Source: Alphaproteobacteria bacterium (GTDB taxonomy: Bacteria > Pseudomonadota > Alphaproteobacteria > Rs-D84). Taken from it: DNA of 64,000 bases. Made by a program: the position numbers and the translations under genes. The notes under the pieces are model-generated. The model searched no databases. It was not told the DNA's origin and saw nothing but the letters and a program-made list of their open reading frames with translations. Within the stretch, counting starts at the first letter, position 1, and each line of letters starts with the position of its first letter. Location of the stretch: positions 6,421-70,420 of the forward strand of contig JAFWJF010000007.1 in assembly GCA_017511715.1 (NCBI GenBank), written 5' to 3'. This document shows, piece by piece, positions 1 through 64,000 of this stretch.

Positions 1-640
1 CAGCAATTTGTGCAGATTCTGCCAATGTCAATTCACGTGCACCATGCCCAAAAAGCATATTAGCCGCGGCATCAACACCACGCATTCCGCCGACCAACGA
101 CACCCTGTTCATATATAAATCTAGTATTTGATTTTTTGTAAATCTGTTTTCTAACCACATTGATAATATTAGTTCTTGAATTTTTCTGGAAATCTTTTTA
201 TCGCGGGACAAGAATATATTCTTTGCCGTCTGTTGCGTTATCGTCGACCCCCCCGCAGCAAAATGCCCATTAAACATATTAACAAATATTGCACGAATTG
301 TTCCACGATATGATATTGCACCATGCTTGAAAAAATTTTTGTCTTCGATTGCGACAATTGCCTGCCACACGTGTGGTGGTAAATTATCCACACTTACCGC
401 CGCGCCCATAATACGCCCGTCCGCCCTTATTTCGCGGCTATTTTTATCAAGGAATATTATCGCCGGTTCACGTGTTTCGTGCAACACAGAATCAAGTGAT
501 GGCATCTGTAAAAATACAAACAACACATATAAACCGCACAACGCGACCAAAATCAAGAACACGTTTATAAAGAAACCTAACAAGCGCGCCTTGAAGGAAC
601 GTTTCTTTTTCTGTTTTGTTTCTTCATAATCTTTCTGCAC
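1..640 (-). CDS. Penicillin-binding protein 1A-like, N-terminal transglycosylase part (5' partial in window; runs off left edge)
   Basis: Minus-strand translation contains N-terminal TM helix followed by glycosyltransferase-51 motifs (EDKNFFKHGAISYRG..., GGSTITQQ). Start GTG/ATG near 600-640 directly after ligA stop. Confidence 0.6.
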   Translation of the reverse strand, partial: MQKDYEETKQKKKRSFKARLLGFFINVFLILVALCGLYVLFVFLQMPSLDSVLHETREPAIIFLDKNSREIRADGRIMGAAVSVDNLPPHVWQAIVAIEDKNFFKHGAISYRGTIRAIFVNMFNGHFAAGGSTITQQTAKNIFLSRDKKISRKIQELILSMWLENRFTKNQILDLYMNRVSLVGGMRGVDAAANMLFGHGARELTLAESAQIA

Positions 641-649
641 CGTGGCCCC

Positions 650-2696
<2,047 letters not shown>

Positions 2697-2697
<1 letters not shown>

Positions 2698-3443
2698 TAT
2701 CTTAAAAAGAAAGTTATTGTCGAAACCACGCGAACACGTTTGTTGATTGCCTGACGTTCATTATCAGACCATGCATCAACTTGGTCGCGTGCAGAAATGC
2801 TAAAAGTACCCTGGTTCGCGGTTTTGATTTTGCCCAATGTAGTTCCAGCATCTTTTGCAAACTGTTCACCCGCGGCAGTTGCATTTTTTGTCGCTTCTTC
2901 TATCATTTTTATTTTTATATCGTTAAGCCCGTTAAAGACATAAATTGGACCGGCATAATCTTCGCTTACCGTCACACCTTGACGCACCAAATCGCCCATT
3001 TTACGCGAAACAGCATCAACCAAATTTACAGAATTCGAACGCACCATAACACCTGTTTCAACAACATATCTGTCGTTGCTGGCTTGGTCTTTTCTTTCTG
3101 CTTCGCTGTATCCGGCATATTTATCACGTACTGTGATACGCAGGTTCTGTAATTCGCTTTCTTCAAATCCATTATTAATCAAGAACTGACGGGTCTTTAC
3201 CAAATCAGAATCTACATCAGATTGAACCTTGGCTAAATCGCCCCCAACACGACTGAATTTAATGTTCCAAACCGCAGTATCAGCGACAACATCCATTTCT
3301 GCCAAGCCTTTGACAGTAACAGTTCGCGATGCCAATGATTTATAAACACCGTTACCAATAAAAAAACCACCCAGCGCAACACCAAACGCCATGATAACAA
3401 CCCAAACCGTTGGTAAATTTTTAAGTTTTTCTGATATTTTCAT
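2697..3443 (-). CDS. SIMPL/DUF541 family periplasmic protein (YggE-like)
   Basis: 248 aa, N-terminal signal/TM, sequence pattern typical of 26-kDa periplasmic immunogenic protein family. Confidence 0.65.
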
Positions 3444-3572
3444 CTTTTTCCCCCTTGTTTATTTTTTGATATGTCGATTATAAACCGGTAAAAAAATATT
3501 GCAAGTTTATAAAAATTATTTCTTGCAAAAAATCATGATTATTTTTATTCTGGTCCATGAAAGGAGTCAAAA

Positions 3573-4595
3573 ATGAAATGGACAATTTTATTAGCAATCA
3601 TCATAGCTTTCGGAATTTTAGGTTGTTTTTTTATTTCATGCAACAAATGGGATAACGTATTTCCAAAAAACCCAAATGTTATCACACAAAAGGTACATTT
3701 TCATAATCGATATGGAATTGAATTGGTTGGTGATTTATATATGCCAAAAAATAAATCTGCTGAAAAAATGCCAGCGATAGCAATATCTGGTCCGTTTGGT
3801 GCCGTTAAAGAACAATCATCCGGACTATACGCACAAGAAATGGCGGCGCGTGGTTTTATCACATTGGCTTTTGACCCATCGTTCACTGGCGAAAGTGGTG
3901 GCAAAGTTCGCTATGTCGCATCCCCAGATATAAATACCGAAGATTTTTCAGCGGCTGTTGATTATTTGGCAACCCGCAAAGATGTAGATGCAGAAAAAAT
4001 TGGTATAATTGGAATCTGTGGTTGGGGTGGCATGGCGATTAATGCTGCTGCCATGGATACACGTATCAAGGCGACTGTTGCGTCAACTATGTATGATATG
4101 ACCCGCATTTCTGCGAATGGCTATTATGATGTGGACGATAATGCCGATGCCCGTTTTGCAACTAAAAAGGCATTAAACGAACAACGCACCATCGATTATA
4201 AAAACGGCAAATACGATTTAGCAGGCGGTGTTGTTGACCCATTACCAGAAGATGCCCCGCAATTTGTAAAAGACTATTATGCTTATTATAAAACACCACG
4301 CGGTTACCATAAGCGTTCACTAAATTCTAATGGCGGGTGGAACAAGACAAGTTCTTTGTCATTTATCAACATGCCTATTTTACAGCGCGCTGATGAAATA
4401 CGCACACCTGTATTATTAGTTCATGGCGAAAACGCACACAGCCGTTATTTCAGCGAAGGCGCATTTGCAAAACTGACCGGCGACAACAAAGAATTGATGA
4501 TTATTCCTGGTGCAAGTCATGTTGATTTATATGACAATATGGAAAAAATACCTTTTGATAAAATGGAACAATTCTTTAAGATAAATTTGAAATAA
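3573..4595 (+). CDS. Alpha/beta hydrolase fold protein (membrane-anchored/secreted)
   Basis: 340 aa, N-terminal hydrophobic segment, nucleophile elbow G-x-C/S-x-G (GICGWGG) and HGxxD-like C-terminal motif; RBS aaaggag upstream. Confidence 0.7.
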   Translation: MKWTILLAIIIAFGILGCFFISCNKWDNVFPKNPNVITQKVHFHNRYGIELVGDLYMPKNKSAEKMPAIAISGPFGAVKEQSSGLYAQEMAARGFITLAFDPSFTGESGGKVRYVASPDINTEDFSAAVDYLATRKDVDAEKIGIIGICGWGGMAINAAAMDTRIKATVASTMYDMTRISANGYYDVDDNADARFATKKALNEQRTIDYKNGKYDLAGGVVDPLPEDAPQFVKDYYAYYKTPRGYHKRSLNSNGGWNKTSSLSFINMPILQRADEIRTPVLLVHGENAHSRYFSEGAFAKLTGDNKELMIIPGASHVDLYDNMEKIPFDKMEQFFKINLK

Positions 4596-4607
4596 AAAGA
4601 GTGTTAT

Positions 4608-5141
4608 ATGAAAAAATTATTGTTTATTTTATCGTTGTTTTTACCATTTGTGGCACATGCTGATAACGATAAAATCTTGGTTGCTTACTTCAGTGCAACT
4701 GGAAATACCGCAGAAGTTGCACAAAAATTGGCAACCGCAATAAATGCTGATTTATTTGAAATTGTGCCAGAACAACCATATACATCTGATGATTTAAATT
4801 GGCAAAACAATCAAAGTCGTACTTCGATTGAAATGGGCGACAAAAGTTCACGGCCACAAATCGCATCAAAAATCGAAGACATATCGCAATACAACATTGT
4901 CTTTGTGGGTTCACCAATCTGGTGGGGTCGCGAACCATCTATAATTGACACATTTATTGAAAGTTATAATTTTGCTGACAAAACAATTATACCTTTTGTC
5001 ACATCGGGCAGCAGTGATATCGGCGATTATGGGGCAAATTTACAAGCATTAGCGCCAGATGCAAAAGTATTAGTTGGTAAACGATTCCCAACAGATGTTT
5101 CCGCACAAGAACTTAAAATCTGGGCAGACGAACAAATGTAA
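4608..5141 (+). CDS. Flavodoxin-like protein with signal peptide
   Basis: 177 aa; cleavable signal (MKKLLFILSLFLPFVAHA) then flavodoxin FMN-binding start (LVAYFSATGNTAEVA). Confidence 0.7.
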   Translation: MKKLLFILSLFLPFVAHADNDKILVAYFSATGNTAEVAQKLATAINADLFEIVPEQPYTSDDLNWQNNQSRTSIEMGDKSSRPQIASKIEDISQYNIVFVGSPIWWGREPSIIDTFIESYNFADKTIIPFVTSGSSDIGDYGANLQALAPDAKVLVGKRFPTDVSAQELKIWADEQM

Positions 5142-5145
5142 AAAA

Positions 5146-5174
5146 TACCGCCACTTTGGGCGGTATTTTAATTT
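5146..5174 (+). terminator. Intrinsic terminator after flavodoxin gene
   Basis: Hairpin taccgccactttgggcggta followed by T-rich run. Confidence 0.55.
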
Positions 5175-5190
5175 ATGGGGCGGGTGACCT
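5174..5190 (-). repeat. Partial copy 1 of tRNA-His 3' end (tggggcgggtgacc)
   Basis: Exact match to the 3' acceptor/T-arm end of the downstream tRNA-His, followed by ctcgatacacaat. Confidence 0.7.
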
Positions 5191-5293
5191 GTTCTCGATA
5201 CACAATCTTCCAAGAGCGAGCTTTGTATGCTCGATTTTTAATCCTTGCTGACGCTGCGGTAAAAATCGGCATCGGGTGACCAGATTGCTTCGC

Positions 5294-5310
5294 TATGGGG
5301 CGGGTGACCC
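5294..5310 (-). repeat. Partial copy 2 of tRNA-His 3' end
   Basis: Second tggggcgggtgacc copy; a further fragment gggtgaccagatt at ~5273. Confidence 0.7.
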
Positions 5311-5397
5311 TTCCTCGATACACAATAACAAAAATTAAAAAAATTTCGTAAACTTCAATTTTTTAACATTTTTCTAATTGTGTATTCTCGTATTCGC
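5308..5397. mobile_element. Small IR-bounded MITE-like element (copy A), adjacent to tRNA-His 3' fragment
   Basis: ~90 bp bounded by imperfect inverted ends (cctcgatacacaataacaaaaat ... atttttctaattgtgtattctcgtatt). A near-identical element occurs at ~55388-55478 beside tRNA-Glu. Confidence 0.45.
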
Positions 5398-5544
5398 TCG
5401 GGCTTCGCCCTGTGCGGCATTCGTTAGCACTCGAACTTCGTTACACTCGTTCTCGCTTACTCATAGTCGAACTTTCAGTTCGCATCTGGTCACCTGTCTT
5501 AGTTAAATTAAAAAATGGGCCCTTCGGTCCATTTTTTGATTTAA

Positions 5545-5622
5545 TGGGGCGGGTGACCAGATTCGAACTGGCGACATTCGGTACCACAAACCGACGCTCT
5601 AACCAACTGAGCTACACCCGCC
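5545..5622 (-). tRNA. tRNA-His (anticodon GTG)
   Basis: Cloverleaf with anticodon loop TTGTGGT, extra 5' G(-1) pairing with discriminator C, T-loop GTTCGAATC, 3' CCA encoded. Confidence 0.85.
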
Positions 5623-5642
5623 ATAACTTTTGGGTAAAAACT

Positions 5643-5718
5643 TGGTGGAGCTGATCAGACTCGAACTGACGACCCCTTGCATGCCATGCAAGTGCTCTAC
5701 CAACTGAGCTACAACCCC
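5643..5718 (-). tRNA. tRNA-Ala (anticodon GGC)
   Basis: Acceptor GGGGTTG with G3:U70, anticodon stem CTTGC/GCAAG with loop ATGGCAT, TTCGAGT T-loop, CCA encoded. Confidence 0.85.
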
Positions 5719-5807
5719 ATGCGAGAAAGTATTTTATATTTCTTCTTGCAAAAAGTCAAATCATTTTGCTAACCTTTCTCTATCGAATATATCAACAGGA
5801 GTTTATT

Positions 5808-6368
5808 ATGGATTATTCATCACTGAAAACCGAAGTCGAACAAAAAACAGCCCAAACATTAGAAGTTTTACAAAATGCCTTCGCTGGCTTGCGCACCGGG
5901 CGTGCATCTGTGCATTTACTAGATGGTGTAAAAGTGCCTGTGTATGGCTCTGAAATGCCGCTTAATCAGGTTGCAACTGTTTCAACGCCAGATACTCAAA
6001 CATTATCTGTGACTGTTTGGGATGTTACCAATGCACCTGCTGTAGAAAAAGCGATTCGTGATTCAGGTTTGGGCTTAAATCCAATGACCGCGGGTGGTGT
6101 TATTCGTCTGAATCTGCCACCATTAACCGAAGAACGTCGTCGCGAATTAACAAAAGTTGCCGGAAAATATGCCGAAGAAGCCAAGATTTCCATGCGTAAC
6201 ATCCGTCAAGATGCGATGTCTAAAATCAAACGCGCCGTCACAGATAAAGAAATTTCTGAAGACGATCAGCGTAAATATGAAGAAGACATCCAAAAGGTCT
6301 TTGATGGACGCGGTGTTGAAGTTGATGCAATGGCGAAACAAAAAGAAGCCGATATTATGTCTGTTTAA
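5808..6368 (+). CDS. frr: Ribosome recycling factor
   Basis: 187 aa from ATG at 5808 (RBS aggag 7 nt upstream); conserved Frr sequence; first gene of frr-uppS-cdsA-rseP-bamA block. Confidence 0.95.
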   Translation: MDYSSLKTEVEQKTAQTLEVLQNAFAGLRTGRASVHLLDGVKVPVYGSEMPLNQVATVSTPDTQTLSVTVWDVTNAPAVEKAIRDSGLGLNPMTAGGVIRLNLPPLTEERRRELTKVAGKYAEEAKISMRNIRQDAMSKIKRAVTDKEISEDDQRKYEEDIQKVFDGRGVEVDAMAKQKEADIMSV

Positions 6369-6394
6369 TGCCAAGGACAAGGAAAGGATTTATA

Positions 6395-7150
6395 ATGTTT
6401 AATCTCTTCAAGAAAAAAAATGCAATCACAACCGATACGGCAAAAATACCACAACATATTGCTTTCATTTGTGATGGGAATCGGCGTTGGGCTGAAATGC
6501 GTGGTTTGCCCCCATTGATGGGACACCAAGCGGGCATTTCTAATTTCGAAAACTTGGTTGATTGGTTTATTGCACGCGGTGTTTCAACAATTACATTTTA
6601 TATATTTTCTACAGAAAATTGGAATCGGTCCCAAGAAGAAGTCGATTTTTTAATGAATCTTTTTTACACCGAACTTAACAAAAATATGAAGCATGCGATT
6701 GAAAAAAATTTACGCTATCGTATTTTGGGTTCACGCGACAGATTGCCTGTAAAACTGGCAAAAATGTGTGACAAATTGGAAGAAGCATCTGCAGAAAACA
6801 CTGGCGGAACGGTGGCTTTTGCATTGAATTATGGCGGGCAAGATGAAATTGTTCGCGCAGTAAATGCCGCGATTGAAAATGGGAAACCGGTTGATAAAGA
6901 ATCTTTTGAAACATTTATGGACACTGGTGATTTATTGCCTGTAGATTTGATGGTTCGCACAAGCAATGAAAACAGAATTTCTAATTTCTTGCTTTGGAAA
7001 CTGGCATATGCAGAATTGTTGTTCGTTCCAGAACATTGGCCCGATTTGGTAAAATCTGAAAAATTATGGCAACATGTTCTTGATGAATACCAGAAACGCA
7101 ATCGTCGTTTCGGCGGTGGTAAAAAGAAAAATTATTCGGGGAAAAAGTAA
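6395..7150 (+). CDS. uppS: Undecaprenyl-diphosphate synthase
   Basis: Starts MFNLFKKK; motifs IAFICDGNRRWA and ENWNRS typical of cis-prenyltransferases. Confidence 0.93.
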   Translation: MFNLFKKKNAITTDTAKIPQHIAFICDGNRRWAEMRGLPPLMGHQAGISNFENLVDWFIARGVSTITFYIFSTENWNRSQEEVDFLMNLFYTELNKNMKHAIEKNLRYRILGSRDRLPVKLAKMCDKLEEASAENTGGTVAFALNYGGQDEIVRAVNAAIENGKPVDKESFETFMDTGDLLPVDLMVRTSNENRISNFLLWKLAYAELLFVPEHWPDLVKSEKLWQHVLDEYQKRNRRFGGGKKKNYSGKK

Positions 7151-7151
7151 A

Positions 7152-7823
7152 ATGAAATTATCTGAATTATCTAATACAAGTTTGCGAATTTTGTCAGCGA
7201 TTGCTATGTTAGTGATATTGGCTGTCGTTGTCGCGTTGGAATATTATTTTCCACAGATTCGTGCGGTACGCTGGTTGGCGGTTCTGGTTATGATTGGTGC
7301 GATTTATGAAACAATAAAGAACTTCCGAAACGCGACCAATGAAACGTTCAATGCGCATGCTTTTTATTTCATCCTGTTTTTTGCATGGTTAATTTTAATG
7401 TTGGTTTCTGCTTACTTTGTTGGGGGTCGCCCATGGATTATGCTGTGGCTGTTAATGATTATAGTTGGTGCGGATGTCGGTGCATGGTTATTTGGCAAAA
7501 TATTTGGTGGCGATAAAATGTGGGAAAGATTATCTGCACATAAAACCTGGTCTGGTCAAATTGGTGGCATATTGTGTGGAACACTGATGTCCATCCTGTT
7601 CTTTATGTACATTAAACCATTTGGTAATGATATTGTTTTTGCGATATTGATGGGAATAAGCATGTCTTTGTTATCACAATACGGCGATTTAACCGCAAGT
7701 TTCACAAAAAGGTGTTTGGGCGTAAAAGATTTTGGCAACCTTATACCCGGACACGGTGGTATATTGGACAGATTCGATGGTTGGATATATATCCTGCCGT
7801 TGATGTGGTTTTTCATAGGATAA
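7152..7823 (+). CDS. cdsA: Phosphatidate cytidylyltransferase
   Basis: Multi-TM protein with C-terminal CTP-transferase motif GHGGILDRFDG; ATG at 7152 directly after uppS. Confidence 0.9.
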   Translation: MKLSELSNTSLRILSAIAMLVILAVVVALEYYFPQIRAVRWLAVLVMIGAIYETIKNFRNATNETFNAHAFYFILFFAWLILMLVSAYFVGGRPWIMLWLLMIIVGADVGAWLFGKIFGGDKMWERLSAHKTWSGQIGGILCGTLMSILFFMYIKPFGNDIVFAILMGISMSLLSQYGDLTASFTKRCLGVKDFGNLIPGHGGILDRFDGWIYILPLMWFFIG

Positions 7824-7836
7824 GAGGATTCAGATT

Positions 7837-8895
7837 ATGCACACTATTTTGACCGTTGTTGCATTGTTAATTGTTTTAGGCGTGGTTGTTTTCGTTCACG
7901 AAGCCGGACATTTTATGGCGGCGCGTTGGGCGGGCGTGCGCGTTGATGCGTTTTCTATTGGTTTTGGTCCTGCGCTTGTGAAATGGCACGATAAGCATAA
8001 TACGGTATGGAAATTGTGTGCCTTGCCTTTGGGTGGATATGTTTCTATCTATGGTCAAGAGGACATGTTCAACCGCAAAAAATATCAAGATTTACCAAAA
8101 GATAAAAAAGTCGGACATTACTTGTCTGTCCCTGCATGGAAACAGTTTATAATTATTGCCGCTGGTGTATTTATGAATTTTATGCTGGCTTGGGCGATTT
8201 ACAGTGCTGACTTCATGTTCCGACCACGCAATATCCAGTTGCCTGTTGTTGGTCAGGTTGTTCGTGACAGTGTTGCTTTTAATGCAGGTGTAAAGGCTGG
8301 CGATGTCATAATGAAAATAGACGGGGAAAATATTTCTAATTGGGGTGAATTGATTATCGCCAAAGAATTAGCCGATAAACACGATGCACATGTTTTAATC
8401 GCCCGCAAAGACAGATTGATAAATGTCACACTGATACCGGCAGAACGTTGGGGGCTGATTGCAGACGGCAGCAAAACCATGTTCCGCAACAAGGGTTTCT
8501 TTGGCGCAATTTATTCGGGCTTACGTGAAACATACCATCAATCAAAAACTTTGTTAATCGTGTTGAAACAAATTGTGACGGGGGAACGCTCTTCTAAACA
8601 ACTTGGGTCGTTTATCACTATTGCCCAGGTTTCTGGTCATGCTTTGGAAGCAGGCTTCTTCATTTTCTTGTCGATAATCGCGTTAATTTCTGTGAATTTA
8701 GCGGTTATAAACTTGTTGCCCCTGCCCGTTCTGGATGGTGGCTATTTACTGATTTTGATTATAGAAGCTATCACGCGCCGCAAACTGGGTGGTAAGGCAA
8801 TGGAGATAACTATTGTTATCGGTTGGATTTTAATCCTGTTGTTGTTCGCATTTACTATGTGGAACGATATCGCACGCGTATTTGGTATAAACTAA
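7837..8895 (+). CDS. rseP: RIP zinc metalloprotease RseP
   Basis: 352 aa, HEAGHF zinc motif in TM1, PDZ-like middle, LDGG motif. Confidence 0.92.
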   Translation: MHTILTVVALLIVLGVVVFVHEAGHFMAARWAGVRVDAFSIGFGPALVKWHDKHNTVWKLCALPLGGYVSIYGQEDMFNRKKYQDLPKDKKVGHYLSVPAWKQFIIIAAGVFMNFMLAWAIYSADFMFRPRNIQLPVVGQVVRDSVAFNAGVKAGDVIMKIDGENISNWGELIIAKELADKHDAHVLIARKDRLINVTLIPAERWGLIADGSKTMFRNKGFFGAIYSGLRETYHQSKTLLIVLKQIVTGERSSKQLGSFITIAQVSGHALEAGFFIFLSIIALISVNLAVINLLPLPVLDGGYLLILIIEAITRRKLGGKAMEITIVIGWILILLLFAFTMWNDIARVFGIN

Positions 8896-8906
8896 GAGGT
8901 GTTAAT

Positions 8907-9134
8907 ATGAAACCAAATATTTATAATGTAGAAGCTGGAACAAATATAAGAGAAGCCGTAGAACGTGCTATTTTAGTTGCGCGCGCAAAAAATGCCCCAA
9001 CAATTGTACAATTTAACGGTGCACGTTTCTGTGTTAACCCAGACACAACTTGTCAGGAAGCTATCGACACATACCTTGAAGTAAAGAGAAAAATGTTTGA
9101 AACGGAAAAATTATTGAAACAAAAAACAAAATAA
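8907..9134 (+). CDS. Small hypothetical protein (75 aa) between rseP and bamA
   Basis: ATG with RBS gagg; no recognisable family; conserved position suggests co-transcription with bamA. Confidence 0.4.
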   Translation: MKPNIYNVEAGTNIREAVERAILVARAKNAPTIVQFNGARFCVNPDTTCQEAIDTYLEVKRKMFETEKLLKQKTK

Positions 9135-9139
9135 TAAAA

Positions 9140-11413
9140 ATGAAAAGCAAATCGTTGAAAATTCTACCCTTATTACCTGCTGTGTTTGTTGGCACGGCGA
9201 ATGGTGCCGTTGTTTCGCGCATTGACGTTAATGGTAATCAGCGCATGGATGCGGAATCTGTCCGTATTTTAGCCAACGTAAAAACAGGCGATAATGTCAA
9301 TTCTGAACACATAAACAATATCGCGAAAGATTTACAAGCCAGTGGTTATTTCGAGAAAGTCAATGTACAACTTAATGGGAACGTATTAAAAATAGACCTT
9401 GTTGAATCACCTGTTGTTAATATGGTAACTGTCGAAGGCAACGATGAAATTGATACCGATGACTTGAAAAAAGAAATAAAGACGAAAGAACGCACTTCCT
9501 ATGATAAATCTACGATTGGCGCGGATGTTCAACGAATGCTAACTCTTTATCAGCGCAAAGGTTTCTTTGGCACTAAAATTAATCCTAAAAGAATCGAATT
9601 AGACAACAATCGCGTAAATGTTGTATTTGAAATAACAGAAGGACATCCGACCTATATCAGCGACATTGATTTTGAGAACAACAAAAAGTTTCGTTCCAGA
9701 ACATTACGCAAGGAACTGTTATCGCGTGAACATGCATGGTGGCGTTTCATGACGCAATTTGATGTTTATGACGAAGACCGTATTCAATACGACCAACAAT
9801 TATTACATCAATTTTATATGCGCAATGGCTTCCTTGATTTTCGTATAACAGACGTTAAAGGCGAATTCACAGATACCAGGGAATATTATTCTGTAAAATA
9901 TACAGTTGATGAAGGCAATCAATATAAAATTGGCGAAGTTACAATCGACAACCCTTTTTCCGATGTACCTGATAAAGAATTAAAGCGTGCTTTGACAATA
10001 TCGAAAAAGGATGTGTACAATATTGATGAAATTGATGCAACAATAACCGCATTGCGGGGCAAAGTTGCAGACCATGGATACGCGTTTATAAGTATTGAAC
10101 CAATACCAACAAAACACGATGATACGCGCACTGTTGATATTAACTTCAAGATTCAGAAAACCAATCGCATATATATAAACAGCATCAATTTGCTGGGCAA
10201 TGTTCGTACTTTTGACAGTGTGATTGAACATCATCTGCCTATGCGCGAAGGCGATCCTTTTTCATTACAAACGATTGAAACAGGTCGTCAAAATTTAATG
10301 CACACGCGTTATTTCAAGGATGTTCAAATGGTGCCAAATCGTATGGCAGATGCGAATATGATGAATCTTGATGTAAAGGTTGAAGAACAACCAACAGGCG
10401 AATTGTCTGGTGGTCTGGGCTGGTCAACAATCAATGGGTTTATGGTTGACGCAGGTATCACAGAAAACAATTTTATGGGTCGTGGTCAAATTGTCCAGAT
10501 AAAAGGTTCTATCGCACAATATCAACGGCAGGCCTTGTTTAGTTTTACAGAACCATTCCTTTTTAATCGTGAATTATCCGGTGGTTTTGATGTTTCTTAT
10601 ACACAATACCAATATTCTAAACTTGGCGGTTATGGATATGATCGTGATTCTTTTTCTGTATCTGGCCGGCTTGGTTGGCGTTTAACAGACCATTGGACCC
10701 AGACGATGCGCCTTTCTGCAACATTCGACCAAAACTATGACTTGAATTTAGGTGGCTGGCAAAAGGCAAATCTTTACACACTTGGGACTAATCTGCGTTA
10801 TTATAACCTGAATACAAATTTCCAACAGAATACACATACTGGTCTTGTTGGCAATATAGGCGTGGCATATACAGGCTTTGGCAGCACAAATACATTTATG
10901 CGATATAACGCGGACATCACAGGGCTTGTTAAATTCTTTGATGACAGATGGCAATTCCGCACAGGTTGGGAATTTGGATATTTACAATCATTGGAAAGTA
11001 ATGACTATATACCGCGTGTTTATCGATATTTCCTTGGTGGCGAGACTTTGCGTGGTTTTGATGTTGCAGGTGTTGGTTCGCGTAATTGGTATTATCGTTC
11101 TTATTCTTTGGGCGGACTTTGGAAACTTAACGGTTCGACCCAGATTAATTTCCCGATATTTATACCAGACGAATATCAAATCAAAGGTTTCATATTTGCA
11201 GATTATGGTATTTTAGGACGCCCACCAAAGCAAGAATACGAATTTTATGGCAAACCAAATATAATCGACCAAGATTGGCGCACATCGGCGGGCTTTGGTA
11301 TTTACTGGAATACACCAATGGGGCCGATGAACTTTTCGTGGGGTTGGCCGTTGCATCTTAATAAATATGATGACGAACGCAGATTCTTGTTATCGTTTGC
11401 GACACAATTCTAA
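9140..11413 (+). CDS. bamA: Outer membrane protein assembly factor BamA
   Basis: 757 aa, signal peptide, POTRA repeats then C-terminal beta-barrel ending in aromatic residue (ATQF). Confidence 0.95.
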   Translation: MKSKSLKILPLLPAVFVGTANGAVVSRIDVNGNQRMDAESVRILANVKTGDNVNSEHINNIAKDLQASGYFEKVNVQLNGNVLKIDLVESPVVNMVTVEGNDEIDTDDLKKEIKTKERTSYDKSTIGADVQRMLTLYQRKGFFGTKINPKRIELDNNRVNVVFEITEGHPTYISDIDFENNKKFRSRTLRKELLSREHAWWRFMTQFDVYDEDRIQYDQQLLHQFYMRNGFLDFRITDVKGEFTDTREYYSVKYTVDEGNQYKIGEVTIDNPFSDVPDKELKRALTISKKDVYNIDEIDATITALRGKVADHGYAFISIEPIPTKHDDTRTVDINFKIQKTNRIYINSINLLGNVRTFDSVIEHHLPMREGDPFSLQTIETGRQNLMHTRYFKDVQMVPNRMADANMMNLDVKVEEQPTGELSGGLGWSTINGFMVDAGITENNFMGRGQIVQIKGSIAQYQRQALFSFTEPFLFNRELSGGFDVSYTQYQYSKLGGYGYDRDSFSVSGRLGWRLTDHWTQTMRLSATFDQNYDLNLGGWQKANLYTLGTNLRYYNLNTNFQQNTHTGLVGNIGVAYTGFGSTNTFMRYNADITGLVKFFDDRWQFRTGWEFGYLQSLESNDYIPRVYRYFLGGETLRGFDVAGVGSRNWYYRSYSLGGLWKLNGSTQINFPIFIPDEYQIKGFIFADYGILGRPPKQEYEFYGKPNIIDQDWRTSAGFGIYWNTPMGPMNFSWGWPLHLNKYDDERRFLLSFATQF

Positions 11414-11477
11414 GATTGTTTTGGCTTGACGTGGGGGATGAATTTTTCTTATACTTTTAGAAAAGAAAGGAGAAGAC

Positions 11478-11633
11478 ATGAAAAAAATTTTAGCGATATT
11501 AGCATTGGTAATCGTCGGGTTCTCTTTGGCAGGTTGTGGTCAGATTTATGATGCCGAACCGGTCAGCATTGGCTATGATAACAATGAATTGAAATTAAGC
11601 CCATGCGCATGCATATTGGTATATCGTGCTTAA
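11478..11633 (+). CDS. Small lipoprotein (51 aa), VirB7-like by size and position (tentative)
   Basis: RBS aaggag, lipobox LAGC, sits immediately upstream of a VirB8-like gene. Confidence 0.4.
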   Translation: MKKILAILALVIVGFSLAGCGQIYDAEPVSIGYDNNELKLSPCACILVYRA

Positions 11634-11658
11634 AGCATTATGTTTGTAGGGGGAATGA

Positions 11659-12354
11659 TTGAATTATCCAAATGATTTTGATATAAAATCATTTCCTGCG
11701 GGCAAGACAATCGCACTTTCCCGCAGTGTTTCGATATGGATTTCAATTGTTTTCTTTTTAATTGTTGCCGCATGCGGTTTTATCTTATTTGGCATACACT
11801 ATAAACAAAATTATCCGTTTTTAATATCTGTTGATCCGTTTACGAACGATTGGAATGTTGTGACGTATCCTGGCAAGAACAAAAAGGAAACACTGCAACA
11901 ATACCAAATTGTCCAGGAAAAACTAGTTCGCGATTTTGTGACAAATTGGTTTACAATCACAGGCAATTCACAACAAGACGAACAGCGTTGGCAATCATGT
12001 GATGCCGAAGGTTGTATGGCAAGTGAACAATTTAATCCAGACAATATAAAATGTGCATTGTCTTGCAAATCTGCCCCGGCTGTGTTTGATGAATTTTACA
12101 AAAACGTATTGCCAGATTATCGTTCTTATGCTGGCGCGTCGGGCAAATGGTCTGTTGAACGCATGCTTATCACACCAAATAATGTGAATCAAAAATCTGG
12201 CACTTGGCAGGTTGTGGTATCAATTCAACCTGCTATGTCTGCGCCTTTTGATGCGTTGGTGTTTATTACGATTGAACAAGACCAAAACAAATATCCTGCA
12301 ACTTTGGGGTATTATATAACAACCTTTAATTCGTACAGAATAATAAATGAATAA
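11659..12354 (+). CDS. VirB8-like bitopic membrane protein (NTF2-like periplasmic domain)
   Basis: TTG start with AGGGGG RBS; single N-terminal TM helix; periplasmic part aligns by eye with VirB8 (KQNYPF-ISVD..., ends ...GYYITTFNSYRI like ...GFQVMSYRV). Confidence 0.45.
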   Translation: MNYPNDFDIKSFPAGKTIALSRSVSIWISIVFFLIVAACGFILFGIHYKQNYPFLISVDPFTNDWNVVTYPGKNKKETLQQYQIVQEKLVRDFVTNWFTITGNSQQDEQRWQSCDAEGCMASEQFNPDNIKCALSCKSAPAVFDEFYKNVLPDYRSYAGASGKWSVERMLITPNNVNQKSGTWQVVVSIQPAMSAPFDALVFITIEQDQNKYPATLGYYITTFNSYRIINE

Positions 12355-13012
12355 GATAAAGTCATTTTTTGCAGGTTTGTTTTTATTGATAATAACTTTT
12401 ATTATCATTGTTCTTTGCGCCCTGCTTTATCGTGCTAACGAACGTTCTTCGATAAAATCTTATATTTTTCAAATGAACAATTTTGCGAATCAGCGTGTTG
12501 GCGAATTGCAAGATATAAATGATATTTCTGCCGAAGATTTGCGTAATAAACTGATAAAAAAATATGTATCTGAATATTTCAAGGTGATACCGGGCGAACA
12601 AAATGCTGAAAATCGTTCTGTGTTAGATGCCCTGTCTACCGATGCTGCGTATAAACAATGGCAAAAAGGCGAAGCAAAAACAATCGCCGAAATGTCCCGC
12701 AAGAATATGTTTCGTATTGTCCATGTTTATGACGATGGAATTGCAACATTAAACAGACCTGCCGATTATAATTATACTGATGAAATTGAAAAAAATATTT
12801 ATTATTCCGTTCGTTATTATACAGAAACATGGACGGAAACGAATAAAATGGCAACAGAACCCGTCAAAGAACAAGGGGTTATTTACATTGAAGCCCGATT
12901 CCGACCAGGGATAAGAAAAGATATAGATGTTCAAAAACATTTACAAAAGGGTGAAAATCCAGTAGAATTGTTTAGATTCGAAGTAACAAATATAGGAAAT
13001 AAAGAATCATGA
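12347..13012 (+). CDS. Second bitopic membrane protein, VirB8/NTF2-like paralog (tentative)
   Basis: N-terminal TM, similar size/architecture to upstream gene; overlapping start. Confidence 0.35.
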   Translation: MNKIKSFFAGLFLLIITFIIIVLCALLYRANERSSIKSYIFQMNNFANQRVGELQDINDISAEDLRNKLIKKYVSEYFKVIPGEQNAENRSVLDALSTDAAYKQWQKGEAKTIAEMSRKNMFRIVHVYDDGIATLNRPADYNYTDEIEKNIYYSVRYYTETWTETNKMATEPVKEQGVIYIEARFRPGIRKDIDVQKHLQKGENPVELFRFEVTNIGNKES

Positions 13013-13800
13013 TGATGAAAAAAATCTGCTTTTTGATGTCTTTGTGTTGTTTGACAATTATGTCAAATGCGGTATTGGCAGATGATTACGATGATTTATC
13101 GTTTGATTCTTTCGCAATTGTTGATGATGTTGATTCTGATATGACGATGGAACAGGTTTCGCTTAATTCAGGCGCGGCGGTTGTAAATGTTAAACAATTT
13201 GATGTTGCCGGCGTAATGTTAGGAATGAATTATGACCAAGTAAACGATTTATTCTTTAACGGTTCTGGACTTTATGCACCCAGTCAAAAAAATAGTGTCG
13301 TTTATACTATAAACAAAGAATGGAAATATAACCTTGATTATGAATGCAGACAAAACAACATCTTTGTTCCCGAACAATTGGAAAAATGCATAAATTCTTT
13401 GGCGCGCAACCGCGGACTTTTGTATGTATCGGAAGTGCACGTTGAACGTACTTTTACTGGCGAAACAGTTGATGTCTATTTTACCAGCAATGCCACAGAT
13501 AATCTTGTATGGAAAGTTGTATATAATAATGATGTGAACAAAATGGATGGCGAAAGTGAAAAATTTGCGAATCAACGTGAAAAAAAGATTCTGGCATTCT
13601 GGCAGGGTGTGATTGATAAATACGGCGTTCCAAATTCTGATGAAGACAAATGGATTTCTTCGGAAAACGCGTATGACCCAATGATGCAGGCTTTTTATGG
13701 TCAATTGGTTTTACAAGATAAAGGATTGGAAGCGACTGATTCTTCGGAAAACATCCACAAGGCACGCGAAAATTTCCAGGCAAAACCTTATGCTTTTTAA
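13009..13800 (+). CDS. Secreted hypothetical protein (263 aa)
   Basis: Signal peptide, no recognisable domain; translationally coupled to upstream genes. Confidence 0.45.
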   Translation: MMMKKICFLMSLCCLTIMSNAVLADDYDDLSFDSFAIVDDVDSDMTMEQVSLNSGAAVVNVKQFDVAGVMLGMNYDQVNDLFFNGSGLYAPSQKNSVVYTINKEWKYNLDYECRQNNIFVPEQLEKCINSLARNRGLLYVSEVHVERTFTGETVDVYFTSNATDNLVWKVVYNNDVNKMDGESEKFANQREKKILAFWQGVIDKYGVPNSDEDKWISSENAYDPMMQAFYGQLVLQDKGLEATDSSENIHKARENFQAKPYAF

Positions 13801-14143
13801 TAAAACATCTTATACGGTCGGTTTATATTCTGAATTCTTGGCACGTATGTATTTGCGTTTTCACGGATACAAAATATTGAAAAGCAGATATATTACCGGA
13901 AAAAATACTAATCGTGCCGAAATAGATATTATTGCCAGGCACAAAGACACAATTGTTTTTGTTGAAGTCAAAGCACGGAAAAACACTTCTGCGGCGTGGG
14001 ACGCAATAACACCGAAACAGTCGTTGCGCCTGCGTCGTGCCGCAGAAACATACTTAATAAAAAAACAATGGACAGGAAATGCCCGCTTTGATGTGATTAT
14101 TGTTTGCGGGCATAAAATATATTGGTCCAAGAACGCTATTTAA
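13790..14143 (+). CDS. yraN: YraN family (UPF0102) predicted endonuclease
   Basis: Start overlaps previous gene by 11 nt; motif EIDIIARHKDTIVFVEVKARK typical of UPF0102. Confidence 0.75.
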   Translation: MLFNKTSYTVGLYSEFLARMYLRFHGYKILKSRYITGKNTNRAEIDIIARHKDTIVFVEVKARKNTSAAWDAITPKQSLRLRRAAETYLIKKQWTGNARFDVIIVCGHKIYWSKNAI

Positions 14144-14418
14144 TTTTTTATAACCGCACTTTTAATTAAAGTGACATCTTCTTTGATTCCATCTATTTTC
14201 AATTGCAATTGCCCAATACCAGATTCCAATATTGTTGTGCGATTTTCCAGGGCTATTATTCGTTGATCCTGTCTGTCGATTTCTGAAACATAAGAATCTT
14301 GCCGGGCAACCCAATATATTATTCCTGCGATAAAAGCAATTAAAAACCAACTTTCGCGCAGGGTATCTATAAAACTAAAAATATTTTGTTGTTTGGTCAT
14401 GATAAAAGATAATTTCAC
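14140..14418 (-). CDS. Small membrane/coiled-coil protein, last gene of virion-like cluster
   Basis: 92 aa with one TM helix then coiled coil. Confidence 0.35.
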   Translation of the reverse strand: MKLSFIMTKQQNIFSFIDTLRESWFLIAFIAGIIYWVARQDSYVSEIDRQDQRIIALENRTTILESGIGQLQLKIDGIKEDVTLIKSAVIKN

Positions 14419-14425
14419 ATAAAAT

Positions 14426-14635
14426 TTATGTTATATTATTCCCCCGTTTTATAAGATTTTCTATTTGATGGACCAGCGCATTTTGCGCCGCCCACCAACG
14501 CAATTCGTCATTTGAAGCGTTTTGCCCCATAATACGTTCTCTTGTTATTGCGCGCAAATGATTCAAGACTTGTTTTCCTGATGCAGTGTTGAAAACACGT
14601 GCATAATGTTTTTCTATATCATTCATTTTACGCAC
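14426..14635 (-). CDS. Small hypothetical protein (69 aa) in virion-like cluster
   Basis: ORF only; tightly packed after portal gene. Confidence 0.3.
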   Translation of the reverse strand: MRKMNDIEKHYARVFNTASGKQVLNHLRAITRERIMGQNASNDELRWWAAQNALVHQIENLIKRGNNIT

Positions 14636-14638
14636 CCT

Positions 14639-15862
14639 TTATATAGACATTTCTTCGCGTGCCATTTGTGCGATTGGTGCAATGTATTTTAATTCTGCAT
14701 CGCTGTGCAAAGATATCGGTTCGATTAAACCACGTCTTGATAATATCTGAAGCCCTCTTTCACAAAGCGGTTTAATAAATTCTTGTAACAAGCGTCCGTA
14801 TGTCGCACCTAAAATACGCACCATATCGGAATTGCGCGCCAATATTTCTGTGGCGGTCATTTCTTTATCTGAAAGAAGCCCTAACCTGTCTGCCAAAAGG
14901 GTGTGACGTATTCTGTCGCGCAAATCGCGTAAAACTATTTGTGAAACATCAAAATTAGAACCACTGGTTAATGGGGTTAAACCCGAACTGCCGACAGCCT
15001 TTGGAATTATTGCCCCTGGGGTCAAATTGATATTAGACAAATTGATAACCCCATCGTCATCAGCCTGCCATATACCACTTACCGCAATTGTCGCGTTTTT
15101 AAGGACCAATTCAACAACTTTGTTTGCAGTTTTAATGTCTGGCAATGCGCGCAATACCGGACTGCGCCCGTATAATTCACCACTTACCAGCGACCAACGG
15201 AATATAATATAAGGATTGGTTTCAAAAGTTCCGCGTGCAACGATATTATTTTCAATATCACCACCAACATCAACCCACGCGGTAAAATCTTTACCTATTA
15301 ACGATTGAACTAATCTGATTGGGGTTTCTGGGTTTGCTTTTATTGTATCACGCAAATTCGCAGGGAATACAAATTGCGGATATTTTTCCATCAAATCACT
15401 TGCCGGCAAAGAAGTCGTATGAAATACCATGCCCGGCAATATCGCAATGTCTTTCATTGGTATCGCAGTAAACGAAAACGCAGAATCTGAACCAATTGGG
15501 TTTTCCGCCATAAATAAACATGCAGTACCAAGGACAACCAAATCAATATAACACTGATGCACGGTTGTATAAAAATTAGAATCGTTCAAATGGGCGCGCA
15601 ACACAGCTGTTGCTACATCTGCATCTGGGGATAAATCACTTTCGCGAACAAGGTTTATCCACAAAGATTCTGGTGGAGTTAAAAGTGAATACATTGATGC
15701 CGCCAGATTATCCACTGCATCTGCCGCAGTTGCATCAAATAACGTTGCTGATTCTGTGTCGTCTGTTGGGACAGTATAACGCAACGCATTTTTCCAACGT
15801 GGCAACCATTGTTCCCTTTCATCAAGAGCGCGTTTATATAATTGCATAAGATTTTTTTGCAT
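14639..15862 (-). CDS. Phage portal (head-to-tail connector)-like protein
   Basis: 407 aa immediately downstream of terminase nuclease half. Recalled (not searched) resemblance to podovirus connector proteins, including a YGRS motif. Confidence 0.55.
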   Translation of the reverse strand: MQKNLMQLYKRALDEREQWLPRWKNALRYTVPTDDTESATLFDATAADAVDNLAASMYSLLTPPESLWINLVRESDLSPDADVATAVLRAHLNDSNFYTTVHQCYIDLVVLGTACLFMAENPIGSDSAFSFTAIPMKDIAILPGMVFHTTSLPASDLMEKYPQFVFPANLRDTIKANPETPIRLVQSLIGKDFTAWVDVGGDIENNIVARGTFETNPYIIFRWSLVSGELYGRSPVLRALPDIKTANKVVELVLKNATIAVSGIWQADDDGVINLSNINLTPGAIIPKAVGSSGLTPLTSGSNFDVSQIVLRDLRDRIRHTLLADRLGLLSDKEMTATEILARNSDMVRILGATYGRLLQEFIKPLCERGLQILSRRGLIEPISLHSDAELKYIAPIAQMAREEMSI

Positions 15863-15882
15863 TTGTTTTTCCTTTTGTTTTG

Positions 15883-16731
15883 TTATATTTGGAAGTCTGT
15901 ATTTGCACGAATCTGATTTAGAGTCCTGCCCTGTGGTCTTGCAGGAACAGGTGTCATAGAAACAGCACCTGCCAATGCATCCAAACCATCATCGTGTTCT
16001 TTGGAACCCATTGGTGTAAACGCCAACATTTCTGCCAACAGCATCGTTTGCTTTATTCTTTCGTGCATATAAAGATGACCTGTTGAAAGCAAAGGTTCCA
16101 AAGCGTTCAAAATTCTTGTTTCTTTTTTTATATGATTAGAAATTTGTATAATATTTATATTTCTTTGGTGTTTGCGCGCAATATCTCGCATAATTTCTGG
16201 CAACGCATTACCAATGCCATTTGTTTCAATACCTATTCTGAATAAATTGTGTTTCTGCATAAAATCAAGAACACTAATACATTGGTTTGTCAAAGGATGC
16301 ATATCTTCATCTTCAACCCCCATGTATATTATATCGTGCACAAAAACGTTTCTGTTTTTATCATCACGATAAACCAACACACAGACACTGCCATCATGAT
16401 TTTGGCGTCCTGTTGATGGGTCCCAATAACACGCCATACCTGTAATATTATTTTCACCGATTCGCGATGAAAACAAATCAAAATCATCAGAATAAAAATG
16501 AACCGCCCCAGGATCCAGTTGAACGCGTTCTTGGGCGACATATTCCAACATCATTTGTGCAGAAAAATGTCGCTGTCCAACAATATCTGCCAATTCATGT
16601 ATTTTTTCAATTGGAAACATTTCTGGCCATGCTGGGTTTCCCGCAGCGTCAATAATAGGTATTTTCAATTGCTTATACCCCTGTAAAAAAGGTATTGAAT
16701 TCTGAAAATTTTCGTTTAATCTAATAGACAT
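15883..16731 (-). CDS. Terminase large subunit, C-terminal nuclease half
   Basis: 282 aa with RNase-H-like terminase nuclease motifs (YWDPSTG, IETNG, HDDGLDALAGA). No ATPase motifs. Its ATG overlaps the dnaB ATG in a CATG tetranucleotide. Confidence 0.7.
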   Translation of the reverse strand: MSIRLNENFQNSIPFLQGYKQLKIPIIDAAGNPAWPEMFPIEKIHELADIVGQRHFSAQMMLEYVAQERVQLDPGAVHFYSDDFDLFSSRIGENNITGMACYWDPSTGRQNHDGSVCVLVYRDDKNRNVFVHDIIYMGVEDEDMHPLTNQCISVLDFMQKHNLFRIGIETNGIGNALPEIMRDIARKHQRNINIIQISNHIKKETRILNALEPLLSTGHLYMHERIKQTMLLAEMLAFTPMGSKEHDDGLDALAGAVSMTPVPARPQGRTLNQIRANTDFQI

Positions 16732-18280
16732 GGACTTTACTCCGAAAACTTTACCTACTAACCTAGAAGCCGAACAGGCCGTTTTGGCTGCGGTATTGAT
16801 GAATAACCGCGCACTGGAATCAGTATCTGATTTTTTGTTGCCGGAACATTTTTCGCATCCTGCACACCAAGAAATTTACAGACTGGCAATGCGTCAATTT
16901 GCCGTTGGAATTCCATTTGATATAATTACCGCCAAAACATACCTTGAACAGCAAGGCACTCTTGAAACCGTCGGTGGCGTTGAATATTTATCAAAATTGG
17001 CTTCTGCTGGCTCTACCGTGGTAAATGTTGAACATTACGGACACATTGTTTTTGATAATGCCCGCCGTCGTGATTTAATTCAGTTGGGACAAAGCATTAT
17101 TGATGATGCTTATACCGAAGATTTAGACAAAACAGTAAATGCACAGATAGAATCTGCGGAACAAAAACTGTTTAATCTTGCATCCACTGGACAAAGTGAA
17201 CACAACGTTGTATCTTTGGCGGACGCATTGAAAAGCGCATTACAAGAAGCCGAAATCGCATATAAAGCAGATGGAAAGTTATCTGGTCTTACAACCGGGT
17301 TGGACGATTTAGACAAATCAATAAGTGGCTTACATCATTCTGATTTAATCATTATTGCTGGTCGTCCTGGTATGGGAAAAACGACATTGGCAATGAACAT
17401 CGCATTTAATGCTGCAAACGCTATATTGAACGAACGCGCGAACGCACAATATAAAGGCGCGGTCGCATTTTTTAGTCTTGAAATGTCTTTTGCGCAATTG
17501 GCAACACGTGTGTTGTCTTCTCAATCAAAAATACCAGCGACACGCATGCGTGAGGGTAATTTGACAGATGAAGACTTTATGAAAATGTCACAATACAGTG
17601 AAGCACTGTCAAAAGTTCCTGTGGTCATTGATGACACGGCAAACATGTCTGTTGCGGCAATAAAAACACGTGCCCGCAGAATTGCCCGTAAATATGGCAA
17701 TATCGCATTGATTGTTATTGACTATTTACAGCTGATGACTTCACCTGGTGGCAAACACAACGACAATCGTGTTCAAGAATTATCAGAAATCACGCGTGGC
17801 TTGAAAATTTTAGCCAAGGAATTAGATGTTCCTGTTATCGCATTGTCTCAGTTATCACGAAGTGTCGAACAACGTGATGACAAACGCCCTGTATTATCAG
17901 ATTTGCGTGAATCTGGTTCTATTGAACAAGATGCGGATATTGTTATGTTTACATACCGCGAAGAATATTACCTTGAAGGACGTTCACCTGATAAAAAATT
18001 ATCCGGGACCGCATCTGAAACGTCCATGCAAAATTGGCAAAAACGCTTAGATAATGTTCGCAACAAAGCAGATGTTATCATCGCCAAGAACCGCCATGGT
18101 AAACCAGAAACTGTTCATTTAAGCTTTACCGGCGAATATTACCTGTTTGATAACCTTAATCAATTTGGTCCACAGCCAACACATGATTCTGAATTTGGAA
18201 ACCAATTCACAACAGCCACATCCGACACAAATATACCAAATGTTGCAGACATTAATGATATTCCTGACGATATGATTTAA
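16730..18280 (+). CDS. dnaB: Replicative DNA helicase DnaB
   Basis: 516 aa; N-terminal LEAEQAVLAAVL motif, Walker A GRPGMGKTT, RecA-like core, ~40 aa C-terminal extension. Confidence 0.92.
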   Translation: MDFTPKTLPTNLEAEQAVLAAVLMNNRALESVSDFLLPEHFSHPAHQEIYRLAMRQFAVGIPFDIITAKTYLEQQGTLETVGGVEYLSKLASAGSTVVNVEHYGHIVFDNARRRDLIQLGQSIIDDAYTEDLDKTVNAQIESAEQKLFNLASTGQSEHNVVSLADALKSALQEAEIAYKADGKLSGLTTGLDDLDKSISGLHHSDLIIIAGRPGMGKTTLAMNIAFNAANAILNERANAQYKGAVAFFSLEMSFAQLATRVLSSQSKIPATRMREGNLTDEDFMKMSQYSEALSKVPVVIDDTANMSVAAIKTRARRIARKYGNIALIVIDYLQLMTSPGGKHNDNRVQELSEITRGLKILAKELDVPVIALSQLSRSVEQRDDKRPVLSDLRESGSIEQDADIVMFTYREEYYLEGRSPDKKLSGTASETSMQNWQKRLDNVRNKADVIIAKNRHGKPETVHLSFTGEYYLFDNLNQFGPQPTHDSEFGNQFTTATSDTNIPNVADINDIPDDMI

Positions 18281-18305
18281 TTTTTACTTGCCAAAGTTTA
18301 GAAAA

Positions 18306-18340
18306 TTGACTAACATTTTGTCAACATATGTATATTCAGG
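18306..18340 (+). promoter_or_regulatory. Promoter with palindromic operator-like site (TTGAC-N9-GTCAA) upstream of XRE repressor gene
   Basis: -35 ttgact, -10 tatatt, RBS caggag. -35 lies inside inverted repeat ttgactaacattttgtcaa. Confidence 0.4.
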
Positions 18341-18348
18341 AGTCCACC

Positions 18349-19356
18349 ATGGCACAAGAAGAAATCATTTTTCCAAATAATATCCGTAACATTCGTGCAA
18401 GCAAAGGTATGAAAATGACAGAATTGGCACGCCGTGCAAATTTGTCATTGTCTGCTGTATCAAAGATTGAAAAAGGCGTTCGCCGTCTTAATCAAAAGCA
18501 GTTGTTAAATGTATGCACTATCTTGGGCTGTAAATTGTCGGATATATTTATTCACGAATCTGATTCTGTTGCACAAAATTGGCAAAACGAAATCAAACGT
18601 CGTTTAACAGACAACGAAGATAGCGGCTTGAAAATATTTGGTTCTGGTCTTCGCAAAATTCGCCAACGCACCGAAAAGACTATCGCCCAGGCCGCACACG
18701 ATGCAAAAATGACATTATCTGTGTATCATAAAATCGAAGTCGGTCAACGCGAAGTTTATGAAAACGAAATCGAAGTTTTGGCCCAGGCTTTTGGGTATAA
18801 AGCCTCTGAATTATTTGACGAAATCGCAAAACTTTACAAGGCTGGTGAATTAACAAAACAGATTAACAAAGTCAAAGAACGTGTCAAATCTGTTTTAGAG
18901 CCTGTAAATCCTATTTCTGGTCTTGACATTCATGGCGGTCTTTACGGCGCACAATTATATGATAATGCCCGCAAAAAATTAGTTCCTGTATTTGGCAAGC
19001 CTTCTGGTAAATCTATCAAATTGAAAAAATCTGATGAAACAATGATTGTGGCACCAACTACATTGGAAGGACACACTGGAATATATGCAGTTGTACCTAA
19101 TTCCAAAAGGTTAGGAGGTTTTGTTCCTGAATCTTCATATATTTTTGTAGACTCTAATTCAACACCAAAAGTTGGTGATTTGGCGGTCTGCATAAATGAA
19201 GATTTTGATAAATTGCCACTTGATGGTACGGCCGATGCCCAGGTTGTGGTTGTTCGTCAAGACAGCCATGGAAAAATGTTTGGTCACATATCTAACCCAG
19301 AAGAAAAGATTTCTGGTAAAACTTTTCACAAGGTTGTTATGATAGTGATGCAATAA
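18349..19356 (+). CDS. Tandem XRE-family HTH repressor with C-terminal S24/LexA-like (apparently non-catalytic) domain
   Basis: Two HTH_3-like segments (MTELARRANLSLSAVSKIEKG; TIAQAAHDAKMTLSVYHKIEVG). C-terminal beta-rich domain resembles S24 peptidase fold but lacks the GDSM serine motif. Confidence 0.65.
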   Translation: MAQEEIIFPNNIRNIRASKGMKMTELARRANLSLSAVSKIEKGVRRLNQKQLLNVCTILGCKLSDIFIHESDSVAQNWQNEIKRRLTDNEDSGLKIFGSGLRKIRQRTEKTIAQAAHDAKMTLSVYHKIEVGQREVYENEIEVLAQAFGYKASELFDEIAKLYKAGELTKQINKVKERVKSVLEPVNPISGLDIHGGLYGAQLYDNARKKLVPVFGKPSGKSIKLKKSDETMIVAPTTLEGHTGIYAVVPNSKRLGGFVPESSYIFVDSNSTPKVGDLAVCINEDFDKLPLDGTADAQVVVVRQDSHGKMFGHISNPEEKISGKTFHKVVMIVMQ

Positions 19357-19388
19357 GGCACTATCTCAAAACACAGGGGAGAGAGAAA

Positions 19389-20030
19389 ATGCAACAGCAA
19401 GCACACACAATCGCGCAACGTTTATTAAACCTTTACCGCCAGGCACATGTTATCGAAGGTGGCTGGGCAGCAGTTAATAAAGTTTTTATTGCAGAATCTA
19501 ATGATGCCCAAGTTATCACGGAACTGGAAAACCTGCCGACCGGCAAACGATTGGTTGCACACATTAATAACCTGCGCAGTGGTAAAACCCCTATGGATTC
19601 CATAGACAAAGATTTGCTGCCATATGGTGGTTTGATGTCTGGGGCGACAGGAAACGTTTCTTTAACCAAAGAAGAAATAAAACAGTTAAAACAAGCGCTA
19701 GATTCTTTTCAACCAACCACAGAAAGTCTGGATGTTATCAAAAACTTACCTTTCGTCAAAAAATTTGGTAACGATTGGGTTGATGACATAAGGTCTGCGA
19801 TTGCGTTTGATAATGATATGCTTACAAAATGGCGCACTGTTGCCCAAACAGACAAGGCATACAAAATCTGGAACAGCGCAAAAGAATTATTATCAGAAAC
19901 ATTGACAGAACGCAATCGTGCCCAAATTCAAGCAGACATGCTGGAATATGAAACTTATTTACCAATGTTTGGCGATGCAGGCAAAGAAGTTTTATCTAAA
20001 CTTCGTACATTTATGTCTTCGCTGTCATAG
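19389..20030 (+). CDS. Hypothetical protein (213 aa) in dnaB-repressor cassette
   Basis: RBS gggagag; no recognisable motifs. Confidence 0.35.
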   Translation: MQQQAHTIAQRLLNLYRQAHVIEGGWAAVNKVFIAESNDAQVITELENLPTGKRLVAHINNLRSGKTPMDSIDKDLLPYGGLMSGATGNVSLTKEEIKQLKQALDSFQPTTESLDVIKNLPFVKKFGNDWVDDIRSAIAFDNDMLTKWRTVAQTDKAYKIWNSAKELLSETLTERNRAQIQADMLEYETYLPMFGDAGKEVLSKLRTFMSSLS

Positions 20031-20031
20031 G

Positions 20032-20667
20032 CTATTCAATTTTGTATATTGTGTCTTGCGTGTGTGGGGTTCCTATGAAAATCATAGTTCCATTTGGCGA
20101 CAATATAAAATCTAGTTCGCGCAGTCTTTCCCGCAGGTTTATTCGTTTTTGCTGTGTATTGCAGGTATTCGGCACTTCTACGTCATCACATATAATCAAA
20201 TCAGAACGCATACCTGTTATATTGCCAGAAATTCCCTGACAAATAACGGATGGTTCTCTGATTCCGATTGGACGATTGATGGTTATTTTATGCGATCCCC
20301 ACTCTTTTTTTACATCCGGCACAATACCTTCACACCACGGGTGATTTTCAATGATATTTTTTATATGCGCCACCATGCGCGATGCCAACCCAGATTCCGC
20401 AGATAATATTAAAATTCTGGTTTCTGGTTTATGATACAATACACACGCAGCAAACACACCAACAACTGTTGATTTCCCAGAATGCCGAAACGCATTTAAC
20501 AGACCGCGATGTGGCGAATTGTTAAACACATCGACCAAAAAACTGAGTATTTGCCGGTGATGTTTTGGCGTTTGCAAACCCAAGACTTTATTCCATGCAT
20601 CTAAGAAATTAAATGCTTCCGTAATCGTCATTGTTTTCGCCATCTGCGTCTTCTGCCACAGAACCAT
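20032..20667 (-). CDS. Terminase large subunit, N-terminal ATPase half
   Basis: 211 aa with Walker A (RHSGKST), Walker B (LIICDDVE) and coupling motif (IFIGTP); ends with a stop, no nuclease domain. Confidence 0.7.
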   Translation of the reverse strand: MVLWQKTQMAKTMTITEAFNFLDAWNKVLGLQTPKHHRQILSFLVDVFNNSPHRGLLNAFRHSGKSTVVGVFAACVLYHKPETRILILSAESGLASRMVAHIKNIIENHPWCEGIVPDVKKEWGSHKITINRPIGIREPSVICQGISGNITGMRSDLIICDDVEVPNTCNTQQKRINLRERLRELDFILSPNGTMIFIGTPHTQDTIYKIE

Positions 20668-21145
20668 AATCGTTTATCATATCTTGTAATACAGACACCA
20701 AATTGTAATACAACCCCAGCACTGCACCGCCCGACATTTTATCTTCTATGGTTGATATTGCATAATCAATTTTTGTCAAAAGATTATCATGGACATTTGC
20801 CCACTGTGCCAAATCGACATCTATGCTGCGAATATCCTGCAGGGCGGCCAATAAAAAATTGAAATCAGTATTCAAATCTTCTGGATCTATTTTAGCAGTT
20901 GTCTGGTAATCAATAACACGGGATAAATCTACTTGACGAAAGATATCTATATTCTTGTTATTTTCTGGTGCGCTGGCAAAAACAACTATGCCCCCACCAA
21001 AATCGTCGTTTGGATTCACTGCGTATTGAGTAGTGTCTAAAACAGTATTATCAATACTAACCTTGACATCAGATTCTTGAAAGAACGGGAAAGAAAATGA
21101 AAATTCTGAGGTTTCTCCATCCCCAACATAAGAGATTTTATACAT
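20609..21145 (-). CDS. Tail fiber-like protein (conserved fiber N-terminal motif)
   Basis: N-terminus YVGDGETSEFSFSFPFFQESDVKV resembles the conserved N-terminal anchor motif of many phage tail fiber proteins. Confidence 0.4.
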   Translation of the reverse strand: MYKISYVGDGETSEFSFSFPFFQESDVKVSIDNTVLDTTQYAVNPNDDFGGGIVVFASAPENNKNIDIFRQVDLSRVIDYQTTAKIDPEDLNTDFNFLLAALQDIRSIDVDLAQWANVHDNLLTKIDYAISTIEDKMSGGAVLGLYYNLVSVLQDMINDYGSVAEDADGENNDDYGSI

Positions 21146-21154
21146 TTTATCCCC

Positions 21155-21502
21155 CTATCCTGCTATTTTATCAACATTTGCCAACCAAGTTTGTAATATG
21201 TTTGGTTTTTTTACTTTCAGTTTATTTATTTTATCCATATTATCTTTTCGTTTTGTATCGTATGGTTGTGCCGTTTCATCACGCAAACGCTTTAATACGG
21301 CGTTTTCAGACAAACCGTTCCCACTGTTTCCTGACGCACCATATTTAGCACGTTGTGATGCTAATGCTTTTTTTATTAAATTTGTTTTATTGGCTTCATC
21401 TTGAGCCATTTGTGCCAATATTTTTTGGCGTTGATTTTCTGCTTCTTTTTTAGAGTCTTTATAATCTAAAACCTTGGTTACATCTGATACTAATTGTCCC
21501 AT
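21155..21502 (-). CDS. Hypothetical virion-associated protein (115 aa)
   Basis: ORF in structural module; Lys-rich, no motif. Confidence 0.3.
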   Translation of the reverse strand: MGQLVSDVTKVLDYKDSKKEAENQRQKILAQMAQDEANKTNLIKKALASQRAKYGASGNSGNGLSENAVLKRLRDETAQPYDTKRKDNMDKINKLKVKKPNILQTWLANVDKIAG

Positions 21503-21517
21503 AAATTACCTCCTTTG

Positions 21518-23230
21518 TTAAATTAAATACCAACCGTCAACAGTGACAGATAATATTGTTGCGCCTAATTGTTCATCGCTGGACACTGTCCAAAGGGGTT
21601 CCATTGTGTTAATTTGAGACCCCAACAAATTCATTGACAAATCACCGTCATACCCCAAAGCATTTGCTTCATAAACGGAATTAGGGATTTCAACACGATA
21701 ATTGTTTATAAACACTGTTTTTGTGTCTTTTACACGCAAAGAAACCTTACGCGCACGAATCTTTTTAGGATTATGCCCATTAACAATCATTGGCAAGGCC
21801 GATATTTTGTATGTAAATTTATACGTTTGAGCATCAATTAAATGCTCTGTGTCAAATTTTTCCAGATAATATTTATTATCTCGTTTTACAATCACATAAG
21901 TATTGTTATCAAAAACGGCGACATATTTGAAAGCACCATCTGTTATATATTTTCCCCATGCTCTAATATCTGTATTTGGGTGCTTATTAAGAACGGCCAT
22001 ATATCCATCAGACATAACTATAAACAACTGATGCGTCAACTGATTAAAGGCGATACTAATCGGATTTCGCATCAAATGTTTTGCCCAAGAGCATAAATCA
22101 TTTGCATTGTATTTTTGACTTAAATCATCCAAGTCTAATTCGCGCACATCTTTGCCTGATTGAGATACAAATACTGTTGCGCCTTCTATTTGTTGCGGCG
22201 GCAAATAAATATTTGTGATACTGCCGACAGAAGTATGTTGTTTAATATTAACATTTGATGGGGTTAACGGAGAATTAGAAATCGCCCATTCGCCCACAGA
22301 AGTCAATATTTGCAAATTATCACTGCTGACTATTGTTGATATTTGATGGTGTTGAGATGATAAAAGCGTCATAAAAATCGCATCATCATCCAGTCCTTCG
22401 CCACTGTCAAAGTTATCATAATCACCAACCTTAGACATCCATATATTGTTTGGCGCAGACTTTGTTCCGCCGAACACCAGCCTGTTTTGATGGAAAGATA
22501 CAGCGCGTGGCCATCCGCGTTTATTACTGAATGCACCGACATACCAATCGCTAATCGCATGTCCGGGACACGTAAATGTACCATTTGTATAAACTATCGC
22601 TACACGCGCACTTTGGACAGATTCGACCAACCATTGTTTCCCATTTATTAGCAATCTTTCCCAAAGCCAATCATTTGCCCAAATATCTTTATCCGCAGTA
22701 AACACAGCATGATTGTTATCAATATCACTGTTCGTGATTGTAATCGACACACCATTCATATCGTCAAACCGCATGAAAGGAACGTTTACAGTCACATCTG
22801 TATTGATATGAAACACGAATTCTTCAATATGAAAACCGCTTGCTTCTTTTGTAAGAATTTGTGGCTTAAAATCTGGATGAACAAAAAAGATTTTATTAAA
22901 TCTTTGTGCGTATTGCAGTTGTTTCAAATCTAAATCAGCCCAATCTGCCGACAAAGATTCTATTTTTTCATCGTTTTCATAGATATCTATGATACGACCA
23001 TAAATAACTAACAAATATTTTTCACTTTCGCTTATTTTGAATGGCACTATTATCGCATCATCTGGTATTTCGTCTATTTGCTTTAAGCCTGGTCTGCGTT
23101 TCAGAGCACCAGATTGTAAAACGTCCATATTTTCAAGACACGTAAGTCCATTATTGTTATTTATCGCGTAAAATTCTGGCGACACTTCACCAAAGGAAAA
23201 AATATTTTGTGTTTTAAGAAAATTTCCCAT
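21518..23230 (-). CDS. Putative tail (tubular/nozzle-like) protein, 570 aa
   Basis: Largest structural ORF, sits where podovirus tail tube B would be; assignment by position and size only. Confidence 0.35.
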   Translation of the reverse strand: MGNFLKTQNIFSFGEVSPEFYAINNNNGLTCLENMDVLQSGALKRRPGLKQIDEIPDDAIIVPFKISESEKYLLVIYGRIIDIYENDEKIESLSADWADLDLKQLQYAQRFNKIFFVHPDFKPQILTKEASGFHIEEFVFHINTDVTVNVPFMRFDDMNGVSITITNSDIDNNHAVFTADKDIWANDWLWERLLINGKQWLVESVQSARVAIVYTNGTFTCPGHAISDWYVGAFSNKRGWPRAVSFHQNRLVFGGTKSAPNNIWMSKVGDYDNFDSGEGLDDDAIFMTLLSSQHHQISTIVSSDNLQILTSVGEWAISNSPLTPSNVNIKQHTSVGSITNIYLPPQQIEGATVFVSQSGKDVRELDLDDLSQKYNANDLCSWAKHLMRNPISIAFNQLTHQLFIVMSDGYMAVLNKHPNTDIRAWGKYITDGAFKYVAVFDNNTYVIVKRDNKYYLEKFDTEHLIDAQTYKFTYKISALPMIVNGHNPKKIRARKVSLRVKDTKTVFINNYRVEIPNSVYEANALGYDGDLSMNLLGSQINTMEPLWTVSSDEQLGATILSVTVDGWYLI

Positions 23231-23248
23231 ATAAAAACTCCCTTGGTT

Positions 23249-23776
23249 CTAGAATCTAGAATCTATCAAAGAAAAACTTTCAATATTTGATTGATTTGAT
23301 GTTGTGCTGTCTATAAATTTGGCAGATTGATATTCAGATTCATATAATGCGCTCATCATTCTGAAAACATTTGCATCCCCAATCAGTGGTATACAAAATT
23401 CCATTGCTAATTTCGTAGCCAACAATGTAGCAAAATATCCAGGAAACATTTCTGGTTCCGTTTTTACTACCGCTGTTATCTTTAATGTATTTTCTGCTGC
23501 TTTTATTCTGTTGCCGATAATTTGACCATTACATTTCAAGATTCTTAAAACTTCTGTTGGAATCAGAAAATCATCGTCTTGTGTTTTATTTAACACTAAT
23601 TCTTTGGTTGCAAACCGCCATGGGAACAAAGACAACAAAGTATCCAAAGTCGGATCAAACAAAGTTCGTGCTAATTGTGCGGCGGCACTGTCTTCACGCC
23701 ATGATTGGATTGGTTTTTCACCAAGTTTTAACAATGCCATCGAACATAAATCTATTTTTGTAAACATAATTCGCAC
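23249..23776 (-). CDS. Putative tail tubular A/adaptor-like protein, 175 aa
   Basis: Position between capsid-like and large tail-like genes. Confidence 0.3.
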   Translation of the reverse strand: MRIMFTKIDLCSMALLKLGEKPIQSWREDSAAAQLARTLFDPTLDTLLSLFPWRFATKELVLNKTQDDDFLIPTEVLRILKCNGQIIGNRIKAAENTLKITAVVKTEPEMFPGYFATLLATKLAMEFCIPLIGDANVFRMMSALYESEYQSAKFIDSTTSNQSNIESFSLIDSRF

Positions 23777-23824
23777 CTATTTATTGAAAAAAATCAGGGG
23801 ACAAATGTCCCCTGATTATGATTA

Positions 23825-24055
23825 TTAAGATAATGCACCAACCGTCACAACACCTTCTGCAACAGTGATAACTTTTATCGCAGAACCATTAGAACCATTG
23901 ATTAAAATGATGTCTCCTGTGTTCATAAGATTTTTCAAGCTGGAAAAATATCCAGATGCGGTTATCGTTGCCAATGTCGCGTTTTCTTTATAATGCCACA
24001 AAGTAAAACCATTTGCATATGCAATCACAGACAAATTTTTATTCTGAAAAGCCAT
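23825..24055 (-). CDS. Small hypothetical structural protein (76 aa)
   Basis: ORF directly downstream of capsid-like gene. Confidence 0.3.
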   Translation of the reverse strand: MAFQNKNLSVIAYANGFTLWHYKENATLATITASGYFSSLKNLMNTGDIILINGSNGSAIKVITVAEGVVTVGALS

Positions 24056-24077
24056 CGTTCTTCCTTTTAGTTATAAA

Positions 24078-24902
24078 TTATTGGGCATCATCATCACATT
24101 TGATACGGACGATACCTTCGTTATCAATTAAAACTGCACCTTGGGACATGCTGTTGCTGATAAAGTGCGCCGCACGTTCACCATGCCATGTGATATCTGT
24201 TTTAACTTCTTGACCGCAGGCATGACCAATACTAGATGCATGGTACATAAAGCAATCACGATCATCGTCACTGATTGGTAATGAATTGCACAGAATCCAA
24301 TTCACACCCAACCATTTACGCGATTCGCAACCATCAACCAATGGTGTGGCATTTCCGACATAGTCAGCAGAAACAAATTCATCCAACGCCAACAATTCAT
24401 TCCATTGATGAACACCAACAATGGCAAATCTGCGACCATCATCAGGAACATCATTGGCATTAAGTTTTTCTAATGCTTCCATTATCAAAGCTTTTGTTAA
24501 ACCAGTTGAATAATCACCAACATATTGTGTTGCACTGTTCATAGCATTGATAATCAATTCATCTGTTTTGCGCCCCAACGCATATGCACCAGCAGACGCA
24601 ACAACACGACGTTCATCGACATTGGTTTTCAATTCATCCAACGAATCAACCCAATCACCTGCATAATAATCTTGCAAAACGCATTCAACAGGTGTGTGAT
24701 TCAGATTCATCACAGGAACAATCCCATGACGTGATTTTGTGCTGGCAATACCTTTGCCAACTTTTTGGAAAGTAGTAGATGCACCAACAACCCCGGTTTT
24801 ACTGCGGATTGTAGAGCGCAATTTTGTGCCCATTTGCTGATAAGCCAAATGAACATCTGCTTCAAATTGTTTTACAAACACTTGATCTACAGACATAGAC
24901 AT
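24078..24902 (-). CDS. Putative major capsid protein (274 aa)
   Basis: Position after scaffold-like gene, size compatible with small HK97-fold coat protein; no search performed. Confidence 0.4.
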   Translation of the reverse strand: MSMSVDQVFVKQFEADVHLAYQQMGTKLRSTIRSKTGVVGASTTFQKVGKGIASTKSRHGIVPVMNLNHTPVECVLQDYYAGDWVDSLDELKTNVDERRVVASAGAYALGRKTDELIINAMNSATQYVGDYSTGLTKALIMEALEKLNANDVPDDGRRFAIVGVHQWNELLALDEFVSADYVGNATPLVDGCESRKWLGVNWILCNSLPISDDDRDCFMYHASSIGHACGQEVKTDITWHGERAAHFISNSMSQGAVLIDNEGIVRIKCDDDAQ

Positions 24903-25145
24903 AAGTAATCCTTTTTGTTAAATCGAAACACGCCATGATGGCGTAATTTATAAAAATTTTGTTTTATGGTTATGCGATAATTCGCGCCACAAACACAAAA
25001 CAACACAAAAAAGGGTCCAAAAGAAATTGGATTATCCAATAAAAAATTCAGTCTGACTTTAACATCGGACTGAAAAATTTATCATCAAAAAAGTCCCCAA
25101 AACCAAGCGTTTTAGGGACTTTTATTAAAAGATTTTTTTACAATC

Positions 25146-25466
25146 TTATTTTTTCTTAACTACTTTTTTAGCAGCTGGTTTTTTTGCAGCAACTTTTTTT
25201 GCAGCTGGTTTTTTTGCAACTGCTTTTTTAGCAACTGGTTTTTTTGCAGCTGGTTTTTTTGCAACTACTTTTTTAGCAGCTGGTTTTTTTGCAACTACTT
25301 TTTTAGCAACTGGTTTTTTTGCAACTACTTTTTTAGCAGCTGGTTTTTTAACAGCAACTTTTTTTGCAGCTGGTTTTTTTGCAGCAACTTTTTTAGCAGG
25401 TGCTTTTTTTGCAGCTGGTTTAGCAGCTGGTTTTGCGCATGCGCATTTTTTCTTTAAGCCAAACAT
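25146..25466 (-). CDS. Histone H1-like Lys/Ala-rich DNA-binding protein (tandem AAKKPAAKKVV repeats)
   Basis: 106 aa, ~10 tandem KKPAAKKV(V/A) repeats encoded by 30-nt DNA tandem repeats; N-terminal KKKCACAK. Confidence 0.6.
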   Translation of the reverse strand: MFGLKKKCACAKPAAKPAAKKAPAKKVAAKKPAAKKVAVKKPAAKKVVAKKPVAKKVVAKKPAAKKVVAKKPAAKKPVAKKAVAKKPAAKKVAAKKPAAKKVVKKK

Positions 25467-25563
25467 AATTCTCTCCTTCTATAAGTTTTGGACAGAACAA
25501 AATTATTTTGTTCTTAAACATATTTTATATGATTCAAAACAAATAGTAAAGAATAAAAATTAT

Positions 25564-26220
25564 TTATGAGTATAATTTTCTGAAACCATTTTCAATTTTT
25601 CTTATGTATTCAGGATCTTGGTCGCGCCAATATTTTGGATCACGCATCATGTTGCGCAACATGTCATCGGACAAATTTTCTGTTGCGTTTTTATCGGTCA
25701 AAACACTTGGTTCAAAAGATTGCATCATCTTATAAACGCCTTGTATTCCCTGGGGTGTAGCGCACAGTTCTTCAAATGCATCAGCAGGCAAATACTTTTC
25801 ACCAAATGCTTTTATTTCACGCAACGCATCGTTCATTTTTTCTGATGATCCAAAAAAATTTTTCAATTCATTTATTGCATTTGATTGATTTTGTAATGCA
25901 AATAAATTTTTTAATGTTGGTTGTAAAAATTCTTCTGCTATCGAATAAATTTTTTCAACTTGTTGTGATGTAAGACCAATTTCATGAAATTTTTCACGAA
26001 CCGATTCGTCATCAAATAAATCATTTACAGGATAATCAGACGCGTTATCTGGCACACCAATTGCATGATTAAATTTTTGTTTTGTGTCTGTATCACTGTC
26101 ATCTTTTGGAATCGAAATCATATTGCCCATCTTTTTTTCAAGTTCGCAATAAGACTTAACCAACGCAGAAGTATTTAATTCGCCGTTTTCATCAAGAAAC
26201 TTTTCAGGTATTTGTTCCAT
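25564..26220 (-). CDS. Scaffolding-like acidic helical protein (218 aa)
   Basis: Acidic, helix-rich, directly upstream of H1-like and capsid-like genes. Confidence 0.35.
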   Translation of the reverse strand: MEQIPEKFLDENGELNTSALVKSYCELEKKMGNMISIPKDDSDTDTKQKFNHAIGVPDNASDYPVNDLFDDESVREKFHEIGLTSQQVEKIYSIAEEFLQPTLKNLFALQNQSNAINELKNFFGSSEKMNDALREIKAFGEKYLPADAFEELCATPQGIQGVYKMMQSFEPSVLTDKNATENLSDDMLRNMMRDPKYWRDQDPEYIRKIENGFRKLYS

Positions 26221-26411
26221 TATTTTTTCCCTTTGATTGCTGATTCTTGTTTAAGGAAATATATTCCGCCCAACGTAAATATTGTTTGCATCATTGTAAA
26301 AATATCTTCGTCACCGATTAAATAAGCACCTATTGCAGATATTATACCGACACTTGATACGACATAAGTTTTTTTGTCTTTCAAATATCCACCTTTGATT
26401 ATTTTATTCAT
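26220..26411 (-). CDS. Holin-like small membrane protein (63 aa)
   Basis: One or two TM helices, charged C-terminus, directly downstream of endolysin. Confidence 0.4.
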   Translation of the reverse strand: MNKIIKGGYLKDKKTYVVSSVGIISAIGAYLIGDEDIFTMMQTIFTLGGIYFLKQESAIKGKK

Positions 26412-26428
26412 TGTTTGTCCTTTTTTAT

Positions 26429-26839
26429 TTACAAATAAAACAAAATATCTTCACATTCTGATATGTATCCGCGCGCCATTGCCCAATCTGGAATAATATT
26501 TGTGTGATGAAATTTTGTTGCGCCGAAAACAGAATCAGGCAAATTTCCACGCATCATTGTTTTTACCGTGCGCAAACACAATTGAAATTTTCTGTCATTT
26601 GCATCTATGTTCAATTTTTCATTACGTTCTGATTTTGTGTTCAGACATTCAAACAAATCAGAATCTTTTGATATTGCATCAAAAGTTTTTCCGTACTTAA
26701 TATGAACATTGTTTATCATGGATGTCATCGCTTCTATAAGTGGCAGCGATTTAGCTTCTGTTTCTGCGAACACAATGCGCGCCAATTTATATGATACGAT
26801 TTGTGCATCATCATTGTTTTTTATCAAAGTTAATTGCAT
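26429..26839 (-). CDS. Cell wall hydrolase SleB-type (Hydrolase_2) endolysin
   Basis: Starts MQLTLIKNNDD at 26839; motifs ARIVFAETEAKSL ... ATKFHHTNIIPDWA typical of SleB-family amidase used as endolysin. The table ORF extends upstream across terminator hairpins using a TTG, so the 26839 start is preferred. Confidence 0.7.
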   Translation of the reverse strand: MQLTLIKNNDDAQIVSYKLARIVFAETEAKSLPLIEAMTSMINNVHIKYGKTFDAISKDSDLFECLNTKSERNEKLNIDANDRKFQLCLRTVKTMMRGNLPDSVFGATKFHHTNIIPDWAMARGYISECEDILFYL

Positions 26840-26861
26840 ATTTTTGCCCCGGTTTTTAGTT

Positions 26862-26928
26862 AAAAAAAGCCCGTGCAAAAAAATGCACAGGCAAAAATAA
26901 AGAATAAAAAAAACCGCAAACACTGCGG
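26862..26928 (-). terminator. Two tandem intrinsic terminators in the leader of the virion/lysis operon
   Basis: Minus-strand hairpins ccgcagtgtttgcgg+U8 (26906-26928) and gcctgtgca-ttttttt-gcacgggc+U7 (26862-26892), between promoter and endolysin start. Confidence 0.6.
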
Positions 26929-26939
26929 ACATAATTTCT

Positions 26940-26985
26940 ATTCTTGATGCTTTATATAATATCACAAATTGACACAAAAGTCAAG
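26940..26985 (-). promoter_or_regulatory. Strong sigma70-like promoter for virion/lysis operon (also birA terminator region)
   Basis: Minus strand TTGACT-17 nt-TATTAT; -35 lies in palindrome TTGAC-N6-GTCAA. Confidence 0.55.
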
Positions 26986-26990
26986 ACATA

Positions 26991-27677
26991 TTAAATGCTA
27001 ATTTCATCACCGTATGTTAAAACATATCGTGTATCAAAACGCAAAACCAACGCACCATCTTCATTTATGCCAATTAATTCTGCTTTTTTTCCTTGATAGC
27101 AAACCATTTTATTTATACACAGAGCTAATTCCATCCACCTTTTGCGAACATCGTAAAATTGTGCATTGCGCCACTTGTCCAATTTTCTCATCAGTACACC
27201 AAGCACCTCTTCAACCGACACATCAACATAGTTTTTTATTTTAGTGGTTTGATATTCTTTGACTGTTGGGCATGTTTTTATATTGATACCGATACCGACT
27301 ATCACAAAATTTTGAGCATACTCAATCAATATACCGCTTATTTTTTTACCATCTATTAAAATATCATTAGGCCATTTTATTTGCGGTTTTAACCCAAAAG
27401 AAATAAGAGTTTCTGCAACCGCAACCGCTATTGCATAAGACAAACGCGGGTCCCGCTCTATATCCCTGTAAATAAATGATGCATATAAATTTCCACGATG
27501 AGAAACCCAATTGCGTTTATACCTTCCGCGACCAGCACTCTGGGCCAAAGCCGTTACAACAGTTTTATCGGCTACTTTTTTTTGTGCGATTAAATCATGC
27601 GCATAATCTTGGGTGCTGGCAATCTTATCAAAAGAAATCAATTTATATGCGCCCAATTTTATATCCCCCATTTTCAT
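26991..27677 (-). CDS. birA: Biotin--[acetyl-CoA-carboxylase] ligase (group I, no DNA-binding domain)
   Basis: GRGRxxRxW motif (SAGRGRYKRNWVS), KWPND motif, C-terminal SH3-like domain. Confidence 0.85.
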   Translation of the reverse strand: MKMGDIKLGAYKLISFDKIASTQDYAHDLIAQKKVADKTVVTALAQSAGRGRYKRNWVSHRGNLYASFIYRDIERDPRLSYAIAVAVAETLISFGLKPQIKWPNDILIDGKKISGILIEYAQNFVIVGIGINIKTCPTVKEYQTTKIKNYVDVSVEEVLGVLMRKLDKWRNAQFYDVRKRWMELALCINKMVCYQGKKAELIGINEDGALVLRFDTRYVLTYGDEISI

Positions 27678-28062
27678 TCACAATAAAATTGTGCCCATAT
27701 TTTTTACGCAGTTGATAGATTGCGTTTTCTACGCTGTGTGTGGCAATATCCGGTAAAAAACCAACTGCCAATTTCAATTCTTGCATTTGGATATGTGGTT
27801 TTTTATAAAGTGCGACAATAATTTTTCGCTGCAATTCAGACAAGACTTCATCGTGTCCAAAAACATTGGCAATAATATCGTTATTATTAAAGCGATTTGA
27901 AATCAGATTCTGTAAATCATCAACCGCGATTGGCGCATTTATTTTGATATCATCAAACAAAATGTCAGCATCTTCTGGTTTAGTGACCAAACACGCACCT
28001 AAATCAGTCAAAATACGATTCCAGTATTTATCCGCGGTATAAATTTTTATATTTTCCAACAT
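27643..28062 (-). CDS. OmpR/PhoB-type winged-helix DNA-binding protein with short non-receiver N-terminus
   Basis: C-terminal 65 aa fit Trans_reg_C pattern (LSELQRKIIVALYKK...AIYQLRKKYG...GGYKIG); N-terminal 60 aa too short for a REC domain. Overlaps birA start by ~35 nt. Confidence 0.45.
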   Translation of the reverse strand: MLENIKIYTADKYWNRILTDLGACLVTKPEDADILFDDIKINAPIAVDDLQNLISNRFNNNDIIANVFGHDEVLSELQRKIIVALYKKPHIQMQELKLAVGFLPDIATHSVENAIYQLRKKYGHNFIVNENGGYKIGRI

Positions 28063-28107
28063 ATTTACACAATACCGAATAAAACGACACTGTGCAAGGT
28101 TTTATTG

Positions 28108-28353
28108 CTACATACTATGCGGTTCATGGGCAGGGATAAACTTTGTAAAATCTTCCAACGAAGAACCAGTAGAAGCCAAAATTTTGGAAATACTGTTGGT
28201 TGATGGCCAACGTGGCTGTCCTTCTTTGGACCAGCGTTTGCTTTTGTTAAAGGTCGTTGGGTCCAAACCACTGCATTTAGCAAGCCCGGAACAAGACATA
28301 TTATGTTCCATTGCAAATTTTTCTATTGCACGCCACACATCTTCATGCGTCAT
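28108..28353 (-). CDS. Ner/Nlp-like HTH DNA-binding protein
   Basis: 81 aa; pattern W-x-D/E-V...LS...GL.PTT......W.KEG..RWP matches Mu Ner / Nlp family by eye. Confidence 0.5.
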   Translation of the reverse strand: MTHEDVWRAIEKFAMEHNMSCSGLAKCSGLDPTTFNKSKRWSKEGQPRWPSTNSISKILASTGSSLEDFTKFIPAHEPHSM

Positions 28354-28487
28354 AACGCTCTCCTTTTTTTATATATTTTCCTACAAGACAATCTAATATT
28401 AATTGATAAGCAACGCCATTTCAACCTATTATTTTTGGTATAAATTCCTGGGAATAAATAAAAACAAAAAAAATTTGACAAAATACT

Positions 28488-28522
28488 TGACAAACACAAT
28501 TTTGTGTATTATATTTCGATTC
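28488..28522 (+). promoter_or_regulatory. Promoter of candidate sRNA
   Basis: ttgaca-17-tatatt on plus strand. Confidence 0.45.
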
Positions 28523-28523
28523 G

Positions 28524-28700
28524 TCAAGGGATGAATAATCGTTTGACTATATCGGGCCCAGGGTTTTCAGACTCCCTCCTACATTCTCTCTCCTCTGGAC
28601 TTTGGGCCCAAACGACAGTTAAGGATGCCCGTTTCTTTTTCTCCTTTCCTTCCTTTCTGGGCATCCGGAAAAAGCCACCCCCGCGGGTGGCTTTTTTTTA
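28524..28700 (+). ncRNA. Candidate trans-acting sRNA with two stem-loops carrying CU-rich (anti-SD-like) loops and intrinsic terminator
   Basis: Stem 1 gggcccag...ctgggccc, loop CUCCCUCCUACAUUCUCUCUCCUCU. Stem 2 ggaugccc...gggcaucc, loop UUUCUUUUUCUCCUUUCCUUCCUUUCU. Terminator aaagccacccccgcgggtggc+U8. The in-frame ORF 28504..28749 is low-complexity and runs through the terminator. Confidence 0.4.
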
Positions 28701-29633
28701 CTTTTCTAAAACACTGAATATTTCCCAATGGCTTGATCCAACAAATTGATCAACAGGAATACCAACTGTCATTTTATACCCGCCTTTTTCCAAAATCTTT
28801 TTATCGCGGACAAAAGTTGTCGGGTTACAAGAAACATAAATTATTCGTTTTACATTTGATTTTGATAATTCTTTGCTCTGTTTTTCTGCACCGGCACGTG
28901 GTGGATCCATTATTACAACTTCGTATTGATTAAGATTTGCCACCGACAAAGGTTTCTTGAACAAATCGCGCTTTATACCATTACCGACAATATCAAAGCC
29001 TGTGGCATTTGTCGCAAATGTAAAATTACCAAGGCCGCAAAACAAATCTGCAACACGCGTTGCGCCATTGACATATTTCACAACCAAATCACGCAAAATT
29101 TGTTCTGTTTCAATTGTTGGCTGTAAAAACGCATTTGAAGGATAAGCGACAATCTTATCATTGAACTTAACTTCTGGTTCTTTATATTTTCGCGCGACGG
29201 AATCGTTCCATGTAAAACGTATTATTTGTGCGGGCAATTTTTCAACTGCGCTTCTGAAATCGGCGTTAAAGTACGGAACATCGCTGTTCACCGAAACATC
29301 AATTCCGTTTTCACATTTTGTGATTAACACAGACCCTGCACCACGCCATGGCAAATGCGCCACATCTTTCAAGATATCATTTATTTCATGCACCAAATTC
29401 GGACAACTATCTATATCAACAATATCTTTTGATTGTTTCTTGAAAAAACCGAAATGATTGTCTGTAAACGCAAAATCTGCGCGGCGACGTGTTCCGAAAT
29501 CGCCCCATATTGCATCATGAGAAAAATTCAAGTCCGGCAGAGTTTTTAGTTTTTTTTCGCGATATTTTTCATCCGAAAAATCTAGCTGACATCCGCCACA
29601 AATTCCAACAAAAGGACATTTTTTTATCTGCAT
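28698..29633 (-). CDS. RNA (uracil-5)-methyltransferase, RlmD/TrmA family with N-terminal 4Fe-4S Cys cluster
   Basis: CPFVGICGGCQ cluster, SAM-binding motif DLFCGLGNFT, catalytic C-terminal SCNP motif. Confidence 0.8.
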   Translation of the reverse strand: MQIKKCPFVGICGGCQLDFSDEKYREKKLKTLPDLNFSHDAIWGDFGTRRRADFAFTDNHFGFFKKQSKDIVDIDSCPNLVHEINDILKDVAHLPWRGAGSVLITKCENGIDVSVNSDVPYFNADFRSAVEKLPAQIIRFTWNDSVARKYKEPEVKFNDKIVAYPSNAFLQPTIETEQILRDLVVKYVNGATRVADLFCGLGNFTFATNATGFDIVGNGIKRDLFKKPLSVANLNQYEVVIMDPPRAGAEKQSKELSKSNVKRIIYVSCNPTTFVRDKKILEKGGYKMTVGIPVDQFVGSSHWEIFSVLEK

Positions 29634-29671
29634 GTTTTATATCATAATATAAAATCTGTCTTGATTCCAGT

Positions 29672-30514
29672 ATGTTTTCGAACTACAATAAAACCATGAT
29701 GAAAAAAGAAGATAAAAAAGTTGCCCTTTTTGCAGGTGCATTATCCTTGCCGTTTCAGACGCGCGATGCGTTGCGCAAAAACGGATGGGAAGTTTACGTG
29801 ATTGGGCTTAAAAATTTCTTTGACCCTGCGCTTAAGCCTGATTTAGTGATAAGGCTTGGCAATGGGGGACGTGCGGCGCGCGAATGCAAAAAACGCGGCA
29901 TACACAAACTGGTTTTTGTAGGCGCGCTTGGGCATATAAATTTATCAGACATTCGTCCTGACTTTTGGTCGATTTCTGTATTATTAAGTGTATTAAAACA
30001 TCAACGGGGGTATGATTCGATGGCTGTGGCATTTAACAAAGCGTTGGAAAAACGTGGCTATGAAATTGTGGCTGCACAAGATTTAGCACCGGAATTAACT
30101 TTCGAAAAGCCGGGTATTCAAACAAAAACGAAACCATCGCACGATGACGAAAAAGATATTGAACGCGCAATTCAGGTATCGCACACAATCGGCGTTGAAG
30201 ACATTGGGGCTTCTGTTGTTGTTGATAAACAAGTTATTGCAGTCGAAGCCGCCGAAGGTACCGCGCGCATGCTGGAACGCGTTGTTGAGATGCGTAAAAA
30301 CAGACGAAAAAAAGGTGGTGTATTTGCAAAAATGACAAAACCGGGGCAAGATTTAAGAATCGATATTCCTGCGATTGGTGTTGATACGGTGCGTGCTGTA
30401 TCTGCGGCAAAATTACACGGGATAATTGTAAACGCAAAGACTTGTTTTGTTATTGATAAACCCGCAGTAATTGCGGCGGCTAACAAAGCAAAGATATTTA
30501 TAAAAGCGATATAA
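29672..30514 (+). CDS. lpxI: UDP-2,3-diacylglucosamine hydrolase LpxI (DUF1009)
   Basis: 280 aa; pattern VIAVEAAEGTARMLERV and N-terminal KVALFAGALSLP resemble LpxI of alphaproteobacteria. Confidence 0.65.
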   Translation: MFSNYNKTMMKKEDKKVALFAGALSLPFQTRDALRKNGWEVYVIGLKNFFDPALKPDLVIRLGNGGRAARECKKRGIHKLVFVGALGHINLSDIRPDFWSISVLLSVLKHQRGYDSMAVAFNKALEKRGYEIVAAQDLAPELTFEKPGIQTKTKPSHDDEKDIERAIQVSHTIGVEDIGASVVVDKQVIAVEAAEGTARMLERVVEMRKNRRKKGGVFAKMTKPGQDLRIDIPAIGVDTVRAVSAAKLHGIIVNAKTCFVIDKPAVIAAANKAKIFIKAI

Positions 30515-30517
30515 AAA

Positions 30518-30545
30518 AACCGCCATTTTGGCGGTTTTCAATTAT
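30518..30545. terminator. Bidirectional terminator between lpxI and FKBP gene
   Basis: Hairpin accgccattttggcggt flanked by A- and T-runs. Confidence 0.5.
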
Positions 30546-30856
30546 TTTTTGATATCTTTTATTGTCACCTTGAACACAACATCTTTGCCGGCAAGGTTTG
30601 GAACATATTCTTTTGGGAAAGTGATATTAACATCACGTGTTTCACCAATTTTTGCCCCAATTAATTGTTCTTCAAATCCTGGAACGAATTGACCACTGCC
30701 TAATTTCAATGGATAATTTTCTGCTGTTCCGCCCGCGAATTGTTCTTCACCAAGAAAGCCAGCGAAATCAATAATTACTGTATCGCCGTTTTTTGCAGTT
30801 TTTTCACACGCACCAAGTGCCGCACACATTGCCAATATACCAACAAATTTTTTCAT
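30542..30856 (-). CDS. FKBP-type peptidyl-prolyl isomerase domain lipoprotein
   Basis: Lipobox LGAC; GDTVIIDFAGF...LGSGQFVPGFEEQLIGAKIGE matches FKBP/trigger-factor PPIase domain. Confidence 0.6.
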   Translation of the reverse strand: MKKFVGILAMCAALGACEKTAKNGDTVIIDFAGFLGEEQFAGGTAENYPLKLGSGQFVPGFEEQLIGAKIGETRDVNITFPKEYVPNLAGKDVVFKVTIKDIKK

Positions 30857-30873
30857 CTGTTTTCCCCTTTGTT

Positions 30874-31413
30874 TTAATTGTTATACACACATCTGAAACC
30901 GTATTCGCGCATAGATTCGCCTTCGGCTTCGACACGATAATCAAAGAATGACGTAGGACGCATTACTTCGAACGAAGGTCTGTCGTAAACGATTACTATG
31001 CTTTCAGCATTACGGCCACAAACTTTTTTCATCTCATAATCAGCGACATGTCCCAACACAGTTCTGGAATCAGCATCAATATCTGCGCCATCTGCATTCT
31101 GTATCAGACGCAAGCGCATTTCACGAACACTGGTATCACCCAACAAGATTTCAATACGAACCATTGTACCTTTGTATTCTTGCCATCTTGTTTCTTTACG
31201 CGAAGTATTCCAACGCGCTGCCGCTGCTTCCCGTTCTTTCATTGTGCGGGGTTGATACGAATCGATTTGGGCAAATTCATTTTTTTCAGTTATATATTGC
31301 GCGCTTTGTTCATCATAATATTCATCATCGCGCCCGGCGTATCCGCCATTATCTGTACTGCATGCCGCAACGGTTAACGCCAATCCCAGAATAAAAAATA
31401 TAGATTTTTTCAT
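30874..31413 (-). CDS. Hypothetical lipoprotein (179 aa)
   Basis: Lipobox VAAC; no recognisable domain. Confidence 0.45.
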   Translation of the reverse strand: MKKSIFFILGLALTVAACSTDNGGYAGRDDEYYDEQSAQYITEKNEFAQIDSYQPRTMKEREAAAARWNTSRKETRWQEYKGTMVRIEILLGDTSVREMRLRLIQNADGADIDADSRTVLGHVADYEMKKVCGRNAESIVIVYDRPSFEVMRPTSFFDYRVEAEGESMREYGFRCVYNN

Positions 31414-31459
31414 TTTTTCTCTCTTGGTTAGTTTTTTTTATTTTAACAAATAAACAATT

Positions 31460-32455
31460 TTGATTCAAGCCACGATTTATGATAAAATAAAAAATATGAC
31501 GAATGTAGTACTTGAATCTTTATTAAAGCCATTGGAAGAATTTTATCGCCCTTCCTTTGTTGAAGAAATCGCGATAAACCATGCTGGCGAAGTATGGATG
31601 CGCCTTAACGGTGGGCGTGTTCCATGGGTTTCTTATAACGCAGATATTTTATCTAAACAGTATTTGGTCGATTTAATTCACACGGTTGCAAACATATACG
31701 AACGCCCATTTGATCCGATTCATGGTGTGCCGGTTGTTTATGCGACTTTGCCGGGCAATCATCGTTTTTCTGCGATTGCTGGTCCAAATGTTCAGTATGA
31801 TGAAAACGATGTCACCGGGGGGGTTGCATTAAATATTCGCGGCGGTGGCGTTAACGAGACCAGTTTCGAGAATTATCATCTTAAACGTGGGGAAAAATTA
31901 CTAAAAATAAAACCGCGCGAAAATGTCCGCCCTGATGACCCATACGAACGATTGATGTCCGCAATAAATGACGGCAGTCCGATTTTAATATCAGGCGCAA
32001 CATCAACAGGTAAGACCACATTCCTTAATCACATGTTGACATTGATAGACCAAAACAGTCGCGTTATCACTGTCGAAGATGCGCGCGAAATTCGTGTTCC
32101 GCAAAAAAATCGTGTTCATTTTGTCTTGTCACGGACGGAACAAACAAACGATTTTAATTATGCACGATTGCTTGATTTGGTTGTTCGCATGACCCCAGAT
32201 GTTATAATCGGTGGGGAAATATCCACTGATAATGCAGCGGTACTTTGGGAAATGTTGGGAACCGGGCATGACCATTTTTACACAACAATCCATGCAGAAA
32301 GCGCAGAAGCAGCATATGCCGCATTCGCAGACCGCATATTGCATACCCAACCCGCATACGACAGAACCGATTTAATCGCAGAAATGAAAAAGAAAATTCG
32401 TGTAGTCCAACTTTCACGCGAAGGGACTTTGCGTGCTGTAACGGAAGTTGTTTAA
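31460..32455 (+). CDS. VirB11/TrbB-family type IV secretion ATPase (orphan)
   Basis: Walker A GATSTGKTT, Asp box and His box spacing typical of P-loop T2SS/T4SS ATPases, ~320 aa like TrbB/VirB11; true start may be the internal Met at ~31496. Confidence 0.7.
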   Translation: MIQATIYDKIKNMTNVVLESLLKPLEEFYRPSFVEEIAINHAGEVWMRLNGGRVPWVSYNADILSKQYLVDLIHTVANIYERPFDPIHGVPVVYATLPGNHRFSAIAGPNVQYDENDVTGGVALNIRGGGVNETSFENYHLKRGEKLLKIKPRENVRPDDPYERLMSAINDGSPILISGATSTGKTTFLNHMLTLIDQNSRVITVEDAREIRVPQKNRVHFVLSRTEQTNDFNYARLLDLVVRMTPDVIIGGEISTDNAAVLWEMLGTGHDHFYTTIHAESAEAAYAAFADRILHTQPAYDRTDLIAEMKKKIRVVQLSREGTLRAVTEVV

Positions 32456-32488
32456 TAAATTCTTAATAAAAAACAAAAGGAAACAAAA

Positions 32489-32896
32489 ATGTACACTGAT
32501 ATCGAAAAACAATTAAATAAAATCACAGACACTCTGAAACAAGAACTGTTGGCAGCAAACGCCATTGATGAAGCGGGTCATGCGACAGATGTAAAAAAAT
32601 TCAATGAAATAATTGATGCGAAAATCGCGCAACTTAATGAAATAATGGCAACAACTGAAAAAGACGGTGTCACCATTGACCGATATGGCGCGAATATTGC
32701 CGGCAACAGAATTGACAGACTTGAAAAAATAAAAGAACATAATGTATTAAGCCCGGAAACATCATGGATTGAAAAAGAAGAAAAGTCTACCGCACGAAAA
32801 TCAGAAAAAACATCGGCATTTAACATGGGAATAAAGAAATTGTTTTCAATGTTTCAATCGCGTACAAAGATAAATTCGCCAGAAAACAACAGATAA
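32489..32896 (+). CDS. Coiled-coil hypothetical protein (135 aa)
   Basis: RBS aaaggaaac; helical, Lys/Glu-rich. Confidence 0.35.
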   Translation: MYTDIEKQLNKITDTLKQELLAANAIDEAGHATDVKKFNEIIDAKIAQLNEIMATTEKDGVTIDRYGANIAGNRIDRLEKIKEHNVLSPETSWIEKEEKSTARKSEKTSAFNMGIKKLFSMFQSRTKINSPENNR

Positions 32897-32943
32897 AGTT
32901 TGTCTTAACAATAAAAAACACCGCCCAGATGGGCGGTGTTTTT

Positions 32944-33405
32944 TTATTTTTGTGGCAGGCTGTTTTGCACAGCAGAGCTAAAAAGGCCACTGCGCATCCT
33001 CGGTAGCGTCTGAACATAGTTTGAAGCACAAAATTGTGCGCAAGAGTTTGAACAAGTACTTACATGTCCTCTGCTATATCCATACACCCAAGCAGACAAA
33101 GCAGGATGTGTCATCCGACACCAACAATATTGACCGTTTGTTTCCCCACCAACAACCAATTCACCGTTATCATGCAGGTCTGCTGTTCCAGAACTCTGAT
33201 TAGTATTCAAACACGCCGAGCGACCATGAATTGTTCCGTATGGAAATATAACATGCCATGTCGCGTTTGGATTATCATAGTAAGAGCTAACGCCATCAAT
33301 AGACGGGTCCAGCACTATTGTTATTGTGTCGTTTTTGGAACACATTGTCGCGGCAGGCAATGCCATCGGTAATATCATCGCAATTATTATTATCAGTTTC
33401 TTCAT
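32944..33405 (-). CDS. Secreted cysteine-rich protein, paralog family member (153 aa)
   Basis: Signal peptide; C-terminal motif GxYCWCxM...W.YGY...CxxxCxxxCAS...R.G.FSSAVQ shared with 33533-33988 and 40241-41413. Confidence 0.5.
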   Translation of the reverse strand: MKKLIIIIAMILPMALPAATMCSKNDTITIVLDPSIDGVSSYYDNPNATWHVIFPYGTIHGRSACLNTNQSSGTADLHDNGELVVGGETNGQYCWCRMTHPALSAWVYGYSRGHVSTCSNSCAQFCASNYVQTLPRMRSGLFSSAVQNSLPQK

Positions 33406-33532
33406 CCTTCCTTTCCTTTTTGTTTTGTTTGTTTAGTTCCCAGACTTGCATCCTTTTGATTAGGGGTGGGCTGTATTAAAAAAAGAAAGTTTGTCGTTTT
33501 TCCACCCCTAATCAAAAGGACTTGCCGCCCTT

Positions 33533-33988
33533 TTACCACATCGATTCAAATACCGCTGTGCGAAATGTGTCATCGTCCTTCATCGCATCTGCGCAATCGG
33601 TCGTGCATGTCGATGCACACGCTGAATCTGTCGAATATGATTTAAGGTATATCCAATATGATGTCGGACCGCTTTCGTATCCATATGCTGGCACGGGCCA
33701 CATTTCACACCAACAATGTATCCCTACATCCTCCGCCCCTGTTACAAGGTTCGTCTTTGGCGTGTTTGCCACACCACTTATATCATTACACGATGCATAG
33801 CCCGTTAATGTCTGATCCGGAAACACCACTTTCCATGCTTTGTTTGTCGTATCCACCTGTTTCGATGTCCCGTCCACGTTCTTTCTGAATATCCCTATGT
33901 AACTGTTAGTTTTCACACAGGTCGTAAATCCATACGCAGACATACCTGTCGTTATTATTGTTATTATTATCAATATTGCCTTTCTCAT
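33533..33988 (-). CDS. Secreted cysteine-rich protein, paralog family member (151 aa)
   Basis: Signal peptide; HCWCEMWPVPAYGY ... CASTCTTDCAD ... FRTAVFESMW. Confidence 0.5.
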   Translation of the reverse strand: MRKAILIIITIITTGMSAYGFTTCVKTNSYIGIFRKNVDGTSKQVDTTNKAWKVVFPDQTLTGYASCNDISGVANTPKTNLVTGAEDVGIHCWCEMWPVPAYGYESGPTSYWIYLKSYSTDSACASTCTTDCADAMKDDDTFRTAVFESMW

Positions 33989-33996
33989 ATCCCCCC

Positions 33997-34767
33997 CTAT
34001 TTAATTAGATGTAAATCGTTATCACCGTATCGAACCCACACACTCGTTTCGTCCGTTGGTTCGTCCGTCAAATTCCCATAACATACACCATTGTTATACC
34101 CAACATTTAATGATGGTTGTGTCTGTGCGCTTGACCACAATGGAACAATAACGCCGTTGCTGGTCCGAAATGTCGTTATACCCAACCCACACAAAGTTGC
34201 ACATGTCCCCGCATTAGTCGTTAATTGTCCATCTTCACAAAAACTTACACATGTCGAAGCTGTCAAATCATATCCACATGAATCTTGTGCAATATATTGG
34301 CTGTATCCGGTCGCACACGAACCGTTTTTAGGCGCAAATGATGCAGAACCCGCCGCAACACCATAATAACCAGTCGGACAATTTGTCGTCCCATATGTCG
34401 TACATGTCGTATTGTCCGGCGAATAACCATTATCACAAAGTAATATTTCACTGCCAACAATTGCCCCATTATGTATTACCGCCACTGTTGTATCTGGTAA
34501 TGTTCGTGGTTCGTATCCACTAATATCGCACAAATCTTCAGATGGTGTCGTTATCATAAACGATTCCGAAGATGGCGTTATATCATGATATCCCGAATCA
34601 CAATTACCAATGCCGTATGTCGTACATGTCGTATTGTCCGGTGAATAACCATTATCACAGAGTAATACTTCACTGCCAACAATTTGCGCAGCAAAAAGCG
34701 CGCTTGTAAAAAACAAGCAACAAATGTTTATTCTTAAAATTCGCAAAAAATAGCTACCTTTGCTCAT
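33997..34767 (-). CDS. Secreted cysteine-rich protein with internal duplication (256 aa)
   Basis: Signal peptide; duplicated IVGSE(V/I)LLCDNGYSPDNTTCTTYG module; first gene of operon behind conserved leader. Confidence 0.5.
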   Translation of the reverse strand: MSKGSYFLRILRINICCLFFTSALFAAQIVGSEVLLCDNGYSPDNTTCTTYGIGNCDSGYHDITPSSESFMITTPSEDLCDISGYEPRTLPDTTVAVIHNGAIVGSEILLCDNGYSPDNTTCTTYGTTNCPTGYYGVAAGSASFAPKNGSCATGYSQYIAQDSCGYDLTASTCVSFCEDGQLTTNAGTCATLCGLGITTFRTSNGVIVPLWSSAQTQPSLNVGYNNGVCYGNLTDEPTDETSVWVRYGDNDLHLIK

Positions 34768-34895
34768 CTTTATTCCGCCCTAAAAACCACCAAATGTTTT
34801 AGGTGGTTGGAGGTTAGTAGCTATAAAAACAGTATAGTGCGCTTATTTATATATATCCGCGCCCTCCAACCTATTCCATGGTTGGAGGCGTTTAT
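34768..34895 (-). promoter_or_regulatory. Conserved structured 5' leader (copy X): hairpin CCUCCAACC/GGUUGGAGG, second CCUCCAACC, terminator-like hairpin + U-run
   Basis: Minus-strand hairpin 34861-34890. Second aaccuccaacc at ~34805-34815 overlaps stem ccacc-uaaaacauuu-ggugg + UUUUU (34782-34806), 15 nt before ATG. Same architecture upstream of 40241. Confidence 0.5.
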
Positions 34896-35088
34896 CGTCC
34901 GCTTTCGACGCTGTTTTCCAATGGCTACTACACCACATCAACAGAACACCTGTTGACACAGCTAGCGTAGCAAAAATATTATGAATCTTTCAAGAGTTTT
35001 TTTTACAAGTATGTTTTCATATTATTTGTGTGTATATCAAAGGCATTAAATTTAACCCATCCGCACACCACAAAATTAATCTTTAATA

Positions 35089-37284
35089 CTACACAAAACT
35101 TTGTGGGTTGACATCAATTTTTACACGAACATTTGTCGGTTGTTTTACTTTGTCCAACCACGCACGAACTATCGGTTGCAGATTCGCACGCGCATTACCA
35201 GACACCAAAAATCGCATACGATACCAATTTCTTATTTGATATATTTGTGCCGCGATTGGACCCATTATTTTACCGCCATTTAATGTCGGCGCTGCATGCG
35301 ATAATTCGGCGCAATATTTTTTAAGTGTTGATTCTTTGTCTGCTTCCACTATGACGGCTATCAGTTGTCCAAAAGGTGGCATTTGTGCCATGCGTCTTGA
35401 TTCCATATCAGATGCCATAAATTCGTCCCTGTCACCTGCACAAATCGCACGAATAACAGGATGTTCTGGTTGAAATGTTTGCAATAATACGCGTCCTGGG
35501 AATTCGCCACGCCCGGCGCGCCCCGCAACCTGAAACAGTTGTTGAAAAGTATGTTCCCCGGCGCGAAAATCTGTACCAAACAACCCCATATCTGCATCAA
35601 CGACACCAACCAAAGTCAAATTTGGGAAATGATGACCCTTGGCTAAAATTTGTGTTCCGATAATTATATCTATTTCGCCGTTTTCCATTTTGTGAACAAG
35701 GCGTTCCAACGCTTCGCGCGACATAATTGTATCACTGGACACCAGTGCAATACGCGCCTTTGGAAATTTTGACGCAACTTCTTCTTCTATTTTTTCCAGA
35801 CCTGCCCCACGCATTGAAACACTGTTTTTGCATTGCGGACAAACTGTCGGCAGATTTTCCATCCGCCCACACATATGACAAACCAGTTTGTTTATATGCT
35901 TATGATAATTATACGAAGTGGAACAATCAGGACAACCCGCAACCCAACCACATTTTTTACACTGAACAATCGGTGCAAACCCACGGCGGTTTATAAACAA
36001 CATCACCTGTTTATGATTTGCCAATGTGTCTGTGATTTCAGAACATAATTGCGGCGAAAGATTTCCAGATTTTTCTTCTTCTTCGACTTTATAAGAATCT
36101 GGACGATTAGCGCGCATATCGATTGTTTCTATGGTTGGCATTTGCGCACCGCCAAATCGCGAAGTCAATCGCAACCTGTTGTATTTCCCCAGCGCAACAT
36201 TATGCAAAGTTTCAACAGACGGTGTCGCAGATACCAACACTATTGGGAAACCCGCAATCTTTGCACGTAATATCGCCATGTCGCGTGCATGATAATTCCC
36301 CATGTCTTCTTGCTTATACGAAGTATCATGTTCTTCATCAACAACTATCAATCCTAAATTTTGCCACGGCAGAAATAACGCACTGCGCGTACCAACAACT
36401 ATGCGAATATCACCACGCGCAACCCCACGCCAAATATCACGCCGGCGCGCTGATGTCAAATTACTGTGCCAGACAACAGGTGGTGCACCGAAACGTTTTG
36501 TAAACCTGTCCATGAATTGTGCAGTTAATGCGATTTCTGGCATCATTAACAAAACCGATTTTCCAGCATTATATGCACGCAACACAGAATCAAAGTAAAC
36601 CTGAGTCTTGCCAGAACCTGTTATTCCGTCTAACAAATGCACAGAAAAATTGTTCGCGCTTATTGCGGTTGCTATTGTGTCTGCTGCCGCGCGCTGTTCG
36701 TCGTTCAATGTCACAGAACCTGTATCAAAATACTTATACTGGAAACGAGTATCTTTTATTTCACGCACATGAACAGGTGTTAAAACCGCGTTCTTTATCA
36801 TTGTTTTAACAACAGCACCGCTGACATGTGCAATATTTATGATATCGTTCACAGACATTGCTTCGTTATCATTAGAAGAAAAAGCATCTGCCACACTTTG
36901 ACGCGCATCTGTCATTTTAACCTTGGTATCAAAATTGAAATTGTATAACTGTTCTATTTTCGGGGCAGAAAAAGCATCCGGGACATTAAGAATCAATCGC
37001 AAAACCGCCCCTGGCGCCATAAGTGTCCAATCTGACATTTTATATATCCAATCTATGTCAGACGGCGACATTTTCCCCAATTTACAGATTTCAATAACAG
37101 ACTTTATCTTTGATTCTTCCAATCCACTGTCACCCGGACCAACGATTACACCAACATATTGCCGGTTCATGACCGTCACACGTGCAAACGCGCCGATTTC
37201 TGCACTTTCATTTAAACGATAATCATAGCCCCGATTGATAACATTGGGGACAAGAACTTTCACAATATCGCCAGGTTGAAACAT
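35089..37284 (-). CDS. priA: Primosomal protein N' (replication restart helicase)
   Basis: 731 aa, Walker A GITGSGKT, DEEH box, Cys-rich zinc-binding insertion (CxxC x4). Confidence 0.92.
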   Translation of the reverse strand: MFQPGDIVKVLVPNVINRGYDYRLNESAEIGAFARVTVMNRQYVGVIVGPGDSGLEESKIKSVIEICKLGKMSPSDIDWIYKMSDWTLMAPGAVLRLILNVPDAFSAPKIEQLYNFNFDTKVKMTDARQSVADAFSSNDNEAMSVNDIINIAHVSGAVVKTMIKNAVLTPVHVREIKDTRFQYKYFDTGSVTLNDEQRAAADTIATAISANNFSVHLLDGITGSGKTQVYFDSVLRAYNAGKSVLLMMPEIALTAQFMDRFTKRFGAPPVVWHSNLTSARRRDIWRGVARGDIRIVVGTRSALFLPWQNLGLIVVDEEHDTSYKQEDMGNYHARDMAILRAKIAGFPIVLVSATPSVETLHNVALGKYNRLRLTSRFGGAQMPTIETIDMRANRPDSYKVEEEEKSGNLSPQLCSEITDTLANHKQVMLFINRRGFAPIVQCKKCGWVAGCPDCSTSYNYHKHINKLVCHMCGRMENLPTVCPQCKNSVSMRGAGLEKIEEEVASKFPKARIALVSSDTIMSREALERLVHKMENGEIDIIIGTQILAKGHHFPNLTLVGVVDADMGLFGTDFRAGEHTFQQLFQVAGRAGRGEFPGRVLLQTFQPEHPVIRAICAGDRDEFMASDMESRRMAQMPPFGQLIAVIVEADKESTLKKYCAELSHAAPTLNGGKIMGPIAAQIYQIRNWYRMRFLVSGNARANLQPIVRAWLDKVKQPTNVRVKIDVNPQSFV

Positions 37285-37397
37285 GTTATTAAATTAGCTG
37301 TTTTTTTTATTTTTTTCAACAGACAAATAAAAATGTTGACAATTCGCGTTTTTGTATTATATTAACATTAAATAAAACCTAAACAAAGGAAAACCAA

Positions 37398-37928
37398 ATG
37401 GCAAAATCTAAACAACTTAAACAAAAACGCGCAATGCAGGTTGCGGAAGCAGAAGCTCAATTTGAAGCATACAAAGATTTTATTGTCAAAGAATTCATTG
37501 AAAAATTCGGCGGTTCTTATCAAACAGCCGAAAACATGAAAGACATTTGGCGCGACAGTTTTGTTTTTCGCCCAGAATGCGAACAATTTCTGATATCAAA
37601 AACAAAATTATTTATAAACCTGATGGGCGATTGCCATACCAGCGCAAGTCCTTGTTTTTTAAGAGTTATTACCGGCAGAATCAGCGAATACTTGGCGCGC
37701 TATATATGCAAAAAAGGCATATCCCGTAATGATTGCGTCAATCAGTTAAGAGATATCTTCTTTGTGAACAATCATCACGTAGGCCACGAAATAAGACGTT
37801 ATAAATCTGAAGAGAAAAAAGCCTATGCCATGAAATGTAGAGCAAAAAAACAAGCCGCACAAAAGGCAGCAAAAAAACAAGAACAATTGTTGCAAATACA
37901 AATTTTTGTTAATGAAAGCGTAAGATAA
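37398..37928 (+). CDS. Hypothetical protein (176 aa)
   Basis: Promoter ttgaca-17-tatatt upstream; Lys-rich termini; no family recognised. Confidence 0.35.
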   Translation: MAKSKQLKQKRAMQVAEAEAQFEAYKDFIVKEFIEKFGGSYQTAENMKDIWRDSFVFRPECEQFLISKTKLFINLMGDCHTSASPCFLRVITGRISEYLARYICKKGISRNDCVNQLRDIFFVNNHHVGHEIRRYKSEEKKAYAMKCRAKKQAAQKAAKKQEQLLQIQIFVNESVR

Positions 37929-37930
37929 AA

Positions 37931-38827
37931 TTATAATTGTTCAATTACACGTTCCAAATCTTTGTCGTTTGGAACGTTTTTTATTTCAATATCTGCGTTG
38001 TATTGCCCGTTAAACCAAGTACGTTGACGTTTTGCATATTGATTTGTTTTTGTTGTCCAATTTTCAATTGCTTCATTTTCTGAAATTTTTCCACGCAACA
38101 TATCACAAATTTGCACTGCACCAATCGCACGCGATGAATCAAGGTTATTTTTTATTATATTTGCACCCTCTTCCAGTGCACCACCTTTTATCATTTCAGG
38201 AATTCGCGATGCAATTCGTTTTAACAAATCTGCGCGTTCCGGCATAATCAAGACCCGCAGTGCATCAGGCACCACCGCACAATCACGTGGTTTTTTTTGC
38301 CAATCTGTTATATGTTTTCCCGTTTCAAGAAAAACTTCCAACGCCCGTGCAATTCTTTGTGGGTCTGTCGCGACAAATTCGGTTGGCAACATTTTTTTTG
38401 CACTTTCAATATCTTCTGCAACCATTTCGCGCGCTTTATTACGATTCGATTCGCAAACTTCTGGAATTTGCGAAATACCGTTTATAAGAACATTTATGTA
38501 ATATCCTGTCCCGCCAACAAAGATTGGCACTTTGCCCATCGCAACGACTTCATCAAATGCCTGTTTTGCCAATGCTAAATAATCTGCCACGCTGATATGT
38601 TCATTCAGCGAAAGAATTGAAAACAGTTTATATGGCACACCATCTATTTCATCAAACCTGCCAGAAATTTCCGCGAACGGTGATGCGGATATATTTTCAA
38701 TTCCACGATATATTTGCACACTGTCCGCGTTTATGATTGCACCATTGATACGCTTTGCCAGTTTATGTGCAAATTCAGATTTCCCCGATGCAGTCGGTCC
38801 TGCGATAATAATTGCGTTGTGTTTCAT
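37931..38827 (-). CDS. miaA: tRNA dimethylallyltransferase
   Basis: Start MKHNAIIIAGPTASGKS (P-loop); table ORF extends upstream with alternative start; 298 aa typical MiaA length. Confidence 0.88.
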   Translation of the reverse strand: MKHNAIIIAGPTASGKSEFAHKLAKRINGAIINADSVQIYRGIENISASPFAEISGRFDEIDGVPYKLFSILSLNEHISVADYLALAKQAFDEVVAMGKVPIFVGGTGYYINVLINGISQIPEVCESNRNKAREMVAEDIESAKKMLPTEFVATDPQRIARALEVFLETGKHITDWQKKPRDCAVVPDALRVLIMPERADLLKRIASRIPEMIKGGALEEGANIIKNNLDSSRAIGAVQICDMLRGKISENEAIENWTTKTNQYAKRQRTWFNGQYNADIEIKNVPNDKDLERVIEQL

Positions 38828-38946
38828 GGAACTATTATAAAATCGCGAATTTGGCTTTGCAAGGGAAGCCCCGAAAAAAATCCCGCTGTGTTTTTTTGCC
38901 TTTTTGTGATAGAATAGACGCATAGAAAAAAGAAAAAGGATAAAGG

Positions 38947-39945
38947 ATGAAAAAAATTCGTGTTGCAATAAATGGTTTTGGGCGCATTGGGCGTCTGGTA
39001 TTGCGTGCCGCATTGGAATCAGGTCGCAAAGATATTGAATTTGTCGCAGTTAATGATTTGGCCCCAGCGGACGAAAATGCATACTTGCTGGAATATGATT
39101 CCGTTCATGGTAAATTACCAGTGGATGTAAAGTTAGATGGCGAATATATTTTGGTTGGCGGACAAAAGATAAAATGTTTATCTGAACGCGACCCATCTAA
39201 ACTGCCATGGAAACAATTAAAGATAGATATTGTTATGGAATGCACGGGGCTGTTTACATCTGCGGATAAAGCACGCGTTCATTTGGACAACGGCGCAAGG
39301 CGCGTTTTGGTTTCTGCCCCATCGGCCGGCGCAGACAAGACAATCGTCTTTGGTGTTAACGAAAACAAATTGACCAAGAAAGATTTAATCGTATCAAATG
39401 CATCTTGCACAACAAATTGTTTGGCACCGGTATTAAATGTGCTGGATAAAAAATTCGGCATTATAAATGGATGGATGACAACTGTGCATGCATACACAGG
39501 CGACCAGCAACTTTTAGATAAAAACCACAAAGATTTCAGACGTGCACGTGCGGCAAACCTTTCGATGATTCCAACCAGCACCGGTGCCGCAAAGGCAATT
39601 GGTCTGGTATTGCCAAAATTATCCGGCAAAATGGATGGTATCGCAATTCGCGTTCCAACCCCAGATGTTTCTGTTGTTGAATTGGCGTTAAATGTGAACA
39701 AACGCGCAACGATTGATTCTGTGAATAAAGTAATGAAATCTGCTGAATCTGAAATATTGGGATACAATGATAAACCACTTGTTTCGATAGATTTCACAAA
39801 TGATAAACACAGTTCGATTTTTGATGCATCACAAACACGTGTAATTGATGAACATTTAATACACGTGACCGCGTGGTACGATAACGAATGGGGCTTTTCT
39901 AACCGTATGTGTGATACAGCCGTTGCGATTGGTAAAACTTTATAA
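38947..39945 (+). CDS. gap: Glyceraldehyde-3-phosphate dehydrogenase
   Basis: NGFGRIGR NAD motif, active-site SCTTNCLAP. Confidence 0.95.
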   Translation: MKKIRVAINGFGRIGRLVLRAALESGRKDIEFVAVNDLAPADENAYLLEYDSVHGKLPVDVKLDGEYILVGGQKIKCLSERDPSKLPWKQLKIDIVMECTGLFTSADKARVHLDNGARRVLVSAPSAGADKTIVFGVNENKLTKKDLIVSNASCTTNCLAPVLNVLDKKFGIINGWMTTVHAYTGDQQLLDKNHKDFRRARAANLSMIPTSTGAAKAIGLVLPKLSGKMDGIAIRVPTPDVSVVELALNVNKRATIDSVNKVMKSAESEILGYNDKPLVSIDFTNDKHSSIFDASQTRVIDEHLIHVTAWYDNEWGFSNRMCDTAVAIGKTL

Positions 39946-39953
39946 AATAAAAA

Positions 39954-39978
39954 TACCGCCAATACGGCGGTTTTTTTT
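39954..39978 (+). terminator. Intrinsic terminator after gap
   Basis: Hairpin accgccaatacggcggt + T8. Confidence 0.6.
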
Positions 39979-40013
39979 ATTTGTATTTCAAGTGATTTTT
40001 TTGTATAATCTAT

Positions 40014-40240
40014 ACATCGGCGAATAAATATTTGCTGATGGGGTGTAACGACCCTTTACAAATAGGCGTCTTGTTGAATTAAAGCAAGATGAAAAATGCT
40101 CCAACCACATTGGGTTGGAGGGTCGCAAAATATATCGAATATGCGCACAATTTCCTATTTGAATTGTCGTTAACCTCCAACCGCCTGAATTTCATGCGGT
40201 TTATTTGTTTATAAACAAAAAAGGAACAAAAGGAAACAAT
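40014..40240 (+). promoter_or_regulatory. Conserved structured 5' leader (copy Y) with promoter TTGTAT-17-TGTATAAT upstream
   Basis: Hairpin cuccaacc-acauug-gguuggag (~40099-40120). Second aaccuccaacc (~40172-40182) overlaps hairpin ccgcc-ugaauuucau-gcgg + U-rich (~40181-40212). ATG at 40241. Confidence 0.5.
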
Positions 40241-41413
40241 ATGAAATCGAAAATAATAATGACCTCTATGGTCGGCTTGGCGTTTGCGATGCCGGCATTC
40301 GCGGCGCCAAGCAATTCTTCCAACACATTTCCGTCAAACGGACAAATGCAGGAAGACACTAAATACATAGGTCAGGCAACACAAGCAAACCTGCACTCAT
40401 ACGAAGGACCGGTGACGGCAACCGCAAATTATACCGATACGCCATATACCGTGACGGCGGGTAATTATTTGCCAATGTCATCGGAAACAGTTGCACAATG
40501 TACCAGCGGTAATTATTGTCCGGGAATAAACGGCACAGTAAATTACAGCACGTCAGCGAATCAAGGTTTAACCGCATGTCCAAATGGATATCCAAATTCA
40601 TTGGCTGGCGCAACATCGGATACAGAATGTTATACGGCATGCACGGTTGCAAATGCGGGAATCGCCAACGCAAGCGCAGTATCCGGTAATGATTATTATG
40701 GCACAGGCACCGACACTTGTTATCCAACAGAATGCGTTGCCGGTTGGCATCTTAACCCCGGCGCACCAGATTTAACAACGATAATCGGCGAATCGGCATC
40801 AACAGGGTATGGATATCAAAATAACAGTGCCACAGCCCCTGATGGTGAAAACCAAAATACATACGGCATTACCCAAAATAATGAATTTGTGGTTGATTAT
40901 GGCAACAAAGGAAAAATCCACGGATATGCAAGATGTAGTACGCGTTCTGCAACCGACCCATGGGTGGGTCCAGATGAATATGAATTACAATCAGACAATA
41001 TAACCAGCACATTACCAGATAGCACGGGTCAATATTGTTATTGTCAACTTGATGGCTATACACCGAATGGTCAATCAATGCAAAGCGTGTCTGCCCCTTG
41101 GGTGTTCGAAGTCGACTTAGGTTCTTTGTCGCTGGATTGTGCGTCGAACTGCGCGCGCAACTGTGCGTCCGATCTGCGGTCCAACTTCACGTTCCGTACC
41201 GCGGTGTTTAACGCCGTTGCGGCAGCAGGCGCACCATCATGTGATGCGAATGTTATTTCTATCACATGGGATGGTGCGGATGCGGCGGACGTTGCGGCGA
41301 ATGATGCAGGACAATGTACATATGGTGGCGATATCAATACACCGAAAAAGGCTGTGCATGTTCCCGGAAAGACGTTTGTCGGTTGGACATTCGACACACC
41401 AAGTGGAAACTAA
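40241..41413 (+). CDS. Secreted cysteine-rich protein, paralog family member with C-terminal Listeria-Bacteroides-repeat-like module (390 aa)
   Basis: Signal peptide MKSKIIMTSMVGLAFAMPAFA; shared motif QYCYCQLDG...SAPWVFEV...CASNCARNCAS...FTFRTAVFN; C-terminal ISITWDG...GKTFVGWTF. Confidence 0.55.
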   Translation: MKSKIIMTSMVGLAFAMPAFAAPSNSSNTFPSNGQMQEDTKYIGQATQANLHSYEGPVTATANYTDTPYTVTAGNYLPMSSETVAQCTSGNYCPGINGTVNYSTSANQGLTACPNGYPNSLAGATSDTECYTACTVANAGIANASAVSGNDYYGTGTDTCYPTECVAGWHLNPGAPDLTTIIGESASTGYGYQNNSATAPDGENQNTYGITQNNEFVVDYGNKGKIHGYARCSTRSATDPWVGPDEYELQSDNITSTLPDSTGQYCYCQLDGYTPNGQSMQSVSAPWVFEVDLGSLSLDCASNCARNCASDLRSNFTFRTAVFNAVAAAGAPSCDANVISITWDGADAADVAANDAGQCTYGGDINTPKKAVHVPGKTFVGWTFDTPSGN

Positions 41414-41588
41414 CAACCCACGCACAACAAACACCGCCCATTCCCGGGCGGTTTTTGATTCTGCGAACCTAAAATTCCCCGCCTGGGGCGGGGGGGACCA
41501 CGAAGTGGTGGGGAGGGTTGCCAATAAATATTGTGTATCAAGAACCTCCCTCCCGTCCTTACGGACGGACTCCCCCCAAGGGGAGAAT

Positions 41589-41612
41589 CAAAAATTCCCC
41601 GCTCCGGGCGGG
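41589..41612 (-). terminator. Terminator hairpin for zapA (ccccgcccggagcgggg + U-run on minus strand); a second similar hairpin at ~41478-41500
   Basis: GC-rich inverted repeats followed by aattttt on minus strand. Confidence 0.45.
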
Positions 41613-41613
41613 G

Positions 41614-41892
41614 TTATGAAATCTTGTGCTTAATCTCACGAATGCGGGCTAATATTTCACGCAAATCTTCGTCTGAAACTGTCGGGGTTTGGTTTTTATT
41701 CTGAATTTCATCAACTAAAACTATACAGAGCGTTGCAAGCAAAGCATTTTCTTGTAATGGCCCTATTTTATCCAAAATCTGACGTGCGCGGGCATCGACT
41801 ATGCGCCCCAGCTCGATAAGGCGTCCTTCCTGGCCGTCTTCACAGCCCATCGGATAATTGCGATTAACAATAGGTATTGAAACTACACTCAT
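41614..41892 (-). CDS. zapA: Cell division protein ZapA
   Basis: 92 aa; N-terminal VSIPIVNRNYPMGCEDGQEGRLIELGRIVDARARQI fits ZapA pattern. Confidence 0.65.
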   Translation of the reverse strand: MSVVSIPIVNRNYPMGCEDGQEGRLIELGRIVDARARQILDKIGPLQENALLATLCIVLVDEIQNKNQTPTVSDEDLREILARIREIKHKIS

Positions 41893-42101
41893 TTCTTTAA
41901 TTTCTCTAAGATTGAAACAGATTTTTCAATTAACTGTTTTGCAACTTCGTTCTTTTCGCGCAATGTTTTGACCTGCTTGGTCAATATCGCCACTTCTAAA
42001 TCAGTTTGCTTGCTGGCAGATGTGGCATCTGCACGCAGATGCACCGTTAATGCTTCTAAAGAATCGAGTTCTTGAAAAATTTGTTCTTTGATATTCGCCA
42101 T
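41889..42101 (-). CDS. Small coiled-coil protein upstream of zapA (ZauP-like)
   Basis: 70 aa all-helical coiled coil, translationally coupled to zapA as in alphaproteobacterial zauP-zapA. Confidence 0.4.
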   Translation of the reverse strand: MANIKEQIFQELDSLEALTVHLRADATSASKQTDLEVAILTKQVKTLREKNEVAKQLIEKSVSILEKLKK

Positions 42102-42183
42102 ATTTGCATTTTAAGACATTTTTTATATGCGTTCAACCCTAAAATGTGATATAATGTCGTATGTTATATGGGGGAATTGTTTC

Positions 42184-43134
42184 ATGAAGACTAAAATTAT
42201 CTATATTTCTGGAAATGAAGTTTTTGATATGGCGGATATTCGTGCCGCTTTCGAAGAAGTACGTAAAACATTAAACCTGGACAAAACAACGGTTATGTTT
42301 GGCGTTCCTGTGGATACAGATGATGCCGGTTTAATGTCGGACGAACGCCAAAAAACTGTTAATGTTCCGGAAACAATTGTTGAAAACATCCCTGATTCAG
42401 AACCAATTATTGAAACAACCGAAGAAATCGAGCACCCCGAAATAACACAAGAAATTATCGTGGAAACAGTTTCAGAACCTGTTGTTGAAGTTGCGCCCAA
42501 AAAACGCGGTCGCCAACGCAAAGAAGAAATTATCGATGAACCTGTTGCCAAAGAAAACGAACCAACAGATTCAGATGAAAAAATTGTTCCTATATTGTCT
42601 GTCCTGTCCACAAAGTCTGAACCAGAACAAATTGAAGAAGACGTGCTTCCTGAACCCGCAGAAATCGAAGATGTTGAAGAAGTTGAAATAATCTCTGAAA
42701 TTTCCGAAGAAAAAACAGAAGACGATGTAGACGAAGAAACAATCAATGACACCAATGTTTCACAAGAATCAGAAGATGATGATGAAGCTGATTTGGAAAA
42801 ATTATTGTCTGCAATGACCCCGTTGGCAGAAGATGTTTTAAGCGAAGATAAAAAAGAAATCTCTGCAGAACCAGAATATAATGATGATATTTCTGTGGAT
42901 GCAACATTGGAACAACTGGCAACAGAATTCGCAGAAACACAAGATAAAATCTCGTCAGGGAACAAATCTTCTTCGCGCAGTAAAATTGGAAAATTACGCA
43001 ATATTTTACCGTTCAAACAATCTAAACACAAAGACCAAGGCCTTGGCGATTTGTTCGGATGGGCTGGGGTTGCTGCAAATGATGAAGATTTTTCTGTACC
43101 AGGATTTTTCACAAATGCAGCATCTAAAAAATAA
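42184..43134 (+). CDS. Highly acidic hypothetical protein (316 aa)
   Basis: Glu/Asp-rich low-complexity middle, conserved-looking ends. The same span carries a full-length antisense ORF (42201..43112) that is serine/low-complexity and probably not real. Confidence 0.4.
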   Translation: MKTKIIYISGNEVFDMADIRAAFEEVRKTLNLDKTTVMFGVPVDTDDAGLMSDERQKTVNVPETIVENIPDSEPIIETTEEIEHPEITQEIIVETVSEPVVEVAPKKRGRQRKEEIIDEPVAKENEPTDSDEKIVPILSVLSTKSEPEQIEEDVLPEPAEIEDVEEVEIISEISEEKTEDDVDEETINDTNVSQESEDDDEADLEKLLSAMTPLAEDVLSEDKKEISAEPEYNDDISVDATLEQLATEFAETQDKISSGNKSSSRSKIGKLRNILPFKQSKHKDQGLGDLFGWAGVAANDEDFSVPGFFTNAASKK

Positions 43135-43136
43135 CA

Positions 43137-44117
43137 ATGGATGAAACAACCATTATCAATTTGCTTACTAATTCAGGACTGAAAGTTTTCGGTTTAGATT
43201 CTGATTTTATTTATTTTGAAGACCCGTCTTGTGTTTTTCCTGCTTTTGATACACTGCTTGAATACGCGTGGATTGCGATATTGGTTTTTACAGCAATAAT
43301 GCTTTTTGGTTGGGGGGTGCTTTACATCAAAAACGGGGTAAAAATAGATACACTTTTCAACAATGCAAAAACTTTAATTCTTGTGTTGTGTATTCTTGGG
43401 GTCGTAAAATCTATTGTTAATTTAGTGTATGGCGACAATTTGTTCGCGAAACAATGCGAAGTCAAACAAGTTTCACGTGCAGCGGTAAATGAATTGTTGG
43501 AATTGCGCAATAAAAAACTTGGAAAATCTGACGAAAATATTTTATATGAAAATTTCAGTGTGATTGATTCTGGGGTTAATTATTCCGATGTTACTAATGA
43601 AGTTTTACCAAAACCAACCGTAGAAACCATAAAGCAAGAATCGGTATATTCTGGCTTCAAGGCATCTGATATTAAAATGGTTGAATCTGGCAAGGGTTAT
43701 GTTATCTATGTAAAACAAGACGGCACAAAAATAAAACGTACGGGTGGCACAACTGCATGGCGAACAAACAACCCCGGAAATATTATCAAATCTAAATTCG
43801 CATCTGAAAATGGCGCAATCGGTGTCGCCGGCAGATTTGCTGTATTTCCCAATGAAGAAACCGGATTGCAAGCAACCATTAAATTATTGCGCAGTTCTGG
43901 TTATATAAATTTACAACTGCGTCAAGTGTATCACAGATGGGCACCAAAAGGTGATGGCAACAATAATCCTGATGCATATGCTAATCGCGTGTCAAAACTT
44001 TCAGGTGTTCCGTTGAACAAACAAATAAAAGAACTTGATGACAACGAAATCATGCGTGTTGCGCGCGCAATGCAAACTGTTGAAGGATGGACAATCGGCA
44101 TTGAACAAAAAATATAA
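43137..44117 (+). CDS. Membrane protein with C-terminal soluble domain (possible peptidoglycan-interacting; WRxNNPGN motif)
   Basis: Two N-terminal TM helices; C-terminal ~200 aa domain of unknown family. Confidence 0.4.
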   Translation: MDETTIINLLTNSGLKVFGLDSDFIYFEDPSCVFPAFDTLLEYAWIAILVFTAIMLFGWGVLYIKNGVKIDTLFNNAKTLILVLCILGVVKSIVNLVYGDNLFAKQCEVKQVSRAAVNELLELRNKKLGKSDENILYENFSVIDSGVNYSDVTNEVLPKPTVETIKQESVYSGFKASDIKMVESGKGYVIYVKQDGTKIKRTGGTTAWRTNNPGNIIKSKFASENGAIGVAGRFAVFPNEETGLQATIKLLRSSGYINLQLRQVYHRWAPKGDGNNNPDAYANRVSKLSGVPLNKQIKELDDNEIMRVARAMQTVEGWTIGIEQKI

Positions 44118-44128
44118 AGGCAAAACTT

Positions 44129-44719
44129 ATGAATAAAACAAAAAATTTAATATGGTTTTTATCCGTCATTGTATTATGTGCATTAGCATTCGTTCTTTAC
44201 ACCACATATAACAAACAAAAAACCAACGAACAAAATGCACCTGTTTTCAGCGATGAATTTACGACACCAAATGCTATTTTTTCGGACGGGCTGACGAATC
44301 CCGATTCTGTGACAAAATATCAACTTGATGAATTTGATGTTGGTGTATCAGAAAAAAATATTTACTATGCAGATATAAACCACGATAACAAACCAGACAG
44401 AATAACAAGAACTTTCACAGAAACCGGAAACGCACATTCTTATTACGAATACAAAATTGAACTAAATCAAGACGGCAAATATATTGATATAACACCTGAA
44501 AATTTCAGAACAATAAGTGGTGCAGATTGCGATTTGCAACTTATACAATTTGTTTTCAGACCACAATTCAGAATTATTTTAATTTCTCGCGATATGGGCG
44601 AAACATGGATTGATGCAACCGTGGCAAAAAAACAAGTATTCCAAATATCTGAAAACAAACTGAAACAAACAGAAACAAAAATTTTGCGCAAAGTTTGTGA
44701 TGTCAAAAACTTATTTTAG
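44129..44719 (+). CDS. Membrane-anchored hypothetical protein (196 aa)
   Basis: N-terminal TM; no motif. Confidence 0.35.
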   Translation: MNKTKNLIWFLSVIVLCALAFVLYTTYNKQKTNEQNAPVFSDEFTTPNAIFSDGLTNPDSVTKYQLDEFDVGVSEKNIYYADINHDNKPDRITRTFTETGNAHSYYEYKIELNQDGKYIDITPENFRTISGADCDLQLIQFVFRPQFRIILISRDMGETWIDATVAKKQVFQISENKLKQTETKILRKVCDVKNLF

Positions 44720-45409
44720 ATTATCAAACAACAAATGCATATTCTTGGCAGAATAAATTATATCGCCCGAAACCAATAAATGGTCATAAAGTTTTATTTT
44801 CAATTTCTGTAATGCACTTTGTAATTCTTGTGTTATCAAAATATCTTCTGATGAAAAAGACACGCCGGGTGTTGGGTGATTATGCAACATAACGATATTG
44901 CGCGCATCTAAATCTAAGGCCCTTTTAACAATTTCACGAACATAAACAGCCGCCCAATCAACAGTTCCTGTACTGTGCAATTCATCTTCTATTAACTTAT
45001 ATTCACCATCAAGATACAAGACATGAAATTCTTCAACATTTTTACCACCTAATAATATCTTGCAATAATTTTCCAATTTTTCGTAGTTATGAAATATTGG
45101 CGCACTGTCCAGAACAGCCTTGTATTCCAATTCTGTTATTTTATGAATTAACTTGAAAAATGTTGCAGTGTTTTCTTTGATTCCTTCATTTGCGGTCAAA
45201 GATTCCATCGGCGCAGCCAACACAGAATGTATCGAACCATATTTCTTGTAAAGTTGTCTAGACAAAGCACGAACATCACGTCGCGGTATCGCATAAGTTA
45301 ATAATAATTCCAGCATTTCATATTCTGGTGTTTGTCCATCAAGAAATTTTTTACGCAACCGCGCACGATGCCCAGATTGTAAAGATTGTAAATCTTTCGC
45401 TTTAATCAT
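44711..45409 (-). CDS. radC: RadC-like JAB domain protein (UPF0758)
   Basis: JAMM-like motif HNHPTPG...S..D; N-terminal HhH-like region. Confidence 0.8.
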   Translation of the reverse strand: MIKAKDLQSLQSGHRARLRKKFLDGQTPEYEMLELLLTYAIPRRDVRALSRQLYKKYGSIHSVLAAPMESLTANEGIKENTATFFKLIHKITELEYKAVLDSAPIFHNYEKLENYCKILLGGKNVEEFHVLYLDGEYKLIEDELHSTGTVDWAAVYVREIVKRALDLDARNIVMLHNHPTPGVSFSSEDILITQELQSALQKLKIKLYDHLLVSGDIIYSAKNMHLLFDNLK

Positions 45410-46172
45410 GAATCATTTTTTCTGTAAATATAATCACACCATCTTCCGTGATACCTAAAGTGTGTTCCCATTGCGCAGACAAACCGCCATCCGCGGTCCT
45501 TACTGTCCAACCATCTTTTTCATCGGTTGTACATCTGTGTGTTCCTGTATTTATCATGGGTTCTATTGTAAATACAAAACCTGGTTGCATTATCAGTTTA
45601 TCGTAAGCCTTGTCATAAAAATGTAATATATTGGGGTTATCATGCATCACCTTACCGATACCATGTCCACAATAATCTTGAACGATAGAAAAACCATGTG
45701 GTTTTACAACCGCCTCTATCGTTTTTCCTATTTCAGAAAGCGGAACACCAGGCGCACAAATAGAAATTGCCGCATTAAGTGCATCTTGACAGGTTTGCAC
45801 CAATTCGCGAGCTTTGTTGGAAACATTTCCAATCATAAACATACGTGATGCATCACCGTGAAAACCGTGATATTCTGCCGTTAAATCGACATTTATTATA
45901 TCGCCGTCTTTCAATATAACATTATCATTTGGGATTCCGTGACACACAACATCATTAATTGAAGTACAAATACTTTTTGGATACCCCATATACCCAAGGT
46001 CAGACGAACGTGCACCGTTTTCTTTCAGGAATTCTGCAACCAGCCTATCAATTTCCCCGGTTGAAACACCGGCAACAATATGCGGTGTAATATAATCGAA
46101 ACAACGCGCAACCAAATCGCCAGATACGCGTAATCTCTTAAAATCTTTTGGAGCATATACAGATGACAACAT
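45402..46172 (-). CDS. map: Methionine aminopeptidase type I
   Basis: Metal ligands D..D..H..E..E pattern, VVCHGIPND motif. Confidence 0.92.
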   Translation of the reverse strand: MLSSVYAPKDFKRLRVSGDLVARCFDYITPHIVAGVSTGEIDRLVAEFLKENGARSSDLGYMGYPKSICTSINDVVCHGIPNDNVILKDGDIINVDLTAEYHGFHGDASRMFMIGNVSNKARELVQTCQDALNAAISICAPGVPLSEIGKTIEAVVKPHGFSIVQDYCGHGIGKVMHDNPNILHFYDKAYDKLIMQPGFVFTIEPMINTGTHRCTTDEKDGWTVRTADGGLSAQWEHTLGITEDGVIIFTEKMIHD

Positions 46173-46174
46173 TT

Positions 46175-47164
46175 TTATTTCCTTCGTTTTAATGCGAGCT
46201 TTGCAGCACGCACAGACAATTTCAATGAAAAATCACGTATTAAAATTTCTGGTGACATACCTTTTGTTCTGAATTGTTTTTCCAGTTCATTTAATTTTGA
46301 TAATACATTTACAATTTCTTTTTCAGGCCAAATTTTTACTGCCATATTAAATTTATCTGCAACTTTCCAAAACAATTTTGGTAATTGCCCATCGACAACA
46401 GCAGTTAACAACCTGGAAAAATGATTGTACAACATACGAACCAGCATATTAGAATCAGCACCAGCATATAATAATCTGTCCAGCGCAACCATTGTTTGAT
46501 TTATATGTCCTGCTGTTAACGAATACATATAATCATCGGCACTGGATGCAGAAGTGTCCGGCAAACATTTTTCTACATCTTCTAAATCGACAATATGTTT
46601 ATCTGAAACATAAATCGCGATTTTTTGTAAAAAACTGCGTGTAATACCCCTGTCGCCCCCCATGTGAGATAACATGTAAGACATTGCATCCGGGGTTATC
46701 TGACGAATACCAGATGCCGCAGATAATTCTTTGCGAATAAGGGCTTCCAGTGTTTTTGTATCATCAGAATAACACGCGATTGCCGCAATACCAGATTTGG
46801 CTTCTTCGAACAATTTACGTAATGACGCAGGGCGCAAATCACCAGCAGTCACAATAACCGTTGCACAAAGCGAAGAAGATGTCACCAAATCAGATATAAT
46901 TTTAGTATCGCTGTCACCTGCCCCTGATATTATAACGGCTTTACGTCCACCAAACATTGACGGACTGCAACTTTCTGCGAATACCGCATCTTCTTTGTCG
47001 CGCAATTCATTCGCATCAAGTGCCAACAGATTATCTTTTTCAATTTCCAGTTTTTCAATTGCTTTATCACACAATTCATCAACCAGACCTGCATCTGGCC
47101 CATATATCAATACCGCATTGATATTTATGATTCCAGAATTAAAATCTGATTCTTTCCATTTCAT
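46175..47164 (-). CDS. holA: DNA polymerase III subunit delta
   Basis: 329 aa, N-terminal VLIYGPDAGL motif, gene order holA-lptE as in proteobacteria. Confidence 0.8.
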   Translation of the reverse strand: MKWKESDFNSGIININAVLIYGPDAGLVDELCDKAIEKLEIEKDNLLALDANELRDKEDAVFAESCSPSMFGGRKAVIISGAGDSDTKIISDLVTSSSLCATVIVTAGDLRPASLRKLFEEAKSGIAAIACYSDDTKTLEALIRKELSAASGIRQITPDAMSYMLSHMGGDRGITRSFLQKIAIYVSDKHIVDLEDVEKCLPDTSASSADDYMYSLTAGHINQTMVALDRLLYAGADSNMLVRMLYNHFSRLLTAVVDGQLPKLFWKVADKFNMAVKIWPEKEIVNVLSKLNELEKQFRTKGMSPEILIRDFSLKLSVRAAKLALKRRK

Positions 47165-47622
47165 TATTTACTTTCTTGTTTCTGAATTTCTGTTATCACG
47201 CGCATACTGATTTTTTCAGACAACTGATGTATCGTGTTCATAACCGCATTATTATATGACGCATTAGATGCAACCAGATAACGAACAAAAGTATAACTTT
47301 CTGCGGCAGATTCTTTGGACGTGGCAATTTCCTTGTCGCCCTGCTTTAGAACATACGTTGCATTTAATTTAACTTCTTGCCAAACCGCGTCGCCTGCGCG
47401 TTCAAACGCTTTATATTGAGTCACAGGTTCATCCAGTTTGACAGTCAATGTATATTTTGCATTTTGTTCGTGTATGCCACCAAATTGGGCATTTAATGAA
47501 TTACGCAATTCAATACCATTAATACCGCTTATCGGTGCGACATAAACATCTGTCTTGTCGCCAGAAAAGATTGGGCGAAAACTGCATGCCGATATCATCA
47601 AAAGTAAAAATAATTTTTTCAT
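47164..47622 (-). CDS. lptE: LPS-assembly lipoprotein LptE
   Basis: 152 aa lipoprotein (lipobox ISAC) immediately upstream of holA. Confidence 0.7.
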   Translation of the reverse strand: MKKLFLLLMISACSFRPIFSGDKTDVYVAPISGINGIELRNSLNAQFGGIHEQNAKYTLTVKLDEPVTQYKAFERAGDAVWQEVKLNATYVLKQGDKEIATSKESAAESYTFVRYLVASNASYNNAVMNTIHQLSEKISMRVITEIQKQESK

Positions 47623-47687
47623 GTCTTTTTCCTGTTGAAGTTTATATTAATATTAGCTACACTTTTCATAAATCGCAAGGGGGAATC

Positions 47688-48929
47688 TTGAATATTTTTC
47701 TAATTCTTTTATCCGTAATAATTATGGCGGGGTATTATATTATATCGTCCCCATCTCAGCGTATAATCGAACATGAAACAGAATATGCGATAAAAAGGGC
47801 AGATTTGCGTTCCATCGCAGAATGTGTGGTATCCGCCCAAAACGCCGCAATGTACGCCGAAGATTTCAATGATATATGTATAGAAAAATACGGAATTGTC
47901 AGCCAATATGTTTGCATGAACGAAAAATACAACATTGTTTCGTGTGATTCTGAAGATACCAAGGCCCCCACATACAGCTTTATTATAACGACTTCTTCTG
48001 CATTACCAGAAGAAGAATATAATAACATGCTGGAAATTTTGGAAAAACATTATCCGGACGCAGGGACATTTGGTGTCTTTATCAATCCTAATTTAATGTC
48101 GGCAGGTTCTGTGGCAAATCGCGCTATTCCATCAAAAATTATCGAAGCAGCAAAATTGCAAACAGGACAACTGATGTACCTTATGCAATATAAAATCCCA
48201 GAAAAAACGATAGAATATCCCTTGGTTGATGGTTCCAATATAAATTGTCCGGTTGGAACGATGAAGACTTTCAGATTTGGTCGTTGGCAGTGTATCGATT
48301 ATAACTATAAAACATCTTGCACTGGCGATACAATATGGGATCCTGATTTGATGGTTTGTGTCGCAGACGAAAGCCGTAAGCCACTATGTTCTAACAACCA
48401 AACCGCTGTTATGGTTGATGACATATGGGAATGCGTGGATCCTTTTTCTGACCAAGTTTGCCCGGAAAAGATGGTGGCGCGCCTTAATTATTCAACACTA
48501 ACTTGGGAATGCGTAGAAGATCCAAATGCAACCAAGACCGTAAAAAAATGCGATAACATCGCACTGGCACCCCAGATGCGTGGCGCAGTTGGTGCAACAC
48601 TGCGTGTTCGTTCTGTGTCGTGCACCGATTGCGAAACCGCGGTCATAGACCAGGAAACATGCGAAACACATTGTATTCCTGATACGAACAAATTAACAGA
48701 CCCACGGTGTTATGATGGCGACATTTCCGAATGCAGTGGTTCAACCCGCGGTTTGTATTTTGGTTTTTCGGCAAAATCACGTCCAGATTTAATACCTGCA
48801 CTGCAAAATACTTCCGTTATTTTGGACCGCGACCACAGCCAAAACAGAATGTTTAATTGCCTTGATTGTGGCGAAGGCGAAATAGACACATCAAAATCAA
48901 TTTCGCCCTATACAGCCATTTGTAAGTAA
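47688..48929 (+). CDS. Cysteine-rich secreted/membrane-anchored protein (413 aa)
   Basis: TTG start after RBS aaggggg, N-terminal signal-anchor, C-terminal half with many paired Cys (CxxGT...C motifs); the table ORF start at 47535 overlaps lptE and is unlikely. Confidence 0.45.
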   Translation: MNIFLILLSVIIMAGYYIISSPSQRIIEHETEYAIKRADLRSIAECVVSAQNAAMYAEDFNDICIEKYGIVSQYVCMNEKYNIVSCDSEDTKAPTYSFIITTSSALPEEEYNNMLEILEKHYPDAGTFGVFINPNLMSAGSVANRAIPSKIIEAAKLQTGQLMYLMQYKIPEKTIEYPLVDGSNINCPVGTMKTFRFGRWQCIDYNYKTSCTGDTIWDPDLMVCVADESRKPLCSNNQTAVMVDDIWECVDPFSDQVCPEKMVARLNYSTLTWECVEDPNATKTVKKCDNIALAPQMRGAVGATLRVRSVSCTDCETAVIDQETCETHCIPDTNKLTDPRCYDGDISECSGSTRGLYFGFSAKSRPDLIPALQNTSVILDRDHSQNRMFNCLDCGEGEIDTSKSISPYTAICK

Positions 48930-49034
48930 AAAATCTTTAACATATAAACGGTTATAAAAAACACCCCGCAGGCACGGGATGTTTTTAACAGAGTAAAGAA
49001 TCGAACAAATCTTAAAACAAATTGAAGATTACTC

Positions 49035-50726
49035 TTAGAACAATTTGAATTTATAATTTGTCCCGGCGCGGAATGCCACCTGGGTTTTATCACCAGATGC
49101 GATGCCGGCACCTGCATTGACAGACCATCTGTCAGACAAGCCCATAGCCGCACCGAACGCCATTGCTGATTGGCTGTTATAATAACCATAACCACCACCA
49201 ACAGAAACTTCGCCTTTCTTTACATTAGACACTGCAACAGAAGACAATGCGGTCGCTGCCGCAACACCACCAGACAAATTCTTTTCCAGTGTATTGACTT
49301 TCGCATCTGTATAAGAATTGGCTTTCTTTAATGTTAACGCATCTGCATCAGCGATGCTTGCATTTATTTGTTGTTGCAATTGTTGGTCGGCATTTGCGCG
49401 TGCGCTTGCTTCATCAGTAATTGCCTGTTCTAATTCTGTGTCTTTTGCTTCGCGTGCGCTTGCTTCATCAGTAATTGCCTGTTGCAATTCTGTGTCTTTT
49501 GCTTCACGTGCGCTTGCTTCATCAGTAATTGCCTGTTGCAATTCTGTGTCTTTTGCTTCGCGTGCGCTTGCTTCATCATTAAGCGCAGAACTATCTGCCT
49601 TTAATGCCAATGCCGCATCAACATCTGCAACATTTGCTTTGCCACTAATATCTTGGTGTTCTGTCAAGAATTTAGCATCAGCATCTGCTTTGCTATAGAC
49701 ATCGTCGACATTTGCTTTATCATCCAACGCTGTCTTGATAGTTCCAGAAGCGACAGAAGCTTCAATGGCGTCATTTGCATGCGTATCAATTGTTTCTTCG
49801 ATTGGTGCATTAAATATATCTTTTGCTGCATTCAACGCATCATCGTTTTCGCTGTATGCTTCTTTCGCCGCCTGTTGATTTGCCTGTGCTGTTTCCAACA
49901 AACCAGCAGCTGTTTCATAAGAATTCCAATAACCGTTCAATTCTTCGACTTTGTTGCTGTCGGTTGTAAAGGCCGCATCTGCAGTTGCAAAATTTGCCTG
50001 TTCTGTTGTCCACTGGTCAGCAGTAGTTGTTTTTGCGCTATCAACACTTGCAACATCGTTCGCGTATGCTGTTTTCATCGCATCAAACGCATCTGCCAAT
50101 GCCGAACCAGGTTCTGGTTCACCTGCTGGTGTGTTATTGCTGTGATACAACGCTGTTCCATCAGCAGACAAATGGTATGTATCATCACCATCCATTGTAA
50201 CACTGTACAATGTGCCATCAAAAGAATCAGCCGTTCCGTTTGTCACAACTATTTCTGCGCCGTTGGTATAATCAGAATTTAATGTGACGGTTTGTGTCAT
50301 ATCTTGTGCAGAAGTGCCCAATTCGACATCATCGCCTGCGCCGTTGGTATAAGTATAATTGCCACGTTCAACTGTTGCCCCGGAAACGATTTCTTGTGTT
50401 GTCGAAACCACACCAGATGCGGCTGTATCGCCAGTAAAATCACCTTGTTCTTTTGTGCCAGACGACAAATCTGCAGGATTTCCATCTTTATCTGTGTATG
50501 TAAAATCTTCCAATGTTGGGTCTGTTGTTTGATTCGCTACATCGCGTGTTGTGCCGTCTGATTTTTCATACGAATAAGTTTGTGCCGCGACAGCATCATT
50601 GACATTTACTGTATCGCCGTTTGAATTGGTATAATCACCAGCAAACGTAACATCTGTTGCTGCATTTGCTCCGGCGACAGTCGCCATAATAGCCACAACA
50701 GAAGTCAAAATTAAATTTTTCTTCAT
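49035..50726 (-). CDS. Trimeric autotransporter adhesin (YadA-like anchor) with tandem 20-aa stalk repeats
   Basis: Signal peptide MKKNLILTSVVAIMATVAGANA; 3.5 tandem repeats (TDEASAREAKDTELQQAI); C-terminal YadA-like membrane anchor ending FKLF. Confidence 0.7.
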   Translation of the reverse strand: MKKNLILTSVVAIMATVAGANAATDVTFAGDYTNSNGDTVNVNDAVAAQTYSYEKSDGTTRDVANQTTDPTLEDFTYTDKDGNPADLSSGTKEQGDFTGDTAASGVVSTTQEIVSGATVERGNYTYTNGAGDDVELGTSAQDMTQTVTLNSDYTNGAEIVVTNGTADSFDGTLYSVTMDGDDTYHLSADGTALYHSNNTPAGEPEPGSALADAFDAMKTAYANDVASVDSAKTTTADQWTTEQANFATADAAFTTDSNKVEELNGYWNSYETAAGLLETAQANQQAAKEAYSENDDALNAAKDIFNAPIEETIDTHANDAIEASVASGTIKTALDDKANVDDVYSKADADAKFLTEHQDISGKANVADVDAALALKADSSALNDEASAREAKDTELQQAITDEASAREAKDTELQQAITDEASAREAKDTELEQAITDEASARANADQQLQQQINASIADADALTLKKANSYTDAKVNTLEKNLSGGVAAATALSSVAVSNVKKGEVSVGGGYGYYNSQSAMAFGAAMGLSDRWSVNAGAGIASGDKTQVAFRAGTNYKFKLF

Positions 50727-50784
50727 TTTGTTTCCTTTTTTTATTTTTAATATTAAAAACCGAGATTGTATAACCTCGAAATAA

Positions 50785-50812
50785 ATGGTACAAAAACCAA
50801 GGTTTTTTAACC
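50785..50812. promoter_or_regulatory. hix-like recombination site (left): ggtacAAAAACC-AA-GGTTTTTTaacc
   Basis: Core AAAACCAAGGTTTTT identical to Salmonella hixL core (TTCTTGAAAACCAAGGTTTTTGATAA); coordinates approximate (+/-3). Confidence 0.6.
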
Positions 50813-50892
50813 GCCACTTCAACGACATCTAACAAAACGCGCTTTTTCACTGTTTTCTGGGAAAAAATTACTAAATAAAAATTTATAAAAAC

Positions 50893-50920
50893 TGGTTGAC
50901 TTTTAACCTTGGTTTTTTTT
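50893..50920. promoter_or_regulatory. hix-like recombination site (right, inverted): tgacTTTTAACC-TT-GGTTTTTTTTag
   Basis: Same half-sites with central TT instead of AA, i.e. inverted orientation. Together with the left site it brackets a ~110 bp segment between adhesin gene and invertase gene. Confidence 0.6.
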
Positions 50921-51011
50921 AGACCTCTTGACATATTGAAAAAAAGAACTAAATATCCTGATGTAAACAGGCTTTTGCCTGTTTTTTTATTTGATAAAAA
51001 AAGGAGAATTT

Positions 51012-51608
51012 ATGATTTACGGATATTGCCGTGTTTCTACTGCACATCAACACGAAGAAAACCAACATTTTGTCATAGAAAACTTCGCAAAAAACAACAA
51101 TATGACTATCGATGTTTGGATAGAAGAAAAAATTTCAAGCAATAAAAAATTACAAGACAGAAAACTGGGGACTCTGTTAAACAAACTTGAATCTGGCGAT
51201 ATTTTAATAACAACAGAAATCTCGCGTCTTGGGCGCAGCCTATTGGAAGTCATGGGAATTTTACAGAATTGTCTTGAAAAAAATTGCCAGATTTGGACAT
51301 TGAAAGAAAATTTTCGCCTGGGGGCAGATATTCAATCAAAAGTTTTAGCTTTTGCATTTGGCCTGTCTGCAGAATTATCAAAATCTTTATTGCAAGAACG
51401 CGTTCGCGAAAGTTTGGCACGACTGAAAGCCAGCGGAAAAAAACTTGGACGCCCAATCGGTGCAAAATCAAAAAAATTGAAGTTAAGTAAAAATAAAAAA
51501 AGAATAACCTTTTTGGTAAACAAAGGTTTAAGCAAAAACGAAATCGCGCGCATCATGCATGTTAACAAAAGTACTCTTTACAATTATTTGCGAAATAATT
51601 ATATGTAA
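51012..51608 (+). CDS. Serine recombinase, Hin/Gin/Pin-type DNA invertase
   Basis: Starts MIYGYCRVSTAHQ (catalytic Ser in YxRVST motif), ~198 aa, C-terminal HTH (LSKNEIARIMHVNKSTLYNYL), RBS aaggag. Confidence 0.85.
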   Translation: MIYGYCRVSTAHQHEENQHFVIENFAKNNNMTIDVWIEEKISSNKKLQDRKLGTLLNKLESGDILITTEISRLGRSLLEVMGILQNCLEKNCQIWTLKENFRLGADIQSKVLAFAFGLSAELSKSLLQERVRESLARLKASGKKLGRPIGAKSKKLKLSKNKKRITFLVNKGLSKNEIARIMHVNKSTLYNYLRNNYM

Positions 51609-51751
51609 TCACAATTATTAAATAATTTGTCGTGGCACGTGCGCGCACCTGTTCCAAGAATTCAAGAAACGCAGCATAACTGTCTATGGTAAAATTGAAA
51701 CAGATGCAGAAGAAAAAAGTTCTGAAAGATTATGTATCGGGTGGACACACA

Positions 51752-51822
51752 GTTTACAAACCAAAGAGATAATTGCATACCCTGCAATTCACGAGCTGAT
51801 TTTCTGTATGATTTGTTGTTGT
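51752..51822. repeat. ~70 bp direct repeat, copy 1
   Basis: ctgcaattcacgagctgattttctgtatgatttgttgttgtttgggaaagaaattaaggtgtttttgg; near-identical copy at ~53636-53706. Confidence 0.7.
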
Positions 51823-51881
51823 TTGGGAAAGAAATTAAGGTGTTTTTGGAAAATTTATAATTATATAAAACACAAACAGAA

Positions 51882-52217
51882 TTATTCGCGTTTAAAATAA
51901 AAACGACATCCGTCTAAAAAAATATAAATAGAATCTTTACTTGATACGTAAAACTTTTCTGTTAAATTGTCTTCAGTTTTTACAAAAAGTTCTTGAGCTT
52001 TCTCATCCAAATCATATTCTCCAACAGTAAAATTGCGAACATCTATTTTAATATAAGTGTTTGCATAAAAATGCCGCGCAGTGCTTTCACAATCTGTGGT
52101 TATATGCCCGACATATTCAAATTTATCAAAAGACCAGTTACCACATAAATCACACGATTGGCTGTATACAGAACTACAGCCAACCAAAAAAGCAAAAAAC
52201 ACGATAATTTTTTTCAT
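51882..52217 (-). CDS. Small lipoprotein (111 aa)
   Basis: Lipobox LVGC; Cys-containing. Confidence 0.45.
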   Translation of the reverse strand: MKKIIVFFAFLVGCSSVYSQSCDLCGNWSFDKFEYVGHITTDCESTARHFYANTYIKIDVRNFTVGEYDLDEKAQELFVKTEDNLTEKFYVSSKDSIYIFLDGCRFYFKRE

Positions 52218-52290
52218 ACATCACAGTATAAATATTATTATTGTAAAAATCAATATACTCAAATTGACTTTCGGTAAAAAATCACTTATC

Positions 52291-52728
52291 ATGTCAAGCA
52301 TGAGAAAAATTCTATTACCATTGTTATTTTGTTTTATATATTTACCTGTTTATTCAATGACCTATAGTAATGGCACAGATTATTTATCTGGAAAATGGTA
52401 CTTAAATAATGCAGATACATTTTTTGGTGGCGAAATGAGTATTTCTAATTGCTCTGATTCTGTTTGTAGGTTTAATATTCAATCATGGTACGACTCACAT
52501 ATATGTGATGTTGATGGAGAATTATCTATACAAAATGGTTTTGCAGAATATAAAACCACTAAATATGTGTATGACAATCAAACAGGTGCAGAAAATTATA
52601 TTCCTGTTGGAATAGCATTCAATGTATTGTCACAGAATAAACTGAATCTGCGTTATATTAACACAGATTCAGACAATGCTTTTTGTGGTATGAACGCAAC
52701 AGTTGAAGGTGTTTGGATAAAACAATAA
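52291..52728 (+). CDS. Small secreted protein (145 aa)
   Basis: Signal peptide MSSMRKILLPLLFCFIYLPVYS; four Cys. Confidence 0.4.
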   Translation: MSSMRKILLPLLFCFIYLPVYSMTYSNGTDYLSGKWYLNNADTFFGGEMSISNCSDSVCRFNIQSWYDSHICDVDGELSIQNGFAEYKTTKYVYDNQTGAENYIPVGIAFNVLSQNKLNLRYINTDSDNAFCGMNATVEGVWIKQ

Positions 52729-52729
52729 T

Positions 52730-53263
52730 TCAGTATGCATTGGTTCTTTTTGTCCATCCGTTTTTCGCGGTTTCCCAGTTTCGCGTATTTCGTAAATAGT
52801 CAATTCTTTCAGACTTGATTGTTGACATAAATTCTTCAATCTTTGTATCTGGAATCGAATTTATAGCTTTGATTGTTTCTTTGCCTATGACGCCATCAAC
52901 TTTTAAATTTGCATCAGAGAAAGAGTTTATTGCTCTCTGAACAACTTTTCCTGCGCCACCCATAACGTTCATATCAAATACCGCATTACGTATTCTATCA
53001 TTTTCTATTTGCGGTATTCTTGTATTATCCCAGTATTCACTCTTATATATCTCTTTTGCGTGGTATTCTTTTAAATCTTTTACATCCTGCGGAAAATTTT
53101 TATCTGGGTATTTCGCAGAATATTTATCCAAAGTACTTTGTTTTATCCCCATGTTGGTTGCTTCATCTTTTTTCTGGTTTTTGCCAGTTGTATATCCGCC
53201 TTCGCGTTCTTTCAAATTATTATATGCTTGATTGAATTTTTTAGTGTCGTCACTCATTTTCAT
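52730..53263 (-). CDS. GH108-type lysozyme-like protein with peptidoglycan-binding C-terminal region
   Basis: N-terminal EREGGYTTGKNQKKDEATNMGI matches the EGGY...D.GG.T..GI signature of glycoside hydrolase family 108. Confidence 0.6.
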   Translation of the reverse strand: MKMSDDTKKFNQAYNNLKEREGGYTTGKNQKKDEATNMGIKQSTLDKYSAKYPDKNFPQDVKDLKEYHAKEIYKSEYWDNTRIPQIENDRIRNAVFDMNVMGGAGKVVQRAINSFSDANLKVDGVIGKETIKAINSIPDTKIEEFMSTIKSERIDYLRNTRNWETAKNGWTKRTNAY

Positions 53264-53277
53264 ATCTTTTACCTCAT

Positions 53278-53502
53278 TTATATCTGTTTTATTTTCTGGC
53301 TTTTGACCTTTGTACGGTTTGCTTGAAATTGTTCATAGGTCATATCGTATTCTGGTTCGATATATTGACCAGTTGCGTCTTTTTGTAATTGTTCTGGGAA
53401 CAAAGTTCCCAGATATTCATTTGCTTTTGCAAATTCGGTGCTATTTTTATCCCAATAATTATTAGATTGTAATAAATTGCGTAAAAATTTTGGTGTTTGC
53501 AT
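53278..53502 (-). CDS. Small hypothetical protein upstream of GH108 gene (74 aa from internal Met)
   Basis: Table ORF 53278..53589; Met at 53502 preferred because the upstream part is hydrophobic low-complexity. Confidence 0.3.
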   Translation of the reverse strand: MQTPKFLRNLLQSNNYWDKNSTEFAKANEYLGTLFPEQLQKDATGQYIEPEYDMTYEQFQANRTKVKSQKIKQI

Positions 53503-53635
53503 TATAACTTCTTTGTTAAATAAAAAAAAGCCCACACGTGATGGGATAAAATAAGAAAAGACAGCGAATGCTGTCTTATTAAGTTGCAATTATTATATCA
53601 TAAATCGCATAAAAAAGCAATACCCAAAAATCCTG

Positions 53636-53706
53636 TGCAATTCACGAGTTGATTTTCTGTATGATTTGTTGTTGTTTGGGAAAGATGTTAAGGCGTTTTT
53701 GAATAA
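53636..53706. repeat. ~70 bp direct repeat, copy 2
   Basis: Matches 51752-51822 with a few substitutions. Confidence 0.7.
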
Positions 53707-53828
53707 AGCATTTTGAAATATCTTGATTTTACAAATATTTGTAATACAATCTAAGTGTGTAATCTGAACGAAAGGATAAAACCAATGCGTATGTAATATT
53801 GTAATTTTTATAAATCACACATAGAAAT

Positions 53829-55247
53829 ATGTGTCTGTTTAATTGCAATAGCAGAGGTTTTATTGTGGCTTTAATTTCTTTATCAAATGTATCTTTTGGT
53901 TATAACGACAACGATTTGTTGACGGGTGTTTCGATTGCTTTTAATGACAATGAACATGTTGCAATTATTGGCGATAACGGTTCTGGGAAAACAACACTAT
54001 TAAAGTTGTTGGCTGGTGATTTATTGCCTGATTCTGGCAATATTAACAAGAATGCAAACGTGTATATCTTAAATCAAATTAATGTATCTGATTCCAAAAG
54101 TGGTGGCGAACAACAAATGTTTGCTTTAATGAGGGCTTTTGAATCTGGTGCTGATATTTTATTGCTGGACGAACCGACAAATAACCTTGATACAGATGCT
54201 AAGCAAGTATTCTTTAATCAGTTGAACAACTATCCAAATGGCGTTGTTATTGTTTCACACGATAGGGAACTTTTACAACAAATGGATAAAATTATTGAAT
54301 TACAAACTGGTAAATTGGTGGTATATGGTGGAAATTATGATTTTTATCTGGAACAAAAACAGATTGAATCAGACAGTATTTATTCAAAATATATTGATAC
54401 ACAAAAATCTATTGCCAGGTTGAATAATACAATAAATATTGCACAAAACACTCGACAACATCATGAAGCAAAACAAGCAAAAGATATTGCTAATTCCAGA
54501 CGTAGCAGATTAGAAGCAAACGCACTGAAAGGCAAAAGTCAACAGACAGAAGCAAAAAAACGGGCAGTTATCCAAAAGAAACTAATTCAACAAATGGATT
54601 TGCAACAATCTTTGTCTGAACAAATGCGAAACGAAACAATAAAAATTCCTATGCCAAACAAACCTTTTTATAGCAAGGAATTGGTGCAAATATCAAATTT
54701 GTGTTTTGCTTATGGTTCTAAACAGATTTTTGATAATTTTGACTTTACTATGTATGGTGGACAACGTGTTCGTATTGTTGGAAAAAACGGTTCTGGTAAA
54801 TCAACATTGTTAAAAATTATATGTGGCGAATTAAAACCACAATCTGGAACTGTTAAAACATTTGGCAAAATCACATATTTGAACCAAGATTTATCTGTGT
54901 TAGATAAAAGTAAAAGCATAGTTGAAAACATAATGGAGATATCTGGTTGCCTGAAACACGATGCACATGCGATTGCTGCTAATTTTGGTTTTCGTGGTGA
55001 TACGTCGTTAAAAAAGGTTGGTGTATTATCTGGCGGAGAATTGTTAAAAGCAACATTGGCAGCCGTTCTGGGCAGTTCTGAACAACCGGATTTATTGATA
55101 TTAGACGAACCAACAAACAATCTGGAAATCAAAAGCATATCAATATTGGAATATGCTTTGAATCAATATCGTGGCGCAATATTATTGGTGTCGCACGATG
55201 AAATGTTTGTGAAAAATATAAAAACCGATAAAGCAATACAGTTTTGA
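53829..55247 (+). CDS. ABC-F family ATPase (two tandem NBDs, no TMD) with abnormally short first NBD
   Basis: Walker A GDNGSGKTT and GKNGSGKST, signatures SGGE/LSGGE, Walker B LLLDEPTNNLD x2; only ~35 aa between first Walker A and signature. Confidence 0.65.
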   Translation: MCLFNCNSRGFIVALISLSNVSFGYNDNDLLTGVSIAFNDNEHVAIIGDNGSGKTTLLKLLAGDLLPDSGNINKNANVYILNQINVSDSKSGGEQQMFALMRAFESGADILLLDEPTNNLDTDAKQVFFNQLNNYPNGVVIVSHDRELLQQMDKIIELQTGKLVVYGGNYDFYLEQKQIESDSIYSKYIDTQKSIARLNNTINIAQNTRQHHEAKQAKDIANSRRSRLEANALKGKSQQTEAKKRAVIQKKLIQQMDLQQSLSEQMRNETIKIPMPNKPFYSKELVQISNLCFAYGSKQIFDNFDFTMYGGQRVRIVGKNGSGKSTLLKIICGELKPQSGTVKTFGKITYLNQDLSVLDKSKSIVENIMEISGCLKHDAHAIAANFGFRGDTSLKKVGVLSGGELLKATLAAVLGSSEQPDLLILDEPTNNLEIKSISILEYALNQYRGAILLVSHDEMFVKNIKTDKAIQF

Positions 55248-55364
55248 TTAAAAAGTTCGTAAATGTGTAAAACTGTGGATGTTTTCAACACCTAACTTAC
55301 GAACTCACACCAATAACGAAAATCAAAAAAATCTCCGTCTGTCGATTTTTTAAGATTTTCTTAA

Positions 55365-55384
55365 TTGCCCCACTCGGATTTTTT
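55365..55384 (-). repeat. Partial copy of tRNA-Glu 3' end (gccccactcggattt)
   Basis: Matches the 3' end of downstream tRNA-Glu and abuts the MITE-like element; inverted T-arm fragment (atcccggttcaaatccggg) at ~55503-55523. Confidence 0.6.
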
Positions 55385-55387
55385 ACT

Positions 55388-55478
55388 CGCCTCCTCGATA
55401 CGCAATAACAAAAATCTATAAAAACTCGTCATAACAGACCCCGTTTTTATGATTTTTCTAATTGTGTATTCTCGTATT
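55388..55478. mobile_element. Small IR-bounded MITE-like element (copy B), adjacent to tRNA-Glu 3' fragment
   Basis: cctcgatacgcaataacaaaaat ... atttttctaattgtgtattctcgtatt; same ends as copy A at 5308-5397. Confidence 0.45.
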
Positions 55479-55565
55479 GGTCGTGCGCTTCGCTCCGACC
55501 TATCCCGGTTCAAATCCGGGGGTTGAACAAAAATTAAAACCACCCGTTTGGGTGGTTTGAATTTT

Positions 55566-55640
55566 TGGCAGCCCCACTCGGATTTGAACCGGGATTCTCG
55601 CCTTGAAAGGGCGGTGTCCTAACCATTAGACGATGGGGCC
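55566..55640 (-). tRNA. tRNA-Glu (anticodon TTC)
   Basis: GGCCCCATCGTCTAATGGTTAGGAC... with anticodon loop CTTTCAA; resembles canonical bacterial tRNA-Glu; CCA encoded. Confidence 0.85.
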
Positions 55641-55682
55641 AAGGACTCTTATAAACCGCCGTTTTATCGGCGGTAAAATCTC

Positions 55683-55760
55683 TGGCGGGATGTAAGGGGC
55701 TCGAACCCTCGACCTTCTGCGTGACAGGCAGACGCTCTAAACCAGCTGAGCTAACACCCC
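55683..55760 (-). tRNA. tRNA-Asp (anticodon GTC)
   Basis: Acceptor GGGGTGT/ACATCCC, anticodon loop CTGTCAC, T-loop TTCGAGC, CCA encoded. Confidence 0.85.
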
Positions 55761-55980
55761 AGAGCAACGCTTATATTATAACACCCGTGCACAAAAAGCA
55801 AGCATTTTTTTCACAAATTGACAACAAGTAAAAAATATCTTACAATATGATCATGAAAAAGATAATATTTTTGATTTGCATGGTTTTGTTGTGCGCTGTT
55901 GTTCTGGGTGGATGTGGGGTGAAATCAGAATTAGCGCATGATACTGATTATCCACGCAATTATCCGGTATATTAAAATCT

Positions 55981-56065
<85 letters not shown>

Positions 56066-56162
56066 AGAATGAATATTTCCTGTGTGAAGCGCGTATCCTT
56101 GCTTTTTCATCTAAGACTCGTTGCTAATAACGCAACTCGTCAAGATTCCAATACGCGCGGAT

Positions 56163-56207
56163 TCTCTTTACCCGCACCAAGAATGAATTTTTCCTGTGTG
56201 AAGCGCG
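56163..56207 (+). repeat. Direct repeat of tRNA-Leu 3' end plus 28 nt downstream
   Basis: tctctttacccgcaccaagaatgaatttttcctgtgtgaagcgcg repeats 56049-56093; ~70 bp between copies. Confidence 0.7.
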
Positions 56208-56213
56208 ATTTTA

Positions 56214-59200
56214 TTATTTCTTAAATTTCCAACCCTGGAAAGATGCACCAGTCTTGCTGACCAGGTTTGATTCTTGTGGGGTGTGAATATCGCCATCATA
56301 ATAGACCTGACGAACATTAGTCGCCAAGGCTTCCTGGGATGTCACACCATCCCATGTAATGTTAATTTGGTTAGGGCTTTCGCACGCATAATAAGTTCCA
56401 GTTGGATTTGTAAAACTGGTTGTTGTTGCGGTACAGTCTGCTGAAGTTCCCCAACCACCGCTGAATGTATAGCCTGTTTTTGTTAAACCGCTGACGCCAC
56501 CAAAATCACAAGAAACAGATTGAGAACATATTATACTTGCATTGCCGGTACCAGAAGTGCCCTGTATTGTACCACTTCCCCCGTTTTTGTTAAGAGTAAT
56601 TGTGGTTTTACAACTGCTTTGACCTGCGTGGTCTGCGGCTGTTGTTCCACTGTTTGTGTATCCGTTGGTTGTATTACATGTGCTTAATATAGATGTTTGA
56701 CCATAGTTTATATTATGTCGTGTCGTATATTTATTATCGGTTGTAATTGCAGTGCATTGGTCGTTGGTTCTGTGTACGGCAGTCCCCGCATCGCAGGCGG
56801 TCTGACAGTTGCTCTGTGCGGTTGTTCCGTTTGCCGCATCATAATCTCTTGGACAATCGTTAATTGTACTTGTTGAACCATAACTCACAGAATGTAGTGT
56901 CGTATATTTACCCTTGTATGTAGAGTTCTGTATTGTTTCACATGCCCGCGCATTCGCTGTTAATACCGCATAACCAGCACTGCACGTTATCTTACAATCT
57001 GATATATCATCATGATCTGTTGCTTCATCTACATCTATATCTATTTTGCCTATTGGTTTTACAGTGCCTTCGCCTATTGTAGAAGTGCTACCAATAGTAT
57101 ACCCCCTTGGGCACGCAGTACAACTGGTCGCGCCAGTGGTGGACGAATATGTCGAACCGTCGCACACTGTGCAAGATGCGGCACCCCCGGTGCTATAAGT
57201 TCCTGCTGCACATGCGGTTTGTGTCAAAGAATCTTCGGCACTGTAATAACCCGCATCTGTATTTGTACAAACCTTGCCGTTCATAAAATCGATACCGTAT
57301 CCACGAGCATAGGTAGGATTACTTGTCCAATTCCACTCGTCTGTGCTTGTGATAGTATCATATTTACCTGCCGCGCAAGCAGTCGGATGCCGAACTTCAC
57401 AAATACTATTTGCACCACCGTAGGCACCATCTGTAGTGTTATAATAGCAATACACTCTAAATGTTGCATCATTATCTGTATCAGAGAAATTCGCGGCACA
57501 CCCTGTAATTTTATTATGTATATCGTTGCTCCACCAACCACTGTAAGAGGTGACACGACTCGCTATATCGCCCGTTACCGCAGGACACACCGAACAACTT
57601 GCCGCACCGGCTGTTGAATAAGTTTTACGTCCAGTTGTGGAATCGCTGGTACATTGACCGCATGTATTACCGCTTAAGCAATCGCTACTGCTGGTTGGGG
57701 CTGCGACCTTTGCACCACCAGAAGCAAAATACCCAGCCGTAACATCGCCAGTTATACCTAAGTCCGTACCGTTATAAGTATATGTACCACCCGCGCAATA
57801 TTTACCAGCAGGACATGCCGTGCATTGTGCATTGCTTGCATTTAGATATTCACCTGCGACACATGTTGCAACAACTGTCGCACACCATGGTTTGCCTGCA
57901 TCAGATGCCCATGATGGGGTGACAGTATATGTTCCCGCAGGGCAAGATGAAGCCAAAGATGTATTTGCGAACATATCACTTACTACGCCTTCTCCGCCTG
58001 TGACAGTGGTAAGGAATGTTCCCGGAACATAAGTCGTACTTGTTTGACCATCGGTTATACTAGCCAGGTTTGTACATCCATAAAATGTTTCCAGAAAAAC
58101 ATAATCTCCAGAACCTGACATTCCAGAAAAAGAGTCCGCTGGTATCGATGTTAAGCTTGTACAACCATAAAATGTATCAATAAATGCCCCTTCTCCGGCG
58201 CTGGATATTCTATTAAACAATCCTGCGGGTATTGTCGTTAATCCCGATCCTCCAAATGTGTTGTCAAACATATAACTTGCCGCTGTGGTATAATTTGCGA
58301 ACAGTGTGTCCGGTACACTGGTCAGGTTTGTTGCATAGCCAAATGCGCTGGCAAACCTTGGTTGGGCACCATCTTGTGCATTGCCCGAAACATACGGGAA
58401 TATGGCGGACAAATTACCAGAAACTGACGCAATCTTTGCAGCATTTGGTGTTGAAAATTTGTAAAAATTTATTGCCGATTCCGAAGATGCAGAGTATCCA
58501 GTTGCTTCTCCGCCAAACAAGATTGTTTGAAACGCACTGCTGTTCCAAGTACAAGTATATGTCACCTCGGTCGTATTGGAACGGGTGATTGTAGTTCCGG
58601 AAACGCCGGTCCCGCTTAATGTTCCGCCATTTCCACAATCTACATAGAATGTTCCGATGGCAGTCATGCTGAACTGATAACTGTTTGTTGATGTTGTTGT
58701 TAGTGTGAATTTGGGCAATTCCCAGTTCGCAGTGTAAGATTTTGCACCGGTGGCACTTGCACCAATCGTCACGGTTGGTTGTGGCGTTGAACCATTAGAA
58801 CCAGTCCATCCTTTGAATATATATCCTGATTTTGTTGGTGTGCCACTAATGGTTGTACCCACCCCATAAACATATGTTGTTGGTGCGCCGGAATAGTTTG
58901 TCCCACCATTCAAATTATATGTAATCGTATTTCCCGGTGAACACCATGGTTTGCTTGCGTCTGTTGCCCACGATGGCGTTGTGGTAACCGTTCCAGATGG
59001 ACAAGTGCCAGCTAATTCCGCCATACTAAACATATATCTTGCCACATTTGTTCCGCCGGTGACACCGCTAAGGAATGATCCCGGAATATAAGTTGTACTG
59101 GTTCCGCCATCAGTTATGCTGGTCAAGTTGCTACCATAAAACGCAGATTCAAACATAGAATTTGCCGCACCAGATATCCCGGTAAACATGTTTAATGGTA

Positions 59201-61094
59201 TTGATGTTAAACTTGAACAACCTTCAAATACAAAAGCAAACAAATAATCTGCGGCACCTGTTATACCAGAAAACAATTCCGCAGGCACTGTTGTTAAGCC
59301 GGTATCTCTGAACGTCCCATAAAACATATATGTTGCAGGTGTAGTATAATCATCAAACAGGGTTGCCGGCACACTGGTTAAATATCTTGCCCATGCAAGT
59401 GTTTCATAAAATCTTGGTTGTGCGCCACTTTGTGCATTGCCTGTGATATACGGGAACATAGCAGACAAATTACCAGAAACCGATGCAATCTTTTCGGCAT
59501 TGGCTAGCTTGGCATCGTCAGAACTGCCTGCGTAAAAACTTATCGCCGGTGTTGATGTGTCTGAACTATATGTGGTTGTTGTGTTAGTGGCACTTCCACC
59601 AAATTTAATTGTTTGCACGGCACTGCTGTCCCACGAACATGTATATGTTGCTTCGGTTGTGTCGGCACGCGTAATAGTGCTTCCAGAAACGCCGGTTCCA
59701 TTTAACGTTCCGCCGTTTCCGCAATCTACATAGAATGTTCCCTTGGCAGACAGGTTGAATTGGAAACTGTCGGTTGACGATGTGGTTAATGTGAATTTCA
59801 GTTCTGCCCAATTTGCAGTAATGGTTTTTGCTCCGGTATCACTTGGTCCAATGGTTATACTGGATGACGGTATCGTGACACCATTACCCGTCCATCCCAA
59901 GAAAAAATGGTCATTTGGATGTGTTGGGGTACCACTAATGGTTGTACCTATACCTTCTGTATATGTAGTCGGAGCATTTGAATAATTTGTTCCGCCGTTC
60001 ATATTGTATGTAATAGCATAAGTAGGTGAACACCATGGTTTGCCAGCAGTGGCTGCCCACGATGGTGTTGTAGCATCTGTTCCAGATGGACAAGGCGATT
60101 CCAAACCCGTTCTTGTAAACATCTGGTATACCACATTTGTTCCGCCTTCTGTGACACCATTAAGGAACGTTCCGGGAACATAACTTGTGCTTGTTTGACC
60201 TTTGGTTATACCAGTCAAACTGGAACAGTTATAAAATGTTTGTTGAAACATATAATTTGCCGAACCAGATATGCCTGAAAACAGCCCCTTTGGTATTGAT
60301 TCCAAGCTCGTACAGCCATAAAATGTCTGCTGAAACATATAATCTGCCGCACCAGATATGCCTGAAAACAGCCCCTCTGGTATTGATTCCAAGCTTGTAC
60401 AGCCACGAAATGTCTGCTGAAACATATGAGTTGTTGCAACTGTATAACCGTAAAAAAGGTCATCTTGTATCGCTTCCAGATTTTCTGCACTATGAAATGT
60501 TTGATAAAATCGTGGTTGTGCGGTGGTTGTGTTACTGGCGCGTGGAAATAAGTCCGATAACTTACCGCTAACACCAGTAATCAATCTTGCGTTTGTGGCC
60601 TTTTCGGTAGTATCTGCGCCCGAATAGAAACGTATGGTTGGATTACCGTAGGTACCATAAGATGAAGTAGTATCAGACGCATTGCCACTAAACCTGACTG
60701 TTTGTGTGTCGTTTTGTGCCCAACTGTTCCATGAACACGTATATAATGTCGACGTGTTGATGGTTCGCGTAATTGTTTTGCCTGAAACCGTACTGCCAGA
60801 AACGCTGGGACCATCTAATGTTCCAGCGTTTCCGCAATCTACATAGAAAGTCCCCTTTGCGCTGATTTCGAAATCAAAAGTTGTTCTTGTGGTTGTATTG
60901 TTTTTAAGGTTCACTGTGAACTTTACCGGTTCACACACACTGCCACCGCCATTTACATCAATTTGATTGCTAGCACACGCCGCAAATGCAGAATTTGCAG
61001 TAAACACTACGAATATTGCAAATATTACGCTTTTTATAAAACTACAAAAAGGCTTTTGCAGTGTCACCCCTTCCCTTTCCTTTCCTTTTTCCAT
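56214..61094 (-). CDS. Giant modular surface protein (1626 aa): lectin-like repeats, 26-residue surface repeats, Listeria-Bacteroides (Flg_new-like) repeats, Cys-rich C-terminal region
   Basis: Signal peptide. Three copies of the ~120-aa module ...SAKGTFYVDCGNGGTL.G.GVSG.TITR. Tandem YMFQQTFYGCTSLESIP.GLFSGISG.A repeats. ITYNxNGGTNYS...GWTG modules. Dense Cys pairs in last 500 aa. Confidence 0.65.
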   Translation of the reverse strand: MEKGKEREGVTLQKPFCSFIKSVIFAIFVVFTANSAFAACASNQIDVNGGGSVCEPVKFTVNLKNNTTTRTTFDFEISAKGTFYVDCGNAGTLDGPSVSGSTVSGKTITRTINTSTLYTCSWNSWAQNDTQTVRFSGNASDTTSSYGTYGNPTIRFYSGADTTEKATNARLITGVSGKLSDLFPRASNTTTAQPRFYQTFHSAENLEAIQDDLFYGYTVATTHMFQQTFRGCTSLESIPEGLFSGISGAADYMFQQTFYGCTSLESIPKGLFSGISGSANYMFQQTFYNCSSLTGITKGQTSTSYVPGTFLNGVTEGGTNVVYQMFTRTGLESPCPSGTDATTPSWAATAGKPWCSPTYAITYNMNGGTNYSNAPTTYTEGIGTTISGTPTHPNDHFFLGWTGNGVTIPSSSITIGPSDTGAKTITANWAELKFTLTTSSTDSFQFNLSAKGTFYVDCGNGGTLNGTGVSGSTITRADTTEATYTCSWDSSAVQTIKFGGSATNTTTTYSSDTSTPAISFYAGSSDDAKLANAEKIASVSGNLSAMFPYITGNAQSGAQPRFYETLAWARYLTSVPATLFDDYTTPATYMFYGTFRDTGLTTVPAELFSGITGAADYLFAFVFEGCSSLTSIPLNMFTGISGAANSMFESAFYGSNLTSITDGGTSTTYIPGSFLSGVTGGTNVARYMFSMAELAGTCPSGTVTTTPSWATDASKPWCSPGNTITYNLNGGTNYSGAPTTYVYGVGTTISGTPTKSGYIFKGWTGSNGSTPQPTVTIGASATGAKSYTANWELPKFTLTTTSTNSYQFSMTAIGTFYVDCGNGGTLSGTGVSGTTITRSNTTEVTYTCTWNSSAFQTILFGGEATGYSASSESAINFYKFSTPNAAKIASVSGNLSAIFPYVSGNAQDGAQPRFASAFGYATNLTSVPDTLFANYTTAASYMFDNTFGGSGLTTIPAGLFNRISSAGEGAFIDTFYGCTSLTSIPADSFSGMSGSGDYVFLETFYGCTNLASITDGQTSTTYVPGTFLTTVTGGEGVVSDMFANTSLASSCPAGTYTVTPSWASDAGKPWCATVVATCVAGEYLNASNAQCTACPAGKYCAGGTYTYNGTDLGITGDVTAGYFASGGAKVAAPTSSSDCLSGNTCGQCTSDSTTGRKTYSTAGAASCSVCPAVTGDIASRVTSYSGWWSNDIHNKITGCAANFSDTDNDATFRVYCYYNTTDGAYGGANSICEVRHPTACAAGKYDTITSTDEWNWTSNPTYARGYGIDFMNGKVCTNTDAGYYSAEDSLTQTACAAGTYSTGGAASCTVCDGSTYSSTTGATSCTACPRGYTIGSTSTIGEGTVKPIGKIDIDVDEATDHDDISDCKITCSAGYAVLTANARACETIQNSTYKGKYTTLHSVSYGSTSTINDCPRDYDAANGTTAQSNCQTACDAGTAVHRTNDQCTAITTDNKYTTRHNINYGQTSILSTCNTTNGYTNSGTTAADHAGQSSCKTTITLNKNGGSGTIQGTSGTGNASIICSQSVSCDFGGVSGLTKTGYTFSGGWGTSADCTATTTSFTNPTGTYYACESPNQINITWDGVTSQEALATNVRQVYYDGDIHTPQESNLVSKTGASFQGWKFKK

Positions 61095-61317
61095 GACACA
61101 AAGACAACTGTTTTTCCCCAGTTTTCTTCGCCCTGCACGCACCGTCCATCGATTATTTTGACGCGTCGCACTATTTTGTTATCGCGATTGTAGCACAAAA
61201 ACTTTTCAACGGTCAAGTTATAACAGAGAATAAAAAAGCTGTATTTTAATAAAAAAAACTTGATTTTAAGTAAAATATTATCTACAATGCGCCAAGTGAA
61301 TAAAAAAGGCGATAAAA

Positions 61318-61497
61318 ATGGCATCTAAAAAAGGTAGCAAAGAAGTTGTAAAACTGGAAAATAAAGAAACCGGTTTTTATTACACAACAACAAAAAACAC
61401 AAAATCTGAAAATACCCAGGGTAAAATGAAATTCCGTAAATACGACCCAAAATTACGCAAACACGTTGTATTCACAGAAGCAAAAATGAGCCACTAA
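61318..61497 (+). CDS. rpmG: 50S ribosomal protein L33
   Basis: 59 aa MASKKGSKEVVKLENKETGFYYTTTKNTKSENTQGKMKFRKYDPKLRKHVVFTEAKMSH; classic L33 pattern (below the 60-aa ORF cutoff). Confidence 0.85.
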   Translation: MASKKGSKEVVKLENKETGFYYTTTKNTKSENTQGKMKFRKYDPKLRKHVVFTEAKMSH

Positions 61498-61581
61498 GGT
61501 ATATTTTGTTATGTCAAGTTTTAACAGACCCCGCAATCGCGGGGTCTGTTATTGCATAAAAATCGCCCAAACGGGTGGTTT

Positions 61582-63819
61582 TTATTTCCCAAATTTACCA
61601 CTGCGTGGGAAACCTACAGGAATTGTATGACCCTGGGATGCGCGTTTTGCAAGCCATGGTTTTATATCGTCCAATTTGGTTGTGCCACGTCCAGTTGTCC
61701 ATCCAAAACCATCAGACATATTAAAGAACATCGCATCAATCGTATAAGTGCGTTCGGCGTTATATTTTTGTAATATTACACCCTTGCCGCGTGTCATTTC
61801 CGGAATTTGTTCGGTTTCGAACATCAGCAATTTATCATTTGACCCAGACAACGCAACCATATCGCCAGTCACAGGCACACACAAAACCGCAGGATTACGT
61901 TCATCGACATTCATTATCTGTTTACCATTTCTGGTTTGTGCAACACAATTTTCGCCCGCAACAATAAATCCTGTACCATGGCGACCTACAACCAGATATT
62001 TTGCGTTTGTATCCAAAACAAAAGCCCTCACTATTGTTTCTTCGGCACCGATGTCCGCCATCATTCGCACAGATTCCCCAAAACCACGCGCAGACGGCAA
62101 ATCGTTCCCAGACAAAGTAAACATCTTGCCCCCAGATGCAAACAAATTGATTTTGTCAGTGGTTTGTGCATGGAACGCGAATTGTAATTCATCGCCTTCC
62201 TTGAACTTCATATCCAAACTGTTCAAATCAAGATGTCCTTTGGCTGCACGTATCCAACCCATAGATGACAATACAACTGTGATTGGTTCTTTTTCAATAA
62301 AGTCTTCTGCATTGACAGCGACCTCTTCCCCAACCGGTGCCCATTGAGTCCGACGACGACCCAGGCTTGTATTTTTTGCGTACTGTTTTTTAATATCGTC
62401 AAACCAAGCGTGTAATTGAGCATTCTGAATTTCTTCGCTGTCCAACAAGTTTTGTAATTTTTCTTTCTCTGCGCGCAATTCTTGGTCTTCGCGTTTAATT
62501 TCCATTTCTTCCAATTTACGAAGTGAACGCAAGCGCGTATTCAATATTGATTCAACCTGAATTTCTGTTAATTGAAATTCCGCCATCAAGACAGATTTTG
62601 GATCGTCTTCATTACGAATAATCTCAATCACCCTGTCCAGATTCAGATAAACTATTAACAGTCCACCCAATATTTCTAACCTGCGTTCTATATTGCCTAA
62701 ACGCCATTTAGTGCGACGCAATAAAACATTTTTCTGGTGTGCAATAAATTCACGCAATACATCACCAATCGGCATTACACGTGGCGCACCATTGGAATCT
62801 ACGACATTGAAATTCATATTGAATTTGTATTCTAAATCAGTCATCGCAAACAAATGTGCCATCATTTTATCAATCGGGATATTGCGATTTTTTGGCGTGA
62901 TGACAATACGAACATCAGTTGTAGATTCATCAACAATATCTTCAACCAATGGCAATTTTTTATTGTCAATCAAATCAGCAATCTGTTCCACTAGTTTAGA
63001 TTTAACTATGCCATATGGAATTTCGGTTATAACAACCTGTTCTGCCCCACGATCCAGTTTTTCCACGTCCCATTTTGCACGAACACGAAACGCGCCACGT
63101 CCAGTATCATAATTCTTGCAAATCGTGGCAAAATCATCAATTAAAACACCACCTGTTGGAAAATCTGGTCCCACCAATTTTTTCATAATTTGTTCGGTGG
63201 TTGCGGCCGGTTTATCAACGACCAAATTCAGCGCATCCATAATTTCAGACACATTGTGTGTTGGAATATTTGTCGCCATACCAACCGCGATTCCCATACC
63301 ACCATTTGCCAATAAATTAGGGAAAGCCCCCGGCATAACAGTTGGTTCAACTGTTGTTCCGTCAAAATTCGGCATCATATCAACGCTGTCTTCATCAATA
63401 CCTTCCATAATCAGCATTGCCGCCGGTGTCATCTTTGATTCTGTATAACGATATGCAGCCTGGGGGTCGCCATCAATATTACCAAAGTTTCCCTGACCAT
63501 CTATCAGTGGATAACGCACAGAAAAGTCTTGCGCCAAGCGCACCATCGCATCATAAACCGAAGAATCACCATGCGGATGATAATGCCCCAACACATCGCC
63601 TACAACCGTTGCACACTTACGAAATGCGGCGTTTGGTGATAATTTTTGGCGCAACATAGAATACAAAATGCGGCGATGCACAGGCTTTAACCCATCACGA
63701 ACATCAGGCAACGCACGTGCCACAATCGTAGATACCGCGTACGACAAATAGCGTTCAGACAGTGCGTCTGATAATTGCTGTCCAGATATATTTTCAACTG
63801 TATTTTCAGATTTTCTCAT
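61582..63819 (-). CDS. parC: DNA topoisomerase IV subunit A
   Basis: 745 aa (GyrA would be ~900), active-site region AAMRYTE-like ([10 protein letters not shown]), HPHGD motif. Confidence 0.85.
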
Positions 63820-63880
63820 ATTTTCTTTCCGTTTTTATCAGCCAAAGAATAAAACATTTGCAAAAATAAAACAAGTAAAA

Positions 63881-63908
63881 AACCGCCCGATTGGGCGGTG
63901 TTTTTTTG
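63881..63908 (-). terminator. Intrinsic terminator downstream of partial rpsU
   Basis: Hairpin accgcccgattgggcggt with U-run on minus strand. Confidence 0.5.
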
Positions 63909-63914
63909 ATTCTG

Positions 63915-64000
63915 TTAGAATCCGAAAACCATACGTTGTTTCGATTGACGTTTCTTTTCGTTACGAACCGCTTCTTCTTTCAAGCGTTTACGTTTTGTCG
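63915..64000 (-). CDS. rpsU: 30S ribosomal protein S21, C-terminal part (3' partial in window)
   Basis: Minus-strand frame gives ...TKRKRLKEEAVRNEKKRQSKQRMVFGF*, Lys/Arg-rich tail ending GF as in alphaproteobacterial S21. Confidence 0.45.
   Translation of the reverse strand, partial: TKRKRLKEEAVRNEKKRQSKQRMVFGF

Follow-up and report, generated by a model that had tools for sequence, protein, structure and literature searches.

Two leaders in front of separate secreted-protein loci raise the question of whether they are copies of one regulatory RNA and, if so, how such an RNA might control the genes behind it. The 64,000-nt stretch analysed here (the window) contains the 9-mer CCTCCAACC five times against 0.19 expected occurrences, a count reached in 0 of 100 shuffles, and all five sites are confined to the two leaders: 34805-34813 (-), 34863-34871 (+, the GGTTGGAGG arm), and 34880-34888 (-) in leader 1, and 40113-40121 (-, the arm) and 40174-40182 (+) in leader 2. 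Both leaders have a CCUCCAACC-loop-GGUUGGAGG hairpin, followed by an AU-rich stretch of about 50 nt with a common AUAUAU...GCGCAC and then by AACCUCCAACC, which continues into a GC stem and a U-run; the distance from terminator to ATG is 35 nt in leader 2 (plus strand) and 14 nt in leader 1 (minus strand). The shared architecture claimed by the original prediction is thus real, and the element behind it, about 190 nt long, is larger than first described. On the minus strand, 34768-34895 had been given as its extent, which is too short: the conserved element reaches about 60-85 nt further upstream, to 34957, and promoter-like boxes extend to 34994. What had been taken for an AU-rich spacer includes P5, a hairpin, as well as the 3' strands that complete two long-range helices. 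The original prediction already had P4, the proposed antiterminator, and the terminator, and lacked the 5' half of the element (P0, P1, P2, and P3) and the second alternative hairpin, Palt. The full order is an extended -10 promoter, P0, the long-range helix P1, P2, a junction with P3, P4 (the CCUCCAACC hairpin), and P5, the second CCUCCAACC, and the intrinsic terminator. In the orientation of the genes, the two window copies reach covariance-model scores of 138 and 113 bits; read in the other direction they reach 15 and 12 bits. The model finds no further copy in the window.

In leader 2 (plus strand), an extended -10 promoter-like box (TGTATAAT, 40002-40009), with a counterpart in most copies, precedes the 5'-terminal hairpin P0 (40016-40039). 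The segment GGGGUGUAACGACCC (40040-40055) comprises a G-run, the P1 5' strand, and CCC, and the G-run pairs with the CCC to form a local helix around the P1 strand; both P1 and this local helix covary. They are followed by the P2 5' strand (CAAAUAGG, 40059-40066), with compensatory changes, and by the variable and dispensable hairpin P3 (40067-40091), which, like P0, is seen in the minimum free energy (MFE) folds. The predicted anti-antiterminator P4 (40098-40121) has GCUCCAACC as its 5' arm (40098-40106) and GGUUGGAGG as its 3' arm (40113-40121). P5 (40122-40148) carries a conserved AU-rich loop (AAAAUAUAUCGAAUAUG), and the alternative hairpin Palt (ACAAUU/AAUUGU, 40147-40167) encloses the P2 3' strand (CCUAUUUG, 40154-40161). 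The P1 3' strand and the downstream CCUCCAACC copy (40174-40182), which is the antiterminator 3' strand, occupy 40166-40182, and the terminator (AACCGC...GCGGUU plus UAUUU, 40179-40206) has 4 nt in common with the 3' end of that copy.

Leader 1 (minus strand) has the same parts. Its promoter-like boxes (34964-34994), assigned by likeness to the consensus only, are a -35 CTTGAA (34989-34994) and a -10 TGCTACGCT (34964-34972). P0 (34937-34957) is followed by the P1 5' strand (34924-34934), the P2 5' strand (34911-34917), and P3 (34896-34910), which together span 34896-34934 in the MFE fold (z-score -4.8), and P1 and P2 pairing is kept despite sequences unlike those of leader 2. P4 is CCUCCAACC-AUGGAAUA-GGUUGGAGG (34863-34888). 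The region 34821-34862 holds P5 (34839-34862) and Palt (CUAUA/UAUAG, 34833-34837 and 34821-34825), which encloses the P2 3' strand (34826-34832) and in which the covarying pair is UA. Within 34782-34821, the P1 3' strand (34812-34821) and the downstream CCUCCAACC copy (34805-34813) are followed by the terminator (AACCACC...GGUGGUU plus UUU, 34782-34808), which is recognised from sequence and MFE fold.

The element is not peculiar to these two loci. Further copies occur in related genomes: about 37 in genomes of Candidatus Enterousia, tiny-genome gut Alphaproteobacteria, and at least 120 on gut and rumen metagenome contigs, at least 157 in total, with at least 13 in a single genome from a lineage in which genome size does not exceed about 1 Mb (about 0.75-1.0 Mb). 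Nearly all lie directly 5' of genes for signal-peptide-bearing, Cys-rich proteins of unrelated families. The downstream open reading frame has the same orientation and starts at a median of 51 nt past the element, and a signal-peptide-like N-terminus is found in 65 of 77 such frames versus 12 of 38 control frames. A terminator (stem plus U-run) follows the element in 100 of 106 copies. The terminator is conserved, and the element is strand-specific and always placed just upstream of a co-oriented gene. In 77 of 105 copies, a TGnTAnAAT-like box precedes the GGGG run at a fixed distance of about 29 nt, and this spacing suggests that P0 is the 5' end of the transcript. P0 has at least 5 bp in all 104 copies (73 distinct stem sequences), and its end is flush with the model's GAU, just 5' of the G-run, in 97 of 104. 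Compact variants (109-114 nt) lack P3.

In the window, leader 2 precedes a gene for an uncharacterised 390-aa secreted Cys-rich protein (40241-41413, +), with no Pfam or NCBIfam match and with 307 homologues, all from uncultured Alphaproteobacteria or Ca. Enterousia; its AlphaFold2 model (pLDDT 73) has no fold match in the PDB. Leader 1 precedes an operon for 256-aa, 151-aa, and 153-aa secreted Cys-rich proteins (32944-34767, -). The original prediction held that the leaders front paralogous genes. Between the 256-aa and 390-aa products of the first genes, homology is undetected (BLASTP E 0.15; hhalign probability 1.5%), but further down the operon the 151-aa and 153-aa proteins, which are paralogous to each other (E 3e-20), have a Cys-rich C-terminal domain in common with the 390-aa protein (E 3e-8).

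Independent MFE folds give the window leaders and two paralogous leaders an identical architecture (z-scores -4.8 to -6.3), and all 31 first-found copies share that fold, hereafter State A. In a model-based alignment of 104 sequences (103 distinct), 95.7% of State A helix cells are paired, and double changes occur in 590 cells, where shuffles give 180 +/- 14 and slid controls give 42-76, although many of the aligned sequences are related, so that the shuffle controls overstate significance. Compensatory changes affect 6 of 11 pairs in P1, all 8 in P2 (93% of cells paired), and 3 of 4 in the P5 stem. The G-run/CCC local helix covaries as well (alignment A6, columns 9-23: GC72/GU15/AU14/UA1; columns 10-22: GC98/GU3/AU2). 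G.U pairs are numerous (A6 columns 9-302 are GU in 87 sequences), and such frequency fits pairing at the level of RNA, not DNA. The 9-mers might instead be operators for a DNA-binding protein that acts as a dimer, or be what is left of a mobile element or MITE, given that each window locus has three of them, two direct and one inverted, and that the element is multi-copy in the genome. We regard this as very improbable: the 9-mer sites lie 3' of the promoter-like -10 box, P1 and P2 covary across more than 100 nt, G.U pairs are frequent, the covariance model is strand-specific (138 versus 15 bits), and the 9-mer varies between copies of one genome. No terminal inverted repeats or target duplications were noticed when the sequences were read by eye.

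A second fold competes with State A. The original prediction proposed that the second CCUCCAACC is an alternative partner of GGUUGGAGG, and this pairing is supported by coordinated change: the P4 5' arm, its 3' arm, and the downstream copy vary jointly, as CCUCCAACC/GGUUGGAGG/CCUCCAACC, CUCCUGAC/GUCAGGAG/CCUCCUGACC, or CCCUGAC/GUCGGGG/CCCCGACC, so that at least three sequence types change all three 9-mers together. The antiterminator is 97.7% paired, a percentage inflated because its arms and those of P4 were extracted by best complementarity, which does not inflate the coordinated type changes, and double changes occur at 5 of its 9 pairs. In P4, comparison of the sequence types shows them at 6 of 9 pairs, with the metagenome set, retrieved by the exact type I pattern, being uninformative on P4 variation. 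The antiterminator is perfectly Watson-Crick in most copies, and P4 often has G.U pairs or end mismatches. Different types occur within one genome (JAZURV has type I many times and type III, JAZTWA types II and III), which argues for pairing in cis rather than for a factor that reads the sequence. The Palt pair at A6 columns 270-290 is AU in 75 and UA in 28 sequences and unpaired in 0 of 103, and a third version, UCAU/AUGA, was read off the sequences of type III copies.

Folding with the antiterminator enforced yields a coherent State B, in which P0, the 5' local helix, and P3 are joined by an antiterminator that encloses P5 and Palt; Palt is present in this fold in 85 of 100 copies. The element thus appears to have two mutually exclusive folds, each supported by compensatory changes. 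Together with the conserved terminator, the covariation of both folds supports the terminator/antiterminator/anti-antiterminator arrangement first suggested, and of the label riboswitch/attenuator-like the attenuator part is supported, with the riboswitch part, direct ligand sensing, still a candidate only. Covariation and further copies, the absence of which would have spoken against the original prediction, are both present. A stand-alone trans-acting small RNA family of about 190 nt, with its own promoter and terminator and only incidental or co-mobilised adjacency to secreted-protein genes, is quite improbable. The promoter-like box, 5' hairpin, and strong terminator would suit it, as would the many copies per genome with common single-stranded motifs, and with termination as the default one would expect large amounts of its terminated product. 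Every copy with enough flank, however, precedes a co-oriented gene, the RBS of which is usually no more than about 50 nt away and leaves no space for a separate promoter, and covariation keeps an antiterminator that would be useless to such an RNA.

We therefore consider each leader likely to be a copy of a new cis-acting transcription-attenuation RNA family, bistable and riboswitch-like, which most likely turns secreted-protein genes on and off by choosing between terminator and antiterminator folds. Transcription would start at the extended -10 promoter, giving an RNA with P0 at its 5' end. In State A, the nascent RNA would form P1 and P2, closing a junction with P3, P4 (CCUCCAACC/GGUUGGAGG), and P5; the downstream CCUCCAACC would not be engaged in the antiterminator, its last four bases (AACC) would enter the intrinsic terminator, and transcription would stop short of the start codon by about 35 nt (14 nt in leader 1). 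In State B, Palt would form locally around the P2 3' strand, breaking P2 and the inner P1 base pairs, and the downstream copy would oust the P4 5' arm and pair with GGUUGGAGG, which would make P4 the anti-antiterminator. The resulting 9-10-bp antiterminator would use up the terminator 5' strand and let RNA polymerase enter the secreted-protein gene. In 98 of 100 copies the MFE fold is State A, and folds with an enforced antiterminator are less stable by a median of 9.5 kcal/mol. State A is thus predicted to be the ground state, with termination the probable default, and State B would require a stabiliser or kinetic control. Step-wise MFE folding never visited Palt or the antiterminator.

What tips the balance would be an effector that chooses between P1/P2 and Palt during transcription. 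It is improbable that the attenuator is constitutive or purely kinetic and has no specific effector, with a fixed low readthrough or a response to general conditions such as temperature, NTP pools, NusA/NusG, or the speed of RNA polymerase. Such behaviour would agree with the strong thermodynamic preference for State A and the terminator, to which sequential folding leads directly, and with reduced genomes (about 0.75-1.0 Mb) that may hold few dedicated regulators, but selection maintains two State B helices (antiterminator and Palt) by coordinated changes, which is hard to explain without regulated use, and locus L124 has two tandem copies, as sometimes found in regulated switches. Our leading guess, a tentative one held at somewhat less than even confidence, is that the junction fold binds a small molecule or second messenger as effector; the element would then be an orphan riboswitch. 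The P5 loop has invariant positions at A207 and A227-A230; in type III copies L002 and L074, a GAAA tetraloop stands in place of the conserved loop, which is thus not a universal ligand pocket. The regulated secreted proteins are uncharacterised and offer no clue to a ligand.

Nearly as likely as the small-molecule reading, though on our own estimate rather unlikely taken alone, is the same attenuator with a protein or trans-acting RNA as effector (cf. PyrR, TRAP, LoaP), which could clamp State A via P4 and the junction or the AU-rich P5 loop and cause termination, or hold the freed 5' strands and favour the antiterminator. The nested hairpin logic is that of PyrR, dual pairing constraints account for most conserved nucleotides and leave few for a ligand pocket, and the conserved A/U-rich loop and A-rich P3-P4 linker resemble protein or Hfq-type sites. 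The targets, moreover, form a surface or secretome regulon rather than a metabolic pathway, and some copies stand 5' of small Xre-like HTH genes. Against this, we recognised no known protein-binding motif in the element, found no candidate protein and no match among the protein-binding leader families of Rfam, and the variation of P4 types inside one genome means that a factor could not read the P4 sequence.

Taken as a whole, the element is a genuine new cis-regulatory RNA family and a candidate orphan riboswitch or attenuator. As first proposed, it is a dedicated RNA outside the known riboswitch classes: Rfam 15 (4227 families) holds no sequence or structure match, and we found no published description of it. 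The best sub-threshold Rfam match, the nqrA-II motif (RF04310), has a hairpin and a terminator-like hairpin that can be threaded onto the model, but at 17.5 bits against a gathering score of 55 (E about 1) it is a chance match, aligning generic hairpins only, skipping the core, and leaving 72 model versus 42 sequence positions unaligned. The regulons of c-di-GMP riboswitches (GEMM-I/II) resemble it in use only, with one RNA class repeated many times per genome before surface, adhesion, or secreted-protein genes; the element has neither homology nor structural likeness to these riboswitches, and no Rfam match. Transcriptional OFF riboswitches that use an intrinsic terminator as expression platform (e.g. 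SAM-I, FMN, lysine, c-di-GMP-I/II) differ in that their antiterminator is built from the P1 3' and terminator 5' strands, whereas here it consists of the P4 3' arm and the duplicated 9-mer, before a gene set without metabolic clue. Like them, the element is a 5' UTR structure with a P1-closed multi-stem junction, conserved nucleotides in junction and loops, a terminator that immediately follows P1 on its 3' side, two conserved folds, tandem copies at one or more loci, and numerous copies in a genome. From the PyrR-dependent pyr attenuators of Bacillus subtilis it is set apart by the lack of a PyrR binding-loop motif or Rfam PyrR match, by targets that are secreted proteins rather than pyrimidine genes, by an anti-antiterminator placed inside a multi-helix junction of about 140 nt that is closed by long-range helices, and by the participation of Palt as a second alternative hairpin. 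Yet it shares with them three nested, mutually exclusive hairpins in a 5' leader that act on transcription termination, with an upstream hairpin (here P4) sequestering the antiterminator 5' strand and an antiterminator 3' strand that overlaps the terminator.

We found five occurrences of CCTCCAACC or its complement in the 64-kb window (0.19 expected), and all five lie within two leaders. Leader 1 is on the minus strand, 5′ of the ORF at 33997-34767 that opens an operon for proteins of 256, 151, and 153 aa, and leader 2 is on the plus strand, 5′ of the ORF at 40241-41413 that encodes a 390-aa protein. None of 100 dinucleotide-preserving shuffles reached five occurrences. The parts follow the same order in both leaders: the hairpin CCUCCAACC-loop-GGUUGGAGG, an AU-rich stretch of ~50 nt, AACCUCCAACC, a GC stem with a U-run, and the start codon. 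Within the window, the repeated 9-mer on which the original prediction was built is confined to the two leaders. The predicted architecture also stood, but the element is larger and richer than proposed, and pairwise alignment extends the similarity 5′ of the minus-strand interval first assigned to it, including a common UGAUGKGGUGUA. The first genes of the two loci, which had been taken for paralogues, have no detectable homology to each other.

Independent minimum free energy (MFE) folds gave one architecture for both window leaders (z-scores of -4.8 and -4.95 relative to shuffles). A third paralogous leader on the same contig (L001, z-score -5.2) and a fourth on another scaffold from the same sample (L002, z-score -6.3) fold alike. 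The element begins with a hairpin (P0) and a G-run; a long-range helix (P1) comes next, and an internal loop separates it from a second helix (P2). The junction carries P3, P4 (the CCUCCAACC hairpin), and P5, whose loop is AU-rich and conserved. From there, the element runs through the 3′ strands of P2 and P1 into a second CCUCCAACC, the downstream copy, and an intrinsic terminator, and AACC is common to this copy and the terminator. The sequences of P1 and P2 differ in every copy, with the pairing kept. The terminators, each a GC-rich stem-loop with a U-run, are located at 34782-34808 on the minus strand (leader 1) and at 40179-40206 on the plus strand (leader 2), 14 nt and 35 nt from the respective start codons, and 100 of 106 copies pass a strict rule for the stem and at least five U in eight positions. 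An extended -10-like box, TGTATAAT at 40002-40009 on the plus strand in leader 2 and TGATAAAAT in most relatives, is found at a fixed distance in 77 of 105 copies, a spacing that predicts P0 as the start of the transcript.

The 390-aa protein has 307 homologs, all from uncultured Alphaproteobacteria, and a scan of GTDB species representatives identified the carriers as Candidatus Enterousia and related MAGs from the rumen and the animal or human gut. Candidatus Enterousia/Rs-D84 are uncultured gut and rumen bacteria in which most biosynthesis is missing, and genomes of the order Rs-D84 lineage are ~0.75-1.0 Mb (PMC12306168). A simple descriptor, comprising a hairpin and a downstream Watson-Crick copy of its 5′ arm, returned ~30 copies in 79 fetched loci; a terminator follows every copy, and all fold alike. 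The same fold was found in more than 150 copies of the element. In the covariance-model search suggested at the outset, a model built from 21 copies (R1) recovered the copies already known and three further ones. The exact three-part pattern matched at least 120 metagenome contigs, and among the matches listed, 120 of 120 contigs have full-length model matches. In the examined parts of one Enterousia MAG (GCA_045606425.1), the model search found at least 13 distinct copies. R1 was built from copies with type I 9-mers (see below) and misses the most divergent of the type III copies (L002, L074, L045, and L018), which the hairpin-plus-copy descriptor and visual inspection picked up. Two contigs classed as viral in IMG/VR (L200, UViG_3300024269_000278, 12035-12172; L201, UViG_3300018494_000543, 783-920) carry an identical element copy before a GTG-start signal-peptide gene and could belong to a prophage or a mobile region, or be misclassified fragments of bacterial origin.

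Scanning the window with the covariance model returned two copies only, which score 138 and 113 bits on the gene strand versus 15 and 12 bits on the opposite strand. This strand specificity, together with G.U pairs and long-range covariation, led us to reject a DNA operator or MITE as the basis of the repeats.

The fold formed by P1, P2, and P4 (State A) permits the terminator. In a model-based alignment of 104 sequences (103 distinct), 95.7% of State A cells are paired, a value obtained on sequences fitted to the model. Many of the sequences are related, and double changes affect 590 cells, compared with 180 ± 14 in column shuffles and 42-76 when the partners were slid by 1-3 columns. In the same model-fitted alignment, compensatory changes affect 6 of the 11 P1 pairs, all 8 P2 pairs, and 3 of the 4 P5 pairs. 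P0 is found in all 104 copies, and 73 different sequences make up its stem. P3 differs in length between copies and is dispensable, because it is missing from compact variants of 109-114 nt in two loci, L097 (4239-4349, plus; 8662-8773, minus) and L124 (2329-2437 and 2530-2658, both minus); in L124, the two copies form a tandem pair before a single gene. The type III copies of L002 (2820-2845) and L074 have an additional hairpin between P3 and P4, and a GAAA tetraloop takes the place of the conserved AU-rich loop of P5, so this loop may serve tertiary contacts rather than being a ligand site common to all copies.

In the alternative fold (State B), the P4 3′ arm pairs with the downstream copy to form an antiterminator. 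The P4 5′ arm, P4 3′ arm, and downstream copy are CCUCCAACC, GGUUGGAGG, and CCUCCAACC in type I; CUCCUGAC, GUCAGGAG, and CCUCCUGACC in type II; and CCCUGAC or UCCCGACC, GGUCGGGG, and CCCCGACC in type III. The three 9-mers vary in concert across these types, and the one-sided changes (L067, L049, L011, and L046) are all wobble-compatible. Pairs were counted in 34 copies obtained through protein homology and thus unbiased by any DNA pattern. The antiterminator is 97.7% paired and P4 94.7%, both percentages being inflated by the choice of arms for best complementarity, which does not inflate the co-ordinated type changes; double changes occur in five of nine antiterminator pairs and six of nine P4 pairs. 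Most copies have a perfect Watson-Crick antiterminator, and P4 often contains G.U pairs or end mismatches. Different 9-mer types are present together in single genomes, so the 9-mer is not the recognition site of one trans-acting factor and is instead constrained through cis pairing. The co-ordinated 9-mer changes and the conserved terminators lend computational support to the terminator/antiterminator/anti-antiterminator mechanism put forward in the original prediction.

Two further helices belong to State B. One is an ACAAUU...AAUUGU hairpin flanking the P2 3′ strand (Palt), in which one variable pair alternates between A-U (75 sequences) and U-A (28 sequences), all 103 being paired; type III has a third version, UCAU...AUGA. 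Palt and full P2 are mutually exclusive because the P2 3′ strand would be the 7-9-nt loop of Palt, which also uses G291 and U292, two bases of P1 at its inner end. The other is a small 5′ helix between the G-run and CCC, around the P1 5′ strand. In the numbering of the covariance-model-based alignment (A6), columns 9-23 are GC in 72 sequences, GU in 15, AU in 14, and UA in one, with one exception, and both sequences with A10 pair it with U22. This register (9-23, 10-22, 11-21) covaries, and the register 9-24, 10-23, 11-22 failed (73 of 103 unpaired at 9-24). An outer extension of P1 (GGGU:ACCU) is a weaker candidate for the main partner of the G-run than the local helix, because compensation in the two A10 sequences and in the one with U9 is local, not distal. 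Coexistence of the local helix with the P1 core would give a possible H-type pseudoknot. Folding with the antiterminator enforced gave one coherent State B in all six leaders tested, consisting of P0, the small 5′ helix, P3, and an antiterminator that encloses P5 and Palt; under the same constraint, Palt was present in 85 of 100 copies.

For 98 of 100 copies, the MFE structure is State A, and enforcing the antiterminator costs a median of 9.5 kcal/mol (10th-90th percentile, 4.9-14). Step-wise MFE folding of both window leaders formed P0, the 5′ helix, P3, P4, P5, P2, P1, and then the terminator, and Palt and the antiterminator never appeared. As State A is favoured and step-wise folding proceeds straight to the terminator, termination is the predicted default outcome, and State B would require an effector or kinetic access. 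A plausible decision point would be the emergence of the P2 3′ strand, which could enter either long-range P2/P1 or local Palt. If Palt formed, the downstream copy would be kept beside the base of P4, where it could nucleate at the unpaired G after the P4 3′ arm (G194:C300, A6 numbering) and from there invade P4 in the direction of transcription, displacing its 5′ arm.

Downstream sequence of at least 450 nt was available for 87 copies, of which 77 are followed by an ATG ORF 27-187 nt (median 51) past the downstream copy. A signal-peptide-like N-terminus is predicted for 65 of these 77 ORFs versus 12 of 38 control ORFs, and the median cysteine content is 3.5% versus 0.9%. Seven of the ten copies lacking such an ATG ORF were inspected: six precede signal-peptide genes with a TTG or GTG start, a gene carrying a frameshift, or a spacer into which GC-rich repeats have inserted, and the seventh (L142) has a small HTH ORF downstream. 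The downstream proteins comprise several unrelated families of secreted, cysteine-rich proteins and, in a few cases, small proteins of the HTH type. A minority of copies, often of the compact variant, precede small Xre-like HTH ORFs in place of secreted-protein genes (L097, L124, L083, L153, and L142). Every copy with enough flanking sequence has a same-orientation gene downstream, typically ~50 nt away. The element has a promoter-like box and a terminator, as a stand-alone trans-acting sRNA would, and this constant gene linkage led us to reject that explanation.

Pfam and NCBIfam searches gave no match for the 390-aa family, and an AlphaFold2 model of the 390-aa protein (pLDDT 73, moderate confidence) had no fold match in the PDB with Foldseek. 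The 151-aa and 153-aa proteins of the first operon share a C-terminal cysteine-rich domain with the 390-aa protein. The leader 1 operon ends at 32944, and ~500 nt away is a gene for a VirB11/T2SSE-type secretion ATPase (31460-32455, plus strand; Pfam T2SSE, E 1.8e-22). Its presence suggests type IV secretion or a pilus as the context of the secreted proteins encoded nearby. GC-rich palindromic repeats (TTCCCCTCC-TGYGGAGGGGTGG...), similar to REP or MITE elements, occur dispersed through Enterousia genomes, sometimes between the leader terminator and the gene, and were seen in spacers or intergenic regions of L009, L015, L020, L063, L068, L101, and L133. L076 has a repeat array with a 56-nt period at 6269-6500 (CCCCTTCG..CGAAGGGG).

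Other members of the 390-aa gene family, in related loci outside the window, have different leaders. One type is located at ~5800-6000 in L006, L007, L008, L010, L013, L016, L022, L033, L038, L048, L049, L056, and L060. It comprises a TGGTATAAT promoter, a short ORF with a Shine-Dalgarno (SD) sequence (GTG/ATG-AAAGTCGTGAAAGGCGCAGTTTTCTA), a (CA)n tract whose length varies between loci (n = 10-27), and hairpins with a strong terminator (AACAGACAAATAACG...CGTTATTTGTCTGTTTTTTT) ahead of the ribosome binding site. This arrangement resembles phase variation by a simple sequence repeat that would operate via the reading frame of an attenuation-coupled leader peptide. Its occurrence on the same gene family in sister genomes suggests that on/off control of surface proteins evolved at least twice. 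A third conserved leader type (...AAAATATCATTG..AAAAACGGCGCAAAGTGCTAAAATA..GGCATAGAGCAGAAAAATCAATGCCGAA...) precedes family members in L027, L029, L031, and L039, at ~5850-5990.

Overall, the element is a genuine, strand-specific, and widely conserved cis-regulatory RNA, and its two evolutionarily maintained folds are predicted to determine whether transcription terminates or reads through. At least 13 copies of a 190-nt switch on one gene class in a small genome suggest that control of surface proteins is central to the lifestyle of these bacteria and that one signal co-ordinates their secreted cysteine-rich surface proteins. We consider it possible, with somewhat less than even confidence, that the element is a new riboswitch class that binds a metabolite or second messenger directly and is the master switch for the surface and secreted-protein repertoire of Rs-D84, which are genome-reduced, probably partner-dependent bacteria with these 13 or more copies in genomes of ~1 Mb or less. 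The mutually incompatible 9-mer types within one genome also make a trans-acting variant conceivable, in which abundant terminated leaders could cross-talk with nascent leaders of the same type and so control type-specific groups of surface proteins. The element is of interest to RNA biologists and to students of reduced-genome gut symbionts: both alternative folds, beyond the "aptamer", are documented by compensatory evolution; the switch design, in which a duplicated 9-mer invades an internal junction helix, is unusual; and it offers a compact, portable terminator switch for engineering.

Searching the whole window with Rfam 15 (4227 covariance models) at gathering thresholds identified five tRNAs only; two lie at 5548-5718 (minus strand) and three at 55569-56062 (two minus, one plus). 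At E values up to 10, both leaders gave weak chance matches only, in line with the original prediction, which recognised no known riboswitch class in the element. The nqrA-II motif (RF04310) reached 17.5 bits against a threshold of 55 (E ~1-1.5), with generic hairpins aligned and the core not, and was rejected. Full-text literature on the 9-mers, Rs-D84, Enterousia, and riboswitch candidates yielded no description of the element. A T-box leader was dismissed, as neither leader matched a tRNA-sensing family up to E 10 and the architecture differs. We also rejected a leader peptide, which would have to start at the sole recurrent AUG (in GAUGGGG). This AUG sits flush with the P0 stem without an SD sequence, the frame that it opens is not conserved (14 codons in one window copy and 33 in the other), and the AUG itself is missing in many copies (GGUGGGG in L030; GACGGGG in L067, L069, and L070; UUCGGG in type III).

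The element shares with riboswitches a structured 5′-UTR domain with covariation (P1, P2, and P5) and, computationally, a mutually exclusive terminator/antiterminator platform, as seen in the conserved terminators and the co-ordinated changes of the antiterminator and Palt. It shares with PyrR/TRAP-type leaders the nested terminator, antiterminator, and anti-antiterminator hairpins; no known protein-binding motif was recognised in it. We rate it as a candidate new family of leaders, either attenuators or orphan riboswitches. In function, its design comes closest to the PyrR-type terminator/antiterminator/anti-antiterminator leader and, more broadly, to transcriptional OFF riboswitches. Unlike these, the element uses an internal helix of a large junction as its anti-antiterminator, has a duplicated 9-mer as the invader with participation of a second alternative hairpin, and occurs in very high copy number per genome with a secretome regulon.

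Follow-up and report, generated by a model that had tools for sequence, protein, structure and literature searches.

We consider it probable, at about 80%, that a recombinase-driven invertible promoter switch (inverton) phase-varies the trimeric autotransporter adhesin encoded in the window, by which we mean the whole 64-kb stretch of DNA that was analysed. The locus is an inverton of Candidatus Enterousia-like Alphaproteobacteria, a familiar kind of switch that is unusually compact. Its very small size, together with a promoter that appears to be split across the crossover site, may make it a variant of the known invertons.

Three elements make up the locus. The adhesin gene (49035-50726, minus strand) encodes a YadA-type trimeric autotransporter of 563 aa with a Sec signal peptide (MKKNLILTSVVAIMATVAGANA) and, in a domain search, a match to the YadA anchor (PF03895 YadA_anchor, 5.9e-10); this is the gene predicted to be under control of the switch. 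An A/T-rich spacer of 285 bp (50727-51011) separates it from a divergently oriented gene for an Mpi-like serine recombinase, or DNA invertase (51012-51608, plus strand, 198 aa). The recombinase gene is preceded by a ribosome-binding site, AAGGAG, at 51001-51006 (plus strand), and no other recombinase gene was found in the window. Among orthologous loci, an anchor homologous to that of YadA is present in the divergent left neighbour in 17 of 22 cases, so the switch and the adhesin form a conserved pair. The N-terminal passenger of these neighbouring adhesins is variable, and several of them carry an extended autotransporter signal peptide (MIRQSKTTIKELS...).

Within the spacer, a repeat search returned a perfect 13-nt inverted repeat, AAAAACCAAGGTT at 50792-50804 and AACCTTGGTTTTT at 50905-50917, with arms that are 100% complementary and 100 nt between them. 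The left recombination site of 26 bp (50787-50812) reads GGTACAAAAACCA followed by AGGTTTTTTAACC, has the dinucleotide AA at its centre (50799-50800) and is near-palindromic, 50787-50798 being 83% complementary to 50801-50812. The right site, also of 26 bp (50897-50922), reads TGACTTTTAACCT followed by TGGTTTTTTTTAG and is centred on TT (50909-50910). The two centres lie 110 bp apart, and the 108 bp between the central dinucleotides (50801-50908) constitute the invertible segment, which stands in the window in the majority orientation, predicted to be adhesin-OFF. A preliminary description of this DNA had recognized a small serine recombinase gene, hix-like cores at two 26-bp sites, and AA and TT centres in inverted orientation; each of these observations holds, and the cores are of the hix/gix type (AAACC-NN-GGTTT, as in Mu gix).

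The decisive evidence comes from comparison with other assemblies, which had been suggested as a check and which revealed both orientations. A protein annotated in an uncultured Alphaproteobacteria metagenome-assembled genome is 100% identical to the window recombinase, whose close homologues number in the hundreds. The sample comprised 160 related loci, in assemblies of rumen and gut origin that bear the label Alphaproteobacteria or Candidatus Enterousia, and 34 contigs coding for exactly the same proteins as selected homologues. Orientation was tallied in 57 related contigs, 51 of which are window-like and six inverted (L173, L178, L187, L004, L005 and L012). In one lineage (P0021), defined by a single identical recombinase that is 91% identical to the window's, nine contigs are window-like and one, L173, is inverted. 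Between L173 and L169 the 105-nt interior is exactly reverse-complemented, while their left flanks are identical at 863 of 867 positions, and the crossover falls within the 10-bp core, where the flanks and the inverted interior meet. In another lineage (P0020), the orientation of L178 and L187 is opposite to that of eight further contigs; the interior of L178 is the reverse complement of that of L181 with two mismatches, and the 330 nt of flank compared contain none. L182 was set beside L181 as a reference for the two inverted contigs. The remaining inverted contigs (L004, L005 and L012) are species-level representatives. Both orientations are likewise found for a paralogous switch (L074 vs L076) whose sites are different (TAAATCACCATTTA) and lie at a distance of 146 bp from each other. 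These inversions are unlikely to be artefacts of assembly, since assembly k-mers far exceed a repeat of 10-13 bp.

The proposal that the segment of about 110 bp is invertible is thereby confirmed in sister lineages, whereas the window's own strain has yielded a single orientation: none of the five contigs with a 99-100% identical recombinase (L001-L003, L164 and L167) contains an inverted copy. As only this orientation was found there, we infer inversion in the window's strain from its intact sites and recombinase gene, and the inverted junctions predicted for it read ACAAAAACCAAGGTTAAAAGTCAACCAG on the left and GGCGGTTAAAAAACCTTGGTTTTTTTTAGACC on the right. It is conceivable that the switch is instead a relic in this strain, locked one way, for example by a recombinase that is inactive or made in too small an amount. 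The uniformity of the five contigs would fit such a relic, as would a G-to-A change in the right site of two of them, L164 and L167 (AACCTTAGTT). However, the sites of the window form a perfect 13-nt inverted repeat, the recombinase reading frame is intact and retains its catalytic motif, assemblies report the majority orientation only, and lineages with proven inversion also have 8-9 of 10 contigs this way; we therefore judge a relic unlikely. The 51:6 bias is compatible with an adhesin that is mostly OFF, though it may have another cause, and the majority orientation could perhaps be the functional one for some unrecognised role.

What the segment moves appears to be one half of a promoter. 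The right inner end of the segment holds a -35 hexamer, TTGAC(T/A), with an A/T-rich tract before it. In the window this mobile half (50860-50901, plus strand) consists of an A/T-rich UP-like tract at 50860-50892 and the putative -35 TTGACT at 50896-50901; it faces the recombinase in the window and the adhesin after inversion. A candidate -10, TACCAT (50785-50790, minus strand), is fixed on the adhesin side, outside the invertible segment. With the -35 end moved to the left site, 23 of 24 loci have a TAnnnT hexamer (e.g., TACCAT, TATACT, TAATAT or TATCAT) on the adhesin side at 16-18 bp, mostly 17 bp, from it. On the recombinase-side flank, none of the 24 has, at that distance of 16-18 bp, a hexamer in which A occupies position 2 and T position 6. 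Promoter prediction in both orientations, another check that had been suggested, gave a concordant result: in L173, which is inverted in nature, a consensus promoter scan called TTGACT-17-TACCAT on the minus strand, and it made this call in neither L169 nor the window. In the window's present orientation the same scan found no promoter-like site at the left site, and CGGTTA fills the adhesin -35 position.

The conservation of the half-sites bears on this arrangement. Conservation in the left outer half-site is strongest at the TA...T of the -10, and not at the GG common to the other half-sites, which suggests that it does not reflect recombinase binding only; the -10 does overlap the outer half-site, and part of its conservation could be due to such binding. 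Taken together, the element looks like a split promoter in which the -35 and UP-like tract move, the -10 stays in place and a 17-bp spacer is provided by the crossover site. The boxes are consensus matches, and the adhesin promoter that they would form in one orientation is a predicted one. The window is likewise predicted to be in the adhesin-OFF state, because the mobile -35 faces the recombinase side, where it has no -10, and CGGTTA stands at the adhesin -35. The preliminary description had placed the segment in the adhesin promoter region, which is supported, and had placed the adhesin -35 over the left site, which does not agree: in the window the -35 is at the far right end of the segment.

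Both genes have a structured leader. On the adhesin side, a stem-loop with a U-run (50760-50779, minus strand) lies at or just past the predicted transcription start at about 50778. It gives a terminator-like match, its predicted RNA fold has an energy of -7.0 kcal/mol (z = -2.9), and a hairpin and T-run occur at the same place in orthologues; it could act as an attenuator or as a 5' stabiliser. A copy of the left site at 50755-50775 (81%) was not counted as a recombination site because it overlaps this leader hairpin and is not kept as a site in orthologues. On the recombinase side, a putative fixed promoter outside the segment (50928-50956, plus strand) combines a -35, TTGACA, at 50928-50933 with a weak -10, AAATAT, at 50951-50956. 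It was read from the sequence and was not called by the promoter scan in the window; at the homologous position in L169 and L173, TTGAAA-18-TATCAT was called with 10 of 12 matches. As the same site is called in both of these contigs, the rightward recombinase promoter appears to be independent of orientation. Between it and the ribosome-binding site lies a terminator-like hairpin followed by a T7 run (50965-50991, plus strand). The hairpin itself (50965-50984) has eight pairs and a fold of -11.4 kcal/mol (z = -4.2), its counterpart in L169 has -10.7 kcal/mol (z = -4.1), and it is kept in orthologues. It is predicted to keep expression of the recombinase low, and both leader hairpins would damp transcription leaving the switch.

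Could the output of the switch lie on the recombinase side? The UP-like tract and -35 would then, in the window's majority orientation, boost or create transcription running rightward into the recombinase gene or into a short leader RNA, with the adhesin controlled indirectly or not at all. The dominance of the window-like orientation would suit this possibility, and that orientation places the mobile -35 at a point 27 bp upstream of the -35 proposed for the recombinase. Against it stand the want of a suitable -10 hexamer on the right flank in all 24 loci, the orientation-independent promoter call in L169 and L173, and the terminator-like hairpin that blocks the recombinase leader, and we regard such an output as decidedly unlikely. 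Since the recombinase side lacks a conserved -10, there is no sign that the switch drives the invertase gene. Of the earlier suggestion of a phase switch for the adhesin and/or the invertase, the adhesin part is the one that the split promoter favours.

For the adhesin switch that we prefer, the following sequence of events is proposed. Dimers of the Mpi-like invertase would bind the two 26-bp sites (50787-50812 and 50897-50922), both strands would be cut at the central AA/TT, and rotation and religation would leave the 108-bp segment flipped, an outcome seen in orthologous loci and presumed for the window strain. The segment would bring only the upstream half of a sigma-70-type promoter, namely the UP-like tract and TTGACT, and the adhesin-side flank would supply the fixed -10 TACCAT (50785-50790, minus strand). 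In the inverted state the -35 would stand 17 bp from this -10, with the recombination site as the spacer, and the adhesin would be transcribed. In the window state the -35 would point towards the recombinase side, where there is no -10, CGGTTA would be in its place, and the adhesin would be OFF. Switching would be kept rare by the recombinase's own fixed promoter and the terminator hairpin in its leader. A loop of 110 bp would be very short for a serine-recombinase synapse, which counts against the proposal.

A broader interpretation is one that we favour by little over an even chance. It holds that the locus is a minimal split-promoter inverton in which only the UP-like tract and -35 are mobile, the crossover site is the 17-bp spacer, the size of about 110 bp is near or below the usual limit of DNA looping, and the bound invertase also occludes the promoter. 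A whole order of gut Alphaproteobacteria with reduced genomes (Rs-D84 / Candidatus Enterousia) would share this design, and several paralogous pairs of invertase and switch in each genome of about 1 Mb may be its main means of varying surface adhesins.

The family to which the recombinase belongs was examined next to its sites. The protein matches the Resolvase domain over residues 2-144 (PF00239, 1.4e-28), with the catalytic serine at Ser9 in YGYCRVST (MIYGYCRVST aligns with MLIGYVRVST of Gin), and its C-terminal match to HTH_7 is weak, the 21.7 bits falling just below the cut-off of 23.8. Full-length alignment to Gin and to the Tn3 and gamma-delta resolvases spans the LGRP arm motif and the helix-turn-helix. 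These phmmer matches are themselves weak (E = 1.8e-9 to 2.8e-7), that to Gin (1.8e-9, with 28% identity) being similar to those to the resolvases. The best family model is that of the Mpi family master DNA invertase (NF009949; 7.2e-78), for which the window enzyme scores 260.9 bits, below the cut-off of 272. Orthologues score 255-265 bits, and paralogues in L024, L159, L074 and L160 score 273.9-304.7, above the cut-off; several assemblies have two or three such recombinase genes. Judged by these scores, the window recombinase is best placed as a near-threshold, divergent branch of the Mpi family and not as a Hin/Gin member, the assignment given in the preliminary description. It would nevertheless work like a serine DNA invertase with hix/gix-like cores.

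A Hin/Gin-family system dependent on Fis and an enhancer is accordingly a very improbable account of the locus, though it is not without points in its favour: the core AAACC-NN-GGTTT is identical to that of Mu gix, the non-palindromic centres are in inverted orientation, and the recombinase gene adjoins the segment from outside, as gin does. These are outweighed by the low identity to Gin and the better fit to the Mpi model, by a segment of 110 bp rather than 1-4 kb, and by the palindromic TA centre that eight orthologues have at both sites, one of these orthologues (L012) being inverted. A third hix-like sequence, within the recombinase gene at +47 (51058-51071, AAAACCAACATTTT), was considered as an enhancer or extra site and rejected. 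It codes for the conserved residues ENQHF, and among 26 orthologues the synonymous positions vary freely (AAC/AAT 9:17 and CAT/CAC 14:12), so it is best explained as a by-product of these codons. This absence of DNA-level constraint at the +47 sequence among the 26 orthologues leaves no evidence of a Fis-type enhancer. Fis is not known in Alphaproteobacteria, and this too was counted against a Hin/Gin reading.

Members of the Hin/Gin group are mutually about 60% or more identical. The site core equals that of this group; the preliminary description had matched the cores to Salmonella hixL. The Mu sites gixL (TTATCCAAAACCTCGGTTTACAGGAA) and gixR (TTCCTGTAAACCGAGGTTTTGGATAA) were read from AF083977. 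The window locus shares with Hin, Gin, Cin and Pin (the Salmonella H-segment and the phage Mu G-segment among them) the serine-recombinase chemistry, the identical 12-bp core of Mu gix and a 2-bp centre whose inverted orientation sets polarity; the recombinase gene adjacent to the segment recalls gin. It differs in the outer 5 bp of the half-sites as well as in the protein identity, in having 110 bp in place of about 1-4 kb, in the palindromic TA centres of many orthologues, and in assembling a promoter where those systems swap genes or exons.

Invertible promoters of Bacteroides are about twice the size of the window segment, and the repeat consensus of Mpi is reportedly ARACGTWCGT. The sites of some paralogues described here (AAACGTTCAT and AAACGTTCCT) resemble that consensus, and paralogous enzymes pass the cut-off of the NCBIfam model (NF009949) to which Mpi (Ssr2) of Bacteroides fragilis belongs. 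Mpi controls surface structures through invertible promoters and, in common with the present system, flips short promoter-bearing segments with short inverted repeats in phase variation of a gut-bacterial surface (PMC10403206). Unlike Mpi, the window enzyme falls below the model's cut-off and, within the 64 kb of the window, is paired with one adjacent target, where Mpi has many distant ones; the site core is AAACC-WW-GGTTT, the host is alphaproteobacterial, the target is a protein adhesin and the mobile part of the promoter seems to be its -35 half only.

The elements of E. coli fimS (FimB/FimE) and Mycoplasma penetrans are inverted by tyrosine recombinases and contain a complete promoter. 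Here, by contrast, the recombinase is a serine enzyme and the crossover site would lie in the promoter spacer. The likeness to fimS, to the M. penetrans mpl genes and to the gut invertons of PhaseFinder-type surveys is one of layout and effect, in that a short invertible promoter beside an adhesin or surface gene gives ON and OFF states. Each mpl gene is switched by its own invertible promoter (PMC2268961), and inverton surveys (PMC11602134; PMC11892184) include an Akkermansia inverton of about 158 bp near genes with autotransporter domains (PMC11892184).

The sites themselves can be traced through the orthologues. Their positions relative to the ATG of the recombinase, about -220 and -110, are conserved in about 24 orthologous loci. 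Orthologues with at least 74% identity have the core AAC(C/T)-NN-(A/G)GTT at both sites, 106-133 bp apart, around an interior that has diverged. Half-site consensus sequences were derived from 21 loci, with the segments first oriented alike and each half-site written towards the centre: they are ..AtGGTA.AAAAACC for the left outer,.GGCGGT.AAAAAACC for the left inner, TGGTTGAcTTTtAACC for the right inner and tGGT..aaaaaAAACC for the right outer half-site. Within the segment, conservation across these loci is highest in the right inner half-site.

The repeat taken alone is a less stringent test, as 96 of 5000 versions of the 285-nt spacer, shuffled with dinucleotides preserved, contained a perfect inverted repeat of 13 nt or longer, and on that measure a chance origin is only modestly improbable (about 2%). 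The reality of the locus rests decisively on comparison, because the positions of the sites are kept in about 24 loci and the segment is found both ways. That the sites are A/T-rich palindromic operators or chance repeats without recombination, the idea that had been named as refuting a switch, is for all that frequency in shuffles scarcely credible, given interiors that are exact or two-mismatch reverse complements between near-identical flanks in two lineages (L173/L169 and L178/L181) and sites that hold their position while the interior diverges. The core AAACCWWGGTT occurs five times in the window, against 0.30 expected; the matches at 21469 and 58353 lie within open reading frames without a partner and were taken as chance, and the window contains one site pair only.

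Invertible promoters are a main source of surface variation in gut bacteria and are best known in Bacteroidales, enterobacteria and mycoplasmas. The present locus extends this strategy to an uncultured lineage with small genomes, Rs-D84 / Candidatus Enterousia. Genome sizes in this order are about 0.75-1 Mb, and none of its members is in culture (PMC12306168). In the literature searched, no invertible promoter was reported for Rs-D84 or Enterousia and none ahead of a trimeric autotransporter adhesin, and for split or hybrid promoters made by inversion only an unrelated IS1 case was found. The retention of a dedicated invertase for one adhesin in so small a genome suggests a central place for attachment in the way these bacteria live, and pressure on it from immunity, phages or niche. 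The locus is also a compact natural part, consisting of a 198-aa enzyme, two 26-bp sites and a 110-bp segment, which may assemble a promoter over a recombination site. If it does so, it would be of use in understanding short-loop synapsis by serine recombinases and in the design of small genetic switches. Metagenome tools that call invertons could follow the adhesin ON and OFF states of these bacteria in animals.

Two further lines of observation were set aside. Contig ends near the switch (L084/L165, L166, L085, L088, L090, L013 and L201) were considered as a sign of mixed orientation and left unused, because only L013 ends at the crossover point and the others end elsewhere. A phage origin of the recombinase, prompted by a nearby GH108 lysozyme gene, was rejected because sister lineages have zapA and other non-phage genes as right neighbours, while the unit of adhesin, switch and recombinase is kept.

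In the orthologous loci L009, L091, L012, L015, L016, L017, L022 and L023, the AA/TT dinucleotides at the centres of the two recombination sites are replaced by a palindromic TA at both sites, which leaves the crossover dinucleotide without polarity. Despite these palindromic centres, L012 occurs inverted. A different kind of change is found in a 99% identical strain (L164 and L167), where the right site reads AACCTTAGTT as opposed to AACCTTGGTT. This one change breaks the inverted repeat, and the switch might be weakened or locked in those strains.

Switches are also associated with paralogues of the recombinase. The protein encoded at L074 and L076 is 58% identical, scores above the cut-off of the Mpi family of master DNA invertases (NCBIfam NF009949, 272 bits) and has a switch of its own, located between about -226 and -66 relative to the start codon of its gene (ATG at position 3001 of the locus), with sites (TAAATCACCATTTA) 146 bp apart. 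These two loci come from related assemblies and carry the switch in opposite orientations. At the right-hand sites of three other paralogue loci (L063, L142 and L024; site cores AAACGTTCAT, AAACGTTCCT and AATGTTCGTT), a TTGAC/TTGAT hexamer directly abuts one recombination site, and the proposed split-promoter layout, with a mobile -35 in the segment, a fixed -10 on the adhesin side and the crossover site as spacer, may therefore characterize this group as a whole. Several assemblies of ~1 Mb each encode two or three Mpi-like recombinase paralogues, namely JAFUSU01 (L066, L067, L073), DFFU01, CALXYB01, CACWQS01, JAFXVB01 and JAGBHO01. Contigs L066 and L067 of JAFUSU01 both open at the same point, 94 bp before the recombinase gene, and with identical sequence, a pattern suggestive of the boundary of a repeat or of a rearrangement.

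The leaders of the two genes that diverge from the switch each contain a stem-loop followed by a U-run, one at 50965-50991 on the plus strand (-11.4 kcal/mol) and the other at 50760-50779 on the minus strand (-7.0 kcal/mol). The hairpins lie near the predicted transcription starts, their position is kept in orthologues, and they may act as attenuators or 5' stabilizers. The hairpin of the adhesin leader is overlapped by 50755-50775, a directly oriented copy (81%) of the left site (AAAAACCGAGATTGTATAACC); orthologues do not retain this copy as a site.

The stretch downstream of the recombinase (51609-53600) is not the same in 99% identical strains (the window versus L165 and L166). The window has a lysozyme-like GH108/PG_binding_3 gene (52730-53263) surrounded by small ORFs without family matches, and L166 has a Phage_lysozyme gene in its place. 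Further along, a 1642-residue protein (56214-61142, minus strand) carries both BspA-type leucine-rich repeats and Listeria-Bacteroides repeats and is probably another surface protein. No switch-like site pair was found in the window upstream of its gene or of the 464-residue cysteine-rich ORF, itself without a Pfam match, that adjoins the adhesin gene (47535-48929, plus strand). Within the adhesin stalk, 3.4 copies of an in-frame 54-nt tandem repeat (49397-49582; 96% matches; EASAREAKDTELQQAITD units) represent a possible second source of variation in adhesin length.
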